Source: Escherichia phage vB_EcoS_P1338
Reading direction: 5' to 3' (one strand)
Length of the DNA: 41,129 nucleotides
Sequence record: PP882707.1
How positions within the stretch are numbered: the stretch's first letter is position 1; every line of letters starts with the position of its first letter. Of this stretch, positions 1 through 41,129 are shown in pieces. The translations under genes and the position numbers were made by a program. The notes beneath the pieces are model-generated. The model made no database searches. It worked only from the letters and a program-made list of their open reading frames with translations, and was not told the DNA's origin.

Positions 1-260
1 AGTTAACATAAGGGTGGCACTCTTTGGGTGGAACTGAAGGAGGCCATAGGGGGGGGAACTCGGTGTGTATGAACTATGAGATACCCACTCAGATTTTTCT
101 GTAGGATTCTTAAAGGGGTACATCAAGTATCTCATAAGGTTAACCACAGAGGCTCTATCATAAGGTGCTACGCAGGGAGCATAGCGGTGAGACTACGTGA
201 GAGACCCTAAGAGACCCTGTAGACCATTAAGGAATACATAAGGCTACCTCTTAGAGTTGA
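1..260. repeat. array of short direct repeats built on CATAAGG units at the phage right end (analogous to T7 short repeats near the genome ends)
   Basis: cataagg / ataagg units recur several times across the first ~250 nt; non-coding region beyond the last gene. Confidence 0.4.
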
Positions 261-317
261 CTTCTTACAGTGATTATAGGGAAGATGTATATCGACCATA
301 ATCACTAAGAGTGCGCA

Positions 318-566
318 CTAAGCGCCAATGAGCAGTCTAAGGAACACAAGTGAGTAGAGAACAAAGCAGAGTCTCCAGTTCACCGATGTGTTCAGCACTA
401 GATGCGAGACCAATGGAAGCAGCAAGTACAACGAGAAATTTGTAAGTCGTTCGATGCGTTGCCAGTGTCTTAAGCACGGATAGTAAGCGCATAGAGCGTC
501 CTCCTTGTTATACTTGATGGTTACACTGATAGTGGGGATGTAATTACTATTACTATCATCCCTCAC
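318..566 (-). CDS. hypothetical small protein at the T7 gene 19.5 position (GTG start, hydrophobic C-terminus)
   Basis: 82-aa ORF downstream of the right-end T7-type promoter; no in-frame ATG and only a weak RBS, so coding status is uncertain. Confidence 0.25.
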   Translation of the reverse strand: MRDDSNSNYIPTISVTIKYNKEDALCAYYPCLRHWQRIERLTNFSLYLLLPLVSHLVLNTSVNWRLCFVLYSLVFLRLLIGA

Positions 567-649
567 TGTAAGGGTCTCTAAGAGTTAGTCACTAAGTATG
601 CACTTTGCATATGCATCTATAAGTGTCTTTAAGTTGTCTTAGGGGGGCC

Positions 650-672
650 CTTCCCAATAGTGAGTCGTATTA
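650..672 (-). promoter_or_regulatory. T7-type promoter (phiOR-like)
   Basis: minus strand reads TAATACGACTCACTATTGGGAAG. Confidence 0.8.
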
Positions 673-737
673 GGAACACCCTTGATTTCATTAGGTTTTT
701 ATACCTCACTCTAAGGGTGTCCATTGTGCATATTGAG

Positions 738-1184
738 TCACTTTAAGTGCATATTGAGTCTACCAGACCTAGCCTTCTTGACCCACTGGATGTTTAAACC
801 AAGTCTCTTAGCGACCTCAGCATCTGAGCCATCAGCATCAAGCACAGCCTTTAGTCGTTTCTCAAATGACTCTTGGAGCCTCTCTGTAAGACTTCGGCGC
901 TTACCTGTAAACCCTCCACGAACCATGCGGCCTTTCGCCCTACAGTCCTCTATGTTCTCTTTCTGTGTTCCCTCAGATAAATGCTCAGGATTTACACACG
1001 AAGGGTTATCACATGAGTGCATTACCACACATCCTTCCTTTAATGGGCGCTTCAGGTGGACGTGCAGGGCGTATCTATGGGCCATCCAATGGACACCATT
1101 AACACGAATCCTGCCATAACCACCTTTAGTCTTGCACCCTTGGAAGATGTGGCAACCAGTTACATTATCGATTACCACTCTCAT
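738..1184 (-). CDS. HNH endonuclease (free-standing homing-endonuclease-like), C-terminal helix-turn-helix-like tail
   Basis: 148 aa; ATG preceded by AGGAGG; motifs GYGRI...H...MHSCDNPSCVNPEHL typical of HNH nucleases; sits immediately after the large terminase gene. Confidence 0.8.
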   Translation of the reverse strand: MRVVIDNVTGCHIFQGCKTKGGYGRIRVNGVHWMAHRYALHVHLKRPLKEGCVVMHSCDNPSCVNPEHLSEGTQKENIEDCRAKGRMVRGGFTGKRRSLTERLQESFEKRLKAVLDADGSDAEVAKRLGLNIQWVKKARSGRLNMHLK

Positions 1185-1205
1185 TACATACCTCCTACTT
1201 ATCTA

Positions 1206-2966
1206 TTACCACTCAATGAAGCAGCTAGAGTCTCCGTCGTCCTCGTAGTAGATGTCCACGCCACCAACATCGTAGCTATGGATAGCATCACCACCAATGG
1301 TCTGTTTCTCCATGTGGTGTTCAAGGAACTCAAGGGTCATCTCTTCTTCACCTACACGGCTGTCCACAAGCATCCCTTCACGCAGGAACTCGATACCCAA
1401 TGCGATAGCATCAAGTCGGTCATCATGTGCCACAGCGCCTCGCTCACGGGTCATACGGGTCATCTGATAGAACGCACTATAGCGAACATCATGTTTCCCA
1501 TCAAGGTCACGAGCAGTCTGGTAGTCCTCACGGATAACCTCATCACGAATGACCAGCTTGTGTGCACCCATCAACGGTTCGATAGTATCGCAGATTCGCA
1601 TCTCCTTCATGCCTTTAGCACGGATTTCCTCTAAGGCACACTTGTGGTGCTTCAGGAGAATCGGAGAGAAAATCTTACCGAACATACCGTCACCGAAGTT
1701 GGACTCGTGGACTACTGTCTGTACCTTCCACTGCTTGGCCTTCTTAGCGAGCTTCTCTAGGGTAGCATCTTCGTAACCACCACGGAACCCACCGACTTCC
1801 ATCAAGTAGATATAACCGTTAAGTGAGTATAGTACTGCATACCCGGTCTCATCCTTACCACGACCACTTGGGTCAATGACCAGAATCTTAGACTGATACT
1901 CAGCGGTACGAGAAGAGCACGTATGGAACGCATGGATGTCATCACCCTTCAGACCAACGTTAGGAAGTTCCTCATTGCGGTTCTGACGGTTCGGCAACCA
2001 CTGGTAAGACAATGGGGCACGTTCAGGGTCCACAGCGCACACGATAGCGTCACGGAGGCGTAGCGGGTACTTCTCGGCATCACTAAGGTTCGGGTTAAGC
2101 ATGAACTGAAGCGTGTATCCAGCTTTACCATATTCGAGTTCACGTTCACGGAGGTCATCCATGTCGAATCGAACAGGGTCAGTAGGTTGACCACGAAGTA
2201 ACTCAAAGCCCTCATCATATTCAGCCTTAAGCATCGGAGCCAATCGGTCCCCATAGTAGAGAGCCTCAGCGTCATTACGTGGATACTGTGCTGGCCAGAT
2301 TACTGTGCTGTACCCTTTGTTATCCTCAAGTTCCTTATAGAGAGTCATCTCGGTTTGAGGTGTACCAAGGTAGATAACACGAGAGGTAGGCAGTGGCTTA
2401 AGTAACGCAGCAAACTCAGTTACCAACGTCCAGAGCTTCTCACGGGCAGAACTCGTAGAGCTATTACCGGGAACCTCAACGTCATCTGCAATGATGATGT
2501 CAGCACGGCTACCAGTTAACTGACCAGTGATACCCACAGACTTCACAGAGGGTGAGTGGTCTGGTTTCGCCAAGCCAACGTCGAAGCTAATCACAGAGTC
2601 ACGCTGTCCCGGTCGAGGTTTCAACTCAGAGAGGAACGGTAAGAGGTCGATGATGTTCTTGATGAAGATGGAGTTAGCATCCGCACGTTCCTTAGAGGCA
2701 GACACGATGAGCACCTTAAGTTGAGGGTCACGCCATAAGACCCACACGACGAACGCACAGGTGATAAAGGACTTGCCGATACCACGGAACGCCTGAAGGA
2801 TAAACTTCTTGTGGTCGCCGTTAGCGAGTGTACGTGCCATATCAATCTGACACTTGGTTGGTTTAGGTAAGTTAAGAGCCTTCCATAAGACGAACAAGAA
2901 AGCGACAAAATCACCCTTAAGTTGCGCAATGATTAACGCATTCTTAGCTTCTTGGGATTGTGACAT
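1206..2966 (-). CDS. gp19: terminase large subunit (DNA packaging protein B)
   Basis: 586 aa, same length as T7 gp19 and near-identical over long stretches by recollection ([19 protein letters not shown]..., [11 protein letters not shown]...); start overlaps the stop of the upstream spanin gene (ATGA). Confidence 0.97.
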
Positions 2967-3412
2967 TACTTAGCCTCCTTCTTAGTTTGCATTTCTTTGA
3001 TTGTATCTTGGAGCGCACGAATCCACGCATCCCCTCTTTGAGTTACTCCGATAAGACGCTTACTAAACTCTTCGTCAAGTTCGGCTCGACCATCAACGAG
3101 GCATCCACCGTTATCTTGGAGTTCTCGTGTGGTGGCTGATAGTTTGACGCGCAAGCGCTTACCATCGTTACGCAAATCATTAATGACCCTATCAGTGCTG
3201 CCCTCCAGCGCCGCAAGGTCTTCTTGGTATTGTCGTGAGATTTCGTTGATAGCAGCCTGTTTATTCTCAGTCGCCTTAACTTTCTTAATGTACTCATTGT
3301 GCACCTCCTGTTCCCATTTAGTGTTAGCTTTGTCATATCCGTGGTTATACGCAAGGGTAATTCCCAAGGCAAACGCAGCGATTATGGCGTAGCTCTTTAA
3401 ATTCTTGAGCAT
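2966..3412 (-). CDS. gp18.5: i-spanin (Rz-like lysis protein)
   Basis: 148 aa, N-terminal transmembrane segment then coiled-coil-like region; position and size match T7 gene 18.5; GGGAGG RBS. Confidence 0.85.
3043..3297 (-). CDS. gp18.7: o-spanin (Rz1-like lipoprotein) embedded in the +1 frame of the i-spanin gene
   Basis: internal ATG of track ORF 3043..3372; product [10 protein letters not shown]...SACAS... has a lipobox-like CAS motif and resembles T7 gp18.7 by recollection. Confidence 0.7.
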   Translation of the reverse strand: MSTLRKLRRLRINRLLSTKSHDNTKKTLRRWRAALIGSLMICVTMVSACASNYQPPHENSKITVDASLMVEPNLTKSLVSVLSE

Positions 3413-3469
3413 AACTACCCTCCCGTATTTTCAGATTTCACGTAGCGTTACCGTGAGTTGTGTTGAAAT

Positions 3470-3500
3470 ATCATAAAGACCACTAGATGTAGTGGCCTTG
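3470..3500 (-). promoter_or_regulatory. stem-loop between gene 18 and gene 18.5, candidate RNase III processing site (R18.5-like)
   Basis: inverted repeat GGCCACTA...TAGTGGTC in the intergenic leader. Confidence 0.3.
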
Positions 3501-3510
3501 AGTTATTCCA

Positions 3511-3780
3511 TCAGTTCAGCATGTACTTCTCATCTTCAGTGAGACCATCAGCGCCCACTAGGTTCTGGTACTCTTCGAGTCCATCTGCCAGTCCACCAAG
3601 GATGTTACGGTCTGGCTGTAACTTGGAGACTTGGAACTTGTGGCGCTCTAACAGTTTCCCGATAGCGTTGTACAGTTGAGGTGTGCGCTTATCGTCATCC
3701 TGAAGGTCTTTCAGCATACGTTGAGCCATCTCAGTGTCCAGCATCTCAAGGAATTGAATCAAAGATTTATCGTTAGACAT
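3511..3780 (-). CDS. gp18: terminase small subunit (DNA packaging protein A)
   Basis: 89 aa, same size and position as T7 gp18; ATG start. Confidence 0.8.
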   Translation of the reverse strand: MSNDKSLIQFLEMLDTEMAQRMLKDLQDDDKRTPQLYNAIGKLLERHKFQVSKLQPDRNILGGLADGLEEYQNLVGADGLTEDEKYMLN

Positions 3781-3979
3781 CTTTACCCTCCTTCTTCCAT
3801 TTGATAATCACATCGACTACCTTGGCACCAATTTGAGCCACTGTGTAGGCAATTGCAGCTACATAGAACCACTCGTTAAGGGACAGTCCGAAGAACAGAC
3901 GGGCAGCACCATCGGCTACACCTGTCCCTACAATCGGAGCAGCCTTCACTACCTCGTTATTAAAATCTAATGACAGCAT
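3773..3979 (-). CDS. gp17.5: holin (class II, T7 gp17.5-like)
   Basis: 68 aa; MLSLDFNNE...GLSLNEWFYVAAIAYTV matches T7 holin by recollection; one transmembrane segment. Confidence 0.85.
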   Translation of the reverse strand: MLSLDFNNEVVKAAPIVGTGVADGAARLFFGLSLNEWFYVAAIAYTVAQIGAKVVDVIIKWKKEGKDV

Positions 3980-4099
3980 AAAACCTCCAGTTTAAAAGCG
4001 GGTCGTCCGTGACCCAGAGTTGTTACCATACGTTGGTCAGCGTGTAGTTAGCCTCTACCTCCACAACCTTCGATGACTCAATACCATTCTACTGATAAA

Positions 4100-4121
4100 C
4101 TAACCCGCCGAAACGGGTTTT
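4100..4121. terminator. short GC hairpin (AACCCG-loop-CGGGTT) just downstream of gene 17; T-rich flank is on the plus strand
   Basis: perfect 6-bp inverted repeat; on the coding (minus) strand the U-tract is weak, on the plus strand it is followed by TTTTGTTGTT. Confidence 0.25.
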
Positions 4122-4133
4122 GTTGTTATAGTA

Positions 4134-6845
4134 TTAATCAGCGTAAAGCATTAAGAACATAATAAGCTCTTCATAACGGATTCCATACCGTACACCGGCT
4201 GGTTTGGTTACTACAACCCTTTCTAGCGTTTCCGGGTTAATGTTTACTTCAGTAGATTCTTCCCATACATCCTTACACCAGAATGCATAATCCTCTGGAT
4301 TAAGTCCATGTTTAGTAAGAATAGAGCCGACCGTTTGAGCACCAACACCGAAGTGAATACGTGCAGATGCTCCCCCCTTAAGTTCTATAGCGTCAGTAAA
4401 CTTGTAGCGAATAATATTCTTACGAATTTCATTAGCCGCATCTCTTTCCGCACTCTCATTCACTGCTGGGGTTTTTTTCTTCAGTGTTTCATCGGAAGTA
4501 ACAATGGTGCTTGAAGCAGCATAAACAGCACTCCACCTGTGGCCTGCATACCCCAGCACTGTAGAGTTATCGGCAGCAGGTAAAATAGCATTATACCCTT
4601 CAATAATGAGGTCACCATTAGGGCTACCAGAAAACGATTTACCATCATAACTAGTAAGGGTGATTCCCTTAGTGCCCTCAGTAGTTGTTAACATAATACC
4701 AGCATTGGTAGCACCCAAGAGCTGAATATCACTATTATCATTACGCAAATCCTGCACAGGTGCTTCAAGTACAGTTGACGTGAATTTCCATTTCGTATCA
4801 GAAAAAAGTTCGACCGGTTGCACGTCATCCTTCTGGTACATCATGGCTTTAACACCGGAAGTTTTACGTCTTACACCGATGGCGTTTGGTTGTGAGCCAG
4901 ACCAGTTAGATGAGAAGGTAAATCCATCAAATTCCACTACAGACTCATAAGGATTGCTGGTATCGTTATTGATTGGTTCTGTAATAAAAATCCATCCCCA
5001 GTCGAAATAGTTATTATAAGTCCCTACGTTAGCATCTATCTGATACGCACGGGTGCACACCTCCCCATAGTAACCGTAGAATCTCAGGTTCCCGGCAACT
5101 TGTGAGTCTGAGCTTACGGTTTTAACCACACGCACACCACACGGTACATCTGCTGGTCCAGTTGTTTTGGTTATATTCTCACAAGAACCACCAAACACAC
5201 GAAGTGAGTCCGTGCTTTCAATCCAGAACGCACAGTTTCCCGTTACGTGAATTGGGTTGTAAATAGTGATTCTGGTGTTGTTGTTGTCGCCTGAAACACT
5301 CCGGTTGAATCTAAACCCGCAGTCAACGTTTTCAAATACTGGATTTTTTATGGTGTGATAATATGCAGCACTATTAGCCCCAAAAACTGTTGGTCCCGGT
5401 TGCAGTAACACCCCTACAGAGACGTCTGTCGCTTTTGGGTTGTTTAGCTGACAAAACTGTTGCGATACACGTGCAGTAGTTTGTGTGAGGTCTTCCGGGC
5501 TTATTGCGTATGCCACTACTTTTGTGAAACCATCTGGATTTATTACCGCAGGGTTAGTTACGATGCAGAAATCATGGCTCATTCTTAAGCATGTGATGCC
5601 AGAAGCTCCCGCTACGATTGTTGTTCCGGTGAAATCAATATACCTTGTAGACGTAACATCCTGCGTATACGAGCCATCGAATTTCATTACAAGACTTTGT
5701 GTTATGCGATATCTCGCACCTACTCTTCCTGTTAATTTACCAAACGGCACAATCTCCAACCACGACAATGCCGCCAGCATCGCGGAGGTATCATTATTTA
5801 TCCCGTCGCCAATAGCACCGAACTCTTCAAATGACTTTACTGTCGTAGCCCGATGAGCAATCTGGTCAATTGTTGCACCATGCTTTGTTAGATCAGTTCT
5901 AATAGACGCATCACCAACACTAACCCACTTCCCTAATCCAATCCCACCGGAAGTTTCAGGAGTTGAACCAGCAGGGATGTTCTTTGGAAGCGTACCATCC
6001 CAGCGGTAATACTCACCCTCCTCTTCCCACAGTAGTACCTCGTTCCAGGTTATAACGTTGAAGCCTTTCTCGAAGGAGCGACGGGTAACATATCCAATTC
6101 GAGCAGATGCCTTGATACTCTCAGCGATTCGTCGTGCTTCATCCTCGCTATCCTTAGCGTTGCCAGCATAGCTACCAGCAGATGCTGCATATTGTCCAGA
6201 AGTATTCTTGAACTGCTCGGCTTCATTCCGGAATTCATTAGCCTCATCGCGCCATTGCTTTGCGTTCGTAGCGTGGGTGCTGGACTCGTTCTTAAAGCCC
6301 TCCGCTTTATTTCTGAAAGTCTCAGCCTCATTGCGGAACTGTAGGGCCTCATTACGTGCCTGCCATGAGTTCTGGTTCATGGTCTTAAGTTGACCAAACG
6401 GAACAGCGTCTAGGTCATCCACGGCGTTCGCTAGGTTCACGATACGACGACCACGTGCATCCAAGTGACCATCATTATTGACCCCAATGGTATCCGCAGT
6501 TAGGTCTCGTGCTTCTTCAGCAACGTGAAGCGTTTGAATCTGTGCAATGTTCAGGTCATATGCGCGAAGGATTGAGCCATCAGCAAAGTCAACCAGACGG
6601 TCTGTCGCGGAGGTGAAACGACGAATCTCAATGGAGTAATATCCATCAGCAGCCGTCCATGCACGAGTTGTAGTGATTTGTGTCTTAGTGGTGAACCGAT
6701 AGTCCTGATTTAGAACCAGTTCCTTACGGTCTTTACCAATTAGAGTTACCGTCACAAACTTACGCGCTAAGTATTCAAAGGTGATTGCAAAGTCCACAGC
6801 ACCTGTTAGCGGATAAGTCATTACGGTACGAATTTTAAGAGCCAT
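4134..6845 (-). CDS. gp17: tail fiber / tailspike: T7 gp17-like N-terminal anchor, beta-helix depolymerase-like central domain, C-terminal intramolecular chaperone-like domain
   Basis: 903 aa; first ~200 aa align with remembered T7 gp17 (FEYLARKF, RLVDFADGSILRAYDLN, VNNDGHLDARGRRIVNLANAVDD); from ~aa 335 FEEFGAIGDGINNDTSAMLAAL (pectate-lyase-type motif); near aa 784 SDETLKKK resembling the Ser-Lys autocleavage motif of tailspike C-terminal chaperones. Confidence 0.9.
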   Translation of the reverse strand: MALKIRTVMTYPLTGAVDFAITFEYLARKFVTVTLIGKDRKELVLNQDYRFTTKTQITTTRAWTAADGYYSIEIRRFTSATDRLVDFADGSILRAYDLNIAQIQTLHVAEEARDLTADTIGVNNDGHLDARGRRIVNLANAVDDLDAVPFGQLKTMNQNSWQARNEALQFRNEAETFRNKAEGFKNESSTHATNAKQWRDEANEFRNEAEQFKNTSGQYAASAGSYAGNAKDSEDEARRIAESIKASARIGYVTRRSFEKGFNVITWNEVLLWEEEGEYYRWDGTLPKNIPAGSTPETSGGIGLGKWVSVGDASIRTDLTKHGATIDQIAHRATTVKSFEEFGAIGDGINNDTSAMLAALSWLEIVPFGKLTGRVGARYRITQSLVMKFDGSYTQDVTSTRYIDFTGTTIVAGASGITCLRMSHDFCIVTNPAVINPDGFTKVVAYAISPEDLTQTTARVSQQFCQLNNPKATDVSVGVLLQPGPTVFGANSAAYYHTIKNPVFENVDCGFRFNRSVSGDNNNTRITIYNPIHVTGNCAFWIESTDSLRVFGGSCENITKTTGPADVPCGVRVVKTVSSDSQVAGNLRFYGYYGEVCTRAYQIDANVGTYNNYFDWGWIFITEPINNDTSNPYESVVEFDGFTFSSNWSGSQPNAIGVRRKTSGVKAMMYQKDDVQPVELFSDTKWKFTSTVLEAPVQDLRNDNSDIQLLGATNAGIMLTTTEGTKGITLTSYDGKSFSGSPNGDLIIEGYNAILPAADNSTVLGYAGHRWSAVYAASSTIVTSDETLKKKTPAVNESAERDAANEIRKNIIRYKFTDAIELKGGASARIHFGVGAQTVGSILTKHGLNPEDYAFWCKDVWEESTEVNINPETLERVVVTKPAGVRYGIRYEELIMFLMLYAD

Positions 6846-6890
6846 AATGTACCTCCTTAGTTGGGTATAATAAAGGGAAGCTGTGTGAGC

Positions 6891-6913
6891 CTTCCCAATA
6901 GTGAGTCGTATTG
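6891..6913 (-). promoter_or_regulatory. T7-type promoter upstream of gene 17 (phi17)
   Basis: minus strand CAATACGACTCACTATTGGGAAG, 1 nt after the gene 16 stop. Confidence 0.8.
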
Positions 6914-6914
6914 T

Positions 6915-9900
6915 TTACTTCTTGTCAGCCTTAATGTGAACACCGTTGGCCTCATAGAACTTAATGAGCATCTGCTGAGAGATTGGGTCGTTAGGAATCA
7001 TCTCTCGGTGGGCATTCATCAAGCCAGTCATCATCTCACGCTCGGTCACTTTGTTAGGAGCCATAAGGACACCATAAGCATTTCGACCAGCAGCAAGAGT
7101 GGCACCAGCGAAACCAAGAGCAGGAATCTGTTCACCAATAGCGCCCATAATGGAATCACCCATGTCACGAGAAGTTACCGCCTTATTGCGTTCACGCTTG
7201 TCATCACCTTTCGGTAGAATCGTAGAGCGAACCATAAGACCTTGGTCGTAACCCGCAGCACCCATAGCGAAGTTAGCGATACTCAGAGGCGACCCAAGGT
7301 GTGAACTTCGGGAGGCCGCTGCATAGGCAATCATCTTCGGGTCGAGAGCTTTCTTCAAGTAATCCTTCTGTTGCTCTTTAGGAAGACCAGCAGATTTCAA
7401 GTGAGCCTGTGCCACGTAGTAGGAACCGGCAAGGCCACCAGAGATAGCATAGGTCAGAGCCATGTCCATAGCGCGATGGTTCTTAAAGGCTTCGTTGCCA
7501 GAGCGGATAAACTTAGAGTTCATCGACTTGATGACAAACGATTTAAACTGAAGGACTAACTTAGCGGTAGCGCCAAACGCATGGGAATCCTGTAAGGAAA
7601 CCTTATGAGGTCGGAGCATCGTCTCATCAGCAACCTTGTCAGCCAATCGCCATAAGTCCATAGCACGAGGGTCATTAGCCAGCTTACGCTTGTCCTTAAA
7701 TGTGAACTTACCGTCTTCCCCACGGGTAACGTTCTCACGGATGAGAGCCTGAATGCCTTCCCACTGTTCCTTAGAGATACTCGCAGACTTCAGCATGTCA
7801 CCTTTAATCCACTTGTTGGCACCCTTGCCAGTAATAGCATGAGTTACCACATCACCCATCACGCCCTGCCGGGCCATGTCCAGAAGGTAGTTTGACGTAC
7901 CATTGAGGAACTTGGTCAGAGGTGAGCGAGCCGCCAGTTCTTGAGTTGTGTGCTTAATAGAACCAACAACCTTAGCTGCAACATCAGGTGTATCAGTTGA
8001 CTCACGGAGTCGCTGAATGATGTCTTGACGTGTCGGTCTGATTAAGTCATCAAACTCTTTACCGAACACCATAGAGTGTAGTTCCTTAAGTTCCTTACCA
8101 GAGACTGGCTTGTTGCGGAACGCTAAGTCACGCAGTACCGGAATGCCATGCAGCATCGCACGGGTGTTACCCTTCGACAACATACCGGAGATTTCGGTTA
8201 GGTTCTGCAAGCCCATATATGCGTTCTTCGTAAAGAAGGACATATCGGACAGGGCGCGAACCATAGTGTCACCTACAGTATCCTGATTACGTCGAGCACG
8301 ACCAGTGAGAATCTTAACGGTATCCTTAAGTGCTTCCACTTCACCTTTCATCGTGCCCTTCCCTTCTGACTTCTTATCGAGAGCCATGATGGAATCCTTC
8401 AGTTCAGCAGTGGTCTTCCCTGTGCCACCCATGATAGCAATGTCACCATCAACGCGGCGGTCATATGCTGGCATCACATGCTTCATATCGAAGTCACGGA
8501 GGTCATTCACAGAGAACTGTTGTCCGTTAGGGAGCGTTACAGGCATGTCAGAATCGAACAGGTTACGGGCTTCAAGGAACGAGTTGTTCTCAATACCCAC
8601 GAGACCCTCAATGTTATCGTCAATGACACTTGAAGAGTTGAACTCATCTGTCTTCGCAATACCATAAGCCTTATCGCTGGCATGTTTCATCACCATCTCT
8701 TCGGTTACAGCCTTCGGGTCGATGCCCAAGGTCTCCGCTAAGTGCTCATCTACACGAGCCTTAACTTCTGGACGTGAACGGTAAGAGGTCATCCAGCTTG
8801 CAGCGATTGCTTCCTGTAAACCATCAGAGCCACCAAGAGCCTGTGAGTACAACTGCTTGGCTTCCCGTGAGTACACATGAGGAACGTAAGTCCCTTTGTG
8901 ACGACTGTTAGGGAAGATGGAAGTTGCCTTGTTACCGAACATCGACGGGTTCTCCATCATCTCACGCTTGAGGTCAAAGTGTTCCTTCATGATGTCCATC
9001 ACCTTACGCTCTGCCTTGGTCAAGTTAGCCTGAAGTTCAGGACGCTCGATAGCCACAGCAACACGACGATAGATTTCTTGACGGGCACCTTGAGCACCAC
9101 TCTTGAACATGCCCACAGACCACTCAGGGTCAGCCATAGCTTCCTTCATTGCACCATAGAGGTCATTGTAGGTTCGCTGGTTGGTACTGTGAAGTCGCTC
9201 TTTAATGTCGGAGGCAGTGGCCCCAAACTTACCATGTGAGCCAGACTCCATACCTGTAGGTGAGCGCACTAAGTCCTTAGCGAGACCTCGGATTTCAGCG
9301 TGTTCTGAACGTAGAGTTCTCAAGCCGATTTCGCTTAGTCCACGCATAGGCAATCCCCAAGCAGCACGTTCAGGGTCCACTTCAGCGAACTCTCTGGCTG
9401 TCATAGGGTTCGCTAGGTTGGTATCACTAATAATGGAACCATCACGCAGCACTACCGCACCCGGTTCAGTTTCGAGAGGTGCATACTCAACGCCGTTGTG
9501 CTGTGAGAACACTCGGTCTTCACTAGGAGGCATACGACTTGCATCATATCCACCAGTGTTACGGGCAGTCTCACGAGCCTCGAAGCGCATCTGTGTAGCA
9601 GAAAACGGGTTCTCAATCTGTTCAGCACCAGACTTACGGAGACCCGCAGCAACACCATCAGCAACCGCAGTGAGTCCCCCAGCAAGCAGCATACCAGCAA
9701 GAGCAGCTTCCGCATAGTGAGCATGACCACCAGCAATGGATGTGCGCAGACCCTCAGAGGCAACGTTGAGTGCACCAGCTTGAGCACCAACCATCAACGC
9801 CTTGTTCACCAGCTTGAATCCCTTGGCTGTAGTCCCTGCTAGTGGGACGTAGGTCAAAGGGTCCACACCAGCACCAATCAGGCCAGCAGACAGCTTGGCA

Positions 9901-10862
9901 CCAAGTCCAGCTTCAGCAGCCTTAGCGTCAGCCTCGAAGTTCTCGTTAGCCAGCTTGATTAGCTCATCAAGGTTCTCAGCGGAACCGCCAAGCACAACGT
10001 TCATGTACGCAGGGTTCTTCACTTCTGTGCGAATCTTATCGAGTTCTTCAGGCGACCAAATATGACTATTAAACCATGTCGGTTGAAGTACATCAGTGAG
10101 CACATCAAAACCATTGTCACGCTTACCAGCACGGAAGGCAACACCCAATGTTGAGTTGGAGAGTTCTGCTTCAGCAGCACTACCGAATCCGAAGAAGGTT
10201 GAACGCTCATTGGCTTCGTCAAGAGTTGTTCCTTTTGCTTCCCAATAGTCTTTACCGAACGGCTGATTGGGAGCGGCCTGTTCTTTACCTTGAAAGGACA
10301 TTGAGTGAGACTCAGGGAGTTCTGTAGTTACCTTTCCTTTCTTCCCGATACCACTCATAGCAGCATCGAACGGAATCCCTTTACCCTTTGGGGTGATACC
10401 ACCGAAGGACTCAATGTCACCACTCTTAGGAGACTTAGCGACATCCAGAAGTGAGCGCAAATAGTTACGCCCTTCATCCCCAATACCAGCAAAGTTACCG
10501 GAGTCGTAGGCTTCCAGTTGAGGCTTACCATTTTGGCCTTCGCCTTGGTTGTACGCAAGGGCAGCTTTCAGTTCGTCCCCGTTGTATTTCTTAACGAGGT
10601 CTGCAAGGTAACGAGCACCAGCATCAATAGACTTAGCCGGGTCGTTGAAGTCCTCATCGTTCTGGAGACCGTAAGCCTTACCAGTTGCCTTGGTGAACTG
10701 CATGACACCTCTCGGTCCTGTTGGCGATTGAGCCGTAGGCTTAAAGCGGGATTCTACCCAACCGACCTTCCGAAGAAGGCCATAGGAGACTCCATGTGTG
10801 TCAGCAGCTTGTTGGAATAACGCATCATATTCATGCGGTTCGTTCGGGTTATACTTATCCAC
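6915..10862 (-). CDS. gp16: internal virion protein D with N-terminal lytic transglycosylase domain
   Basis: 1315 aa (T7 gp16 about 1318); GTG start preceded by GGAGG; N-terminus MDKY...GVSYGLLRKVGWVESRF...GVMQFTKATGKAYGL is the SLT motif. Confidence 0.95.
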   Translation of the reverse strand: MDKYNPNEPHEYDALFQQAADTHGVSYGLLRKVGWVESRFKPTAQSPTGPRGVMQFTKATGKAYGLQNDEDFNDPAKSIDAGARYLADLVKKYNGDELKAALAYNQGEGQNGKPQLEAYDSGNFAGIGDEGRNYLRSLLDVAKSPKSGDIESFGGITPKGKGIPFDAAMSGIGKKGKVTTELPESHSMSFQGKEQAAPNQPFGKDYWEAKGTTLDEANERSTFFGFGSAAEAELSNSTLGVAFRAGKRDNGFDVLTDVLQPTWFNSHIWSPEELDKIRTEVKNPAYMNVVLGGSAENLDELIKLANENFEADAKAAEAGLGAKLSAGLIGAGVDPLTYVPLAGTTAKGFKLVNKALMVGAQAGALNVASEGLRTSIAGGHAHYAEAALAGMLLAGGLTAVADGVAAGLRKSGAEQIENPFSATQMRFEARETARNTGGYDASRMPPSEDRVFSQHNGVEYAPLETEPGAVVLRDGSIISDTNLANPMTAREFAEVDPERAAWGLPMRGLSEIGLRTLRSEHAEIRGLAKDLVRSPTGMESGSHGKFGATASDIKERLHSTNQRTYNDLYGAMKEAMADPEWSVGMFKSGAQGARQEIYRRVAVAIERPELQANLTKAERKVMDIMKEHFDLKREMMENPSMFGNKATSIFPNSRHKGTYVPHVYSREAKQLYSQALGGSDGLQEAIAASWMTSYRSRPEVKARVDEHLAETLGIDPKAVTEEMVMKHASDKAYGIAKTDEFNSSSVIDDNIEGLVGIENNSFLEARNLFDSDMPVTLPNGQQFSVNDLRDFDMKHVMPAYDRRVDGDIAIMGGTGKTTAELKDSIMALDKKSEGKGTMKGEVEALKDTVKILTGRARRNQDTVGDTMVRALSDMSFFTKNAYMGLQNLTEISGMLSKGNTRAMLHGIPVLRDLAFRNKPVSGKELKELHSMVFGKEFDDLIRPTRQDIIQRLRESTDTPDVAAKVVGSIKHTTQELAARSPLTKFLNGTSNYLLDMARQGVMGDVVTHAITGKGANKWIKGDMLKSASISKEQWEGIQALIRENVTRGEDGKFTFKDKRKLANDPRAMDLWRLADKVADETMLRPHKVSLQDSHAFGATAKLVLQFKSFVIKSMNSKFIRSGNEAFKNHRAMDMALTYAISGGLAGSYYVAQAHLKSAGLPKEQQKDYLKKALDPKMIAYAAASRSSHLGSPLSIANFAMGAAGYDQGLMVRSTILPKGDDKRERNKAVTSRDMGDSIMGAIGEQIPALGFAGATLAAGRNAYGVLMAPNKVTEREMMTGLMNAHREMIPNDPISQQMLIKFYEANGVHIKADKK

Positions 10863-10885
10863 TTGGAACCTCCTATCGTGGCCTG

Positions 10886-13165
10886 TTAGTCTTTACCAGT
10901 CAGCGTATCCAGAATACCCTTGCCACTAACGCTATCGTACATGCTGCCAGAGCGCTTAGGCTTCTTAGCTTCACGTTCACGCTTGCGGTTCATAGCTCGT
11001 GTATGTAGGGTTCGCTTGTTGGCATCTTTGAGTGCCTTGTTACGGGCTTCCTCGTCCAGCTTCGCTTGGTTCTCTTGGTACATCTTAGAGAGCAACTTCT
11101 TGTCGTACCGAATGTTTACCTGTCCGGTAGTGTCCATCAGATAGATAGAGTCACCACGCTCGAACACAGTGAGTTGCTTGTTAGTCACCCAAGGGTTCGT
11201 CTCAGCGAGTTTCTTAGCGGCTTGGTCGATAATGTCCTTACCTTGTTTCCAAGAGTCCGGGTCATCAGTCACACGCAAAGAGTTTCTCGTCAAGACACCA
11301 ATGGTATCACCATCAACACCGTCAGCAGTGAGAGTCGTTGTGTTCTCTTTGAGATACTTATCGACCTGTTGCATAGCCGAATCGGAGTTACCTGTGCGGT
11401 ACTTAACGGAGTCATAAATCTTACGAGCACCAGCGTCCAATGTGGCTGGCATACGGGACAGTTCAGGAGACTGTGAGTTGTTCTTCAGGGAAGCCCATGC
11501 CTTGTCATCCTCGTACTGCATCTCTTTGGTAAGAGACTGTCGAGCCTTGTCAGCATCTAAGAGAATCTGCGGGTCAATCCCTTGGTTGTCCATCATGTCC
11601 ATAGTGAGGAACATCTCAGCCTTATCAGGATACAACGCAGCGAATAACTCAGGGTCAGTATTACGAACACGACGCAGGGCATTAAGAGCCACACCGCCAT
11701 CTTCCGGCATCTTCCCGTTAATCACAGCGGACGTCCATTCCTTCTCAGCGTCACCAATCAGTTCACCAACCGCAGTACGGAAAGCACCCTTCTCGGAGTC
11801 AGCCTTGAGGTAGTCCAGCTTCATTCGGTCCTTCTGTTCATTAGGGATGTTCATAGCATCAATGTCAGCCAGCTTCTTGTTAGCATAGTTAACCATATCA
11901 CTATGGGTGAACTCACCAGTGTTCTCGTTGGTAGGCATATCGCCATACGCAGTAGACACGTACTGACCATTGAGTCGCTTCTGGAACTGTGCATCAATGA
12001 CATTCATCTTGTTCATCGACTTCTGTTGCTTGTCCATCTGCTTGGCTAACTCAGCGGTCTCCCGCTTCATCCTGTCCTGCATCTGCGTCTGTGCATTGAT
12101 TAACGCCTGACGTTCAGGTGTCATCTCTTCGCCCGGTTGCAGTGTGTCCAGTTCAGCCTTGATGGATTGCAACTGTTCCCAGCCAATGTTCACGTTCTCT
12201 TGGTTCAACGCAGAGTTCACATTAAGTTGGAACGCCTCGGTCTTCTTAGCATTCAACTGGAACTCATTATGTTGAGCCTTAACCATCAGATTGTTCCACT
12301 GTTCGGCACCCATCAGTTCCTTGAAGGTAGTCTCCTTGCCATGAAGTTTGACCTTACGGTTCTCAATCTGTTGCAGGAACTGACCACCGCCCTCACGGTT
12401 AACCACGTCAGAGAGGCCTTGGCTAATCATGGTGAACGCTTGGTCATCACTAGGGATACTACCGGTCGTCAATCCAGCACTGAAGTAGTTCTCAAAGAAA
12501 TCACCAGCATACGGAGAACGTAGGGTTTCCGGGTCGTTCAACACAGAGTTCAACTCAACTCGGCTATTGATTACAGCACCCTTCTTAGCTTGGTCGCTAA
12601 GGAAGTTATCATGTGCACCATAGAGAGCAATGTTACGCTCGGTGATGTCGGAGTTGAATCCCTTCTGATAGTGCTCATCAGTCTCGTCGATACCGAACTG
12701 TTCAGCATAGTTCTTAGCGGCTTCTTGTAGTCGGCTGTGACGGAACTCTTCCAACTCCTGACGAGTGCGGAACTCACCGTTCTTAACCTTCTGTGCCACC
12801 TCGTCATCAACTAAGTAGGCAGCGTTACGACCAGTCTTAATCTTCAAGGCTTCCATCGCGTATGGGTCATCCTGATACAGCAGTGTACCATTCTTAATGG
12901 CCTCTCGACGTTGTTCGGGAGTCAGCTTACGAATAATCTCGTTAGAGCGTTCGTCTGCTTTATCCTTCTGATACTGGTCATACTTCATATAAGCATCTGC
13001 GCCCATCTCAGCAAGTTTACCTACAGTACCAATCAGTGCAGACTTCTCAGCATACTTAGGGTCTTCATAGACGGTTGCAGCCTTCACTTCCACACGACCA
13101 GTGCCCCGCAGACGACTAGTAGACGGAGCGTTCATGCCACCCAATGCTTGAGCTAACTTACTCAT
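10886..13165 (-). CDS. gp15: internal virion protein C
   Basis: 759 aa, size and position match T7 gp15; helical and charged composition. Confidence 0.9.
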   Translation of the reverse strand: MSKLAQALGGMNAPSTSRLRGTGRVEVKAATVYEDPKYAEKSALIGTVGKLAEMGADAYMKYDQYQKDKADERSNEIIRKLTPEQRREAIKNGTLLYQDDPYAMEALKIKTGRNAAYLVDDEVAQKVKNGEFRTRQELEEFRHSRLQEAAKNYAEQFGIDETDEHYQKGFNSDITERNIALYGAHDNFLSDQAKKGAVINSRVELNSVLNDPETLRSPYAGDFFENYFSAGLTTGSIPSDDQAFTMISQGLSDVVNREGGGQFLQQIENRKVKLHGKETTFKELMGAEQWNNLMVKAQHNEFQLNAKKTEAFQLNVNSALNQENVNIGWEQLQSIKAELDTLQPGEEMTPERQALINAQTQMQDRMKRETAELAKQMDKQQKSMNKMNVIDAQFQKRLNGQYVSTAYGDMPTNENTGEFTHSDMVNYANKKLADIDAMNIPNEQKDRMKLDYLKADSEKGAFRTAVGELIGDAEKEWTSAVINGKMPEDGGVALNALRRVRNTDPELFAALYPDKAEMFLTMDMMDNQGIDPQILLDADKARQSLTKEMQYEDDKAWASLKNNSQSPELSRMPATLDAGARKIYDSVKYRTGNSDSAMQQVDKYLKENTTTLTADGVDGDTIGVLTRNSLRVTDDPDSWKQGKDIIDQAAKKLAETNPWVTNKQLTVFERGDSIYLMDTTGQVNIRYDKKLLSKMYQENQAKLDEEARNKALKDANKRTLHTRAMNRKREREAKKPKRSGSMYDSVSGKGILDTLTGKD

Positions 13166-13179
13166 AAACTGTACCTCCT

Positions 13180-13785
13180 TTATTTACCTTGTCCGGTAGA
13201 CTTAGCATCTGAAGCCTTAACCTTAGAGGCCACCTTCTTGCCTAACTTATTGGTTAACGGACTACCAGCAGTAGCCACATCGACCAGCTTGGTTAAACCT
13301 AAACCCAATGGGTCAATGATTTGTTCCAGCTTGCCTTTCAGCTTAGGTTCAGACTTGTTGATTTCATTAATTTGACTCACTGTGTTCTCTCGGTTAGCAA
13401 TACGCTTTCCTAAGATGACACTGTAGTCTCGTTGGTAGTTCTCAGTGAGACCTTGGGACTCTCGAAGGAAGTCACCCTCAGTAACGCGAGCTACACGTTC
13501 CATAGAGTTACCCTCAAGCATCCCTTCACCGATTGCCGCACGGATAGTCCCCATGTTTCTCACACGGTTCATATTCGCTTGTGTCATCTCTTGGACAGTG
13601 GAGTCTACAAGGTCACGTTCCTCTAACTTAAGGTTCGCATCTGTGTAGTTCATCTCCTTAATCATCTGCCAACTTTGACGACGACCTTGGTCAATCTGTG
13701 CGGCCTTCGCCTGTTCGCCTTGCATACCGCCCATTACCATAGACACGCCTTGCATTGCGATAGGGATTGCAGCCATCCAGCACAT
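13180..13785 (-). CDS. gp14: internal virion protein B
   Basis: 201 aa; MCWMAAIPIA...IRAAIGEGMLEG...VTEGDF matches T7 gp14 by recollection. Confidence 0.9.
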   Translation of the reverse strand: MCWMAAIPIAMQGVSMVMGGMQGEQAKAAQIDQGRRQSWQMIKEMNYTDANLKLEERDLVDSTVQEMTQANMNRVRNMGTIRAAIGEGMLEGNSMERVARVTEGDFLRESQGLTENYQRDYSVILGKRIANRENTVSQINEINKSEPKLKGKLEQIIDPLGLGLTKLVDVATAGSPLTNKLGKKVASKVKASDAKSTGQGK

Positions 13786-13787
13786 GG

Positions 13788-14198
13788 TTAACCTCCTATT
13801 GTGAATAATTGGAATTGATTACTGTCACCAGTAAACTCATTGTGGAATACCGCACCGATAGACTTTAAGAACCTAATGTGGGACTTATTGCCTAGCCATA
13901 CATAGTTCCAGATTACTGGATACTGTTTCAGCATTGTATCGCGGTACTCTAGAATGAGCTTGCGGAACTCCTTACGTGACTTCAGACTTAATCTCCATAC
14001 TTCAGCGGACGTTACGAACCACACTTGGTCCCCACGGTTTCCACCAATAGCCACAGGAATCCCATGAAGAGACATAGTGACACACTCAGAGGCTGGTGGG
14101 AATGACGGTTCAATGCCATAGGCGTGTGCCTCAGCTACGTCTTCTGGAGATGGTTCGAATAATTTAAAGTCTCTTTCTGTTGTTGGTCGGATAATCAT
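13788..14198 (-). CDS. gp13: internal virion / head assembly protein
   Basis: 136 aa; MIIRPTTERDFKLFEP...GIEPSFP...ASECVT...WFVTS matches remembered T7 gp13. Confidence 0.85.
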   Translation of the reverse strand: MIIRPTTERDFKLFEPSPEDVAEAHAYGIEPSFPPASECVTMSLHGIPVAIGGNRGDQVWFVTSAEVWRLSLKSRKEFRKLILEYRDTMLKQYPVIWNYVWLGNKSHIRFLKSIGAVFHNEFTGDSNQFQLFTIGG

Positions 14199-14225
14199 AG
14201 AGTTTCTCTCCTATAGTATAAACCC

Positions 14226-14248
14226 CTTCCCAATAGTGAGTCGTATTG
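14226..14248 (-). promoter_or_regulatory. T7-type promoter upstream of gene 13 (phi13)
   Basis: minus strand CAATACGACTCACTATTGGGAAG. Confidence 0.8.
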
Positions 14249-14276
14249 TTCACTAAATAAGTCGGGGTGTTTACGA

Positions 14277-16658
14277 TTAGATACCAGAAGAGCGACGCAG
14301 GTAGTTACCTTCCCAGCCACAACCAATCACGTTAAGTGGGGTCGTGTGGTCGGAGATAATACGCACTTCGTTCAACTTGGCGTTACCAGACACGGGGAAC
14401 CGGAACTGCCCAGTACCAACGTTGAGTCCACCAGTGCGTAAGGCATTTGAACCCAACCTAGCTCCTGCCATGTCATAGCTGAAAAGACGTGAGGTGTTCT
14501 CTACTTCCACAACGAACGCACCAGAATCCTCATAGTTGACCCATGCGCGCCGAAGCTGTAAGCGACCAATGTCCTCGGTAGCTGTTGAGCCATCATCCTC
14601 TGTCTTCTTGATGAGGAACTTTGAGAACACATACCGAAAGTCAATAGCCAATCCAATGTACACCTTCTCACCCTCTCGGTTCCCATCAAGGACCAAGCGA
14701 GGTTCACCATTAGGCCATCCACCATGCGGCTCATCTAACCATGATACCTTACCATCCATCGCCACAATGTAGAACTTACCTAAATAGTTCTTCATTCCGT
14801 AGAATTGACTTGGATAGATAACAGTCTCATACGTGTCATCATCGTAGGAACCATAAGGGATTGTTATTTCCAGCTTGTTATCTATGTAGATGCGGTAAGG
14901 TTCTTCAGGGTAGTCAATGGAGTTCTTTGTGAAGTGTGCCCGTGCCATCCACGTATGGGACTGGTTGCGTAACAGAAGGTACATAGTGGAACCAATAGAA
15001 TCACAAGCCAATACAGTTACGTTACTCCCTAGTTCCCAATGAGACCACGACTGTTGCACATTTTCCTCATTCAAGTACAGAAATTTGTGCATGAAGATTT
15101 TGCTTGGGGCGTTTTCGGATAACACCGAAACGAAGTTCTCAGTGCCAGAGCCTCGAATGGAGAACACACCATTAGGAATGTAGCTAGGAACGTGAGCACT
15201 TATGTCCTCCGCAGACTTCACGGAGCTAACATCCTGTACAGCATAGTATCGGTTGATTGATGTATAGGATGCACGAGGTGACGCAAAGTAGACACCACGC
15301 CCAATACCAAAAGGTCTCGCCCTGTCTGACACATCGAACTCGGTCGTTAGGTTCAACTCAACTGACTTCGGTGAGAGGATACCAGAGGCAGATAATACGA
15401 ACTGTGCTTGGTCAGACCATAGGAGCAACTCTTCGGAGAACGGTACAGCATATTTAAGCGTACTGATTCGGTTGTGTGACACAGCAACGTCGATTGGGTC
15501 ATCATCGGATAGGTTGGCAACCGATGCAGGGAACAGTGAGAAATACTTGGATGTACGAGACATCACAATGTTTTCACCAGCAAGAAACCCTAAGCGGTTC
15601 CTGAAGAAGAACACATCGTTAATCCGCTGGTCTACGATAGACGGGTCGGGGTTAGTATTCATGTCACCACACTTGCGCTCATCCCATGGCAAGGCTTCCA
15701 TCTTAAAGGAACCATCGGCCTGTCGAATCAATGCGTGTGGCATGGTTGCCCCATTGAGTCCCTTCTGTACTCCCCATCCGGCTACTTCCTTCCACACTTT
15801 ACGTGCTGCATCGTACTGTACATAGAACTCATCGGAAGTCTTAGAGGTGTCGCCAACGATTTGTACGGAGTATCCATTAGGAGCCTCAGAGGGTAACTTA
15901 GTGAATGACTGGCTGGTGTGCATTACCGCAGACATCAACTGTCCACCATAACCATCCTCTACCTCGACCTTCCAGATTGGTTCGTCACCTCGTGACACAA
16001 TATGAATGAACCCAGCACCCTCGTTGACAGTCCATCCCCAAGTGTTTGCACCTCCTTCTCGAAGTAGCTGTGCCATCTTCTTAACGAGCCATTGTGCATC
16101 CGTCTGTTCAACTTCAGTGGCATTGGCACCATCAGCAATCTTATAGGACGCAGAGATACCATTCAGTCTAATCGTAAAGGTACGACCATACTGACCACCA
16201 CGGATGTTAATGAGACACTCACCGTCTTCTCGAATAGTGTAGATAGGGTCTTTGTTGGCTTGAACAACCTTAGAGCGGTTCACTACGAACGTGTAGTCTG
16301 CCACAGTTACCATCCTTAAGTCATCCCTAGGGTTAGCACAGTTAGCGTATGAAGTGTCACCATGTACAACATACTCACGCCCATTGAGGTCAAATACTTT
16401 GATACCGCTTCCAGTGAACACAACGTAATACTGTTCGACGCTGTCACGGTTTATTAGGTGAACTAAAGGTGCGCCACCAAGGAACCCAGCGTCACCAATA
16501 GTTTTCGTAAAGATGAAAGGTGGCCTCTTCTGGAGACCTTCAGTTTCAGACGACCATCCGTTAATCTGTTCAGCGCCCTGCTCGGGGAACCTTAAGATGT
16601 CTGGTTGTTGACTGATACCGCCTTTCAGGTTCTTGACGGATTGTGAAATAAGAGCCAT
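14277..16658 (-). CDS. gp12: tail tubular protein B
   Basis: track ORF 14277..16724 trimmed to the internal ATG giving MALISQSVKNLKGGISQQPDILR (T7 gp12 N-terminus); AAGGAGGT RBS before this ATG; 793 aa. Confidence 0.95.
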   Translation of the reverse strand: MALISQSVKNLKGGISQQPDILRFPEQGAEQINGWSSETEGLQKRPPFIFTKTIGDAGFLGGAPLVHLINRDSVEQYYVVFTGSGIKVFDLNGREYVVHGDTSYANCANPRDDLRMVTVADYTFVVNRSKVVQANKDPIYTIREDGECLINIRGGQYGRTFTIRLNGISASYKIADGANATEVEQTDAQWLVKKMAQLLREGGANTWGWTVNEGAGFIHIVSRGDEPIWKVEVEDGYGGQLMSAVMHTSQSFTKLPSEAPNGYSVQIVGDTSKTSDEFYVQYDAARKVWKEVAGWGVQKGLNGATMPHALIRQADGSFKMEALPWDERKCGDMNTNPDPSIVDQRINDVFFFRNRLGFLAGENIVMSRTSKYFSLFPASVANLSDDDPIDVAVSHNRISTLKYAVPFSEELLLWSDQAQFVLSASGILSPKSVELNLTTEFDVSDRARPFGIGRGVYFASPRASYTSINRYYAVQDVSSVKSAEDISAHVPSYIPNGVFSIRGSGTENFVSVLSENAPSKIFMHKFLYLNEENVQQSWSHWELGSNVTVLACDSIGSTMYLLLRNQSHTWMARAHFTKNSIDYPEEPYRIYIDNKLEITIPYGSYDDDTYETVIYPSQFYGMKNYLGKFYIVAMDGKVSWLDEPHGGWPNGEPRLVLDGNREGEKVYIGLAIDFRYVFSKFLIKKTEDDGSTATEDIGRLQLRRAWVNYEDSGAFVVEVENTSRLFSYDMAGARLGSNALRTGGLNVGTGQFRFPVSGNAKLNEVRIISDHTTPLNVIGCGWEGNYLRRSSGI

Positions 16659-16683
16659 TAGAGACCTCCTTAAGTTATTACGA

Positions 16684-17274
16684 TTAGCGAGACAGCAAAC
16701 CACCAGTGAAGGCATCACCGTCAAGCATGTTGAAGTTACCGAAGTCTAACTCGTATTCGGTGCACTGCATTTTGGCTTCCTGTTCCTCTTCAGCTAAGAC
16801 AGCATCAATCTCAGGGGCACCAAAGAATCGGTTGTTAAACTGACGAGCGGCCTTTGTGACAATCCAATGGCGGAAGCACTCAGGCATCTCATAGAACTCT
16901 CGCATTCGGATGATAGTCACAGTGATAGGGTCTTTGAAGACATCAGTGCGGTTCTCTCGGTCATACACATAGCCGCCACGGTTGACGTAAGCGGTAGTAC
17001 CTCCTTCAGAGAACACAGCAAGGTAGTCGGACATGTAGGGAATCAGACCGTTGAACATATCAGGTAGCAACTGTTGGCCTTCCTCGATGTTGAACGTCCA
17101 GCCCTTGGACTGAATCTGACGGTTAATCTTATTGAGTATTCGGCGAGCGTTAGCAACGTCAGCATTAGCATCACCCTCCAGAGTGGACACAGGCGGTTCA
17201 CCGATAGAGGCCAAGATGTCATTGACCGCATTCAACTCTTCGCCAGTCTCTAGGGTAGTCTCATAGGAACGCAT
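16684..17274 (-). CDS. gp11: tail tubular protein A
   Basis: 196 aa, same length as T7 gp11; [41 protein letters not shown] nearly identical by recollection. Confidence 0.95.
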
Positions 17275-17282
17275 ATTGATTT

Positions 17283-17305
17283 CCTCCCATTAGTGAGTCT
17301 ATTAG
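17283..17305 (-). promoter_or_regulatory. divergent T7-type promoter-like element immediately upstream of gene 11
   Basis: minus strand CTAATAGACTCACTAATGGGAGG; core GACTCACTA retained, upstream half shifted/divergent; downstream of the Tphi-like terminator. Confidence 0.45.
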
Positions 17306-17311
17306 TGGTAC

Positions 17312-17353
17312 GAAAAAACCCCTCAAGCACCCGCGAAGGCACCCAAGGGGTTT
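17312..17353 (-). terminator. Tphi-like intrinsic terminator after the capsid gene
   Basis: minus strand AACCCCTTGGGTGCCTTCGCGGGTGCTTGAGGGGTTTTTT; GC-rich hairpin with G-U pairs plus U-tract, closely resembling remembered T7 Tphi. Confidence 0.85.
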
Positions 17354-17365
17354 CATATAGTTTAC

Positions 17366-17509
17366 TTACTGTTCAGCAGCCAGTTTCGCCGCTCTGTTAG
17401 CAGCACGAGTACGAGCAGCTTTCTGTTGTGGCGTTAGCTCTTGCTCAACTTCAGTAGGAGACTCAGTGTCCCCTACGAGTTTGCGAGAAGTTAAGCCGTT
17501 TTGAAAACC
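17366..17509 (-). other. capsid 10B-type -1 programmed frameshift site (G GTT TTC) and ~47-codon -1 frame extension
   Basis: GGTTTTC heptamer 5 codons before the capsid stop; the -1 frame stays open for ~47 codons and ends just before the terminator hairpin. Confidence 0.6.
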
Positions 17510-18105
17510 AGCGCACCTACTGCTTCAGGACGCAGACCACCGTGACCCATCGCGTACTTAGCGATAATCTGGTCAGCCTGATAGTTGGCACGACGAGCAC
17601 GTTCCAGCGCCATATCTTTCAACTTAACAGTACCAACGGCAGAGCGGTGGCAGAACAGACCGACCACATTGTTCAGAGCAACCTTATCATTGCCAGTAGC
17701 AGTCGCAGGGAATGCGTGTTTCTGTTCAGAAGGTGCATCTTCACGGTCATTACCAGCACCACCAGCGGTCAAATGCGGAACTTCAATAACTTCGAAGCCC
17801 ATGACGTTGCGGATAGAACCGGTAGACGGGTCAATCAGCGCCTGATAGTTTGCAGCGTTAGGCATCAGAGCCGCCAGAATCGCAGAGTAGTTATCAGGGG
17901 TGGTGTAGAAGGTACGGTCCGCAGACGGAACATAGTTCTTAGTCAGACGTGCACGAGCCAGAGTCAACTGTGCAATGATAGCCTGACCCAGCTTAACTTG
18001 GTCGCCTTGCAGGTCAGCCGCAGCGCCTACTTCCAGAACACTTGCAGTACCTAAGCCAGCGATGTTCTCGTTGGAAGCAGCCGGAAGGTTACACAATTTA
18101 GCCAT
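17491..18105 (-). CDS. gp10: major capsid protein, C-terminal segment (second of two ORFs)
   Basis: 204 aa; NENIAGLGTA...ILAALMPNAANY...RSAVGTVKL...ERARRANYQADQIIAKYAMGHGGLRPEA matches the T7 gp10 C-terminal two thirds by recollection. Confidence 0.9.
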   Translation of the reverse strand: MAKLCNLPAASNENIAGLGTASVLEVGAAADLQGDQVKLGQAIIAQLTLARARLTKNYVPSADRTFYTTPDNYSAILAALMPNAANYQALIDPSTGSIRNVMGFEVIEVPHLTAGGAGNDREDAPSEQKHAFPATATGNDKVALNNVVGLFCHRSAVGTVKLKDMALERARRANYQADQIIAKYAMGHGGLRPEAVGALVFKTA

Positions 18106-18467
18106 TTTTCGGAACGCACGTCATAGTGGTTCATTGCGTCTTCGATGTCGTAAATCAGAACGTCAGCAGTCAGCAGGCCATCAATGTTAATGGTCTTCTC
18201 AGTGTGCTTCATGTCTTTACGTTTGTCATCGAGGTTCTCACCCGGTTGCAGATAAGCAGCTTTGGTACGACCCAGCACAGGGAACTGCGCGGACTTACCG
18301 GACTGAATAGAACGCACGAGGTGTTTGTTCATAGTTACGGAGGTACGGGTAAATGCAGTCAGAACTTCACCGCCGAAGACCTTCAGGAACAGAGCCAGTT
18401 TATCACCAGCGCTCATGCCTTTACCTTGGTCCTTACCAATCTGTTGTCCACCAGTCATGTTAGCCAT
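18051..18467 (-). CDS. gp10: major capsid protein, N-terminal segment (first of two ORFs; last 18 codons are out-of-frame read-through)
   Basis: 138 aa; MANMTGGQQIGKDQGKG...DKLALFLKVFGGEVLTAF...DIEDAMNHYDVRSE matches the T7 gp10 N-terminus, then diverges (KWLNCVTFRLLPTRTSLA) after an A5 run. Confidence 0.9.
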   Translation of the reverse strand: MANMTGGQQIGKDQGKGMSAGDKLALFLKVFGGEVLTAFTRTSVTMNKHLVRSIQSGKSAQFPVLGRTKAAYLQPGENLDDKRKDMKHTEKTINIDGLLTADVLIYDIEDAMNHYDVRSEKWLNCVTFRLLPTRTSLA

Positions 18468-18614
18468 GTTGAATCTCCTTCTGTTGATTTATGATAAAAG
18501 TTTAAGTGTGTGAGGTACTACTTGAAACGAGTTGGTTCTCATTGTGTATCACTCAAAGGGAGATACATCCCATCTGGATAGGTCTACGAGCGCAGACATC
18601 GCAGGGTCTAAGTC

Positions 18615-18637
18615 TCTCCCAATAGTGAGTCGTATTA
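18615..18637 (-). promoter_or_regulatory. T7-type promoter upstream of the capsid gene (phi10)
   Basis: minus strand TAATACGACTCACTATTGGGAGA, 2 nt after the gene 9 stop. Confidence 0.85.
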
Positions 18638-18639
18638 AT

Positions 18640-19548
18640 TTAGAACTGACTGTACATCATCTTGCGCTCAACTTCCGCACGGAACTTACTGTCGTGGCGA
18701 TAGCGAGGGTCGGACATTGCAGCAATCATCTCAGCCTGTGACTCAAAGCCAGACTGTTTGGTGCGTACAGGTGCAGCAGGTACAGCACGTTTAGCAATGC
18801 TACGAGCAGCAGGTTTACCGAAAGTCTTCGCACGGCTTGCACCAGCGAGATTCACGATAGCCTTCACAGTGGAAAGGTCACGGTTCTCCAAGGCACTAAT
18901 CAGAGACTCAGCAGCATCCGGGTTGGACACTTCGAGGTGATTGTAGATTGCTTGGAACTGTGCTTCACCGCCAGCATACTCCATAACGGACTGAACATAC
19001 TGTTCTACCAGAGCTTCCTGACCACGGATGTAGGAGTCAACGAAGGACTTAGAGTAACCAGCTTTAGCCAGTTCTTCATAGGACTCTTCGGACAGACCAT
19101 CTTCGCCGTATTCTTGCTGGATTCGGACAATGGTTTCTTCTGACAGACCACGTTCGGCAGCCTGATTGACCATCTCTTCGAACCCTGCTTCGTGCTCTTC
19201 GAGTTGACTTGAGGCTTCGTTCAGTTCATCTGGAACGTCACCAACTGGTTCAAACTCTTCGGAGCCTTCTTCGTCACCTTCGGAGTAGTCAATGTCTTCT
19301 ACAGCCTCTTCCGGTTCACCATCAGTGGAGATACGAATCTCAGTGCGGTCTTCGTCCTCTTCACCAAACGGGTCATTACTACCATAAGGGTCGTCATTGT
19401 GTGCTAACTCAATGGAGTCATCGCCATCACGGGCAGCAACATCAAGTTCAAGCATTGCCTGTTCGTGGTCAGTCGGAGTAGACCCGCCAACAACCGCAGA
19501 GTTCACACCGAAAGATGCGTAAACGTCAGCATTAGATTCACCAGCCAT
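18640..19548 (-). CDS. gp9: capsid assembly (scaffolding) protein
   Basis: 302 aa, highly acidic; MAGESNADVYASFGVNSAV...SYIRGQEALVEQYV...KAMSDPRYR matches T7 gp9 by recollection. Confidence 0.95.
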   Translation of the reverse strand: MAGESNADVYASFGVNSAVVGGSTPTDHEQAMLELDVAARDGDDSIELAHNDDPYGSNDPFGEEDEDRTEIRISTDGEPEEAVEDIDYSEGDEEGSEEFEPVGDVPDELNEASSQLEEHEAGFEEMVNQAAERGLSEETIVRIQQEYGEDGLSEESYEELAKAGYSKSFVDSYIRGQEALVEQYVQSVMEYAGGEAQFQAIYNHLEVSNPDAAESLISALENRDLSTVKAIVNLAGASRAKTFGKPAARSIAKRAVPAAPVRTKQSGFESQAEMIAAMSDPRYRHDSKFRAEVERKMMYSQF

Positions 19549-19602
19549 ATTTGTATCTCCTTTGATAATGAAATTTAGAACTCAAAGGGAGGACGTATTG
19601 TC

Positions 19603-19625
19603 TCTCCCATTAGTGAGTCGTATTA
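19603..19625 (-). promoter_or_regulatory. T7-type promoter upstream of gene 9 (phi9)
   Basis: minus strand TAATACGACTCACTAATGGGAGA; its first three bases are the gene 8 stop codon. Confidence 0.85.
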
Positions 19626-21224
19626 AATCATGCCAGCCTGTTCAGCCGCAGCTTGCATGTTCTCAGGGCTTGCAGTAGCCAGAGCACCAGCACCAGCACC
19701 AGCAGACGCAGCAGCGTTCTCCATAGCAGTGCCTTGAGCGGCCTCAGCCATTTCCTGTTGTTTCTCTTCAGGTGTCTTAAGGATACCAGAAGTGTCGATG
19801 CCGATAGCGTTCGCAATGCGCAACTTAATGGTCGCAATGTTGATGTCCGGGTCATTCTGCATAGGAGCAAGAGCAGACCACGCAGCAATACAGCGTTCCA
19901 GCTTATCGAGGTCTTGACCACGACCCAATGCTTCCATCCCGGTACTGATAGTTGGCTCAACGGCCTCTTTCGGTAACTCAGGAATCTGATTGGTTGCTTG
20001 AAGTTGCTTCAGAAGGACACGAACCATAGGCAACTGAAGTTCCTGTGAGAGAATCGAATAGACACCGCCAAGGGTATCTTCCAGTTCCGATGCAACATAA
20101 CGAATCTCTTCGGCTGTCACACGCTCACCAGTACGCTGTACCGCAGAGTTCAACATAAAGGCATAGGAAAGTCGACCTTCAATCTGTTCACTCACAGCTT
20201 TCGCTACAGAGAAGTCAGCGGCCTTTTCCAACTGAAGGAACGAGATGTCTTCTGGACGACCAGACACAAAGTCACCTGTCTGTGCTTTCGTTAAGCGACG
20301 AACCTGTGTGATACCAGCCGGGTTAACCAAGCCGATAACTTTAGCACTAATCATTGACATCTTAACGATAGCTTCTTGGAGGTTCTCAAGGGACCGTAAG
20401 TCACCTAAGTATTCCTCACAGTAAGAACGACCATATGACTCTCCGTCAATACGCACCATGCGAACCGGGATATACGGACAAGCGTCCACCGGATAAGAAG
20501 CATCTGTGCCATCAACTTCAACGCCATCAATCTCTTCGTACTTGAGGTACTCACCAGATTCTTCGTCAAGATAAATGTGTGTGTACACATCAATCATTTC
20601 GTCGCCTTTATGTTCCTGACCTGAGTCCATAGAGTTTCTTACGTCTTCTGGAAGTGCTGCATAAGCAGTCTTATCCAAGGTCACAATCTGTAGTACCGTG
20701 CCGAATGCGTCTCGTTGGACAACATAAGAAGACAAGCGGTATAGCTTCATGGGATTGTAAGTGCCTTCAGGTTCAGGAATGTAGAGCAGAGCGTTACCTG
20801 CAACGACCAACTGCTTGAGGGTCTCAAAGAGTGTCACACGGTATGAGTTTGACTCGATGTAGTTCATCAAGATTCGCTCGACCATTGAGAGACCTTCTTC
20901 GACCTTTGCTAGTTCGGCTGGCTGTGCAACCAATTGTTTCGCTTCGAACTCAGAGATGGTTAGCTTCATCCACGTCTGCATAGGGAACAGAGCGAGCATG
21001 AGCTTAGAGGCCAAGTTGTTCAAGCCACGAGCACCAACTGCTTGCCACGGAGTGGTATAGTCAGTAGAGGCGTTGTCGGAGTCTTTAGGGAACAACGAAG
21101 GGATGGTGTACTTCGCACAGTTTTCCGCACGGGTCTCATAGGAGTTCCGGTCGTTCTTCAATGCGTCATACACCGCCTTGGCACCATTCTCCGCGAAGCC
21201 TTCACGTTTCTGTGAGCTTGCCAT
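19623..21224 (-). CDS. gp8: portal (head-to-tail connector) protein
   Basis: 533 aa; YTIPSLFPKDSDNASTDYTTPWQAVGARGLNNLASKLMLALFPMQTWM matches T7 gp8 by recollection. Confidence 0.97.
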   Translation of the reverse strand: MASSQKREGFAENGAKAVYDALKNDRNSYETRAENCAKYTIPSLFPKDSDNASTDYTTPWQAVGARGLNNLASKLMLALFPMQTWMKLTISEFEAKQLVAQPAELAKVEEGLSMVERILMNYIESNSYRVTLFETLKQLVVAGNALLYIPEPEGTYNPMKLYRLSSYVVQRDAFGTVLQIVTLDKTAYAALPEDVRNSMDSGQEHKGDEMIDVYTHIYLDEESGEYLKYEEIDGVEVDGTDASYPVDACPYIPVRMVRIDGESYGRSYCEEYLGDLRSLENLQEAIVKMSMISAKVIGLVNPAGITQVRRLTKAQTGDFVSGRPEDISFLQLEKAADFSVAKAVSEQIEGRLSYAFMLNSAVQRTGERVTAEEIRYVASELEDTLGGVYSILSQELQLPMVRVLLKQLQATNQIPELPKEAVEPTISTGMEALGRGQDLDKLERCIAAWSALAPMQNDPDINIATIKLRIANAIGIDTSGILKTPEEKQQEMAEAAQGTAMENAAASAGAGAGALATASPENMQAAAEQAGMI

Positions 21225-21237
21225 AGTGCCTCCTTAA

Positions 21238-21528
21238 TCAGATATTCAGACCACCGCCAGAACTGCGAGCGACACTCAGAGATTTCTTGCCACCAGCACG
21301 GGCTTTCTTCTTACCTGATTCAGTCTGTGCATCATCTTCGGTCTCTACGTCACCCTTTGTGGGTGCTTCGATAATCTGTGCCGGAGGTGGAGCGGCCTGT
21401 TCCATTACCTGAACACCAGACTTCTCGCCTTGACCAAGTACACCGCCTACAGCACCAACAGCGCCTTTGGCAACCTTCTCTACTGGCTTAGTGATTTTCT
21501 TAACGGCCTTTTTGATTTTCTTACCCAT
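21238..21528 (-). CDS. gp7.3: tail-associated host-range protein
   Basis: 96 aa; MGKKIKKAVKK...DAQTESGKKKARAGGKKSLSVARSSGGGLNI matches remembered T7 gp7.3. Confidence 0.85.
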   Translation of the reverse strand: MGKKIKKAVKKITKPVEKVAKGAVGAVGGVLGQGEKSGVQVMEQAAPPPAQIIEAPTKGDVETEDDAQTESGKKKARAGGKKSLSVARSSGGGLNI

Positions 21529-21530
21529 GA

Positions 21531-21917
21531 TTATACCCTCTTGAATACGTTTCGAATTGCCCCATCGTGTTCATGTGCACAACGGGAGACCCACTGGCAA
21601 CCTCTACGAGTCGCCTCAGCTAACACCCAGCGCCAGACCCAAGGTGCATACCCAGAGCGTGGCTTAAGGACTATATTGGTGATATCCAATATGTCACCCT
21701 TATGGTGTATGTCGTTGCTGATACAGAGTGCTACATAAGCCACAGGATAACCCTTGGCATTCTTAAAGTAGAACTCTTCGTACCCAGCGTCATCCATAAG
21801 TTCATCCACGTAGTCAGCATACTCGCTTAACGTAGTGAACCCTTCGGGCAACCCTAAGTGCGCCACAGTCCAGACAATAGCTGCCGCACGTTCTGTGCAC
21901 TTATGTACTGTAACCAT
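21531..21917 (-). CDS. hypothetical protein at the T7 gene 7 position
   Basis: 128 aa, ATG start, assigned by synteny only. Confidence 0.6.
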   Translation of the reverse strand: MVTVHKCTERAAAIVWTVAHLGLPEGFTTLSEYADYVDELMDDAGYEEFYFKNAKGYPVAYVALCISNDIHHKGDILDITNIVLKPRSGYAPWVWRWVLAEATRRGCQWVSRCAHEHDGAIRNVFKRV

Positions 21918-21935
21918 TTACCGAACTCCTCCTAA

Positions 21936-22214
21936 TTATCTCTTCTTAAAGACACTGGTACGAATACCAGACTTAGTTTTATTCTTGGCTGCATTATCAG
22001 CCTTCTTGGACTTCTCAACGGAGTCATCCAGTTTCACCTTCAGGGACTTCTTGCCACCAGTTGGCACCTCAGAAGAGGTTCCGGTGTCCTTATCGGTATC
22101 ATCATCTCCACCAAAGAGGATGCCTTTCGGTTCCTCAGTGAGTGGTGCAGGGTCTACCGCTCGGACTTTGTTAGTGTCCACTTTAGGTGTTTTAATCTTA
22201 GGCGACCAGCACAT
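21936..22214 (-). CDS. gp6.7: small virion protein
   Basis: 92 aa; MCWSPKIKTPKVDTN... resembles remembered T7 gp6.7 N-terminus; synteny. Confidence 0.8.
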   Translation of the reverse strand: MCWSPKIKTPKVDTNKVRAVDPAPLTEEPKGILFGGDDDTDKDTGTSSEVPTGGKKSLKVKLDDSVEKSKKADNAAKNKTKSGIRTSVFKKR

Positions 22215-22233
22215 CAGATTACCTCCTGTTAGA

Positions 22234-22479
22234 TTAGGATTCTGCCTGTTCCTTACGGATTGCCTCCATGTCGTCTAAGGTTTGAGACGCATAGTTTAGA
22301 CCCGCGAGGAACCCAGCTATGTAGCTTTCAGACCACCCAGCCTGTTTCAATCGGTTGATTAGACCAGACTGAATAGCATATCCAGCATTGTATTGAACCT
22401 GTAGGTACTCCATAGTTGCACGAGGCACATTAGGAATATCTTGTGGGTTCTCCATGTACTTCTTAATAGGGGTTAACAT
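22234..22479 (-). CDS. gp6.5: hypothetical protein at the T7 gene 6.5 position
   Basis: 81 aa; follows a T7-type promoter with a TAACTTTAAGGAGA leader; synteny. Confidence 0.75.
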   Translation of the reverse strand: MLTPIKKYMENPQDIPNVPRATMEYLQVQYNAGYAIQSGLINRLKQAGWSESYIAGFLAGLNYASQTLDDMEAIRKEQAES

Positions 22480-22533
22480 AGTTAATGTTCTCCTTAAAGT
22501 TAGAACTTAAAGTAGGTATCATATAGGCACCCC

Positions 22534-22556
22534 CCTCTCAATAGTGAGTCGTATTG
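22534..22556 (-). promoter_or_regulatory. T7-type promoter upstream of gene 6.5 (phi6.5)
   Basis: minus strand CAATACGACTCACTATTGAGAGG. Confidence 0.8.
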
Positions 22557-22584
22557 ATTTCACTGTCGAGAAGAATGCCTAGAG

Positions 22585-22671
22585 TTACACACTCTTAGCA
22601 ATAAGCGCAGCCCAAATCATAGAGAAGGCTACGGCTGTGAACATCACGAGCGCAACTGTTCCGGCGACCAT
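22585..22671 (-). CDS. small hydrophobic peptide overlapping the 3' end of gene 6 (gene 6.3 position)
   Basis: 28-codon ORF MVAGTVALVMFTAVAFSMIWAALIAKSV found by hand; overlaps the gene 6 end as T7 gene 6.3 does; AAGGA about 10 nt upstream. Confidence 0.4.
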   Translation of the reverse strand: MVAGTVALVMFTAVAFSMIWAALIAKSV

Positions 22672-23558
22672 AGGTAAATTTCCTTGTCGATAAAGTTGTA
22701 CTCTTCGAAACGAAGGATGCGAGCCATCTGGCCTTGCTTAATGATTTCCTCTTCGGTCATCCCAGCTTTGGCACCAAGGGTCACAATCGCTTCCCACAAG
22801 GTTCGGTCTCCCATGTCAACCTTCTTCCATTCGAGGACTGTCTGACCCTTACGGGCACCAGACTTAAAGGTTTTCTCAACCTGTTCAAAGGCATACGGAT
22901 TCTCCAGCCACTCAGCGGTGGTCTCGCCCCAGCCCGGAATGCCACCGTAGCCATCCGTCAAGTCACCTTTAATGGTCTGATAGATGTGCCAGTAGTCGGC
23001 AGTCGTCTGGTCTTGAGTCAAGATGTTACCAGTAGTGCACCACAAGAAGTCACAATCAGGGATAGTCTTAAAGTCCTTATCACAGGAGACCAGCACAGCC
23101 TTATTGAAACCAAAATGTTTAGCACCAGACCCAATGATTCCCATTACGTCATCACCCTCTAAGCGAGGCTCAAGGATAGACGTCCAGTCCTCACAGGCTT
23201 GAACACGCTCGATGAACGCACGGTAGCCTACAGGCTTACGGGATGCCTTACGGTTCTCCTTGTAGGTAGGGTCCACCAGTTCCTTACGCCAGTTCACAGA
23301 GTCAGTGAAGGCCAATACGATAGGCGCATCACGCCAAGCCTTCTTGCGACCGGCATAGGACTTGATGGAGTCTACCAGAATGTTCCACGCTTTCCCGTGG
23401 TCACACTCTAAGGTCCACACATCGTCACCCCAATCGGTCTCGACTTCACTTGCTGCCATCGCTTGGAATACCAGCCAGTCCCCATCCATTACGAGAACAC
23501 CCTTATCGGATTTACCTTGGCGAATCTCATAGAACTCATTCAGAGTTAAAGCGCTCAT
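22644..23558 (-). CDS. gp6: 5'-3' exonuclease
   Basis: 304 aa (T7 gp6 about 300); position between the gene 5 cluster and the virion genes; ATG start. Confidence 0.95.
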   Translation of the reverse strand: MSALTLNEFYEIRQGKSDKGVLVMDGDWLVFQAMAASEVETDWGDDVWTLECDHGKAWNILVDSIKSYAGRKKAWRDAPIVLAFTDSVNWRKELVDPTYKENRKASRKPVGYRAFIERVQACEDWTSILEPRLEGDDVMGIIGSGAKHFGFNKAVLVSCDKDFKTIPDCDFLWCTTGNILTQDQTTADYWHIYQTIKGDLTDGYGGIPGWGETTAEWLENPYAFEQVEKTFKSGARKGQTVLEWKKVDMGDRTLWEAIVTLGAKAGMTEEEIIKQGQMARILRFEEYNFIDKEIYLWSPEQLRS

Positions 23559-23734
23559 AGATCATCCTCCCCGTAGACCATTTCGATAGCATCTGAATAG
23601 CCATCCCAATTGTCCACACCACAGGCTCTCAAAGCGTTCAGGAACTCTTGGTCTTTCTCAAGGGACTGGATGTACGCTTGCATGTCATTCCACGCTTCAC
23701 GAGTCACCTGTACGTTGTCAGTATGCAAACTCAT
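23555..23734 (-). CDS. gp5.9: RecBCD inhibitor-like small acidic protein
   Basis: internal ATG of track ORF 23555..23788 overlapping the gene 5.7 stop (ATGA); VTREAWNDMQAYIQSLEKDQEF resembles remembered T7 gp5.9. Confidence 0.7.
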   Translation of the reverse strand: MSLHTDNVQVTREAWNDMQAYIQSLEKDQEFLNALRACGVDNWDGYSDAIEMVYGEDDL

Positions 23735-23940
23735 ACACAACCTCCCATCTTCTTCAGGAACCGGACACCAGCGCCTGTTACTTCCCAAGCGCCAGCATTA
23801 CGCCCATCGACTGATAGGCAAGAGATATGACCACGACTCGCAGCCTCAGCCACCAGTGACGCATTGTTGCGCACATAGTTCGACTGAAAGGTCTTAGGGC
23901 AGCTTTTAATAGCCGCCAGTACACGTAGATAATCACCCAT
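23731..23940 (-). CDS. gp5.7: small protein at the T7 gene 5.7 position
   Basis: 69 aa, same length as T7 gp5.7; synteny and overlap architecture. Confidence 0.75.
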   Translation of the reverse strand: MGDYLRVLAAIKSCPKTFQSNYVRNNASLVAEAASRGHISCLSVDGRNAGAWEVTGAGVRFLKKMGGCV

Positions 23941-24233
23941 TACTTCACCTCACGAATAGTTGCAGGTGCAAACTTAATGCCCTCTCCGTGGTGCTCAATG
24001 CCCATCTCACGGATTTCATTACGAATGCCCTGCTTAACAGCAAAGGCAACAACACCATCGGCACCATGAGTAAGAGCCTGTACGAGTAACTCTTTGTCCT
24101 GTGCACTTACGGACTCACCATCACGAACGCTGCGGGCCAAATCCAAGATGCGTTCCTTAATCATATCTTCAGTCTCAGAGTCAACCTTTACGGTCATTTC
24201 GAATGATACTTTAAAACGTTTAGTAATAGCCAT
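23940..24233 (-). CDS. gp5.5: small protein at the T7 gene 5.5 position (H-NS binding in T7)
   Basis: 97 aa; KRFKVSFEMTVK...PATIREV resembles remembered T7 gp5.5. Confidence 0.8.
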   Translation of the reverse strand: MAITKRFKVSFEMTVKVDSETEDMIKERILDLARSVRDGESVSAQDKELLVQALTHGADGVVAFAVKQGIRNEIREMGIEHHGEGIKFAPATIREVK

Positions 24234-24555
24234 GATATTTCTCCTTTGCTTCTAAGGTGATGACCTTCCGTTCTCGGTTAGTCTTGATTATATGTTCCCT
24301 CTTAGGGATACATTGTAGGTGCTCTATGTTACAGCACCCGCGATTCAGGCATAGATGGTCTATCTCATACCCTTCTGGTATCTTTCCGTGCCTTAACTCC
24401 CACACGAATCTGTGAAACATAAAGGCAAACTTAGTACCCTTTCGGGAAGACCCTATGCTATACCGGAAGTATCCATCTTGGTTCCGCTTATGGGAGACGC
24501 AGACAATACATCCAGTCGGCATAGTGTGAAACCTGAGCGTGGCAACGCCTCCCAT
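24220..24555 (-). CDS. gp5.3: HNH endonuclease at the T7 gene 5.3 position
   Basis: track ORF 24220..24585 trimmed to the ATG preceded by AAGGAGG; motifs CIVCVSH...GYFRY...EIDHLCLNRGCCNIEHL. Confidence 0.85.
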   Translation of the reverse strand: MGGVATLRFHTMPTGCIVCVSHKRNQDGYFRYSIGSSRKGTKFAFMFHRFVWELRHGKIPEGYEIDHLCLNRGCCNIEHLQCIPKREHIIKTNRERKVITLEAKEKYHGYY

Positions 24556-24566
24556 AGTATACCTCC

Positions 24567-26681
24567 TTAGTGACATACCGCCCAATTCGGACCCATCTTT
24601 CCTTCAGTATCTAACTGACACCGGAAGTTAAAGTGGTCGCCTACCCAACGCATAGCCTGTTGAGATACTTCGATTACAACTTTGGCAATCTCTTCTGTAC
24701 GGCAAGCAAGCTGTTGCTCATCATGAATCCATCCCATAAGGCAGAAGTCACCATCCCATCCGTGTTTGTAGCCCATCTCAAGGAGCATCTCTTCTGTCTC
24801 AACAATCCACAGTTTACAAATCAGAGCACCAGCAGACTGCAACAAGGTGTTCAACGCAGCGTGAGGACTACGGACGTGTACTTTACGACCATCCAAGCCA
24901 CGAACCCAACGGCGCTTCCAAGTTACTTTCTGTTCGCCACCAACCCACTTGGAGTCCTTGACGAGTGTCCCTGTGATTGCTTCACGTAACGCAGCGATAG
25001 CCGGAGTTTGCTCAAGGAAGTTCTTGATGAGTCGCTTACCATCTTCGGCAGTGCCACCAACAATCTGTCCAATCTTCGCAGCACCAGCACCATAGAGGAA
25101 CCCATAGATAAACGTCTTAGCATTATCACGAGTAGGCAGACCAGCAGCCAATTGGTTCTTCGTATGGATGTCACCAGTGAGGATAGTCTCAACGTACTCA
25201 CCCTCATCATAACGATACATGAAGTGGCCCAAGCAACGTAGCTCAAGGCCGGACGCATCCACACCAACTTGAATCCAAGGGTCTGGCTTACCGTCTTTCA
25301 TGTTGTGCTCGGCACCGAAAGCAGCACGGCAAGGTTCACCATAAGCAGCACGGATTGAAGGCACCTGTGCCACGTTAGGGAAACTATGGGTTGCACGACC
25401 AGTTACCGCACCGTTCGGGTTAACGCTTCCGTGAATACGACCATCGTCTCCAATCATTCGGAGCCATCCGTTATCACCTTCAGCAACCTGACCAATACGC
25501 TTCTGAATCATAAGGTATTCTTTAATTAACTCAATGCAACGTTGTGCATCAGGGTCGTCTACCTTAACGTGCTCTAAGACCTCATCGTCTACCTTTGGTG
25601 CACCACTAGGAGTGAACTCAACGGGAACCCAGCCAGCCTTGGTGAGAACACGAGTGATGTGGTCTCGGCTCGCAGGGTTAAACACAACGTGCTCAACCGG
25701 AGTATACGGAGCACCCTCAACGTAATCGCGGGTATCCAACTCACACGGTTCTAAGCCTTCACGTTGCTTCTTGTTCTTAGGCTTCTTAAAGATGCCACCC
25801 TGTTTCGGATACTTCACACGAGGATACTTGGTGAGCGGCTTTCCGGTACGAGGATGCCTGAATGCTTCAGTACCGCCCTTAGCGGAGTACCATGAGCCAA
25901 ACGTATTGGTTAACTCTACGAGTAGCTCACCACGTCTGCCAGCGAGTTCTGCGTAGAGATTCTCCAAGGACTTGATGTCAATAGGAAAACCGTTACGTTC
26001 CATCTTAGCTAACAACCATGCAGCATCATGTTCCAGTTTGACAGCCTCAAGGCTACCATTCCAGAAACGGTCTGCTTCTGTGCTTCCAGCGGGTGTCTCG
26101 TTAGGGAAATAGAAAGTGTTACTACACAGTTTCTCAAAGAGTGCCTTGGTGACTACAACGTCTTGAACGTTATATTCCATCATGTCTTCGTTGAAGAACA
26201 GCCACTCCATCCCGTCTTCGTATTCATCACCAGACTCTTCCAGTGACTTCTTAAAGTCGTCCTTGTACTCACCCTTCATTTCACCCAAGCGGTAGCCCCA
26301 TGCTTCCAGAGCGTGAGACCCAAAGCGTTGACCTGGTAGCTTGCCAGCACGAAGCAGACCAGCATCGGTGTCTTTGATGTTAGAGTAAATCAGTCGGGAC
26401 ATCACTAAGGTGTCCAAGACGTTCTCTTTCGGGAACTTAACGTCACGATTAAGAATCAGCTTTGCCAGCTTCTCGATAACCGGAACGTCATACTTGTGCC
26501 CGTTGTGAAACACAATGAGACCACCGCGAGCAACCTCAGCTTCGAGTGCATCAATGTATGCCCCAAAGTCATCAGGTCGATAACGGATGTACTGGTCAGT
26601 TGTGTAGTCGTAAGTCACCGCACAGTGAAATTGACTAACGTTGTGCAGCAACCCGTTTGTTTCGATGTCGGATAGTAACAT
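24567..26681 (-). CDS. gp5: DNA polymerase (family A) with 3'-5' exonuclease domain
   Basis: 704 aa, same length as T7 gp5; conserved blocks recognisable along the whole protein. Confidence 0.98.
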   Translation of the reverse strand: MLLSDIETNGLLHNVSQFHCAVTYDYTTDQYIRYRPDDFGAYIDALEAEVARGGLIVFHNGHKYDVPVIEKLAKLILNRDVKFPKENVLDTLVMSRLIYSNIKDTDAGLLRAGKLPGQRFGSHALEAWGYRLGEMKGEYKDDFKKSLEESGDEYEDGMEWLFFNEDMMEYNVQDVVVTKALFEKLCSNTFYFPNETPAGSTEADRFWNGSLEAVKLEHDAAWLLAKMERNGFPIDIKSLENLYAELAGRRGELLVELTNTFGSWYSAKGGTEAFRHPRTGKPLTKYPRVKYPKQGGIFKKPKNKKQREGLEPCELDTRDYVEGAPYTPVEHVVFNPASRDHITRVLTKAGWVPVEFTPSGAPKVDDEVLEHVKVDDPDAQRCIELIKEYLMIQKRIGQVAEGDNGWLRMIGDDGRIHGSVNPNGAVTGRATHSFPNVAQVPSIRAAYGEPCRAAFGAEHNMKDGKPDPWIQVGVDASGLELRCLGHFMYRYDEGEYVETILTGDIHTKNQLAAGLPTRDNAKTFIYGFLYGAGAAKIGQIVGGTAEDGKRLIKNFLEQTPAIAALREAITGTLVKDSKWVGGEQKVTWKRRWVRGLDGRKVHVRSPHAALNTLLQSAGALICKLWIVETEEMLLEMGYKHGWDGDFCLMGWIHDEQQLACRTEEIAKVVIEVSQQAMRWVGDHFNFRCQLDTEGKMGPNWAVCH

Positions 26682-26693
26682 TGTGTTTACTCC

Positions 26694-27110
26694 TTAAAAT
26701 GTAGATTTATGGTAGCCCATGAAGTTCTTCGGGTCAATCACACGCAGGTTCTTGTGGTTCATCTTGTGGTACTGAATACCAGCGACTGTACCCATTGCGT
26801 CAATACGTGTCACACGGGAACACCAAATGTCAGTCCCTTCGACCTTACGGACATACCAAATATCTGCGTTGCTGGTTGAGGTGCAGAAGTCCCCAGCCTT
26901 GATGTGGGTCATCTTGTCTGCATCGAAAGTCTGCATACCAACACTACCGCTAGTGGCTTTAGGTTTCACCCATTGACCACGGGAGCGAGTCCACCCTAAG
27001 TTCTTCAGGATGTGTACCGCCGAGTCACGAGCACATTCATACTCTTTAACGTCTGCCAGTTCAGCTTCCAGTTTAGAGATTTCAGCTTCGATTACATTAC
27101 GATTACGCAT
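26694..27110 (-). CDS. gp4.7: hypothetical protein at the T7 gene 4.7 position
   Basis: 138 aa (T7 gp4.7 135), synteny. Confidence 0.7.
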   Translation of the reverse strand: MRNRNVIEAEISKLEAELADVKEYECARDSAVHILKNLGWTRSRGQWVKPKATSGSVGMQTFDADKMTHIKAGDFCTSTSNADIWYVRKVEGTDIWCSRVTRIDAMGTVAGIQYHKMNHKNLRVIDPKNFMGYHKSTF

Positions 27111-27150
27111 AGTGTTGTTCTCCCATTAGTTAGTTGAATAGATTTCATAC

Positions 27151-27200
27151 AAAAGTTAATCACGAAGGCCACCATTAAGATGACCTTTAGTTTAACTCTT
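27151..27200 (-). promoter_or_regulatory. conserved 50-nt hairpin element before gene 4.7, candidate RNase III site (R4.7-like); copy 1 of a 50-bp direct repeat
   Basis: aaaagttaatcacgaaggccaccattaagatgacctttagtttaactctt; imperfect long stem with internal loop; second copy at 34101..34150 differs at 1 nt. Confidence 0.55.
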
Positions 27201-27501
27201 ACTCTTCACATTTGTCAGCGAGCATGTTGCTCTCAGACTCCACAGCATTAGCCAGCAGAACCTGACGCACATTGTCTTCACCTACAGCAACGGAAGCAGC
27301 TACAGCAACGGAAGCCAGAAGACGACCTGCCTGTGCATCATCAAGAGTCACACGCTGTGTATGCGCCTTGGTGGACTTAGAGTCCTTCCAACGGTAGACC
27401 AGAGTGACCTTGCCATTGCGGACGTTGATGTGCACTCGACGAGCATACTGGTCAATGGTGTCGGACAGACGGATAGTGTTGCCGGGAAATTTAATAGCCA
27501 T
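27199..27501 (-). CDS. gp4.5: small protein at the T7 gene 4.5 position
   Basis: 100 aa, synteny. Confidence 0.7.
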   Translation of the reverse strand: MAIKFPGNTIRLSDTIDQYARRVHINVRNGKVTLVYRWKDSKSTKAHTQRVTLDDAQAGRLLASVAVAASVAVGEDNVRQVLLANAVESESNMLADKCEE

Positions 27502-27514
27502 GATGTGTCACTCC

Positions 27515-27727
27515 TTACAGAAAGAATTTGTTGAGGTCGGTTGCTTTAGCTGCAATCTTAGCAGCAGACGTTACGCCAGCACTTGCATCTTCAGACAGCA
27601 GACGGGCCTGTTTAGCCAAGCGTTGAGCCTGTTCAGCGTCCTTACGTGCCTTGTCGTTCAGACGTTTAGCTTCACGGAAGTACATTTTAACTACCAGCTT
27701 ACCAAGTGTATTGATGAATTTAAACAT
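27515..27727 (-). CDS. gp4.3: small protein at the T7 gene 4.3 position
   Basis: 70 aa, same length as T7 gp4.3; synteny. Confidence 0.75.
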   Translation of the reverse strand: MFKFINTLGKLVVKMYFREAKRLNDKARKDAEQAQRLAKQARLLSEDASAGVTSAAKIAAKATDLNKFFL

Positions 27728-27769
27728 TGTGATTCTCCTTAAGCGGATTGATAAGTGGGAACAGAGTGT

Positions 27770-27792
27770 CTGTCCCTTAGTGAGTTATATTG
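27770..27792 (-). promoter_or_regulatory. T7-type class II promoter variant upstream of gene 4.3
   Basis: minus strand CAATATAACTCACTAAGGGACAG; exact +1 assignment uncertain. Confidence 0.65.
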
Positions 27793-27800
27793 ATTTACTA

Positions 27801-29610
<1,810 letters not shown>

Positions 29611-29660
29611 AGTGATTACTCCTTATACAATTTTAGCGAACAAAGGGAGAAACCTTTCGG

Positions 29661-29683
29661 TCCTCCCATAGTGAGTTATATTA
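29661..29683 (-). promoter_or_regulatory. T7-type class II promoter variant upstream of gene 4
   Basis: minus strand TAATATAACTCACTATGGGAGGA. Confidence 0.65.
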
Positions 29684-29773
29684 ATCCTTACGTGTCAGAA
29701 TGTAGACCATTGCCAGCATGAACGCGAGGCGATAAATCAAATCGTACAGACCCATCTCGTGGATAATCATCAT
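29681..29773 (-). CDS. 30-aa hydrophobic peptide immediately after the lysozyme gene
   Basis: MMIIHEMGLYDLIYRLAFMLAMVYILTRKD; starts 5 nt after the gene 3.5 stop; no clear RBS; 3' end overlaps the promoter. Confidence 0.3.
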   Translation of the reverse strand: MMIIHEMGLYDLIYRLAFMLAMVYILTRKD

Positions 29774-29777
29774 AATA

Positions 29778-30233
29778 TTAACCCCAATCACTAGTTACTA
29801 ATTCACCAGTCTTCAGCCAGCGGCTCAAGTTGAATGACGGACACGCTTTAGGTGCCACATCGTGGTGCGCTTTTACTTCTGCATCTGGATACATGTCCAG
29901 CAGGTCTGCAAGTTTCTCTTTAAGAGAGTGCATCTGTGCTGGCGTAAAGTTAGCTTCGAACTTACCTTTATCATCAATGCCACCTACGAGGCATACACCG
30001 ACTGACTTACTATTCCAGTCCTTAACGTGAGACCCAACGACATCGACCGGACGGCCTTCTTCGATTGTCCCATCACGGCGAATAATGAAGTGGTAGCCTA
30101 CATCAAGCCAACCGAGTTCTTTATGCCACTGACGGATTTCACGCAGTCCAACATTCATGGACGCTTTGGTTGCGCTACAGTGGACAAAGATTGCTTCTGT
30201 CACAGCGCGTGGTTTGAATTGTACCTTACTCAT
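29778..30233 (-). CDS. gp3.5: lysozyme (N-acetylmuramoyl-L-alanine amidase; RNAP inhibitor in T7)
   Basis: 151 aa, same length as T7 gp3.5; AIFVHCSATK...VGYHFII...GVCLVGGIDDKGKF...APKACPSF. Confidence 0.95.
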   Translation of the reverse strand: MSKVQFKPRAVTEAIFVHCSATKASMNVGLREIRQWHKELGWLDVGYHFIIRRDGTIEEGRPVDVVGSHVKDWNSKSVGVCLVGGIDDKGKFEANFTPAQMHSLKEKLADLLDMYPDAEVKAHHDVAPKACPSFNLSRWLKTGELVTSDWG

Positions 30234-30676
30234 TTCTTCTTCACCTCTTTAAATTTATCGAATGGAACATCCTTAGAAGGCTCTTTCAGCCAATCAACTG
30301 GAATTAACTTGTCAGCAAACAGAATTCCGTGCTTCTCACAAAATTCTCCATAACTTGTTGGAGACCCTTTGTACAGCTTGGAGCGGCTTGAAGAGAACAC
30401 GATGCGCACATCAAGTTCAGGATGCTGTTCGCGTATCAGTAAGTGTTTCTTGCGGTCATCACTATCCCACAGGCCTTTGGTTTCCACAAAGATGCCATTA
30501 GGTAACAGGAAGTCCGGGCAATAGGTATGGTTGCTTGCAGGAATAACATAGGGTACTCGCCAACGCTCATAGTCGAACTTAATGTTCTTCCCTTCGAGTT
30601 GCTTGCTTACCTTATCCTCCAAGCCAGAGCGAAAGGCACCCACACGAGTGCCTCGACCTGCATAGCCCTTAGCCAT
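30230..30676 (-). CDS. gp3: endonuclease I (Holliday junction resolvase)
   Basis: 148 aa; VGAFRSGLEDKVSKQLE...VPYVIPASNHTY...FVETKGLW matches T7 gp3 by recollection. Confidence 0.95.
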   Translation of the reverse strand: MAKGYAGRGTRVGAFRSGLEDKVSKQLEGKNIKFDYERWRVPYVIPASNHTYCPDFLLPNGIFVETKGLWDSDDRKKHLLIREQHPELDVRIVFSSSRSKLYKGSPTSYGEFCEKHGILFADKLIPVDWLKEPSKDVPFDKFKEVKKK

Positions 30677-31377
30677 TAGAAGTCACCGTCTTCGTCTTCA
30701 TCATCCTCTTCTTCTGGTTCTTCATTCCAGCCAGAGTCGTTTTGTGGCTTGCGGGTCTGTGCTTCATCGGCTTCGTATCCATCTTCTTCGACTTCATCAC
30801 CCCAGTCATCCTCACCACCACCGAACTCGACCAGCTTAATCAGCATCACGGAATCCAGTTGCAGCTTAACGGAAGCACCTGCCACAGCAGACCAACCATA
30901 AGGGAACAGGGTGTATTTAATCTTCAGTTCAGAACCACCAGAGATAGCCGGACGCTCACCACGAATGCGCTTACCTTTGGAGTCCACAATAGCCAAGTCG
31001 ATTGGTTTGTTCTCACCAGTCTTCTTGTCAGTGAACGAGCCGTAGCACTTGAAGTTGAACGTAGTGGTTCCATCTTCGTTATCCATGAAAGGCATGTCGC
31101 CAACGTATGGCTTCAGCGGTTTCTTACCCTTGACAACTTTCGGCGGGTTAGCTTCATACTCTTCGAGACGTGCAGCATAATCCGTTTCGTGGGCTTCGAC
31201 AATCTCGTCAATCATTTTCTGACAGCGAGGGTCGTCGTTGGATACAGTAAGTGACACTTTGTAGACACCACGTTCGTTCTTGAAGTCACCGCTACCGAAG
31301 TCTGGTTTAGCCAGATAACAGTAAGGTTCAGCAACGCCACGAGCGGAAGTGAATACTTTACGTTTATTGAAAGCCAT
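30676..31377 (-). CDS. gp2.5: single-stranded DNA-binding protein
   Basis: 233 aa; AEPYCYLAKPD...KDPRCQKMIDEIV...GGGEDDW and acidic tail ending DEDGDF as in T7 gp2.5. Confidence 0.95.
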   Translation of the reverse strand: MAFNKRKVFTSARGVAEPYCYLAKPDFGSGDFKNERGVYKVSLTVSNDDPRCQKMIDEIVEAHETDYAARLEEYEANPPKVVKGKKPLKPYVGDMPFMDNEDGTTTFNFKCYGSFTDKKTGENKPIDLAIVDSKGKRIRGERPAISGGSELKIKYTLFPYGWSAVAGASVKLQLDSVMLIKLVEFGGGEDDWGDEVEEDGYEADEAQTRKPQNDSGWNEEPEEEDDEDEDGDF

Positions 31378-31388
31378 GATGTTTCTCC

Positions 31389-31565
31389 TTATGAGTTTTT
31401 GAGAAGGTCTTGAAGATAATCTTCAGTTGCATAATACAGGAAAGAGAAGTGAAGCCGCTTTGCGGCTGCCCGTGAGCAATTAGCATTCTTAGCTATCTCA
31501 TCAAACTGACGAGTGCGCAGTGCGTTATTCACGATTGCTTCTCGAATGATTTTGATAAGGGACAT
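31389..31565 (-). CDS. hypothetical 58-aa protein between the phi2.5-type promoter and SSB (no T7 counterpart recalled)
   Basis: internal ATG of track ORF 31389..31694 with AAAGGAGG RBS; stop TAA lies inside the SSB RBS; predicted helical; MSLIKIIREAIVNNALRTRQFDEIAKNANC... Confidence 0.6.
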   Translation of the reverse strand: MSLIKIIREAIVNNALRTRQFDEIAKNANCSRAAAKRLHFSFLYYATEDYLQDLLKNS

Positions 31566-31613
31566 AGAGTCCTCCTTTAGTTTCTGAAAGTTAAAAGTGG
31601 GGAAACGATGTGT

Positions 31614-31636
31614 CTCCCCAATAGTGAGTCCTATTA
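31614..31636 (-). promoter_or_regulatory. T7-type promoter upstream of the SSB operon (phi2.5-like)
   Basis: minus strand TAATAGGACTCACTATTGGGGAG; first three bases are the gene 2 stop codon. Confidence 0.75.
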
Positions 31637-31825
31637 AACCTTTCGGTCTGGACGGATACGTGTCACTGCGAAGCCAGCCGGGACGTATTGCCACTCAGCT
31701 AACTCGTTGGCCTCTTCAAGAGACACAGCGAACACAGGGACTTCGAACGATTGGCCTTGGCCTTCTACCGTTGCGAAGAACTTCTTGTCACCGTTGACCA
31801 GTGACCCTTTGTTTAAGTTGCTCAT
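31634..31825 (-). CDS. gp2: inhibitor of host RNA polymerase
   Basis: track ORF 31634..31843 trimmed to the ATG with GGGAGAGG RBS; KKFFATVEG...SFEVP...[12 protein letters not shown] matches remembered T7 gp2. Confidence 0.85.
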
Positions 31826-31903
31826 TGTCCTCTCCCTTTCCACAGGTTGTACATTTCGAGATAGTCAGTATTACCAGTCTCGTTAAATTTTCTCTCACAC
31901 CAC

Positions 31904-32155
31904 TCACTCGGTTTTAAGATGGTCTTTGGATTTAGGCGCTTCATTAGCTTCCTCCAATCTCTTCAAGTACCACTGAGCCTTCTTCAAGTCCTCAGTAGGG
32001 TTAAACTTCTTCTCGTAACGCCACATGTATTTCAGTACATTACCTTTAAGGAATCCTTTAAACGCCTCTTCTGTCATTGACGCACGAATTGCGTCGAGAC
32101 ATTCAATTCCACCAGACGTGTAGTGTGTGGGTTGGTTTACCATATCTTTGCTCAT
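31904..32155 (-). CDS. short homolog of the C-terminal domain of T7 gp1.7 (nucleotide kinase in T7)
   Basis: track ORF 31904..32182 trimmed to the ATG with AAGGAGG RBS; THYTSGGIECLDAIRASMTEEAFKGFLKGNVLKY aligns with the remembered C-terminal part of T7 gp1.7; N-terminal domain absent. Confidence 0.6.
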   Translation of the reverse strand: MSKDMVNQPTHYTSGGIECLDAIRASMTEEAFKGFLKGNVLKYMWRYEKKFNPTEDLKKAQWYLKRLEEANEAPKSKDHLKTE

Positions 32156-32156
32156 A

Positions 32157-32420
32157 TTAGAACACCTCCTTGATACGCGCAATGACCAGACGGACTTTAG
32201 GGAAACGGGTGACGAGAACCGGAATGAAAGGCCGGGAGCCAGTGGTCGCTTCTTTATATAAGCCAGTCGTAATCACAGCGTGAACACGGGGTGCTAACTC
32301 AATGGTAGAGCCAAGCACTTTAGGGATGACTGCATGTTTCTCAGAGGCCAGAACCGTCGAGCGGTCAGCACCACGAGCCGAAAAGATACCATTAGATTTA
32401 TTGAAGTGAAGTCTTAACAT
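32157..32420 (-). CDS. gp1.6: small protein at the T7 gene 1.6 position
   Basis: track ORF 32157..32435 trimmed to the ATG with GGAGG RBS; MLRLHFNKSNGIFSARGADRSTV resembles remembered T7 gp1.6. Confidence 0.65.
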   Translation of the reverse strand: MLRLHFNKSNGIFSARGADRSTVLASEKHAVIPKVLGSTIELAPRVHAVITTGLYKEATTGSRPFIPVLVTRFPKVRLVIARIKEVF

Positions 32421-32427
32421 TTGTGTG

Positions 32428-32450
32428 TCCTCCATAGGTGAGTCGTATTA
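32428..32450 (-). promoter_or_regulatory. T7-type class II promoter variant (phi1.6-like)
   Basis: minus strand TAATACGACTCACCTATGGAGGA. Confidence 0.6.
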
Positions 32451-32528
32451 GCAATCAGGCCAGCAGTTGTCGTCAATGATAACGAGAGCAAAGGTGGCAG
32501 CAATGATAGCGACGATTAGAAATAGCAT
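32448..32528 (-). CDS. 26-aa hydrophobic peptide at the T7 gene 1.5 position
   Basis: MLFLIVAIIAATFALVIIDDNCWPDC; GGAGG RBS; found by hand between two promoters. Confidence 0.45.
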   Translation of the reverse strand: MLFLIVAIIAATFALVIIDDNCWPDC

Positions 32529-32535
32529 GAGGTTG

Positions 32536-32558
32536 TTCCTCCATAGTGAGTCGTATAG
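32536..32558 (-). promoter_or_regulatory. T7-type class II promoter variant (phi1.5-like)
   Basis: minus strand CTATACGACTCACTATGGAGGAA. Confidence 0.6.
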
Positions 32559-32561
32559 AAA

Positions 32562-32594
32562 CGCAAAAAGGCCAGCCCCGTTAAGGACTGACCA
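32562..32594 (-). terminator. intrinsic terminator (TE-like early terminator)
   Basis: minus strand GGTCAGTCC-TTAACG-GGGCTGGCC followed by TTTTTGCGTTT; 9-bp stem with G-U pairs plus U-tract. Confidence 0.6.
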
Positions 32595-32602
32595 TTAATT
32601 AC

Positions 32603-33097
32603 TTATAGCTCCAATAGAAGTTTGTTGCGCGCTGCTACAGCCTCGTCAAGTGACTTATGATATGAAACATAACGTCTGCCAAACTTCCTAATTGAGACGG
32701 TGTAGAGGTTCCTATCCTGTCTCTTGTTTATATGCTTAAGTCCCAGCTTGTTAGTACAGTAGGTACCTTTGTTCTGGTTATTCTCAGCACTTGTTACCAC
32801 TCTAAGATTCTCTATAAGGTTGTTCTGCTTGTTCCTGTCAATATGGTCTACCTGTAAACCATCTGGTATAGGTCCATTGGTCAGTTCCCACACTACTCGA
32901 TGGACTCTCAAGTGATGGGCCTTTCCTTCCACTCTGACAGTCAAAGTCCAATATCCAGTTTTCTTTAGAGAACCAACAGGCTTACCATCTAGGCGAGAGA
33001 GGCCACTAGGAGCCTCCCTGTTAACCTTAAATCTTTTCGCTACGATTTCCCTCAACCCCTCTGAAGCAGGTGAAGGAGGGATGTCTAAGGCTCCCAT
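32603..33097 (-). CDS. HNH endonuclease with C-terminal AP2-like DNA-binding domain
   Basis: 164 aa; GGAGG RBS; HHLRVHRVVWE...VDHIDRNKQNNLIENLRVVTSAENNQNK (HNH) followed by YTVSIRKFGRRYVSYHKSLDEAVAARNK (AP2-like); start overlaps the last ~70 nt of the ligase gene. Confidence 0.85.
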   Translation of the reverse strand: MGALDIPPSPASEGLREIVAKRFKVNREAPSGLSRLDGKPVGSLKKTGYWTLTVRVEGKAHHLRVHRVVWELTNGPIPDGLQVDHIDRNKQNNLIENLRVVTSAENNQNKGTYCTNKLGLKHINKRQDRNLYTVSIRKFGRRYVSYHKSLDEAVAARNKLLLEL

Positions 33098-34061
33098 CTT
33101 TTGTTTCCTCCATGTAGTTTACTTGGCACTGCCAGCCCTCATAAGGATTGACCCCACCGAGGATATATGTGTCAGTGTTACAGGCTTCCGTGAACTCATC
33201 CATCAACGCTTGGCTGATATTGTTAGCGGAGACTACGCGACCGGACTCTAAGAGAACCTCGAAGCCAATCACTTTGCCTTCATTAGCGAGACCTTTAGTC
33301 CCCCAATTGAGTCCAACGATAATACCGTCAGCTTCATTCTCAGGCTTCATCTTCCACCAGCCAGACTTCTTGCCACGCTTGTAGACTTCCAGCGGGTCTT
33401 TGACGACCAGACCTTCATGACCATCGGCACGGGCTTTCTCGTAGAGTTCCTGAAGTTCTACCATGTCGTAGACTTCCTTGGCTTCAGAGAGTTCCCAAGT
33501 GATTTCCGGGAAGTGTTCACTAAGAACCGGAATGAGGGAACGCACATGCTCTTGCATCAGGAGGGACATAACGCCATACTCTTTGCCTTCTACCATATCG
33601 TGATACGGCATAGCAGCATACAGAACAACCTTAAGTTTCTTAGGGTCTAAGCGGAAGTCTACTTTACTCCCCTTGAGAGGCTCTACTCCACCAATATCAA
33701 ATCCACAATTTGTCTTCTTGAGCCACTTGGTACGCAGTAGGCCAGACCCTGTGTTGAAGTCTACGCCTTTGACCATCAGTTCACCATCCAGCATGAAGCC
33801 ATCAGGGAAAATCCAGCGGTCATCTTTGAGAACATTAGCCCAGCGTTGGTCGAACCCATTAAGGTGCTCAAGCGCGGGGATGGTCTTAGAGACACGGGAC
33901 AGCCACAGGCAGTCAGCCGTATTGTCAACCACGATGTTACCACGCACACCATCATGCTTAGTGTCAGCAATCAGGTAGCCAGCTTTGTCGAGTGCTTTCT
34001 TAATGGCAGACTCAACGTAGGATACAGCTTTAAAAGGGTTAGTCTTGAATGTGATTTCCAT
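33027..34061 (-). CDS. gp1.3: ATP-dependent DNA ligase
   Basis: 344 aa; adenylation motif KHDGVRG; TNPFKAVSYVESAIKKALDKAGYLIA...HEGLVVKDP...GKKSGWWKMKPENEADG matches T7 ligase by recollection. Confidence 0.95.
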   Translation of the reverse strand: MEITFKTNPFKAVSYVESAIKKALDKAGYLIADTKHDGVRGNIVVDNTADCLWLSRVSKTIPALEHLNGFDQRWANVLKDDRWIFPDGFMLDGELMVKGVDFNTGSGLLRTKWLKKTNCGFDIGGVEPLKGSKVDFRLDPKKLKVVLYAAMPYHDMVEGKEYGVMSLLMQEHVRSLIPVLSEHFPEITWELSEAKEVYDMVELQELYEKARADGHEGLVVKDPLEVYKRGKKSGWWKMKPENEADGIIVGLNWGTKGLANEGKVIGFEVLLESGRVVSANNISQALMDEFTEACNTDTYILGGVNPYEGWQCQVNYMEETKDGSLRHPSFTCFRGVEGNRSEKI

Positions 34062-34100
34062 GATGGAACTCCTTTAGTGTGTGTCGGTTATTAAGTAATC

Positions 34101-34150
34101 AAAAGTTAATCACAAAGGCCACCATTAAGATGACCTTTAGTTTAACTCTT
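34101..34150 (-). promoter_or_regulatory. conserved 50-nt hairpin element in the ligase leader, candidate RNase III site (R1.3-like); copy 2 of the 50-bp repeat
   Basis: aaaagttaatcacaaaggccaccattaagatgacctttagtttaactctt, 49/50 identical to 27151..27200. Confidence 0.55.
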
Positions 34151-34171
34151 TCGCAATAGTGAGTCGTATTA
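34149..34171 (-). promoter_or_regulatory. T7-type promoter upstream of the ligase gene (phi1.3-like)
   Basis: minus strand TAATACGACTCACTATTGCGAAA; overlaps the gene 1.2 stop. Confidence 0.75.
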
Positions 34172-34441
34172 CTTCCAGTGCTTCATATCACTGTGAACCT
34201 TGCGGAGCCATTCAGTCTGTGCATTACAGCGAACGTCTTCGTCTGACTGTTCGAAACACTTAGCGGTCAGCATTAAGCCATTCCGTAAGACCACTCGAAG
34301 TGTCTCTCCTGCGACCATTCGTCGCTGTGCGAAGTCCTCATAACGATAAGTCTCAACGACCACATTTGCATCGTGGTCTTCTTTAAGTCTCTCGATAGCG
34401 TCTTTGTATGCCATTAAGTTACCACTGTATAAGCGACCCAT
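34169..34441 (-). CDS. gp1.2: small protein at the T7 gene 1.2 position (dGTPase inhibitor in T7)
   Basis: 90 aa; MGRLYSGNL N-terminus and C-terminal WK as in remembered T7 gp1.2. Confidence 0.85.
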   Translation of the reverse strand: MGRLYSGNLMAYKDAIERLKEDHDANVVVETYRYEDFAQRRMVAGETLRVVLRNGLMLTAKCFEQSDEDVRCNAQTEWLRKVHSDMKHWK

Positions 34442-34572
34442 TAGAGTGCCTCCTTCCAGCAGCGTTTATGTGCACGTGTTCGTAATGGTTTATTAAACTT
34501 GCGACCCTTAGTTGCCTCGAAGTCATGAGCGTTACGGTTGGAACGTTTGGTCATCTTTTCTAAGTTACGCAT
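34441..34572 (-). CDS. gp1.1: small basic protein at the T7 gene 1.1 position
   Basis: 43-codon ORF found by hand: MRNLEKMTKRSNRNAHDFEATKGRKFNKPLRTRAHKRCWKEAL, near-identical to remembered T7 gp1.1; stop overlaps the gene 1.2 ATG (TAATG). Confidence 0.8.
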   Translation of the reverse strand: MRNLEKMTKRSNRNAHDFEATKGRKFNKPLRTRAHKRCWKEAL

Positions 34573-34632
34573 AATGTTGTTTCCTCTTAGAGTTAGAACT
34601 TAAAGTTATCTTAAAGTTTAGGAAGCCCATAG

Positions 34633-34655
34633 GCTCCCAATAGTGAGTCGTATTA
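34633..34655 (-). promoter_or_regulatory. T7-type promoter just downstream of the RNAP gene (phi1.1-like)
   Basis: minus strand TAATACGACTCACTATTGGGAGC. Confidence 0.8.
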
Positions 34656-34662
34656 GATTTCG

Positions 34663-37314
34663 TTAGGCAAACGCAAAGTCTGACTTCAGGATTTCTTGGA
34701 GGTCGAGAGAGCCTTTAGCTGGCATCTCAGGCATCTTGTCTAACTGTGATTCGTGTAACTGCTCGGCGAATTGCTCATAGAAGTCTGCAAGTACATCGTT
34801 CTCTTCGTAAGTGTTGACCATCGTTTCACGCACTGCTTTAAACAGGTTGCCAGCATCAGCAGGGATAGTACCAAAGGAGTCATGAATCAGTGCAAAGGAT
34901 TCCACACCGTAGACCTCATTGGAGCGGACCACAGTCATGCGCAGGTGGCTACCATCCATTGAGTGAACAAAGTTAGGTGCGATGCCTGACTCCTGTTTAC
35001 GAGCATCAATCCCGCTATCCTTGTTGGTGTTCACGGTAGGCTGTAGACGAATCTGGCCTAAGAACATTAGGTTCAAGCGGGTCTGTACTGGCTTCTTGTA
35101 TTCCTGCCAGACCGGGAAGCCATCAGGAGTTACCCAATGTACTGCGCAACGCTTGCGAAGAACCTCTTTGGTCTTCTTGTCCTTGACTTCAGCAGCTAGG
35201 AGTTTAGCCGCAGACTTCAGCCAGTTCATTGCTTCAACAGCAGCGACCACAGTCACTGTTACCGATTCCCAAATCAGTTTAGCCATATAGCCAGCCGCTT
35301 GGTTCGGTTGAGTGAACATCAAGCCTTTACCATCGTCGATAGCTGGCTGAATGGTGTCCTCTAGCACTTGGTCACGGAAGCCGTACTCCTTGGACCCGTA
35401 AGCCAACGTCATGACCGAACGCTTAGTGACCTTGCGAGTCACACCATATGCCAACCATTGACCCGCTAACTCTTTCGTTCCCAGCTTGAGCTTCTCAGTG
35501 ATTTCACCAGTGTCCTTGTTTGTCACTGTTTCCACTTCGTTATCAGTGCCGTTGATTACCGCTCCGCGGAGCATCTCGTTAACACGGTCAGCAACAATGC
35601 GATAGATGTCTTGGACTTCCTTGCTTGGCAACAGGTTAACCGCACGACCACCTACTTCATCACGAAGCATCGCGGAGAAGTGCTGAATACCAGAGCAGCT
35701 ACCATCGAACGCCAGCGGCAGAGAGCAGTTGTAGTTCATGCCGTGGTGTTGAACTCCAGCATACTCGAAGCAGAACGCGAGGAAGCAGAACGGAGAGTCC
35801 TGTTCGGCCCACCAAGTGTTGGCAATCGGGTCAGCCGCAACGCTCATTATGTTCTCATGGTTGTCCTCAATGAACTTAATGCGTTCTGCGAAGTCCACCT
35901 TGTCCACACCAGCAGTGTTAGCACCATGAATCTTCAGCCAGTAGTACCCATCGACACCAATCGGTTTACCTTTAGCGAGCGTCAGCAAGCCTTTGGTCAT
36001 GTCGTTGCCTTGCGGGTTAAACATTGGAACTGCATACACTCGACCGCGCCAGTCCATGTTCATCGGGAACCAGATAGCTTTAAACTGTGCGAACTTATTG
36101 GCTTGCCCTAACATGAACTCCATGCTCATGCGACGAGACACGCGAGCCTTCTCTTTGCGGTAGATTGCGGAGGCCGCTTTCTTCCACGCTTTGAGTGATG
36201 CCTCGTTCGTGTCGATGTCTTCAGGTTTGACAGGCAGTTCACCACGTTCGAGAGCAGGTACATCGTCAACCGGGCAATGCTTCCAGTTCACAATCTCGTT
36301 GACCACTGCCAGAACCTTCTTGTTAATCTTCCAAGGAGTATTCTGTGCGATGTTCACCGCCTTGTAAACTTCAGGCATGTACACGTCGTTGTAACGCTCA
36401 AGTCCCTTCTTGGAACCAGTACGAACCAGAGAGAGCGGCTTGCGACCAGCAGCCCAATAGCCACCACCAACCGGACTCGTCCAAGGCTTCGGGGGGACCA
36501 CGCAAGGTTGATACATCGGAGCGATTGCAGCCAGTGCACCAGCACGCTTAGATAACAGGTCAACGTATTGTTCGGTCAGTTGGATGTACTCGCCATCCTT
36601 CTCAACGTTACCAGCAAACGGTCGGTGTAACTCAACGAGACCAGTAGACCCAATGAGCAGTTCCAACATGCGTACACCAACATGAATTGACTCTTCAGGT
36701 GTCCATGTGGTCCACTTGGTTTGCAGTTGACCAGCATCTAACATCTTACCTTCAACCGCTTGCATGAATGCCTTCTTGTAGACGATACCTACGCGCTTGT
36801 TGAGTGCTTCCTGTACATGGTTCTTAAAGTGCTTCGCTTCTTCGTCACGGATGCGACCAAAACGTAGCTCATCTTCAATACTGCGACCAATCTTAGTGGC
36901 GACCGATTGAAGGTTCGTGTATTCCTCTTTGGTCAAGCAAGCCAGTGTGACCTTCAGTGTGATGAATGCAGCAGCTTCAGGTGCAACCTTCTGTACCAAA
37001 TTGTAGGCCACTGGACGCTTGCCACGCTTAGCTTCCACTTCGGTGAACCAAGTGTTCCATGCTTCAATGAACTTAGGTGCGAGAGATGACAGGAGCGGTT
37101 TAGCCACTGCGTTATCACCGAACTCACCCGCTTTGATTTGACGTTCCATTGCCTTAAGGAAACGCTTCTCGCCTTCAGTGTGCGCTTCGTGTTCTAACTC
37201 AAGCTGCGTAGCTGCAAGCTGTGCGCCGTAATGGTCAGCCAGAATGTTGTACGGCTGAATTGCGTTAGCGATGTCAGAAAAGTCATTCTTTGGTGCATTG
37301 ATTACGTTAGTCAT
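34663..37314 (-). CDS. gp1: DNA-directed RNA polymerase (single-subunit, T7 RNAP type)
   Basis: 883 aa, same length as T7 RNAP and collinear throughout; palm and specificity-loop blocks conserved (NTNKDSGIDARKQESGIAPNFVHS, ALIHDSFGT, ending SDFAFA). Confidence 0.99.
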   Translation of the reverse strand: MTNVINAPKNDFSDIANAIQPYNILADHYGAQLAATQLELEHEAHTEGEKRFLKAMERQIKAGEFGDNAVAKPLLSSLAPKFIEAWNTWFTEVEAKRGKRPVAYNLVQKVAPEAAAFITLKVTLACLTKEEYTNLQSVATKIGRSIEDELRFGRIRDEEAKHFKNHVQEALNKRVGIVYKKAFMQAVEGKMLDAGQLQTKWTTWTPEESIHVGVRMLELLIGSTGLVELHRPFAGNVEKDGEYIQLTEQYVDLLSKRAGALAAIAPMYQPCVVPPKPWTSPVGGGYWAAGRKPLSLVRTGSKKGLERYNDVYMPEVYKAVNIAQNTPWKINKKVLAVVNEIVNWKHCPVDDVPALERGELPVKPEDIDTNEASLKAWKKAASAIYRKEKARVSRRMSMEFMLGQANKFAQFKAIWFPMNMDWRGRVYAVPMFNPQGNDMTKGLLTLAKGKPIGVDGYYWLKIHGANTAGVDKVDFAERIKFIEDNHENIMSVAADPIANTWWAEQDSPFCFLAFCFEYAGVQHHGMNYNCSLPLAFDGSCSGIQHFSAMLRDEVGGRAVNLLPSKEVQDIYRIVADRVNEMLRGAVINGTDNEVETVTNKDTGEITEKLKLGTKELAGQWLAYGVTRKVTKRSVMTLAYGSKEYGFRDQVLEDTIQPAIDDGKGLMFTQPNQAAGYMAKLIWESVTVTVVAAVEAMNWLKSAAKLLAAEVKDKKTKEVLRKRCAVHWVTPDGFPVWQEYKKPVQTRLNLMFLGQIRLQPTVNTNKDSGIDARKQESGIAPNFVHSMDGSHLRMTVVRSNEVYGVESFALIHDSFGTIPADAGNLFKAVRETMVNTYEENDVLADFYEQFAEQLHESQLDKMPEMPAKGSLDLQEILKSDFAFA

Positions 37315-37344
37315 TGTTGCCTCACGTTGTTAAGAAAGTTTATC

Positions 37345-37378
37345 TATAAAGGCCAGCAGTCAGTGCCGACCTTGAAGA
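37345..37378 (-). promoter_or_regulatory. hairpin between gene 0.7 and gene 1, candidate RNase III site (R1-like)
   Basis: minus strand AAGGTCGGCA-CTGAC-TGCTGGCCTT, ~10-bp stem with two G-U pairs. Confidence 0.4.
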
Positions 37379-37387
37379 TACACCTTA

Positions 37388-38491
37388 TCAGCCCATAAGA
37401 TGTGCGTCAATCAGTTTGTCAATCATCAGTGGTGCGCCAGCTTGGATAGCCAGACCGTCAGCCACTTGCCACTTGAAGCCGTTCACTTGGTCAACCTTGC
37501 GTACCGTTGCGTTGCCATTGCGAAGCCGGAAGTCATGCCGAACCGACCCCATGAGTATCTCAGCGCGGCGCTCATTTCTTTCGATTGCACCACGTTCCCT
37601 ACGGATTGCCATAAAGTGTAAGCGGTCACGTTTAGCCACACGTTCGGCGTGTTTACGGTTACGCTTGCGGCGCTTCATGTTGGCCTTGCGGTTGATGCGG
37701 AACGTGCCGTTCAGGTCACGCCTTGCCTTACGGTTGCGACACCGTTCAATGATGCGCTCGTTAGCTATCGCCTCGACCTCGGCAATCAGTGCATCAGGGT
37801 CTAAAGGGAAACCGTCCTCACGTTCACTGTCATGGGAGAAACTAACCGGGTCAGTGATGTACGGGACATCGTTGTCATCGAACATAATGTTCCCGTTGTG
37901 CATGTCGAAAGATGCAATGCCGTGGAAGAACTCACGAATCATCTTGCATGTCTCGATGAACTCCCTGCTAACGAACTCTTCGTACCAATCAGCATCACTG
38001 CCATAGCACTCTATGAACTCCTGTGCAGCACTCGCATATTTTGCGTGAGTGTCATTAGCGTATCGGTCGCAACTGTTCAAATGGTCCAATACAACCGTAT
38101 AGCAACCCGCATGACGTGCTACGTGATAGACGTTAGGGATACCCGCTCGGCCTTGATGCATCCTACAGAATGCAGTGTATGCAGCGCCTGAATCCTCTTT
38201 CTTAAAGCCAACCTTAATGACTCGACCCGGTAACATTTCGTGCGAGTAGGCCGCGCTGAAGTGACCATTGCCTAACATGCGGAAACCTGCATCGCACATC
38301 AGTGCACCCAATGTGTGCCACCAGTCTTGATACTCCAAGCCATTTGAGCCATCAGTATCGTTGCCATCGCTTGTCTCACCGTTCACGATGTCAGCAGCCA
38401 GTGCAACCAGAAGAGTCTGGCGCTTGTCCAGTTCGCTAATCGGGAGTGACTTGATGATTGCCAGACGTGCCTGAATGTCGGTGTAGTTCAT
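37388..38491 (-). CDS. gp0.7: serine/threonine protein kinase / host transcription shutoff protein
   Basis: 367 aa; HQDWWHTLGALMCDAGFRMLGNGHFSAAYSH...VIKVGFKKEDSGAAYTAFCRM...IASFDMHNGNIMF...VPYITDPVSFS matches T7 gp0.7 by recollection. Confidence 0.9.
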   Translation of the reverse strand: MNYTDIQARLAIIKSLPISELDKRQTLLVALAADIVNGETSDGNDTDGSNGLEYQDWWHTLGALMCDAGFRMLGNGHFSAAYSHEMLPGRVIKVGFKKEDSGAAYTAFCRMHQGRAGIPNVYHVARHAGCYTVVLDHLNSCDRYANDTHAKYASAAQEFIECYGSDADWYEEFVSREFIETCKMIREFFHGIASFDMHNGNIMFDDNDVPYITDPVSFSHDSEREDGFPLDPDALIAEVEAIANERIIERCRNRKARRDLNGTFRINRKANMKRRKRNRKHAERVAKRDRLHFMAIRRERGAIERNERRAEILMGSVRHDFRLRNGNATVRKVDQVNGFKWQVADGLAIQAGAPLMIDKLIDAHLMG

Positions 38492-38525
38492 TAGATTGTG
38501 TCCTATTTAGTTAAACTTTAAGAGA
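38476..38525 (-). repeat. copy 1 of a repeated translation-initiation cassette (leader + ATG + first codons) heading gene 0.7
   Basis: core cattagattgtgtcctatttagtt shared with 38769..38792 and 38951..38974; extended ~50-nt match to the copy at 38938..38992 including codons MNYTD. Confidence 0.8.
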
Positions 38526-38570
38526 TAGAGAGAAGAGTGTTAATGTGGTTAACTTCAATAATCTTGATTT

Positions 38571-38771
38571 TCACCTTACAATCTCTGCGTCCAATACTGA
38601 TACTCTAACTAATATCCCAGCGCCATTTTTAACTATGAATCCGTCTGAATTTGGCGCTATTTCAAAAACAAAATATTCTTCACCTGATTTAAGTAAGTAT
38701 TCATCAATATCAATTCTAGGTTTATTATTTCTTGGTTTGAATTTAATAAATAGCGGTCGTTCGTTAATCAT
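38571..38771 (-). CDS. hypothetical 66-aa protein, strongly AT-rich gene headed by cassette copy 2
   Basis: MINERPLFIKFKPRNNKPRIDIDEYLLKSGEEYFVFEIAPNSDGFIVKNGAGILVRVSVLDAEIVR; about 32 percent G+C by hand count against roughly 50 percent for the flanking genes. Confidence 0.55.
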   Translation of the reverse strand: MINERPLFIKFKPRNNKPRIDIDEYLLKSGEEYFVFEIAPNSDGFIVKNGAGILVRVSVLDAEIVR

Positions 38772-38800
38772 TAGATTGTGTCCTATTTAGTTTAAGAAAG
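38769..38800 (-). repeat. copy 2 of the repeated translation-initiation cassette
   Basis: cattagattgtgtcctatttagtt followed by a divergent leader. Confidence 0.8.
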
Positions 38801-38953
38801 AGAATTGAGGATTAAACGCGCTTCTTTACATGCCTTTGCTACCTTTCTGGCGGGTATCCTCTTCAGGTGCAATGCCTTCATTAGAGTCTCGTTGGTAGCA
38901 CCATATGCCAGTGTGTACAGAACTTTCTTAGTTAAACTATCGGTGTAGTTCAT
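38792..38953 (-). CDS. hypothetical 53-aa protein headed by cassette copy 3, sharing the MNYTD start of gp0.7
   Basis: hand-derived ORF MNYTDSLTKKVLYTLAYGATNETLMKALHLKRIPARKVAKACKEARLILNSLS; first 15 coding nt identical to gene 0.7. Confidence 0.4.
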   Translation of the reverse strand: MNYTDSLTKKVLYTLAYGATNETLMKALHLKRIPARKVAKACKEARLILNSLS

Positions 38954-38992
38954 TAGATTGTGTCCTATTTAGTTAGTTAAACTTTAAGAGAG
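38938..38992 (-). repeat. copy 3 of the repeated translation-initiation cassette
   Basis: gtgtagttcattagattgtgtcctatttagttagttaaactttaagagag; differs from copy 1 by a 4-nt insertion. Confidence 0.8.
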
Positions 38993-39247
38993 AGCGTTCA
39001 ATGTATTGGTTAATGCTTGCTCGAGTGCTGCGAGCTTCTGCGCTTTTAGCTTGGCCTTTCGTCTATGCCATGCAGCCCGCTCCTGTTCCTTGCGCCTTTC
39101 TAGGTTGTTCTCGCGCCAAGTTCTCACGATACGCCTATTTGCTGCATTGAGTGTGCCATTAGACCTATAGCCTTTCTTCAGCGCTTTATTCTGCGCCCCT
39201 GCGTCCAGAGCGTGTACCAAGTTTGCGGCGTTAATGTGTTGCAACAT
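38984..39247 (-). CDS. hypothetical basic, Ala/Lys/Arg-rich early protein
   Basis: track ORF 38984..39256 (GTG) trimmed to the first ATG; GGTAGGTG Shine-Dalgarno-like; 87 aa. Confidence 0.5.
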   Translation of the reverse strand: MLQHINAANLVHALDAGAQNKALKKGYRSNGTLNAANRRIVRTWRENNLERRKEQERAAWHRRKAKLKAQKLAALEQALTNTLNALS

Positions 39248-39428
39248 AGAAGACACCTACCTTGTTAGCCTTAAAGCGCCCGTTGCGTTCACGGACTGTG
39301 AATCGTGGTAGAAAGCCATACTTCAGGTGCGAGAAGTTAGCCTTGTGTACCTTGAGACCCTTTGTGAAGTCCTTCAGGAAGTACAGCGTGATTAGAGTGT
39401 AAACGAGTGCGACAAATACGTATAACAT
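39231..39428 (-). CDS. hypothetical 65-aa early protein with N-terminal transmembrane helix
   Basis: ATG preceded by AAGGTG; MLYVFVALVYTLITLYFL hydrophobic start; overlaps neighbouring ORFs in other frames. Confidence 0.45.
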   Translation of the reverse strand: MLYVFVALVYTLITLYFLKDFTKGLKVHKANFSHLKYGFLPRFTVRERNGRFKANKVGVFYVATH

Positions 39429-39564
39429 GTGGTGTCACCTTATAGAGTGCAAAGAGAGTTATTAATAGTGCGACGATGCCTAAGTTTGTGATGCCTGTGA
39501 TGTGCTTAGAGCCGCCTGTTACCTGCCATCCTGTGAAGAACCATCCAGACCAGTTAGTGAACAT
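39337..39564 (-). CDS. hypothetical 75-aa early protein with a central hydrophobic segment
   Basis: ATG inside the gene 0.4 3' end with GAGGA 9 nt upstream; ITNLGIVALLITLFALY hydrophobic stretch; 3' third overlaps the next ORF. Confidence 0.45.
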   Translation of the reverse strand: MFTNWSGWFFTGWQVTGGSKHITGITNLGIVALLITLFALYKVTPHVIRICRTRLHSNHAVLPEGLHKGSQGTQG

Positions 39565-39727
39565 TTAGTTTGTCCTCATCATTGTCAAGTGCAATTGCTT
39601 TGTTGTTGTCGTACAGTTCTTTTAGCTGGGCCATTGCGAGTCCCCAATCGAACCCGCAACGCACCATGTCACTATAGAACAATACAGTTTGAGCGGTCAG
39701 ACCGTATTGCGTGGTGTTGTTAGCCAT
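39554..39727 (-). CDS. gp0.4: gp0.4-like small protein (FtsZ inhibitor in T7)
   Basis: 57-aa ORF found by hand (under the track's 60-aa cut-off): [47 protein letters not shown]..., close to remembered T7 gp0.4; ATG overlaps the Ocr stop (TAATG). Confidence 0.75.
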   Translation of the reverse strand: MANNTTQYGLTAQTVLFYSDMVRCGFDWGLAMAQLKELYDNNKAIALDNDEDKLNVH

Positions 39728-40080
39728 TACTCTCCATCCTCCTCGTACTCTTCGACTTCCTCAAGATACTCGTTCAGTAAGTCTTCTGCGTCCTCCCAAA
39801 TGTCGATTGTGAGTTGCTCATAGATACGCGCTTGCAGGATACGGATAACGTCTTTGGTGTCCGGCATCAGACCAGAGTCTTCGAACTCAAGGTCAATGCC
39901 TTCGCTTGCCATTACACTGAAAATGTCGCTGTAGTAGTGCGGAACAGCATTATCAGCCACCATATGCACTGCATCGTGCAGGTCATCAGCGTCACGAATG
40001 TCATCATAACGGATGTTTTCTTTCAGCATTTCGTAAGCGTGGTCGAAAACGTTGTGATAAGTCATGTTAGACATAGCCAT
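39727..40080 (-). CDS. gp0.3: Ocr, DNA-mimic anti-restriction protein (inhibits type I R-M; also BREX in T7)
   Basis: 117 aa, same length as T7 Ocr and near-identical by recollection (MAMSNMTY...[44 protein letters not shown]). Confidence 0.95.
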
Positions 40081-40104
40081 TGTGTGTTACCTCATTGTGT
40101 GTGA

Positions 40105-40160
40105 TTAGTAGTGAATATCATAAAGGGCACCTTGCGATACCCTTGAGTTATCCGCTACGT
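40105..40160 (-). promoter_or_regulatory. RNase III processing site upstream of gene 0.3 (R0.3-like)
   Basis: minus strand TAGCGGATAACTCAAGGGTATCGCAAGGTGCCCTTTATGATATTCACTA matches the remembered T7 R0.3 region almost base for base. Confidence 0.7.
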
Positions 40161-40426
40161 GTGTACACTCAGTTACCGTGTCAACGATGTCGCCACACTC
40201 TACCATAACAACCATTCTTATGGTCTAAGGAATTACGGCGGGTTTTGTATGTCAGTTTTACTTTCATGGTAGTTCCTATTTTGTAGGTTTGCCTTACAGA
40301 CTACTTTGATTTGTTTACCGTGTCTGCATACTCCAGTAAACGGTGCTATCCGTAGCGAGTATCCGGCAGGTTTCGCAGTTCCTATCCGTTCTCTCTTTTT
40401 GCTGACTCGTTGTCAGCTTGTGGTAC

Positions 40427-40455
40427 ATCGTACCGTGTTTACTGCATGTTGTCAA
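40427..40455 (-). promoter_or_regulatory. host sigma70 early promoter A3
   Basis: minus strand TTGACA-17 nt-TACGAT within GGTTGACAACATGCAGTAAACACGGTACGATGTACC, near-identical to remembered T7 A3. Confidence 0.8.
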
Positions 40456-40551
40456 CCATCTTGTTTCGCTTTGTGTGCCGTGGTGCGCTTAAGTCACCTA
40501 GAAGACACCGTGCTCCAGTGTTGACGTTACTAGTGTTACCTAGCGTTGTGT

Positions 40552-40581
40552 ATCTTACTACATGTTACTTCGTGTTGTCAA
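40552..40581 (-). promoter_or_regulatory. host sigma70 early promoter A2
   Basis: minus strand AAAAACAGGCATTGACAACACGAAGTAACATGTAGTAAGAT, -35 TTGACA and -10 TAAGAT as in remembered T7 A2. Confidence 0.8.
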
Positions 40582-40678
40582 TGCCTGTTTTTCGTATGAC
40601 TTATCAGGCTGTCTACTTGACCACTTGACTAGTGGCATCTCAGCTATCCGGTGTTACCGTGTCGCCTTGATGTGATGA

Positions 40679-40706
40679 ATAATACACTATCTAATCTTAG
40701 AGTCAA
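40679..40706 (-). promoter_or_regulatory. host sigma70 early promoter A1
   Basis: minus strand TTGACT-16 nt-TATTAT. Confidence 0.65.
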
Positions 40707-40791
40707 TACTTAAAGTAACAAATAGTCGTCTTTAAGTAGTCTTTAAGTTATCCCTATAAGGAAGGGAATAGTAATAAGACTATAAACAACC

Positions 40792-40814
40792 ATTCCCAAT
40801 AGTGAGTCGCATTA
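40792..40814 (-). promoter_or_regulatory. T7-type promoter at the phage left end (phiOL-like)
   Basis: minus strand TAATGCGACTCACTATTGGGAAT. Confidence 0.7.
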
Positions 40815-40839
40815 GCTGTATGGTCTTTAAGGCTGGTCT

Positions 40840-41129
40840 AATAGTGGTAACGATAGGTGTCTATAGACTGAAGGCACCGACTGAAGGTTAACATAAGGAG
40901 AGGCAGCCATAAGGATAGACATAAGGTTAGCGTAGCTAATAAGAGGTGACATAAGGTGTTAACTCTAAGAGGAAACATAAGGTGATTACAGATAGGGACA
41001 CAGAGAGGACTACATATAGTGGTCATAATGTCCCCCCACACACCATATCTAGTGGTAACACCCAAAGTTAACCCAATGTCTCACATAAGGTTAGCGGAGC
41101 TAACAAGGATTGACATTAAGTGAACCATA
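40840..41129. repeat. array of short direct repeats (ACATAAGG units) at the phage left end, including a block resembling the T7 left terminal region
   Basis: acataagg recurs at least six times; minus-strand GGGTGTTACC...CTCTCTGTGTCCCTATCTGT matches remembered T7 left-end sequence. Confidence 0.45.

Follow-up and report, generated by a model that had tools for sequence, protein, structure and literature searches.

The open reading frame of 66 codons at positions 38571-38771 (minus strand) of Escherichia phage vB_EcoS_P1338 (PP882707.1), hereafter orf66, lies in the early region of a T7-like phage. It is a horizontally acquired accessory gene and a good candidate for an anti-defence gene of an already familiar kind. 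It is very probable that orf66 is a real gene of Drexlerviridae origin that was captured once, with duplication of a translation-initiation region (TIR) and placement in the early operon, and that its history includes exchange across genera and recombination specific to the phage studied here. The initial annotation had presented the ORF as recently acquired by horizontal transfer and as a candidate inhibitor of a host defence or other host protein. The first of these proposals was right and is documented in detail below. The second is a reasonable hypothesis, and an inhibitor role is plausible because the position, distribution, selection, and predicted fold of orf66 all fit it.

The window, by which we mean the whole 41,129-nucleotide stretch that was analyzed, is a full-length T7-like genome whose genes are read from the minus strand. 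Among deposited sequences, Berlinvirus phages come closest to it; over the 21 kb compared, they align across about 83% at about 92% identity. Positions 1-1098 and 40544-41129, at opposite ends of the window, are contiguous in one of the contigs examined (L010). The window therefore appears to be a circularly permuted full genome. No exact terminal repeat of 20-400 nt was found at its ends. The early genes are arranged in the order Ocr, gp0.4, 0.5, 0.6A/0.6B, a 53-aa ORF, orf66, and the gp0.7 kinase. This region is mosaic, in that a Berlinvirus-like backbone is combined here with T7-type Ocr and gp0.4, and the relatives JSS1, ETEP21B, BSP161, and P694 carry a T3-type SAM hydrolase at the Ocr position. 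The features on which the analysis depends are the following, in the direction of transcription.

40427-40706, minus strand: three strong sigma-70 promoters, equivalents of A1-A3, positioned at 40706, 40581, and 40455, each matching 10/12 consensus positions in a promoter scan
39727-40080, minus strand: Ocr
39554-39727, minus strand: gp0.4
38984-39428, minus strand: 0.6A/0.6B
38954-38995, minus strand: TIR copy C, the end of the type-I 0.6B gene plus intergenic sequence, serving the 53-aa ORF
38792-38953, minus strand: 53-aa chimeric ORF, MNYTD of gene 0.7 joined to a type-II 0.6B C-terminal module (PHROG 10380)
38772-38822, minus strand: upstream cassette arm, the 3' end of the type-II 0.6B frame plus TIR copy B, delimited with ETEP21B and the T7-like contigs
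38571-38771, minus strand: orf66, a member of PHROG 29417, supported by its open frame, composition, dN/dS, identity to vB_Ec-G8, and predicted fold
38492-38570, minus strand: downstream cassette arm, consisting of donor codons (~38546-38574), a TC tract (~38520-38538), and TIR copy A for gene 0.7, delimited by alignments with G8, PC127, and BSP161
38461-38491, minus strand: first 31 nt of gene 0.7, carried along as part of the cassette, as judged from the T7-like contigs
37388-38491, minus strand: gene 0.7, encoding a Ser/Thr kinase and host shut-off protein, annotated so in PC127 and JSS1, with PF27024 matched by homologues
34663-37314, minus strand: gene 1, T7-type RNA polymerase

A promoter belonging to orf66 itself was considered and rejected; apart from the A1-A3 equivalents upstream, promoter-like matches in the region are no more frequent than in shuffled sequence. 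A search of 37300-41129, which includes the stretch between A1-A3 and gene 1, revealed no terminator-like site. We infer that orf66 is transcribed by read-through from A1-A3 as part of the early operon served by host RNA polymerase. Its product would appear within the first minutes after infection, together with Ocr, gp0.4, gp0.6, and gp0.7. The initial annotation had placed orf66 next to Ocr, gp0.4, and the gp0.7 kinase. Gene 0.7 is indeed adjacent, but 0.8-1.3 kb separate orf66 from Ocr and gp0.4, which are located upstream in the operon.

The composition of orf66 sets it apart from the rest of the genome. The coordinates and translation given in the initial annotation are exact, and its hand count of roughly 32 percent G+C is borne out by a value of 31.8% (64/201), compared with 47.9% for the whole window. 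The exact comparison of G+C and codon usage that it had suggested makes orf66 a clear outlier. Relative to 47 other genes, in which G+C is about 48%, its GC z-score is -5.7; GC3 is 20.9% versus about 49% in the same genes (z = -5.3), and self-CAI is 0.55 versus 0.72 (z = -2.4). Codons that are rare in E. coli make up 10 of the 66 in orf66 versus 3.7% elsewhere. No other place in the window is as poor in G+C, and the 0.37% of 201-nt segments that are equally low all fall there. The flanking values are 52% for gene 0.7, 42% for the 53-aa ORF, and 50% for 0.6B. Other low-GC stretches (4117-4326, 27025-27239, 33983-34202, and 40545-40906) were examined as possible foreign genes and rejected, since they correspond to the end of a tail-fibre gene, intergenic stretches, and the promoter region.

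The source of orf66 can be traced to another family of phages. Its sequence is 94.8% identical at the nucleotide level and 97% identical at the amino acid level to that of Escherichia phage vB_Ec-G8, and this homology spans the ATG to ~8 nt past the stop codon (to about 38565). All non-T7-like carriers with enough flanking sequence to judge are T1-like siphoviruses of about 45 kb (Drexlerviridae), distributed among Rogunavirinae, Braunvirinae, and unclassified relatives. In these phages the gene always occupies one native slot, in which helicase and VRR-NUC genes precede two or three small ORFs, and orf66 is followed by a 41-aa ORF, further small ORFs, and a DNA-repair exonuclease. A 73-aa ORF directly precedes orf66 there and the 41-aa ORF directly follows it, and the start and stop of orf66 overlap those of its neighbours. 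Its location in G8, SU57, phiEB49, and Jk06 is upstream of the exonuclease and away from the holin. The neighbours in the window differ, being the 53-aa ORF and gene 0.7, with ~8-25 nt of the 41-aa gene retained. The gene is also AT-rich in its native context (31% within a neighbourhood of 42% G+C). The family is evidently old and vertically inherited in Drexlerviridae, yet accessory there, where it was found in 15 siphovirus records.

The structure of the locus in the window records how the gene arrived. The 20-mer AAATAGGACACAATCTAATG is present in exactly three copies, at 38489-38508, 38769-38788, and 38951-38970, all on the minus strand, where 0.01 copies would be expected. This agrees with the earlier remark that the ORF is bounded by cassette repeats. 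Each copy ends in a start codon, namely those of gene 0.7, orf66, and the 53-aa ORF, and the TIR repeat measures 24-50 nt, its extended copies being 36-50 nt long. An RNase III site or terminator hairpin in these repeats was ruled out by RNA folding, which gave no stable hairpin (z-scores +1.25, +1.16, and -0.39).

Relatives with an empty site define the limits of the insert. In ETEP21B, the TIR and gene 0.7 come immediately after a type-II 0.6B module, and JSS1 (type-I 0.6B) and BSP161 (0.6A only) likewise run straight into gene 0.7. The insert lies exactly between the TIR and the ATG of gene 0.7 where the genes are adjacent in these three phages, and by the same comparison it starts exactly after ..AATCTAATG. 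The left junction is at the start codon, where recipient ..TCTAATGA meets donor ..TCTTATGA, and microhomology extends over 7/8 positions (donor ..TTTCTTATGA, recipient ..AATCTAATGA). The right junction falls a few codons into the next gene of the donor, whose ATG is now GTG. In the 3' part of the insert, these donor codons are followed by ~20 nt of uncertain source, by an intergenic remnant of BSP161 type whose TC tract is variable, and by the second TIR. On the other side, the sequence at 38772-38822 immediately precedes gene 0.7 in ETEP21B, recurs unchanged or almost unchanged before orf66 in all 8 of the 8 T7-like contigs examined, and ends where the homology block shared with Kayfunavirus ends, at 38822. 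The TC-rich tract (~38520-38538, minus strand) varies in length by 1-6 nt among near-identical cassettes (L008-L015) and behaves like a slippage-prone microsatellite. Because its length shifts the frame between contigs, the 18-codon remnant that starts with GTG is non-coding and not conserved.

We conclude that a T7-like phage captured orf66 once from Drexlerviridae and that the capture duplicated the ribosome-binding region of gene 0.7. The duplicated target sequence is suggestive of template switching or of unequal exchange in co-infected cells. As an outcome, orf66 gained a ready-made, unstructured SD-ATG region, and gene 0.7 kept an identical one. Further recombination in the phage of the window added the third TIR copy, which is present in this phage alone, and the chimeric 53-aa ORF. 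The parts of this ORF are fused at the microhomology ACAC(C/T)GA, and it is independently translated downstream of type-I 0.6B; relatives reach the type-II 0.6B module only as a frameshift or fused extension of 0.6A. Because a type-I 0.6B gene is accompanied by a chimeric ORF with the type-II module, the window carries both 0.6B types. No gene with exactly the product of the 53-aa ORF is on record elsewhere.

The protein belongs to a small family. orf66 is a full-length member of PHROG 29417 (E = 9.7e-31, residues 1-66 of the 66-position profile), which carries no functional annotation. The initial annotation had recognized no family, which is true for Pfam and NCBIfam (no match at E <= 1) but not for PHROGs, where the match to PHROG 29417 reaches E = 1e-30. 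The remote-homology search that it had recommended thus found this family but no characterized relative in Pfam, NCBIfam, or PDB sequences, and the PDB sequence profiles gave nothing below E = 0.7. Other PHROG 29417 members (JK_67P of Jk06, gp17 of phiEB49, SU57_00058, EcG8_018 of vB_Ec-G8, and UUB18476.1 of PC127) are 64-100% identical to orf66 and have the same length of 65-66 aa and the same invariant residues. Whereas the siphovirus members occupy their native slot, orf66 here belongs to the early operon of a T7-like podovirus and is preceded by a ribosome-binding region that was borrowed.

Among 5.8 billion proteins, the family comprises 15 clusters at 90% identity, to which the orf66 protein is 64-94% identical, and two more distant ones (about 17 in all). 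A profile search of 1.84 billion representatives found only 3 true members. Matches to repeat proteins in that search (P0018-P0021) were discarded as spurious, since they reflect low-complexity beta-hairpin repeats. In 50,697 phage records, the carriers are 2 of the 78 matching T7-like records and 15 siphovirus records. IMG/VR contains one locus with the orf66 protein, that of phiEB49, and an exact 26-mer of orf66 was not found in the JGI metagenomes. The same protein has already been deposited as a 'hypothetical protein' under UUB18476.1 (PC127) and UVK80603.1. The orf66 sequence does not occur in the supplements to two accessory-gene screens by Silas et al., and a literature search found no publication that mentions PC127 or the 0.6-0.7 slot.

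A frameshifted variant of orf66 (P0025) was also observed, which is 55 aa long (...FIVKKWRWDIS) and occurs on 6 contigs, the longest of 40.6 kb. A +1 slip in the A5 run of GTTAAAAATGG could account for the frameshift, and this variant suggests recurrent or inherited inactivation of the gene in some phages. Its presence on 6 contigs shows that orf66 can be lost and is dispensable under some circumstances.

The orf66 product contains 10 K+R and 10 D+E residues, with a pI of 6.2 and a net charge of about 0, which refutes the earlier description of the protein as acidic. Its charges are unevenly placed, with a basic stretch at residues 1-19 (+6/-1) and an acidic one at residues 20-66 (+4/-9). Inspection of the sequence by eye revealed no signal peptide, no membrane segment, and no catalytic motif. 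Structure prediction, which the initial annotation had called for, was run with AlphaFold2 on an alignment of 18 sequences and gave a pLDDT of 77.7 (63-78 across five models). In the model, five strands form a barrel, residues 12-31 make up a long loop, and a 3-10 turn precedes the final strand. Five strands, a loop after strand 1, and a 3-10 turn are the characteristics of an SH3-like small beta-barrel, and the result agrees with the earlier expectation of a beta-rich protein. An independent BFVD model of the Jk06 homologue matches the orf66 model with a TM of 0.78. Within the family, the FKPRxNKPR arm and residues Y25/L27/K28 are conserved, and the KNGAG turn is invariant or nearly so. The product is thus predicted to be a stand-alone SH3-like beta-barrel with a basic N-terminal arm. 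This fold is generic, and a predicted barrel of this kind would be equally compatible with DNA or RNA binding.

In the mechanism that we consider, the 7.6-kDa cytoplasmic product would be an SH3-like barrel whose long, conserved loop, at the position of the RT loop, bears the FKPRxNKPR arm. Because orf66 has no catalytic motif, stoichiometric binding would be its most likely mode of action. We infer a host factor as the partner from the placement of the gene among early host-takeover functions, from purifying selection, from its occurrence in two unrelated families with shared enterobacterial hosts, and from its patchy distribution. Perhaps orf66 binds and neutralizes such a factor, the most plausible being part of an anti-phage defence to which both phage types are subject, a proposal that we hold tentatively and at somewhat less than even confidence. 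The acquisition history and the host-factor binder, taken together as a whole, form the best explanation available and come close to an even probability. It is rather doubtful that orf66 founds a new SH3-fold counter-defence family that neutralizes enterobacterial immunity against both T1-like siphoviruses and T7-like podoviruses, with the cassettes in three genera recording ongoing adaptive introgression via a portable ribosome-binding-site arm.

Several findings run contrary to these proposals. There is no sequence or profile match to any characterized protein (Pfam, NCBIfam, PDB sequences, and the 1.84 billion representatives), which speaks against the host-factor reading, and a characterized anti-defence homologue of orf66 was likewise absent from Pfam, NCBIfam, function-bearing PHROGs, PDB sequences, and the fold search. 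Furthermore, the native Drexlerviridae slot belongs to a replication and recombination module and to no obvious counter-defence island, which speaks against a role in counter-defence. The generic nature of the fold, the absence of orf66 from the Silas et al. supplements, its rarity, and the frameshifted variant count on the same side.

This native context, together with the basic arm, would instead suit an SH3-like DNA or RNA binder in phage DNA or RNA metabolism, comparable to Sso7d, the C-terminal domain of retroviral integrase, or a KOW domain. Such a protein might protect or organize phage DNA ends or intermediates, or it might modulate a nuclease or helicase. We regard this as unlikely. 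The T7-like insertion is in the class I host-takeover operon and outside the class II genes for DNA metabolism, and orf66 is the sole gene captured from the Drexlerviridae block and functions without its native neighbours. The net charge of the protein is about 0 and the barrel itself is acidic, and no significant match to nucleic-acid-binding families was found.

A different role would be competition between phages, in which an early protein excludes or handicaps a co-infecting phage, or resists such exclusion. orf66 has moved between two virulent families that share hosts, a transfer that requires co-infection, and both its expected early expression and its patchy distribution would fit this role. 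However, the protein has no similarity to known exclusion proteins, and neither a signal peptide nor a membrane segment is evident by eye. The probability of this reading is low.

Returning to the history of orf66, its spread among T7-like phages bears on whether it is of any benefit to them. An identical orf66 protein is encoded on at least 10 contigs, and all 8 of the 8 contigs examined (L008-L015, including PC127) have T7-like early regions with the same left and right junctions. Because all T7-like copies share these two junctions, we favor a single capture. The backbones are of Berlinvirus in this window, PC127/PC192, L010, and L014 (L013 was not typed) and of Kayfunavirus in L008 and L011. 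L012 and L015 are Teseptimavirus-type, with an identical protein and the same junctions before a Teseptimavirus-type gene 0.7. The 362-nt cassette (38461-38822) is 96-97% identical in Berlinvirus and Kayfunavirus backbones, and in L008 it is 97.3% identical versus 69.5% for the RNA polymerase gene. This pattern indicates that the 362-nt unit has been exchanged recently across genera, either under selection or by efficient recombination at conserved arms. The exchange between genera would probably have proceeded via the arms of the cassette. Together with a Drexlerviridae donor and homology to vB_Ec-G8 that begins at the ATG, the shared junctions and a cassette that is 97% identical across backbones of ~70% identity uphold the earlier view that the gene was recently acquired.

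The gene co-occurs with Ocr or SAMase, and with or without the kinase. In the Kayfunavirus cassettes (L008 4202-4343 and L011 1846-1989), the 31 nt of the Berlinvirus gene 0.7 become a 17-codon stump, MNYTDIQARLGYSNTWE and a stop. L008 and L011 lack a kinase gene there, and the stump is followed by a 108-aa ORF with a type-I 0.6B-like N-terminus (..NLVHALDA..).

The cassette arms are the most conserved non-coding sequences of the region and are present in all relatives. It might therefore be supposed that orf66 is of little or no benefit and that the cassette spreads because its arms recombine readily. The frameshifted variant on 6 contigs, the rarity of orf66 among sequenced isolates, and its many rare codons would agree with a mere passenger. 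Several observations make this quite improbable. The substitutions among T7-like copies are all synonymous, in copies that were retrieved as encoding the identical protein, and the close cluster variants are 1-2 residues apart, as judged from protein sequences only and whatever the carrier phage. An identity of 97% within a backbone of 70% needs either very recent transfer or selection. Moreover, a neutral 280-nt insert would be expected to be lost from a tightly packed 40-kb genome.

Six coding sequences from the two phage families give dN/dS values of 0.05-0.12, with one pair at 0.18. The differences from the PC127 copy are all synonymous (4/4), as are 8/10 of those from the vB_Ec-G8 copy, and the length is steady at 65-66 aa even in a homologue with 43% identity. 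A Shine-Dalgarno sequence, AGGA, is located at 38781-38784, 9 nt 5' of the orf66 ATG, and the leader is unstructured. At the composition of orf66, an open frame as long as this one arises by chance with p of about 0.002 (35/20,000 shuffles), and an Rfam search of 36500-41129 gave no match. By these measures, orf66 is a genuine protein-coding accessory gene under purifying selection. The contrary reading, by which no gene is present and the low G+C content marks a regulatory DNA element or an ORF that arose by chance, has in its favor a weak promoter-like match within orf66 (38741-38713, 9/12 positions) and is effectively refuted by the number of such matches in the region, which equals that of shuffled sequence, by the chance-ORF probability, by substitutions that follow codon positions at low dN/dS, by conservation over the full length down to 43% identity, by a consensus SD at the right spacing, and by the lack of any Rfam match.

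We therefore return to orf66 as a captured gene whose product may bind a host factor. If it disables such a factor, a short protein would be effective on its own in two phage types that differ greatly. It could then be used to probe for an as yet unrecognized defence or vulnerability of E. coli and Salmonella hosts, and it would be a useful part for the engineering of therapeutic T7-like phages. Whatever its function, the locus shows with unusual clarity how a virulent phage has domesticated a foreign ORF in nature. The pattern of this domestication comprises a junction at the start codon, a duplicated resident translation-initiation region, and spread between genera via conserved arms. This makes the 0.6-0.7 slot a place to seek other accessory genes. 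Current concepts are left unchanged, because variable and uncharacterized genes are expected in the early regions of T7-like phages.

The initial annotation had called orf66 a moron. In the strict sense (Juhala/Hendrix), a moron is an autonomous unit with its own promoter and terminator. Like morons, orf66 is an extra gene between genes that are adjacent in relatives, with deviant composition, patchy distribution, and horizontal transfer. Unlike them, it has no promoter or terminator of its own and would be read through within an operon, using the duplicated translation-initiation region of gene 0.7, and its carrier is a virulent phage, which precludes lysogenic expression. The term thus applies loosely but not strictly.

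The PeSL elements of other phages provide a second comparison. PeSLs pair an early promoter with a stem-loop. Two reports on T4-type phages describe PeSLs as mobile regulatory cassettes composed of promoter-terminator motifs (PMC2839356, PMC4122927). As in PeSL cassettes, short repeated regulatory sequences at the orf66 locus flank variable small ORFs and offer homology for shuffling; there are three TIR copies, and the 362-nt cassette is common to distant T7-like genera. In contrast to PeSLs, the repeat here is an SD and start-codon region with no above-chance promoter and no stable hairpin, and it is confined to one locus. The TIRs found in IMG/VR are single-copy only, and no multi-copy arrays were found there.

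T1-like phages encode at least one other small protein of this fold. DUF7244 is a stand-alone SH3 protein encoded beside the lysis genes of Drexlerviridae (PMC13164509). Like orf66, it is about 60-66 aa long, has a stand-alone SH3-like fold, and is encoded by T1-like phages. A relationship between the two was nevertheless rejected: orf66 has no match to PF23896 at E <= 1, and its hhalign probability against the DUF7244 protein of G8 is 0.04%, whereas the positive control EcG8_024 matches PF23896 at 2e-29. vB_Ec-G8 has both genes, with DUF7244 adjoining the holin and orf66 located 2.4 kb upstream, before the exonuclease (the regions concerned are 2389-3816 and 5657-5857 of L002). A Foldseek search against viral models also gave SH3-like matches to several other uncharacterized proteins of ~50-65 aa, encoded by the phages AHS24, IME347, CEB_EC3a, 2725-N35, and FP. 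These phages bear T1-like (vB_EcoS-type) names, and 2725-N35 is itself a carrier of orf66. T1-like phages seem to hold several unrelated mini-SH3 genes.

A further comparison is with the neighbours that orf66 has acquired. The class I early proteins of T7 (Ocr, gp0.4, gp0.6, and gp0.7) are small and, in characterized cases, have non-essential roles directed at the host. orf66 differs from them in having no sequence or fold relationship to any of them, but it shares their operon, their small size, and, as far as the arrangement of the genes suggests, their timing.

Follow-up and report, generated by a model that had tools for sequence, protein, structure and literature searches.

Three overlapping small early genes of Escherichia phage vB_EcoS_P1338, probably separate cistrons, and the possibly overprinted tail of the first of them

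The interval behind gp0.4 in the early region of Escherichia phage vB_EcoS_P1338 (PP882707.1; the whole stretch of 41,129 nt that was analysed is called the window) raises the question of whether its three small, overlapping reading frames are separate genes, parts of a recoded product or the result of an indel. In this study, which was based on a comparison with related phages, we conclude that they are very probably three separate, independently initiated cistrons that follow one another without intergenic space in the early operon of a T7-like phage. All three ORFs lie on the minus strand and begin with an ATG: one of 75 aa at 39337..39564, one of 65 aa at 39231..39428 and one of 87 aa at 38984..39247, which would have 90 aa (38984..39256) if a GTG were used. 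They agree with the ORF listing, their frames all differ, each being +1 relative to the preceding one, and they overlap by 92 nt (39337..39428, minus strand) and by the 17 nt ATGTTGCAACACATTAA (39231..39247, minus strand) where gene 0.6 ends and the 87-aa ORF begins. A Shine-Dalgarno sequence is found on the same strand 6-8 nt before each ATG: GAGGA for the 75-aa ORF (39573..39577, 8 nt, within the 3' end of gp0.4), AAGGTGA for gene 0.6 (39435..39441, 6 nt, within the 75-aa ORF) and AAGGTAGGTG for the 87-aa ORF (39254..39263, 6 nt, within gene 0.6). The first-pass annotation, which was made from the sequence alone, had thus described the three ORFs, their plausible ribosome-binding sites and the physical properties of their products correctly, the latter as judged by hydropathy and pI calculation. 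Since the window holds 85 ATG-ORFs of at least 65 aa, ORF length alone is no evidence of a gene. All three ORFs matched PHROG families: the 75-aa protein phrog_27091 (E = 1.8e-12, residues 4-75), the 65-aa protein phrog_2385 (E = 3.3e-27, residues 1-65) and the 87-aa protein phrog_8393 (E = 3.7e-13, profile positions 53-104). In a Pfam search, these three products and those of three neighbouring small genes gave only sub-threshold noise.

The interval has Ocr, gp0.4 and the gp0.7 kinase as its flanking neighbours. Upstream, the same strand carries three sites that resemble sigma-70 promoters, and the early region of the window best matches Berlinvirus phages. The gp0.4 homologue (57 aa; 39554..39727, minus strand) belongs to phrog_7202 (E = 3.1e-31) and aligns to T7 gp0.4, and Pfam Phage_T7_GP04 was found on the gp0.4 homologues of the loci L009 and L011. 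It overlaps the 75-aa ORF by 11 nt (39554-39564, minus strand), and its 6-residue C-terminal extension holds the Shine-Dalgarno sequence and the ATG of the 75-aa gene. A chain of genes without gaps begins with this homologue.

The 75-aa protein belongs to the family of ORF2 of Yersinia phage Berlin. It has a hydrophobic segment at residues 24-40 and is predicted to be a small single-pass membrane protein; the features of the family, i.e., an aromatic SGWFFT N-terminus, an H-(I/L)-T-G-(I/L)-T motif, a transmembrane helix and a basic tail, are all present. Full-length matches were obtained using tblastn in PYPS50, Berlin and Yepe2, and P0001-P0005 are homologues. Berlin ORF2 (YP_918984) and its Yepe2 and PYPS50 counterparts share 37-48% identity and the transmembrane architecture with the 75-aa protein. 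The Yepe2 homologue is labelled as a putative ABC transporter, a label that no Pfam match supports. In vB_YpEc11, a 56-aa version with a short tail occurs, and gene 0.6 is absent. The T7 gene 0.5, which encodes a 47-aa hydrophobic protein, occupies the same position between 0.4 and 0.6, although the two have no sequence relationship (phrog_16572 versus phrog_27091).

The 65-aa protein corresponds to gene 0.6 (0.6A) of the T3/phiYeO3-12/Kvp1 type, for which tblastn revealed 673 phage records, and its full-length similarity, its N-terminal helix and its location in the early region upstream of 0.7 are those of gene 0.6. It has an N-terminal hydrophobic helix at residues 2-18 (hydropathy peak 2.25) followed by a basic soluble part, and is predicted to be an N-terminally anchored membrane protein. 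Its identity to Kvp1 gp0.6 is 81.5%. The relationship to T7 0.6A appears confined to the 3' end: the last ~37 nt of the T7 gene are identical to those of the window at 25 of 37 positions (ungapped), whereas upstream of them there is no evident likeness as judged by PHROG membership, T7 0.6A being the N-part of phrog_8393. T7 gp0.6 was reported to target MreB (bioRxiv 10.64898/2026.09.14.751387); as this may concern either 0.6 product, the function was not transferred to any ORF of the interval.

The 87-aa protein is homologous to the product of Kvp1 gene 0.62 and to the C-terminal portion of T7 '0.6B', the latter matching the same positions of the phrog_8393 profile. The first-pass annotation had noted no resemblance to T7 in any of the three products; for this one the opposite is true, because its residues 23-87 are 87.7% identical to resequenced T7. 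Relative to the T7 homologue it carries a 15-aa insertion at residues 4-18, and its identity to gp003 of Salmonella phage JSS1 is 98.9%. The family comprises 30 protein clusters, all 30 of which have the start Met in common; the lengths are 71-72 aa, apart from 87 aa in the two closest clusters, P0006 and P0007. An alignment of 19 sequences had 39 invariant columns and the conserved core GY..NGTL.AANRR.V..W..NNLE.RK.QE.AAWHR. The protein is strongly basic (pI 11.5; 18 K+R), and the AlphaFold model (mean pLDDT 79), with a short helix at 7-25 and a 52-residue helix at 35-86, predicts that it is largely alpha-helical. A Foldseek comparison of the model with the PDB gave no match below E = 6 and a PDB sequence-profile search nothing below E = 0.6; hence, no function was inferred from them.

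The arrangement of these genes varies among the relatives. Gene 0.6 occurs without the 75-aa gene in JSS1, Kvp1, K11 and phiYeO3-12. Berlin, vB_YpP_T3 and Yepe2 have a member of the 75-aa family but no functional 0.6; their 0.6 frame contains stops and a deletion and, in Yepe2, also lacks its ATG. Kluyvera phage Kvp1 (genes 0.6 and 0.62) and JSS1 (genes 002 and 003) have the 65-/87-aa pair of the window with the same 17-nt overlap. In both, 0.6 directly follows a SAM hydrolase gene, where the window has Ocr and gp0.4; as there is no 75-aa gene in these phages, there is no 92-nt overlap either. A single continuous gene in relatives, which the first-pass annotation had named as an observation that would make one frame an artefact, was not what we found: both genes occur in the same arrangement, or one occurs alone. 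Its placement of the region opposite T7 genes 0.5, 0.6A and 0.6B held, but the pair of the frameshift type is the 65-/87-aa pair with its 17-nt overlap, not the 75-/65-aa pair with 92 nt.

For the counterpart of the 65-/87-aa pair, the T7 and phiYeO3-12 records annotate a putative product of +1 frameshifting. Read in this way, a +1 shift in the 17-nt overlap, shortly before gene 0.6 ends, would make a fused '0.6B' that joins the transmembrane anchor of 0.6 to the basic helical part of 0.62, either instead of or besides independent initiation. The two frames are indeed in the +1 relation of those annotations, and the Shine-Dalgarno-like AAGGTAGGTG together with a stop in the shift window is loosely reminiscent of prfB. 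True recoding is seen in gene 10A/10B of the T7 group, with a -1 frameshift, and in E. coli prfB, where the +1 shift takes place at CUU UGA, 3 nt behind a Shine-Dalgarno sequence. These two systems share with the junction two overlapping frames and a Shine-Dalgarno-like element upstream of the stop; judged against the established prfB mechanism, however, the junction has no slippery codon and no stimulatory structure but a conserved independent start. The TAG within AAGGTAGGTG is a +1-frame stop 12 nt before the ATG of the 87-aa ORF, and none of the eight sense codons between it and the stop of 0.6 re-pairs in +1, i.e., the 9-codon shift window (GGT GTC TTC TAT GTT GCA ACA CAT before TAA) offers no such codon. 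Moreover, no conserved slippery heptamer was found in a scan of both overlaps, the folding of the RNA at the 17-nt overlap was ordinary (z = +1.0), and an Rfam scan of 37000-41129 with E up to 1 gave no match.

The distribution of the junction ATG also argues against a fused product. The downstream frame has initiation signals of its own, AAGGTAGGTG followed after 6 nt by the ATG, and the 17-nt geometry is common to T7, Kvp1, JSS1, pO103, P694, PC127 and L012 as well as to 17 of 24 IMG/VR loci. In T7 (NC_001604; GU071091, in which the 72-aa '0.6B protein' ORF spans 1781-1999), a downstream ORF that is homologous to the 87-aa ORF but lacks its 15-aa insertion likewise stands in +1 and has its ATG 17 nt ahead of the stop of the upstream gene. 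An ATG at -17 was present in all 11 database loci with a downstream +1 ORF, T7 included, and missing in K11 and PYPS50, both of which are without that ORF. A similar observation was made in the IMG/VR loci: a downstream ORF of at least 21 aa was found in 15 of the 17 with the junction ATG, while four of the seven without the ATG have no such ORF. The remaining three, which are phiYeO3-12-like, keep a downstream ORF that starts at a TTG, and this speaks for the fused product. Across about 38 loci, the junction ATG thus accompanies the downstream ORF, and at least six unrelated downstream ORFs of the IMG/VR loci, one of them of 281 aa, begin at it. The C-part of the phiYeO3-12 '0.6B' (phrog_10380) is in the window a free-standing gene at 38792-38953 with its own start signals, and the C-terminus of the T7 reference '0.6B' depends on a record in which, compared with resequenced T7, one base is missing and the ORF is thereby split. 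We therefore consider frameshifting at this junction unlikely, and these data do not support the recoding that the first-pass annotation had proposed. Because the ATG and the Shine-Dalgarno sequence are conserved, no codon is prone to slip and the RNA has no unusual structure, the best reading of the sequence is that the 87-aa ORF starts independently or by coupling, with MLQHINAANLVHALDAGAQNK as the predicted N-terminal peptide of the free protein; a low-level fused 0.6-0.62 product may be made in addition.

The tail of the 75-aa ORF (codons 46-75 and the stop) covers the part of gene 0.6 that encodes the transmembrane helix and the FLKDFTKGLKVHKA motif and reads it in -1; LHSNHAVLPEGLHK is an example of a peptide that the tail encodes, and its TAA stop comes from the conserved Ala-Asn codons of 0.6. 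The window shares the overlap of 92 nt, with both ORFs intact and the arrangement identical, with PYPS50, whose ORF has 76 aa, and with L009, L011, L012 and L019, all of them independent assemblies, and so it is not the indel that had been suspected. In P694, PC127 and pO103, the upstream gene was replaced, and AAGGTGA and a 41-codon remnant of the 75-aa frame were kept. In the genomes with an intact 0.6, the 0.6 frame within the overlap had a pN/pS of 0.25-0.26 (p about 0.005). For the 75-aa tail, the same genome pairs gave 0.7-1.3, which was not significant. Conversely, between Berlin and Yepe2, in whose clade the 0.6 downstream is a decayed remnant, the tail is under its own constraint, unlike in the window, with a pN/pS of 0.12 (7 synonymous and 3 nonsynonymous substitutions; p = 0.0009) compared to 2.05 for the dead 0.6 frame. 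These tests rest on 10-18 substitutions per pair in lineages that recombine. The substitutions in the overlap follow the 0.6 frame where this gene is intact; in the Berlin clade with its decayed 0.6, purifying selection acts on the tail of the 75-aa frame itself. In this phage, too, the tail could be functional, with an effect too weak to detect.

It is very improbable that the 92-nt overlap is itself a recoding site at which a +1 shift fuses the 75-aa head to 0.6 and yields a protein with two transmembrane helices. Relative to the 75-aa ORF, gene 0.6 does lie in +1, and AAA GGG at 39363 could re-pair in +1. However, the homologues of L009, L011 and L012 have P-Q-G where the window has H-K-G, 0.6 has a strong Shine-Dalgarno sequence and ATG of its own and is present without an upstream 75-aa ORF in hundreds of phages, a TGA in the 0.6 frame stands 9 nt upstream of its ATG, and the RNA structure of the overlap is not unusual (z = -0.5). 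A look for a slippery site in 39337..39428 had been proposed as well; the only candidate of the scan, A AAG GGT / AAA GGG at 39357-39363, is not conserved and was rejected as a recoding signal. An artefact, in which an indel or sequencing error deleted the stop of the 75-aa ORF or the ORF arose by chance, is just as improbable and largely refuted at the sequence level: the window has many chance ORFs of similar size and the tail shows no detectable constraint in the clades with an intact 0.6, but the same ORF, overlap and stop recur in the independent assemblies, purifying selection acts on the head outside the overlap (pN/pS 0.12-0.32 for comparisons inside the PYPS50/L012 and Berlin/Yepe2 clades and from one to the other), and the ORF remains intact at 76-78 aa in the Berlin clade, with its constrained tail, despite the decay of 0.6.

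As the relatives show each of the three to be a separate gene with its own start signal, neither a frameshift nor a sequencing error is needed. On the reading as three cistrons, the interval would belong to the early (class I) operon that is transcribed by host RNA polymerase, presumably from A1-A3-like promoters, in the order of the 75-aa membrane protein, gene 0.6 and the 87-aa basic protein. Each cistron would have its Shine-Dalgarno sequence and ATG within the 3' end of the gene before it, and no ribosomal frameshift would be required for any of the three products. The 17-nt overlap would be a conserved junction for translational coupling that doubles as a recombination joint, behind which varied downstream cassettes stand. 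What makes the 92-nt overlap is that the 75-aa gene lacks a stop ahead of the 0.6 start, so that its translation continues into 0.6 in the -1 frame. This frame is free of stops across the transmembrane segment because the second-position T of the 0.6 codons becomes a third-position T, and its first stop would be the one created by the Ala-Asn codons. The overlap sequence would here be dictated by 0.6, with the extended tail of the 75-aa protein as a translated passenger.

The ORFs, their homologies, the conserved starts and the frame-specific selection were established here, and together they describe an arrangement that is ordinary and for the most part known, to which overprinting adds a modest twist. 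The 31 codons of the 75-aa tail may be young coding sequence that arose when translation read through into the 0.6 transmembrane segment in -1, and the 56-aa protein of vB_YpEc11, with its short basic tail only, is presumed to be the ancestral form. The stages would be a passenger tail in this phage and purifying selection of its own in Berlin and Yepe2 after the decay of 0.6; if this is true, the relatives display successive stages in the birth of an overprinted sequence followed by the loss of its parent gene. Additionally, the 3' end of 0.6 may serve as a universal docking site, which provides a Shine-Dalgarno sequence, an ATG and the first five codons for exchangeable cassettes. The two proposals taken together, i.e., a young overprinted tail with its stages in the relatives and a docking site at the end of 0.6, form a tentative reading that we regard as possible rather than probable.

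The main practical value of these findings lies in annotation. The 65-/87-aa pair ought to be entered as the separate genes 0.6 and 0.62 instead of as a frameshift product, and the 75-aa gene is often missed or mislabelled, as in PYPS50, where it is unannotated, and in Yepe2, where it appears as an 'ABC transporter'. By analogy with other T7 class I products, the three proteins are probably host-envelope or host-takeover factors, and the early membrane and basic proteins of the interval can be considered candidates for host-takeover functions. No new mechanism is indicated by the three-gene interval; it illustrates that the small early genes of T7-like phages are exchanged at joints with a common start signal, and that overprinting can place a tail on the adjacent gene.

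The interval 38984-39564 is unexceptional: known small early genes are packed closely together in it as a mosaic. The window as a whole represents the genome of a T7-like phage (subfamily Studiervirinae) in reverse orientation; its early genes lie at the right end, on the minus strand, and the best matches of this early region are to Berlinvirus phages. The neighbours are homologues of Ocr/gp0.3 (39727-40080, minus strand) and gp0.4 (39554-39727, minus strand) and the gp0.7 kinase (37388-38491, minus strand). Three sigma-70 promoter-like sites that resemble T7 A1-A3 were located upstream of Ocr on the minus strand at 40706, 40581 and 40455 (span 40427-40706; TTGACT/TTGACA, 10/12 matches each). 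By sequence they are likely equivalents of these early promoters; in total, the scanned region has no more sigma-70-like sites than expected from shuffled sequence. Together, the neighbours and the promoter-like sites place the interval inside the class I early operon. All three ORFs that had been proposed in the first-pass annotation were found on the minus strand: a 75-aa ORF (39337-39564), a 65-aa ORF (39231-39428) and an 87-aa ORF (38984-39247 from its ATG, or 90 aa from a GTG further upstream). Their hydrophobic or basic character was borne out by hydropathy and charge computation, and their ribosome-binding sites by Shine-Dalgarno motifs 6-8 nt before each ATG (GAGGA, AAGGTGA and AAGGTAGGTG, respectively). 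ORF size by itself is no evidence, because the window holds 85 ATG-initiated ORFs of at least 65 aa. All three frames are used, each ORF being +1 relative to the preceding one. The successive overlaps are 1 nt (Ocr/gp0.4), 11 nt (gp0.4/75-aa ORF), 92 nt (75-aa/65-aa ORF) and 17 nt (65-aa/87-aa ORF), and thus five genes are packed between 40080 and 38984 without a single intergenic base.

The 75-aa ORF is a real gene, which belongs to the small family phrog_27091 (E = 1.8e-12). The family comprises a window-like clade (protein homologues P0001-P0003 and the relatives' loci L009, L011 and L019), 76-aa members in PYPS50, where the copy is unannotated, and in the locus L012, and 76-78-aa members in the Yersinia pestis phages Berlin, Yep-phi, vB_YpP_T3 and Yepe2, where they are labelled "ORF2" or, without support, "ABC transporter". 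The 56-aa version of Helsettvirus vB_YpEc11 covers profile positions 1-45 only, ends in a short basic tail and is not followed by a 0.6 gene. The pN/pS of the head (codons 1-43) was 0.12-0.32 in comparisons inside each of the PYPS50/L012 and Berlin/Yepe2 clades as well as across them, which indicates purifying selection. T7 0.5 occupies the same position but is not homologous. The 65-aa ORF is a T3/phiYeO3-12/Kvp1-type gene 0.6 (0.6A). Its PHROG family is phrog_2385 (E = 3.3e-27), tblastn finds it in 673 phage records, and it shares 81.5% identity with Kvp1 gp0.6.

The 87-aa ORF, whose homologue in Kvp1 is named gene 0.62, matches phrog_8393 (E = 3.7e-13) at profile positions 53-104. The basis of this profile is the fused 111-aa "0.6B" annotated in T7, with T7 0.6A at positions 1-53 and the T7 downstream ORF at 53-104. 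Using tblastn, residues 23-87 aligned with resequenced T7 in one piece at 87.7% identity; the match to the old T7 reference V01146 was broken into two pieces. The T7 reference NC_001604 (locus ~1096) is one A short compared with GU071091 (CAAGG-ACAA), which interrupts a conserved 72-aa ORF, so that the annotated 0.6B ends in a spurious C-terminus; GU071091 lists this ORF as a separate "0.6B protein" (1781-1999). Thus, the first-pass annotation was right to see the interval as the positional counterpart of the T7 0.5/0.6 region, but its statement that none of the ORFs resembles T7 fails for the 87-aa ORF, and the recoding that it proposed did not hold either. The 87-aa family is narrow and well conserved: the same Met start was present in all 30 clusters, and the length is 71-72 aa except in the two 87-aa clusters nearest the query. 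Compared with the shorter members, a 15-aa insertion (HINAANLVHALDAGA...; codons 4-18; 39194-39238, minus strand) was found only in the window phage, vB_EcoS_P1338, and in JSS1; it falls in an extra N-terminal helix of the AlphaFold model, at moderate confidence.

A Pfam search gave no matches. The model of the 87-aa protein (mean pLDDT 79) consists of a short helix (residues 7-25), a loop with an invariant G-Y..N-G-T-L motif and a 52-residue basic helix, and neither structure nor sequence retrieved an informative PDB neighbour. T7 gp0.6 reportedly acts on MreB (bioRxiv 10.64898/2026.09.14.751387), which is no more than a lead for the 87-aa protein. Single-pass membrane topology with basic cytoplasmic parts is predicted for the 75-aa and 65-aa proteins, which could plausibly serve in host-envelope takeover or exclusion.

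The same 92-nt overlap with the same TAA end is present in PYPS50, L012, L009, L011 and L019, and therefore it is not an indel, as had been suggested, or an assembly artefact of the window genome. A frameshift in this overlap has no support either. The sole slip-prone motif there (AAA GGG / A AAG GGT, 39357-39363) is not conserved, the homologues in L009, L011 and L012 having P-Q-G versus H-K-G in the window; RNA folding of the overlap gave a z-score of -0.5; a TGA closes the 0.6 frame 9 nt before the 0.6 ATG; and 0.6 has its own start signals and occurs without the upstream 75-aa ORF in hundreds of phages. The overlap length is explained by the frame relation between the two genes. Each third position in the 75-aa frame coincides with a second position in 0.6. 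Throughout the transmembrane helix this base is T, and therefore no stop is possible along that stretch; only the conserved Ala-Asn codons of 0.6 (GCT AAC) create the first one. In phages without the 75-aa gene, this frame likewise stays open between the 0.6 start and that stop. In P694, PC127 and pO103, the head is swapped for a 0.45-like gene and a 40-41-codon remnant of the 75-aa frame, including the 0.6 Shine-Dalgarno, is kept. The window and L011 differ at 1/129 nt of the head, whereas the overlap carries 14 substitutions over 33 codons. Both the replacement and this contrast point to a putative recombination joint shortly before the start of 0.6.

Where 0.6 is intact (PYPS50 vs L012; window vs L011), the pN/pS was 0.25-0.26 in the 0.6 frame (p about 0.005) and 0.7-1.3 in the 75-aa tail (not significant). 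Where it is decayed (Berlin vs Yepe2), the values were 2.05 and 0.12 (7 synonymous, 3 nonsynonymous; p = 0.0009), with 1.83 in the third frame as a control. Decayed remnants with in-frame stops and a large deletion were located in Berlin (930-1090 of its locus), Yepe2 (1190-1300) and the locus L016. The 0.6 frame of Berlin and vB_YpP_T3 is interrupted by two stops, one following codon 13 and one following KANL, and the gene is mostly deleted. Yepe2 shares the first of these stops and no longer has the ATG; its deletion is larger and joins the 75-aa-family ORF to the final 0.6 codons in a 78-aa protein ending THSHN. These data are suggestive of an overlap that evolves as 0.6 in the window phage, the extended 75-aa tail being a translated passenger, and of a tail that is constrained in its own right where 0.6 was lost. 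This reading is suggestive and not proven because the counts are small and the lineages recombine. The tail looks like an overprinted extension that came under selection only once a sister clade had lost the overlapped gene.

Further small ORFs lie between 0.6 and 0.7. Direct repeats of 36 nt (38478-38513, 38758-38793 and 38940-38975; on the minus strand AACTAAATAGGACACAATCTAATGAACTACACCGA), two identical and one at 75%, look like recombination joints for inserted gene cassettes. The repeat is a common start region, which takes in the opening codons (MNYTD) both of gene 0.7 and of a 53-aa ORF (38792-38953, minus strand), and it covers in part the start of a 66-aa ORF (38571-38771, minus strand; phrog_29417, E = 9.7e-31). 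The latter, whose protein is identical to that of a PC127 gene, is another inserted cassette.

The 17-nt overlap is the real counterpart of the T7 0.6A/0.6B junction, for which a putative +1 frameshift is annotated in the records of T7 and phiYeO3-12. The junction reads ATGACAGAACGCACTGA in T7 and ATGTTGCAACACATTAA in the window, with the downstream ORF +1 in both, and the last 37 nt of the otherwise unlike upstream genes are identical at 25/37 positions (ungapped comparison). Several results argue for independent or coupled initiation of the downstream ORF rather than a +1 frameshift. All 11 database loci with a +1 ORF downstream have the junction ATG; K11 and PYPS50 lack such an ORF and carry TATATC and TACATC at the position of the ATG. 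Among 24 IMG/VR loci, 17 have the ATG, followed in 15 by an ORF of at least 21 aa, while of the seven without it four have no such ORF and three (phiYeO3-12-like) have one from TTG. At least six unrelated downstream ORFs start at the junction ATG, one of 281 aa, and they have just the first five codons in common, because the overlap with 0.6 imposes these. The 281-aa ORF directly follows the 0.6 homologue in IMGVR_UViG_3300045988_000695. The C-terminal part of phiYeO3-12 0.6B belongs to phrog_10380, as do the 53-aa ORF of the window, a separate gene that has start signals of its own and is not preceded by any frame from which a ribosome could shift, and a 54-aa ORF after 0.6 in P694 and PC127; the window therefore holds both kinds of "0.6B C-part" as separate genes. 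In the window and T7, a TAG ends the +1 frame 12 nt before the ATG and leaves nine codons for a shift, none of which is able to re-pair in +1. The RNA folding of the junction was unremarkable (z = +1.0) and an Rfam scan gave no match. With a conserved ATG and Shine-Dalgarno, no re-pairing codon and no RNA signal, 0.6B-like recoding of the 0.6/0.62 pair, as annotated for T7 and phiYeO3-12, was not upheld. The 3' end of 0.6 would rather act as a shared start site for swappable cassettes downstream of it, and this undermines the long-standing annotation of a "0.6B frameshift".
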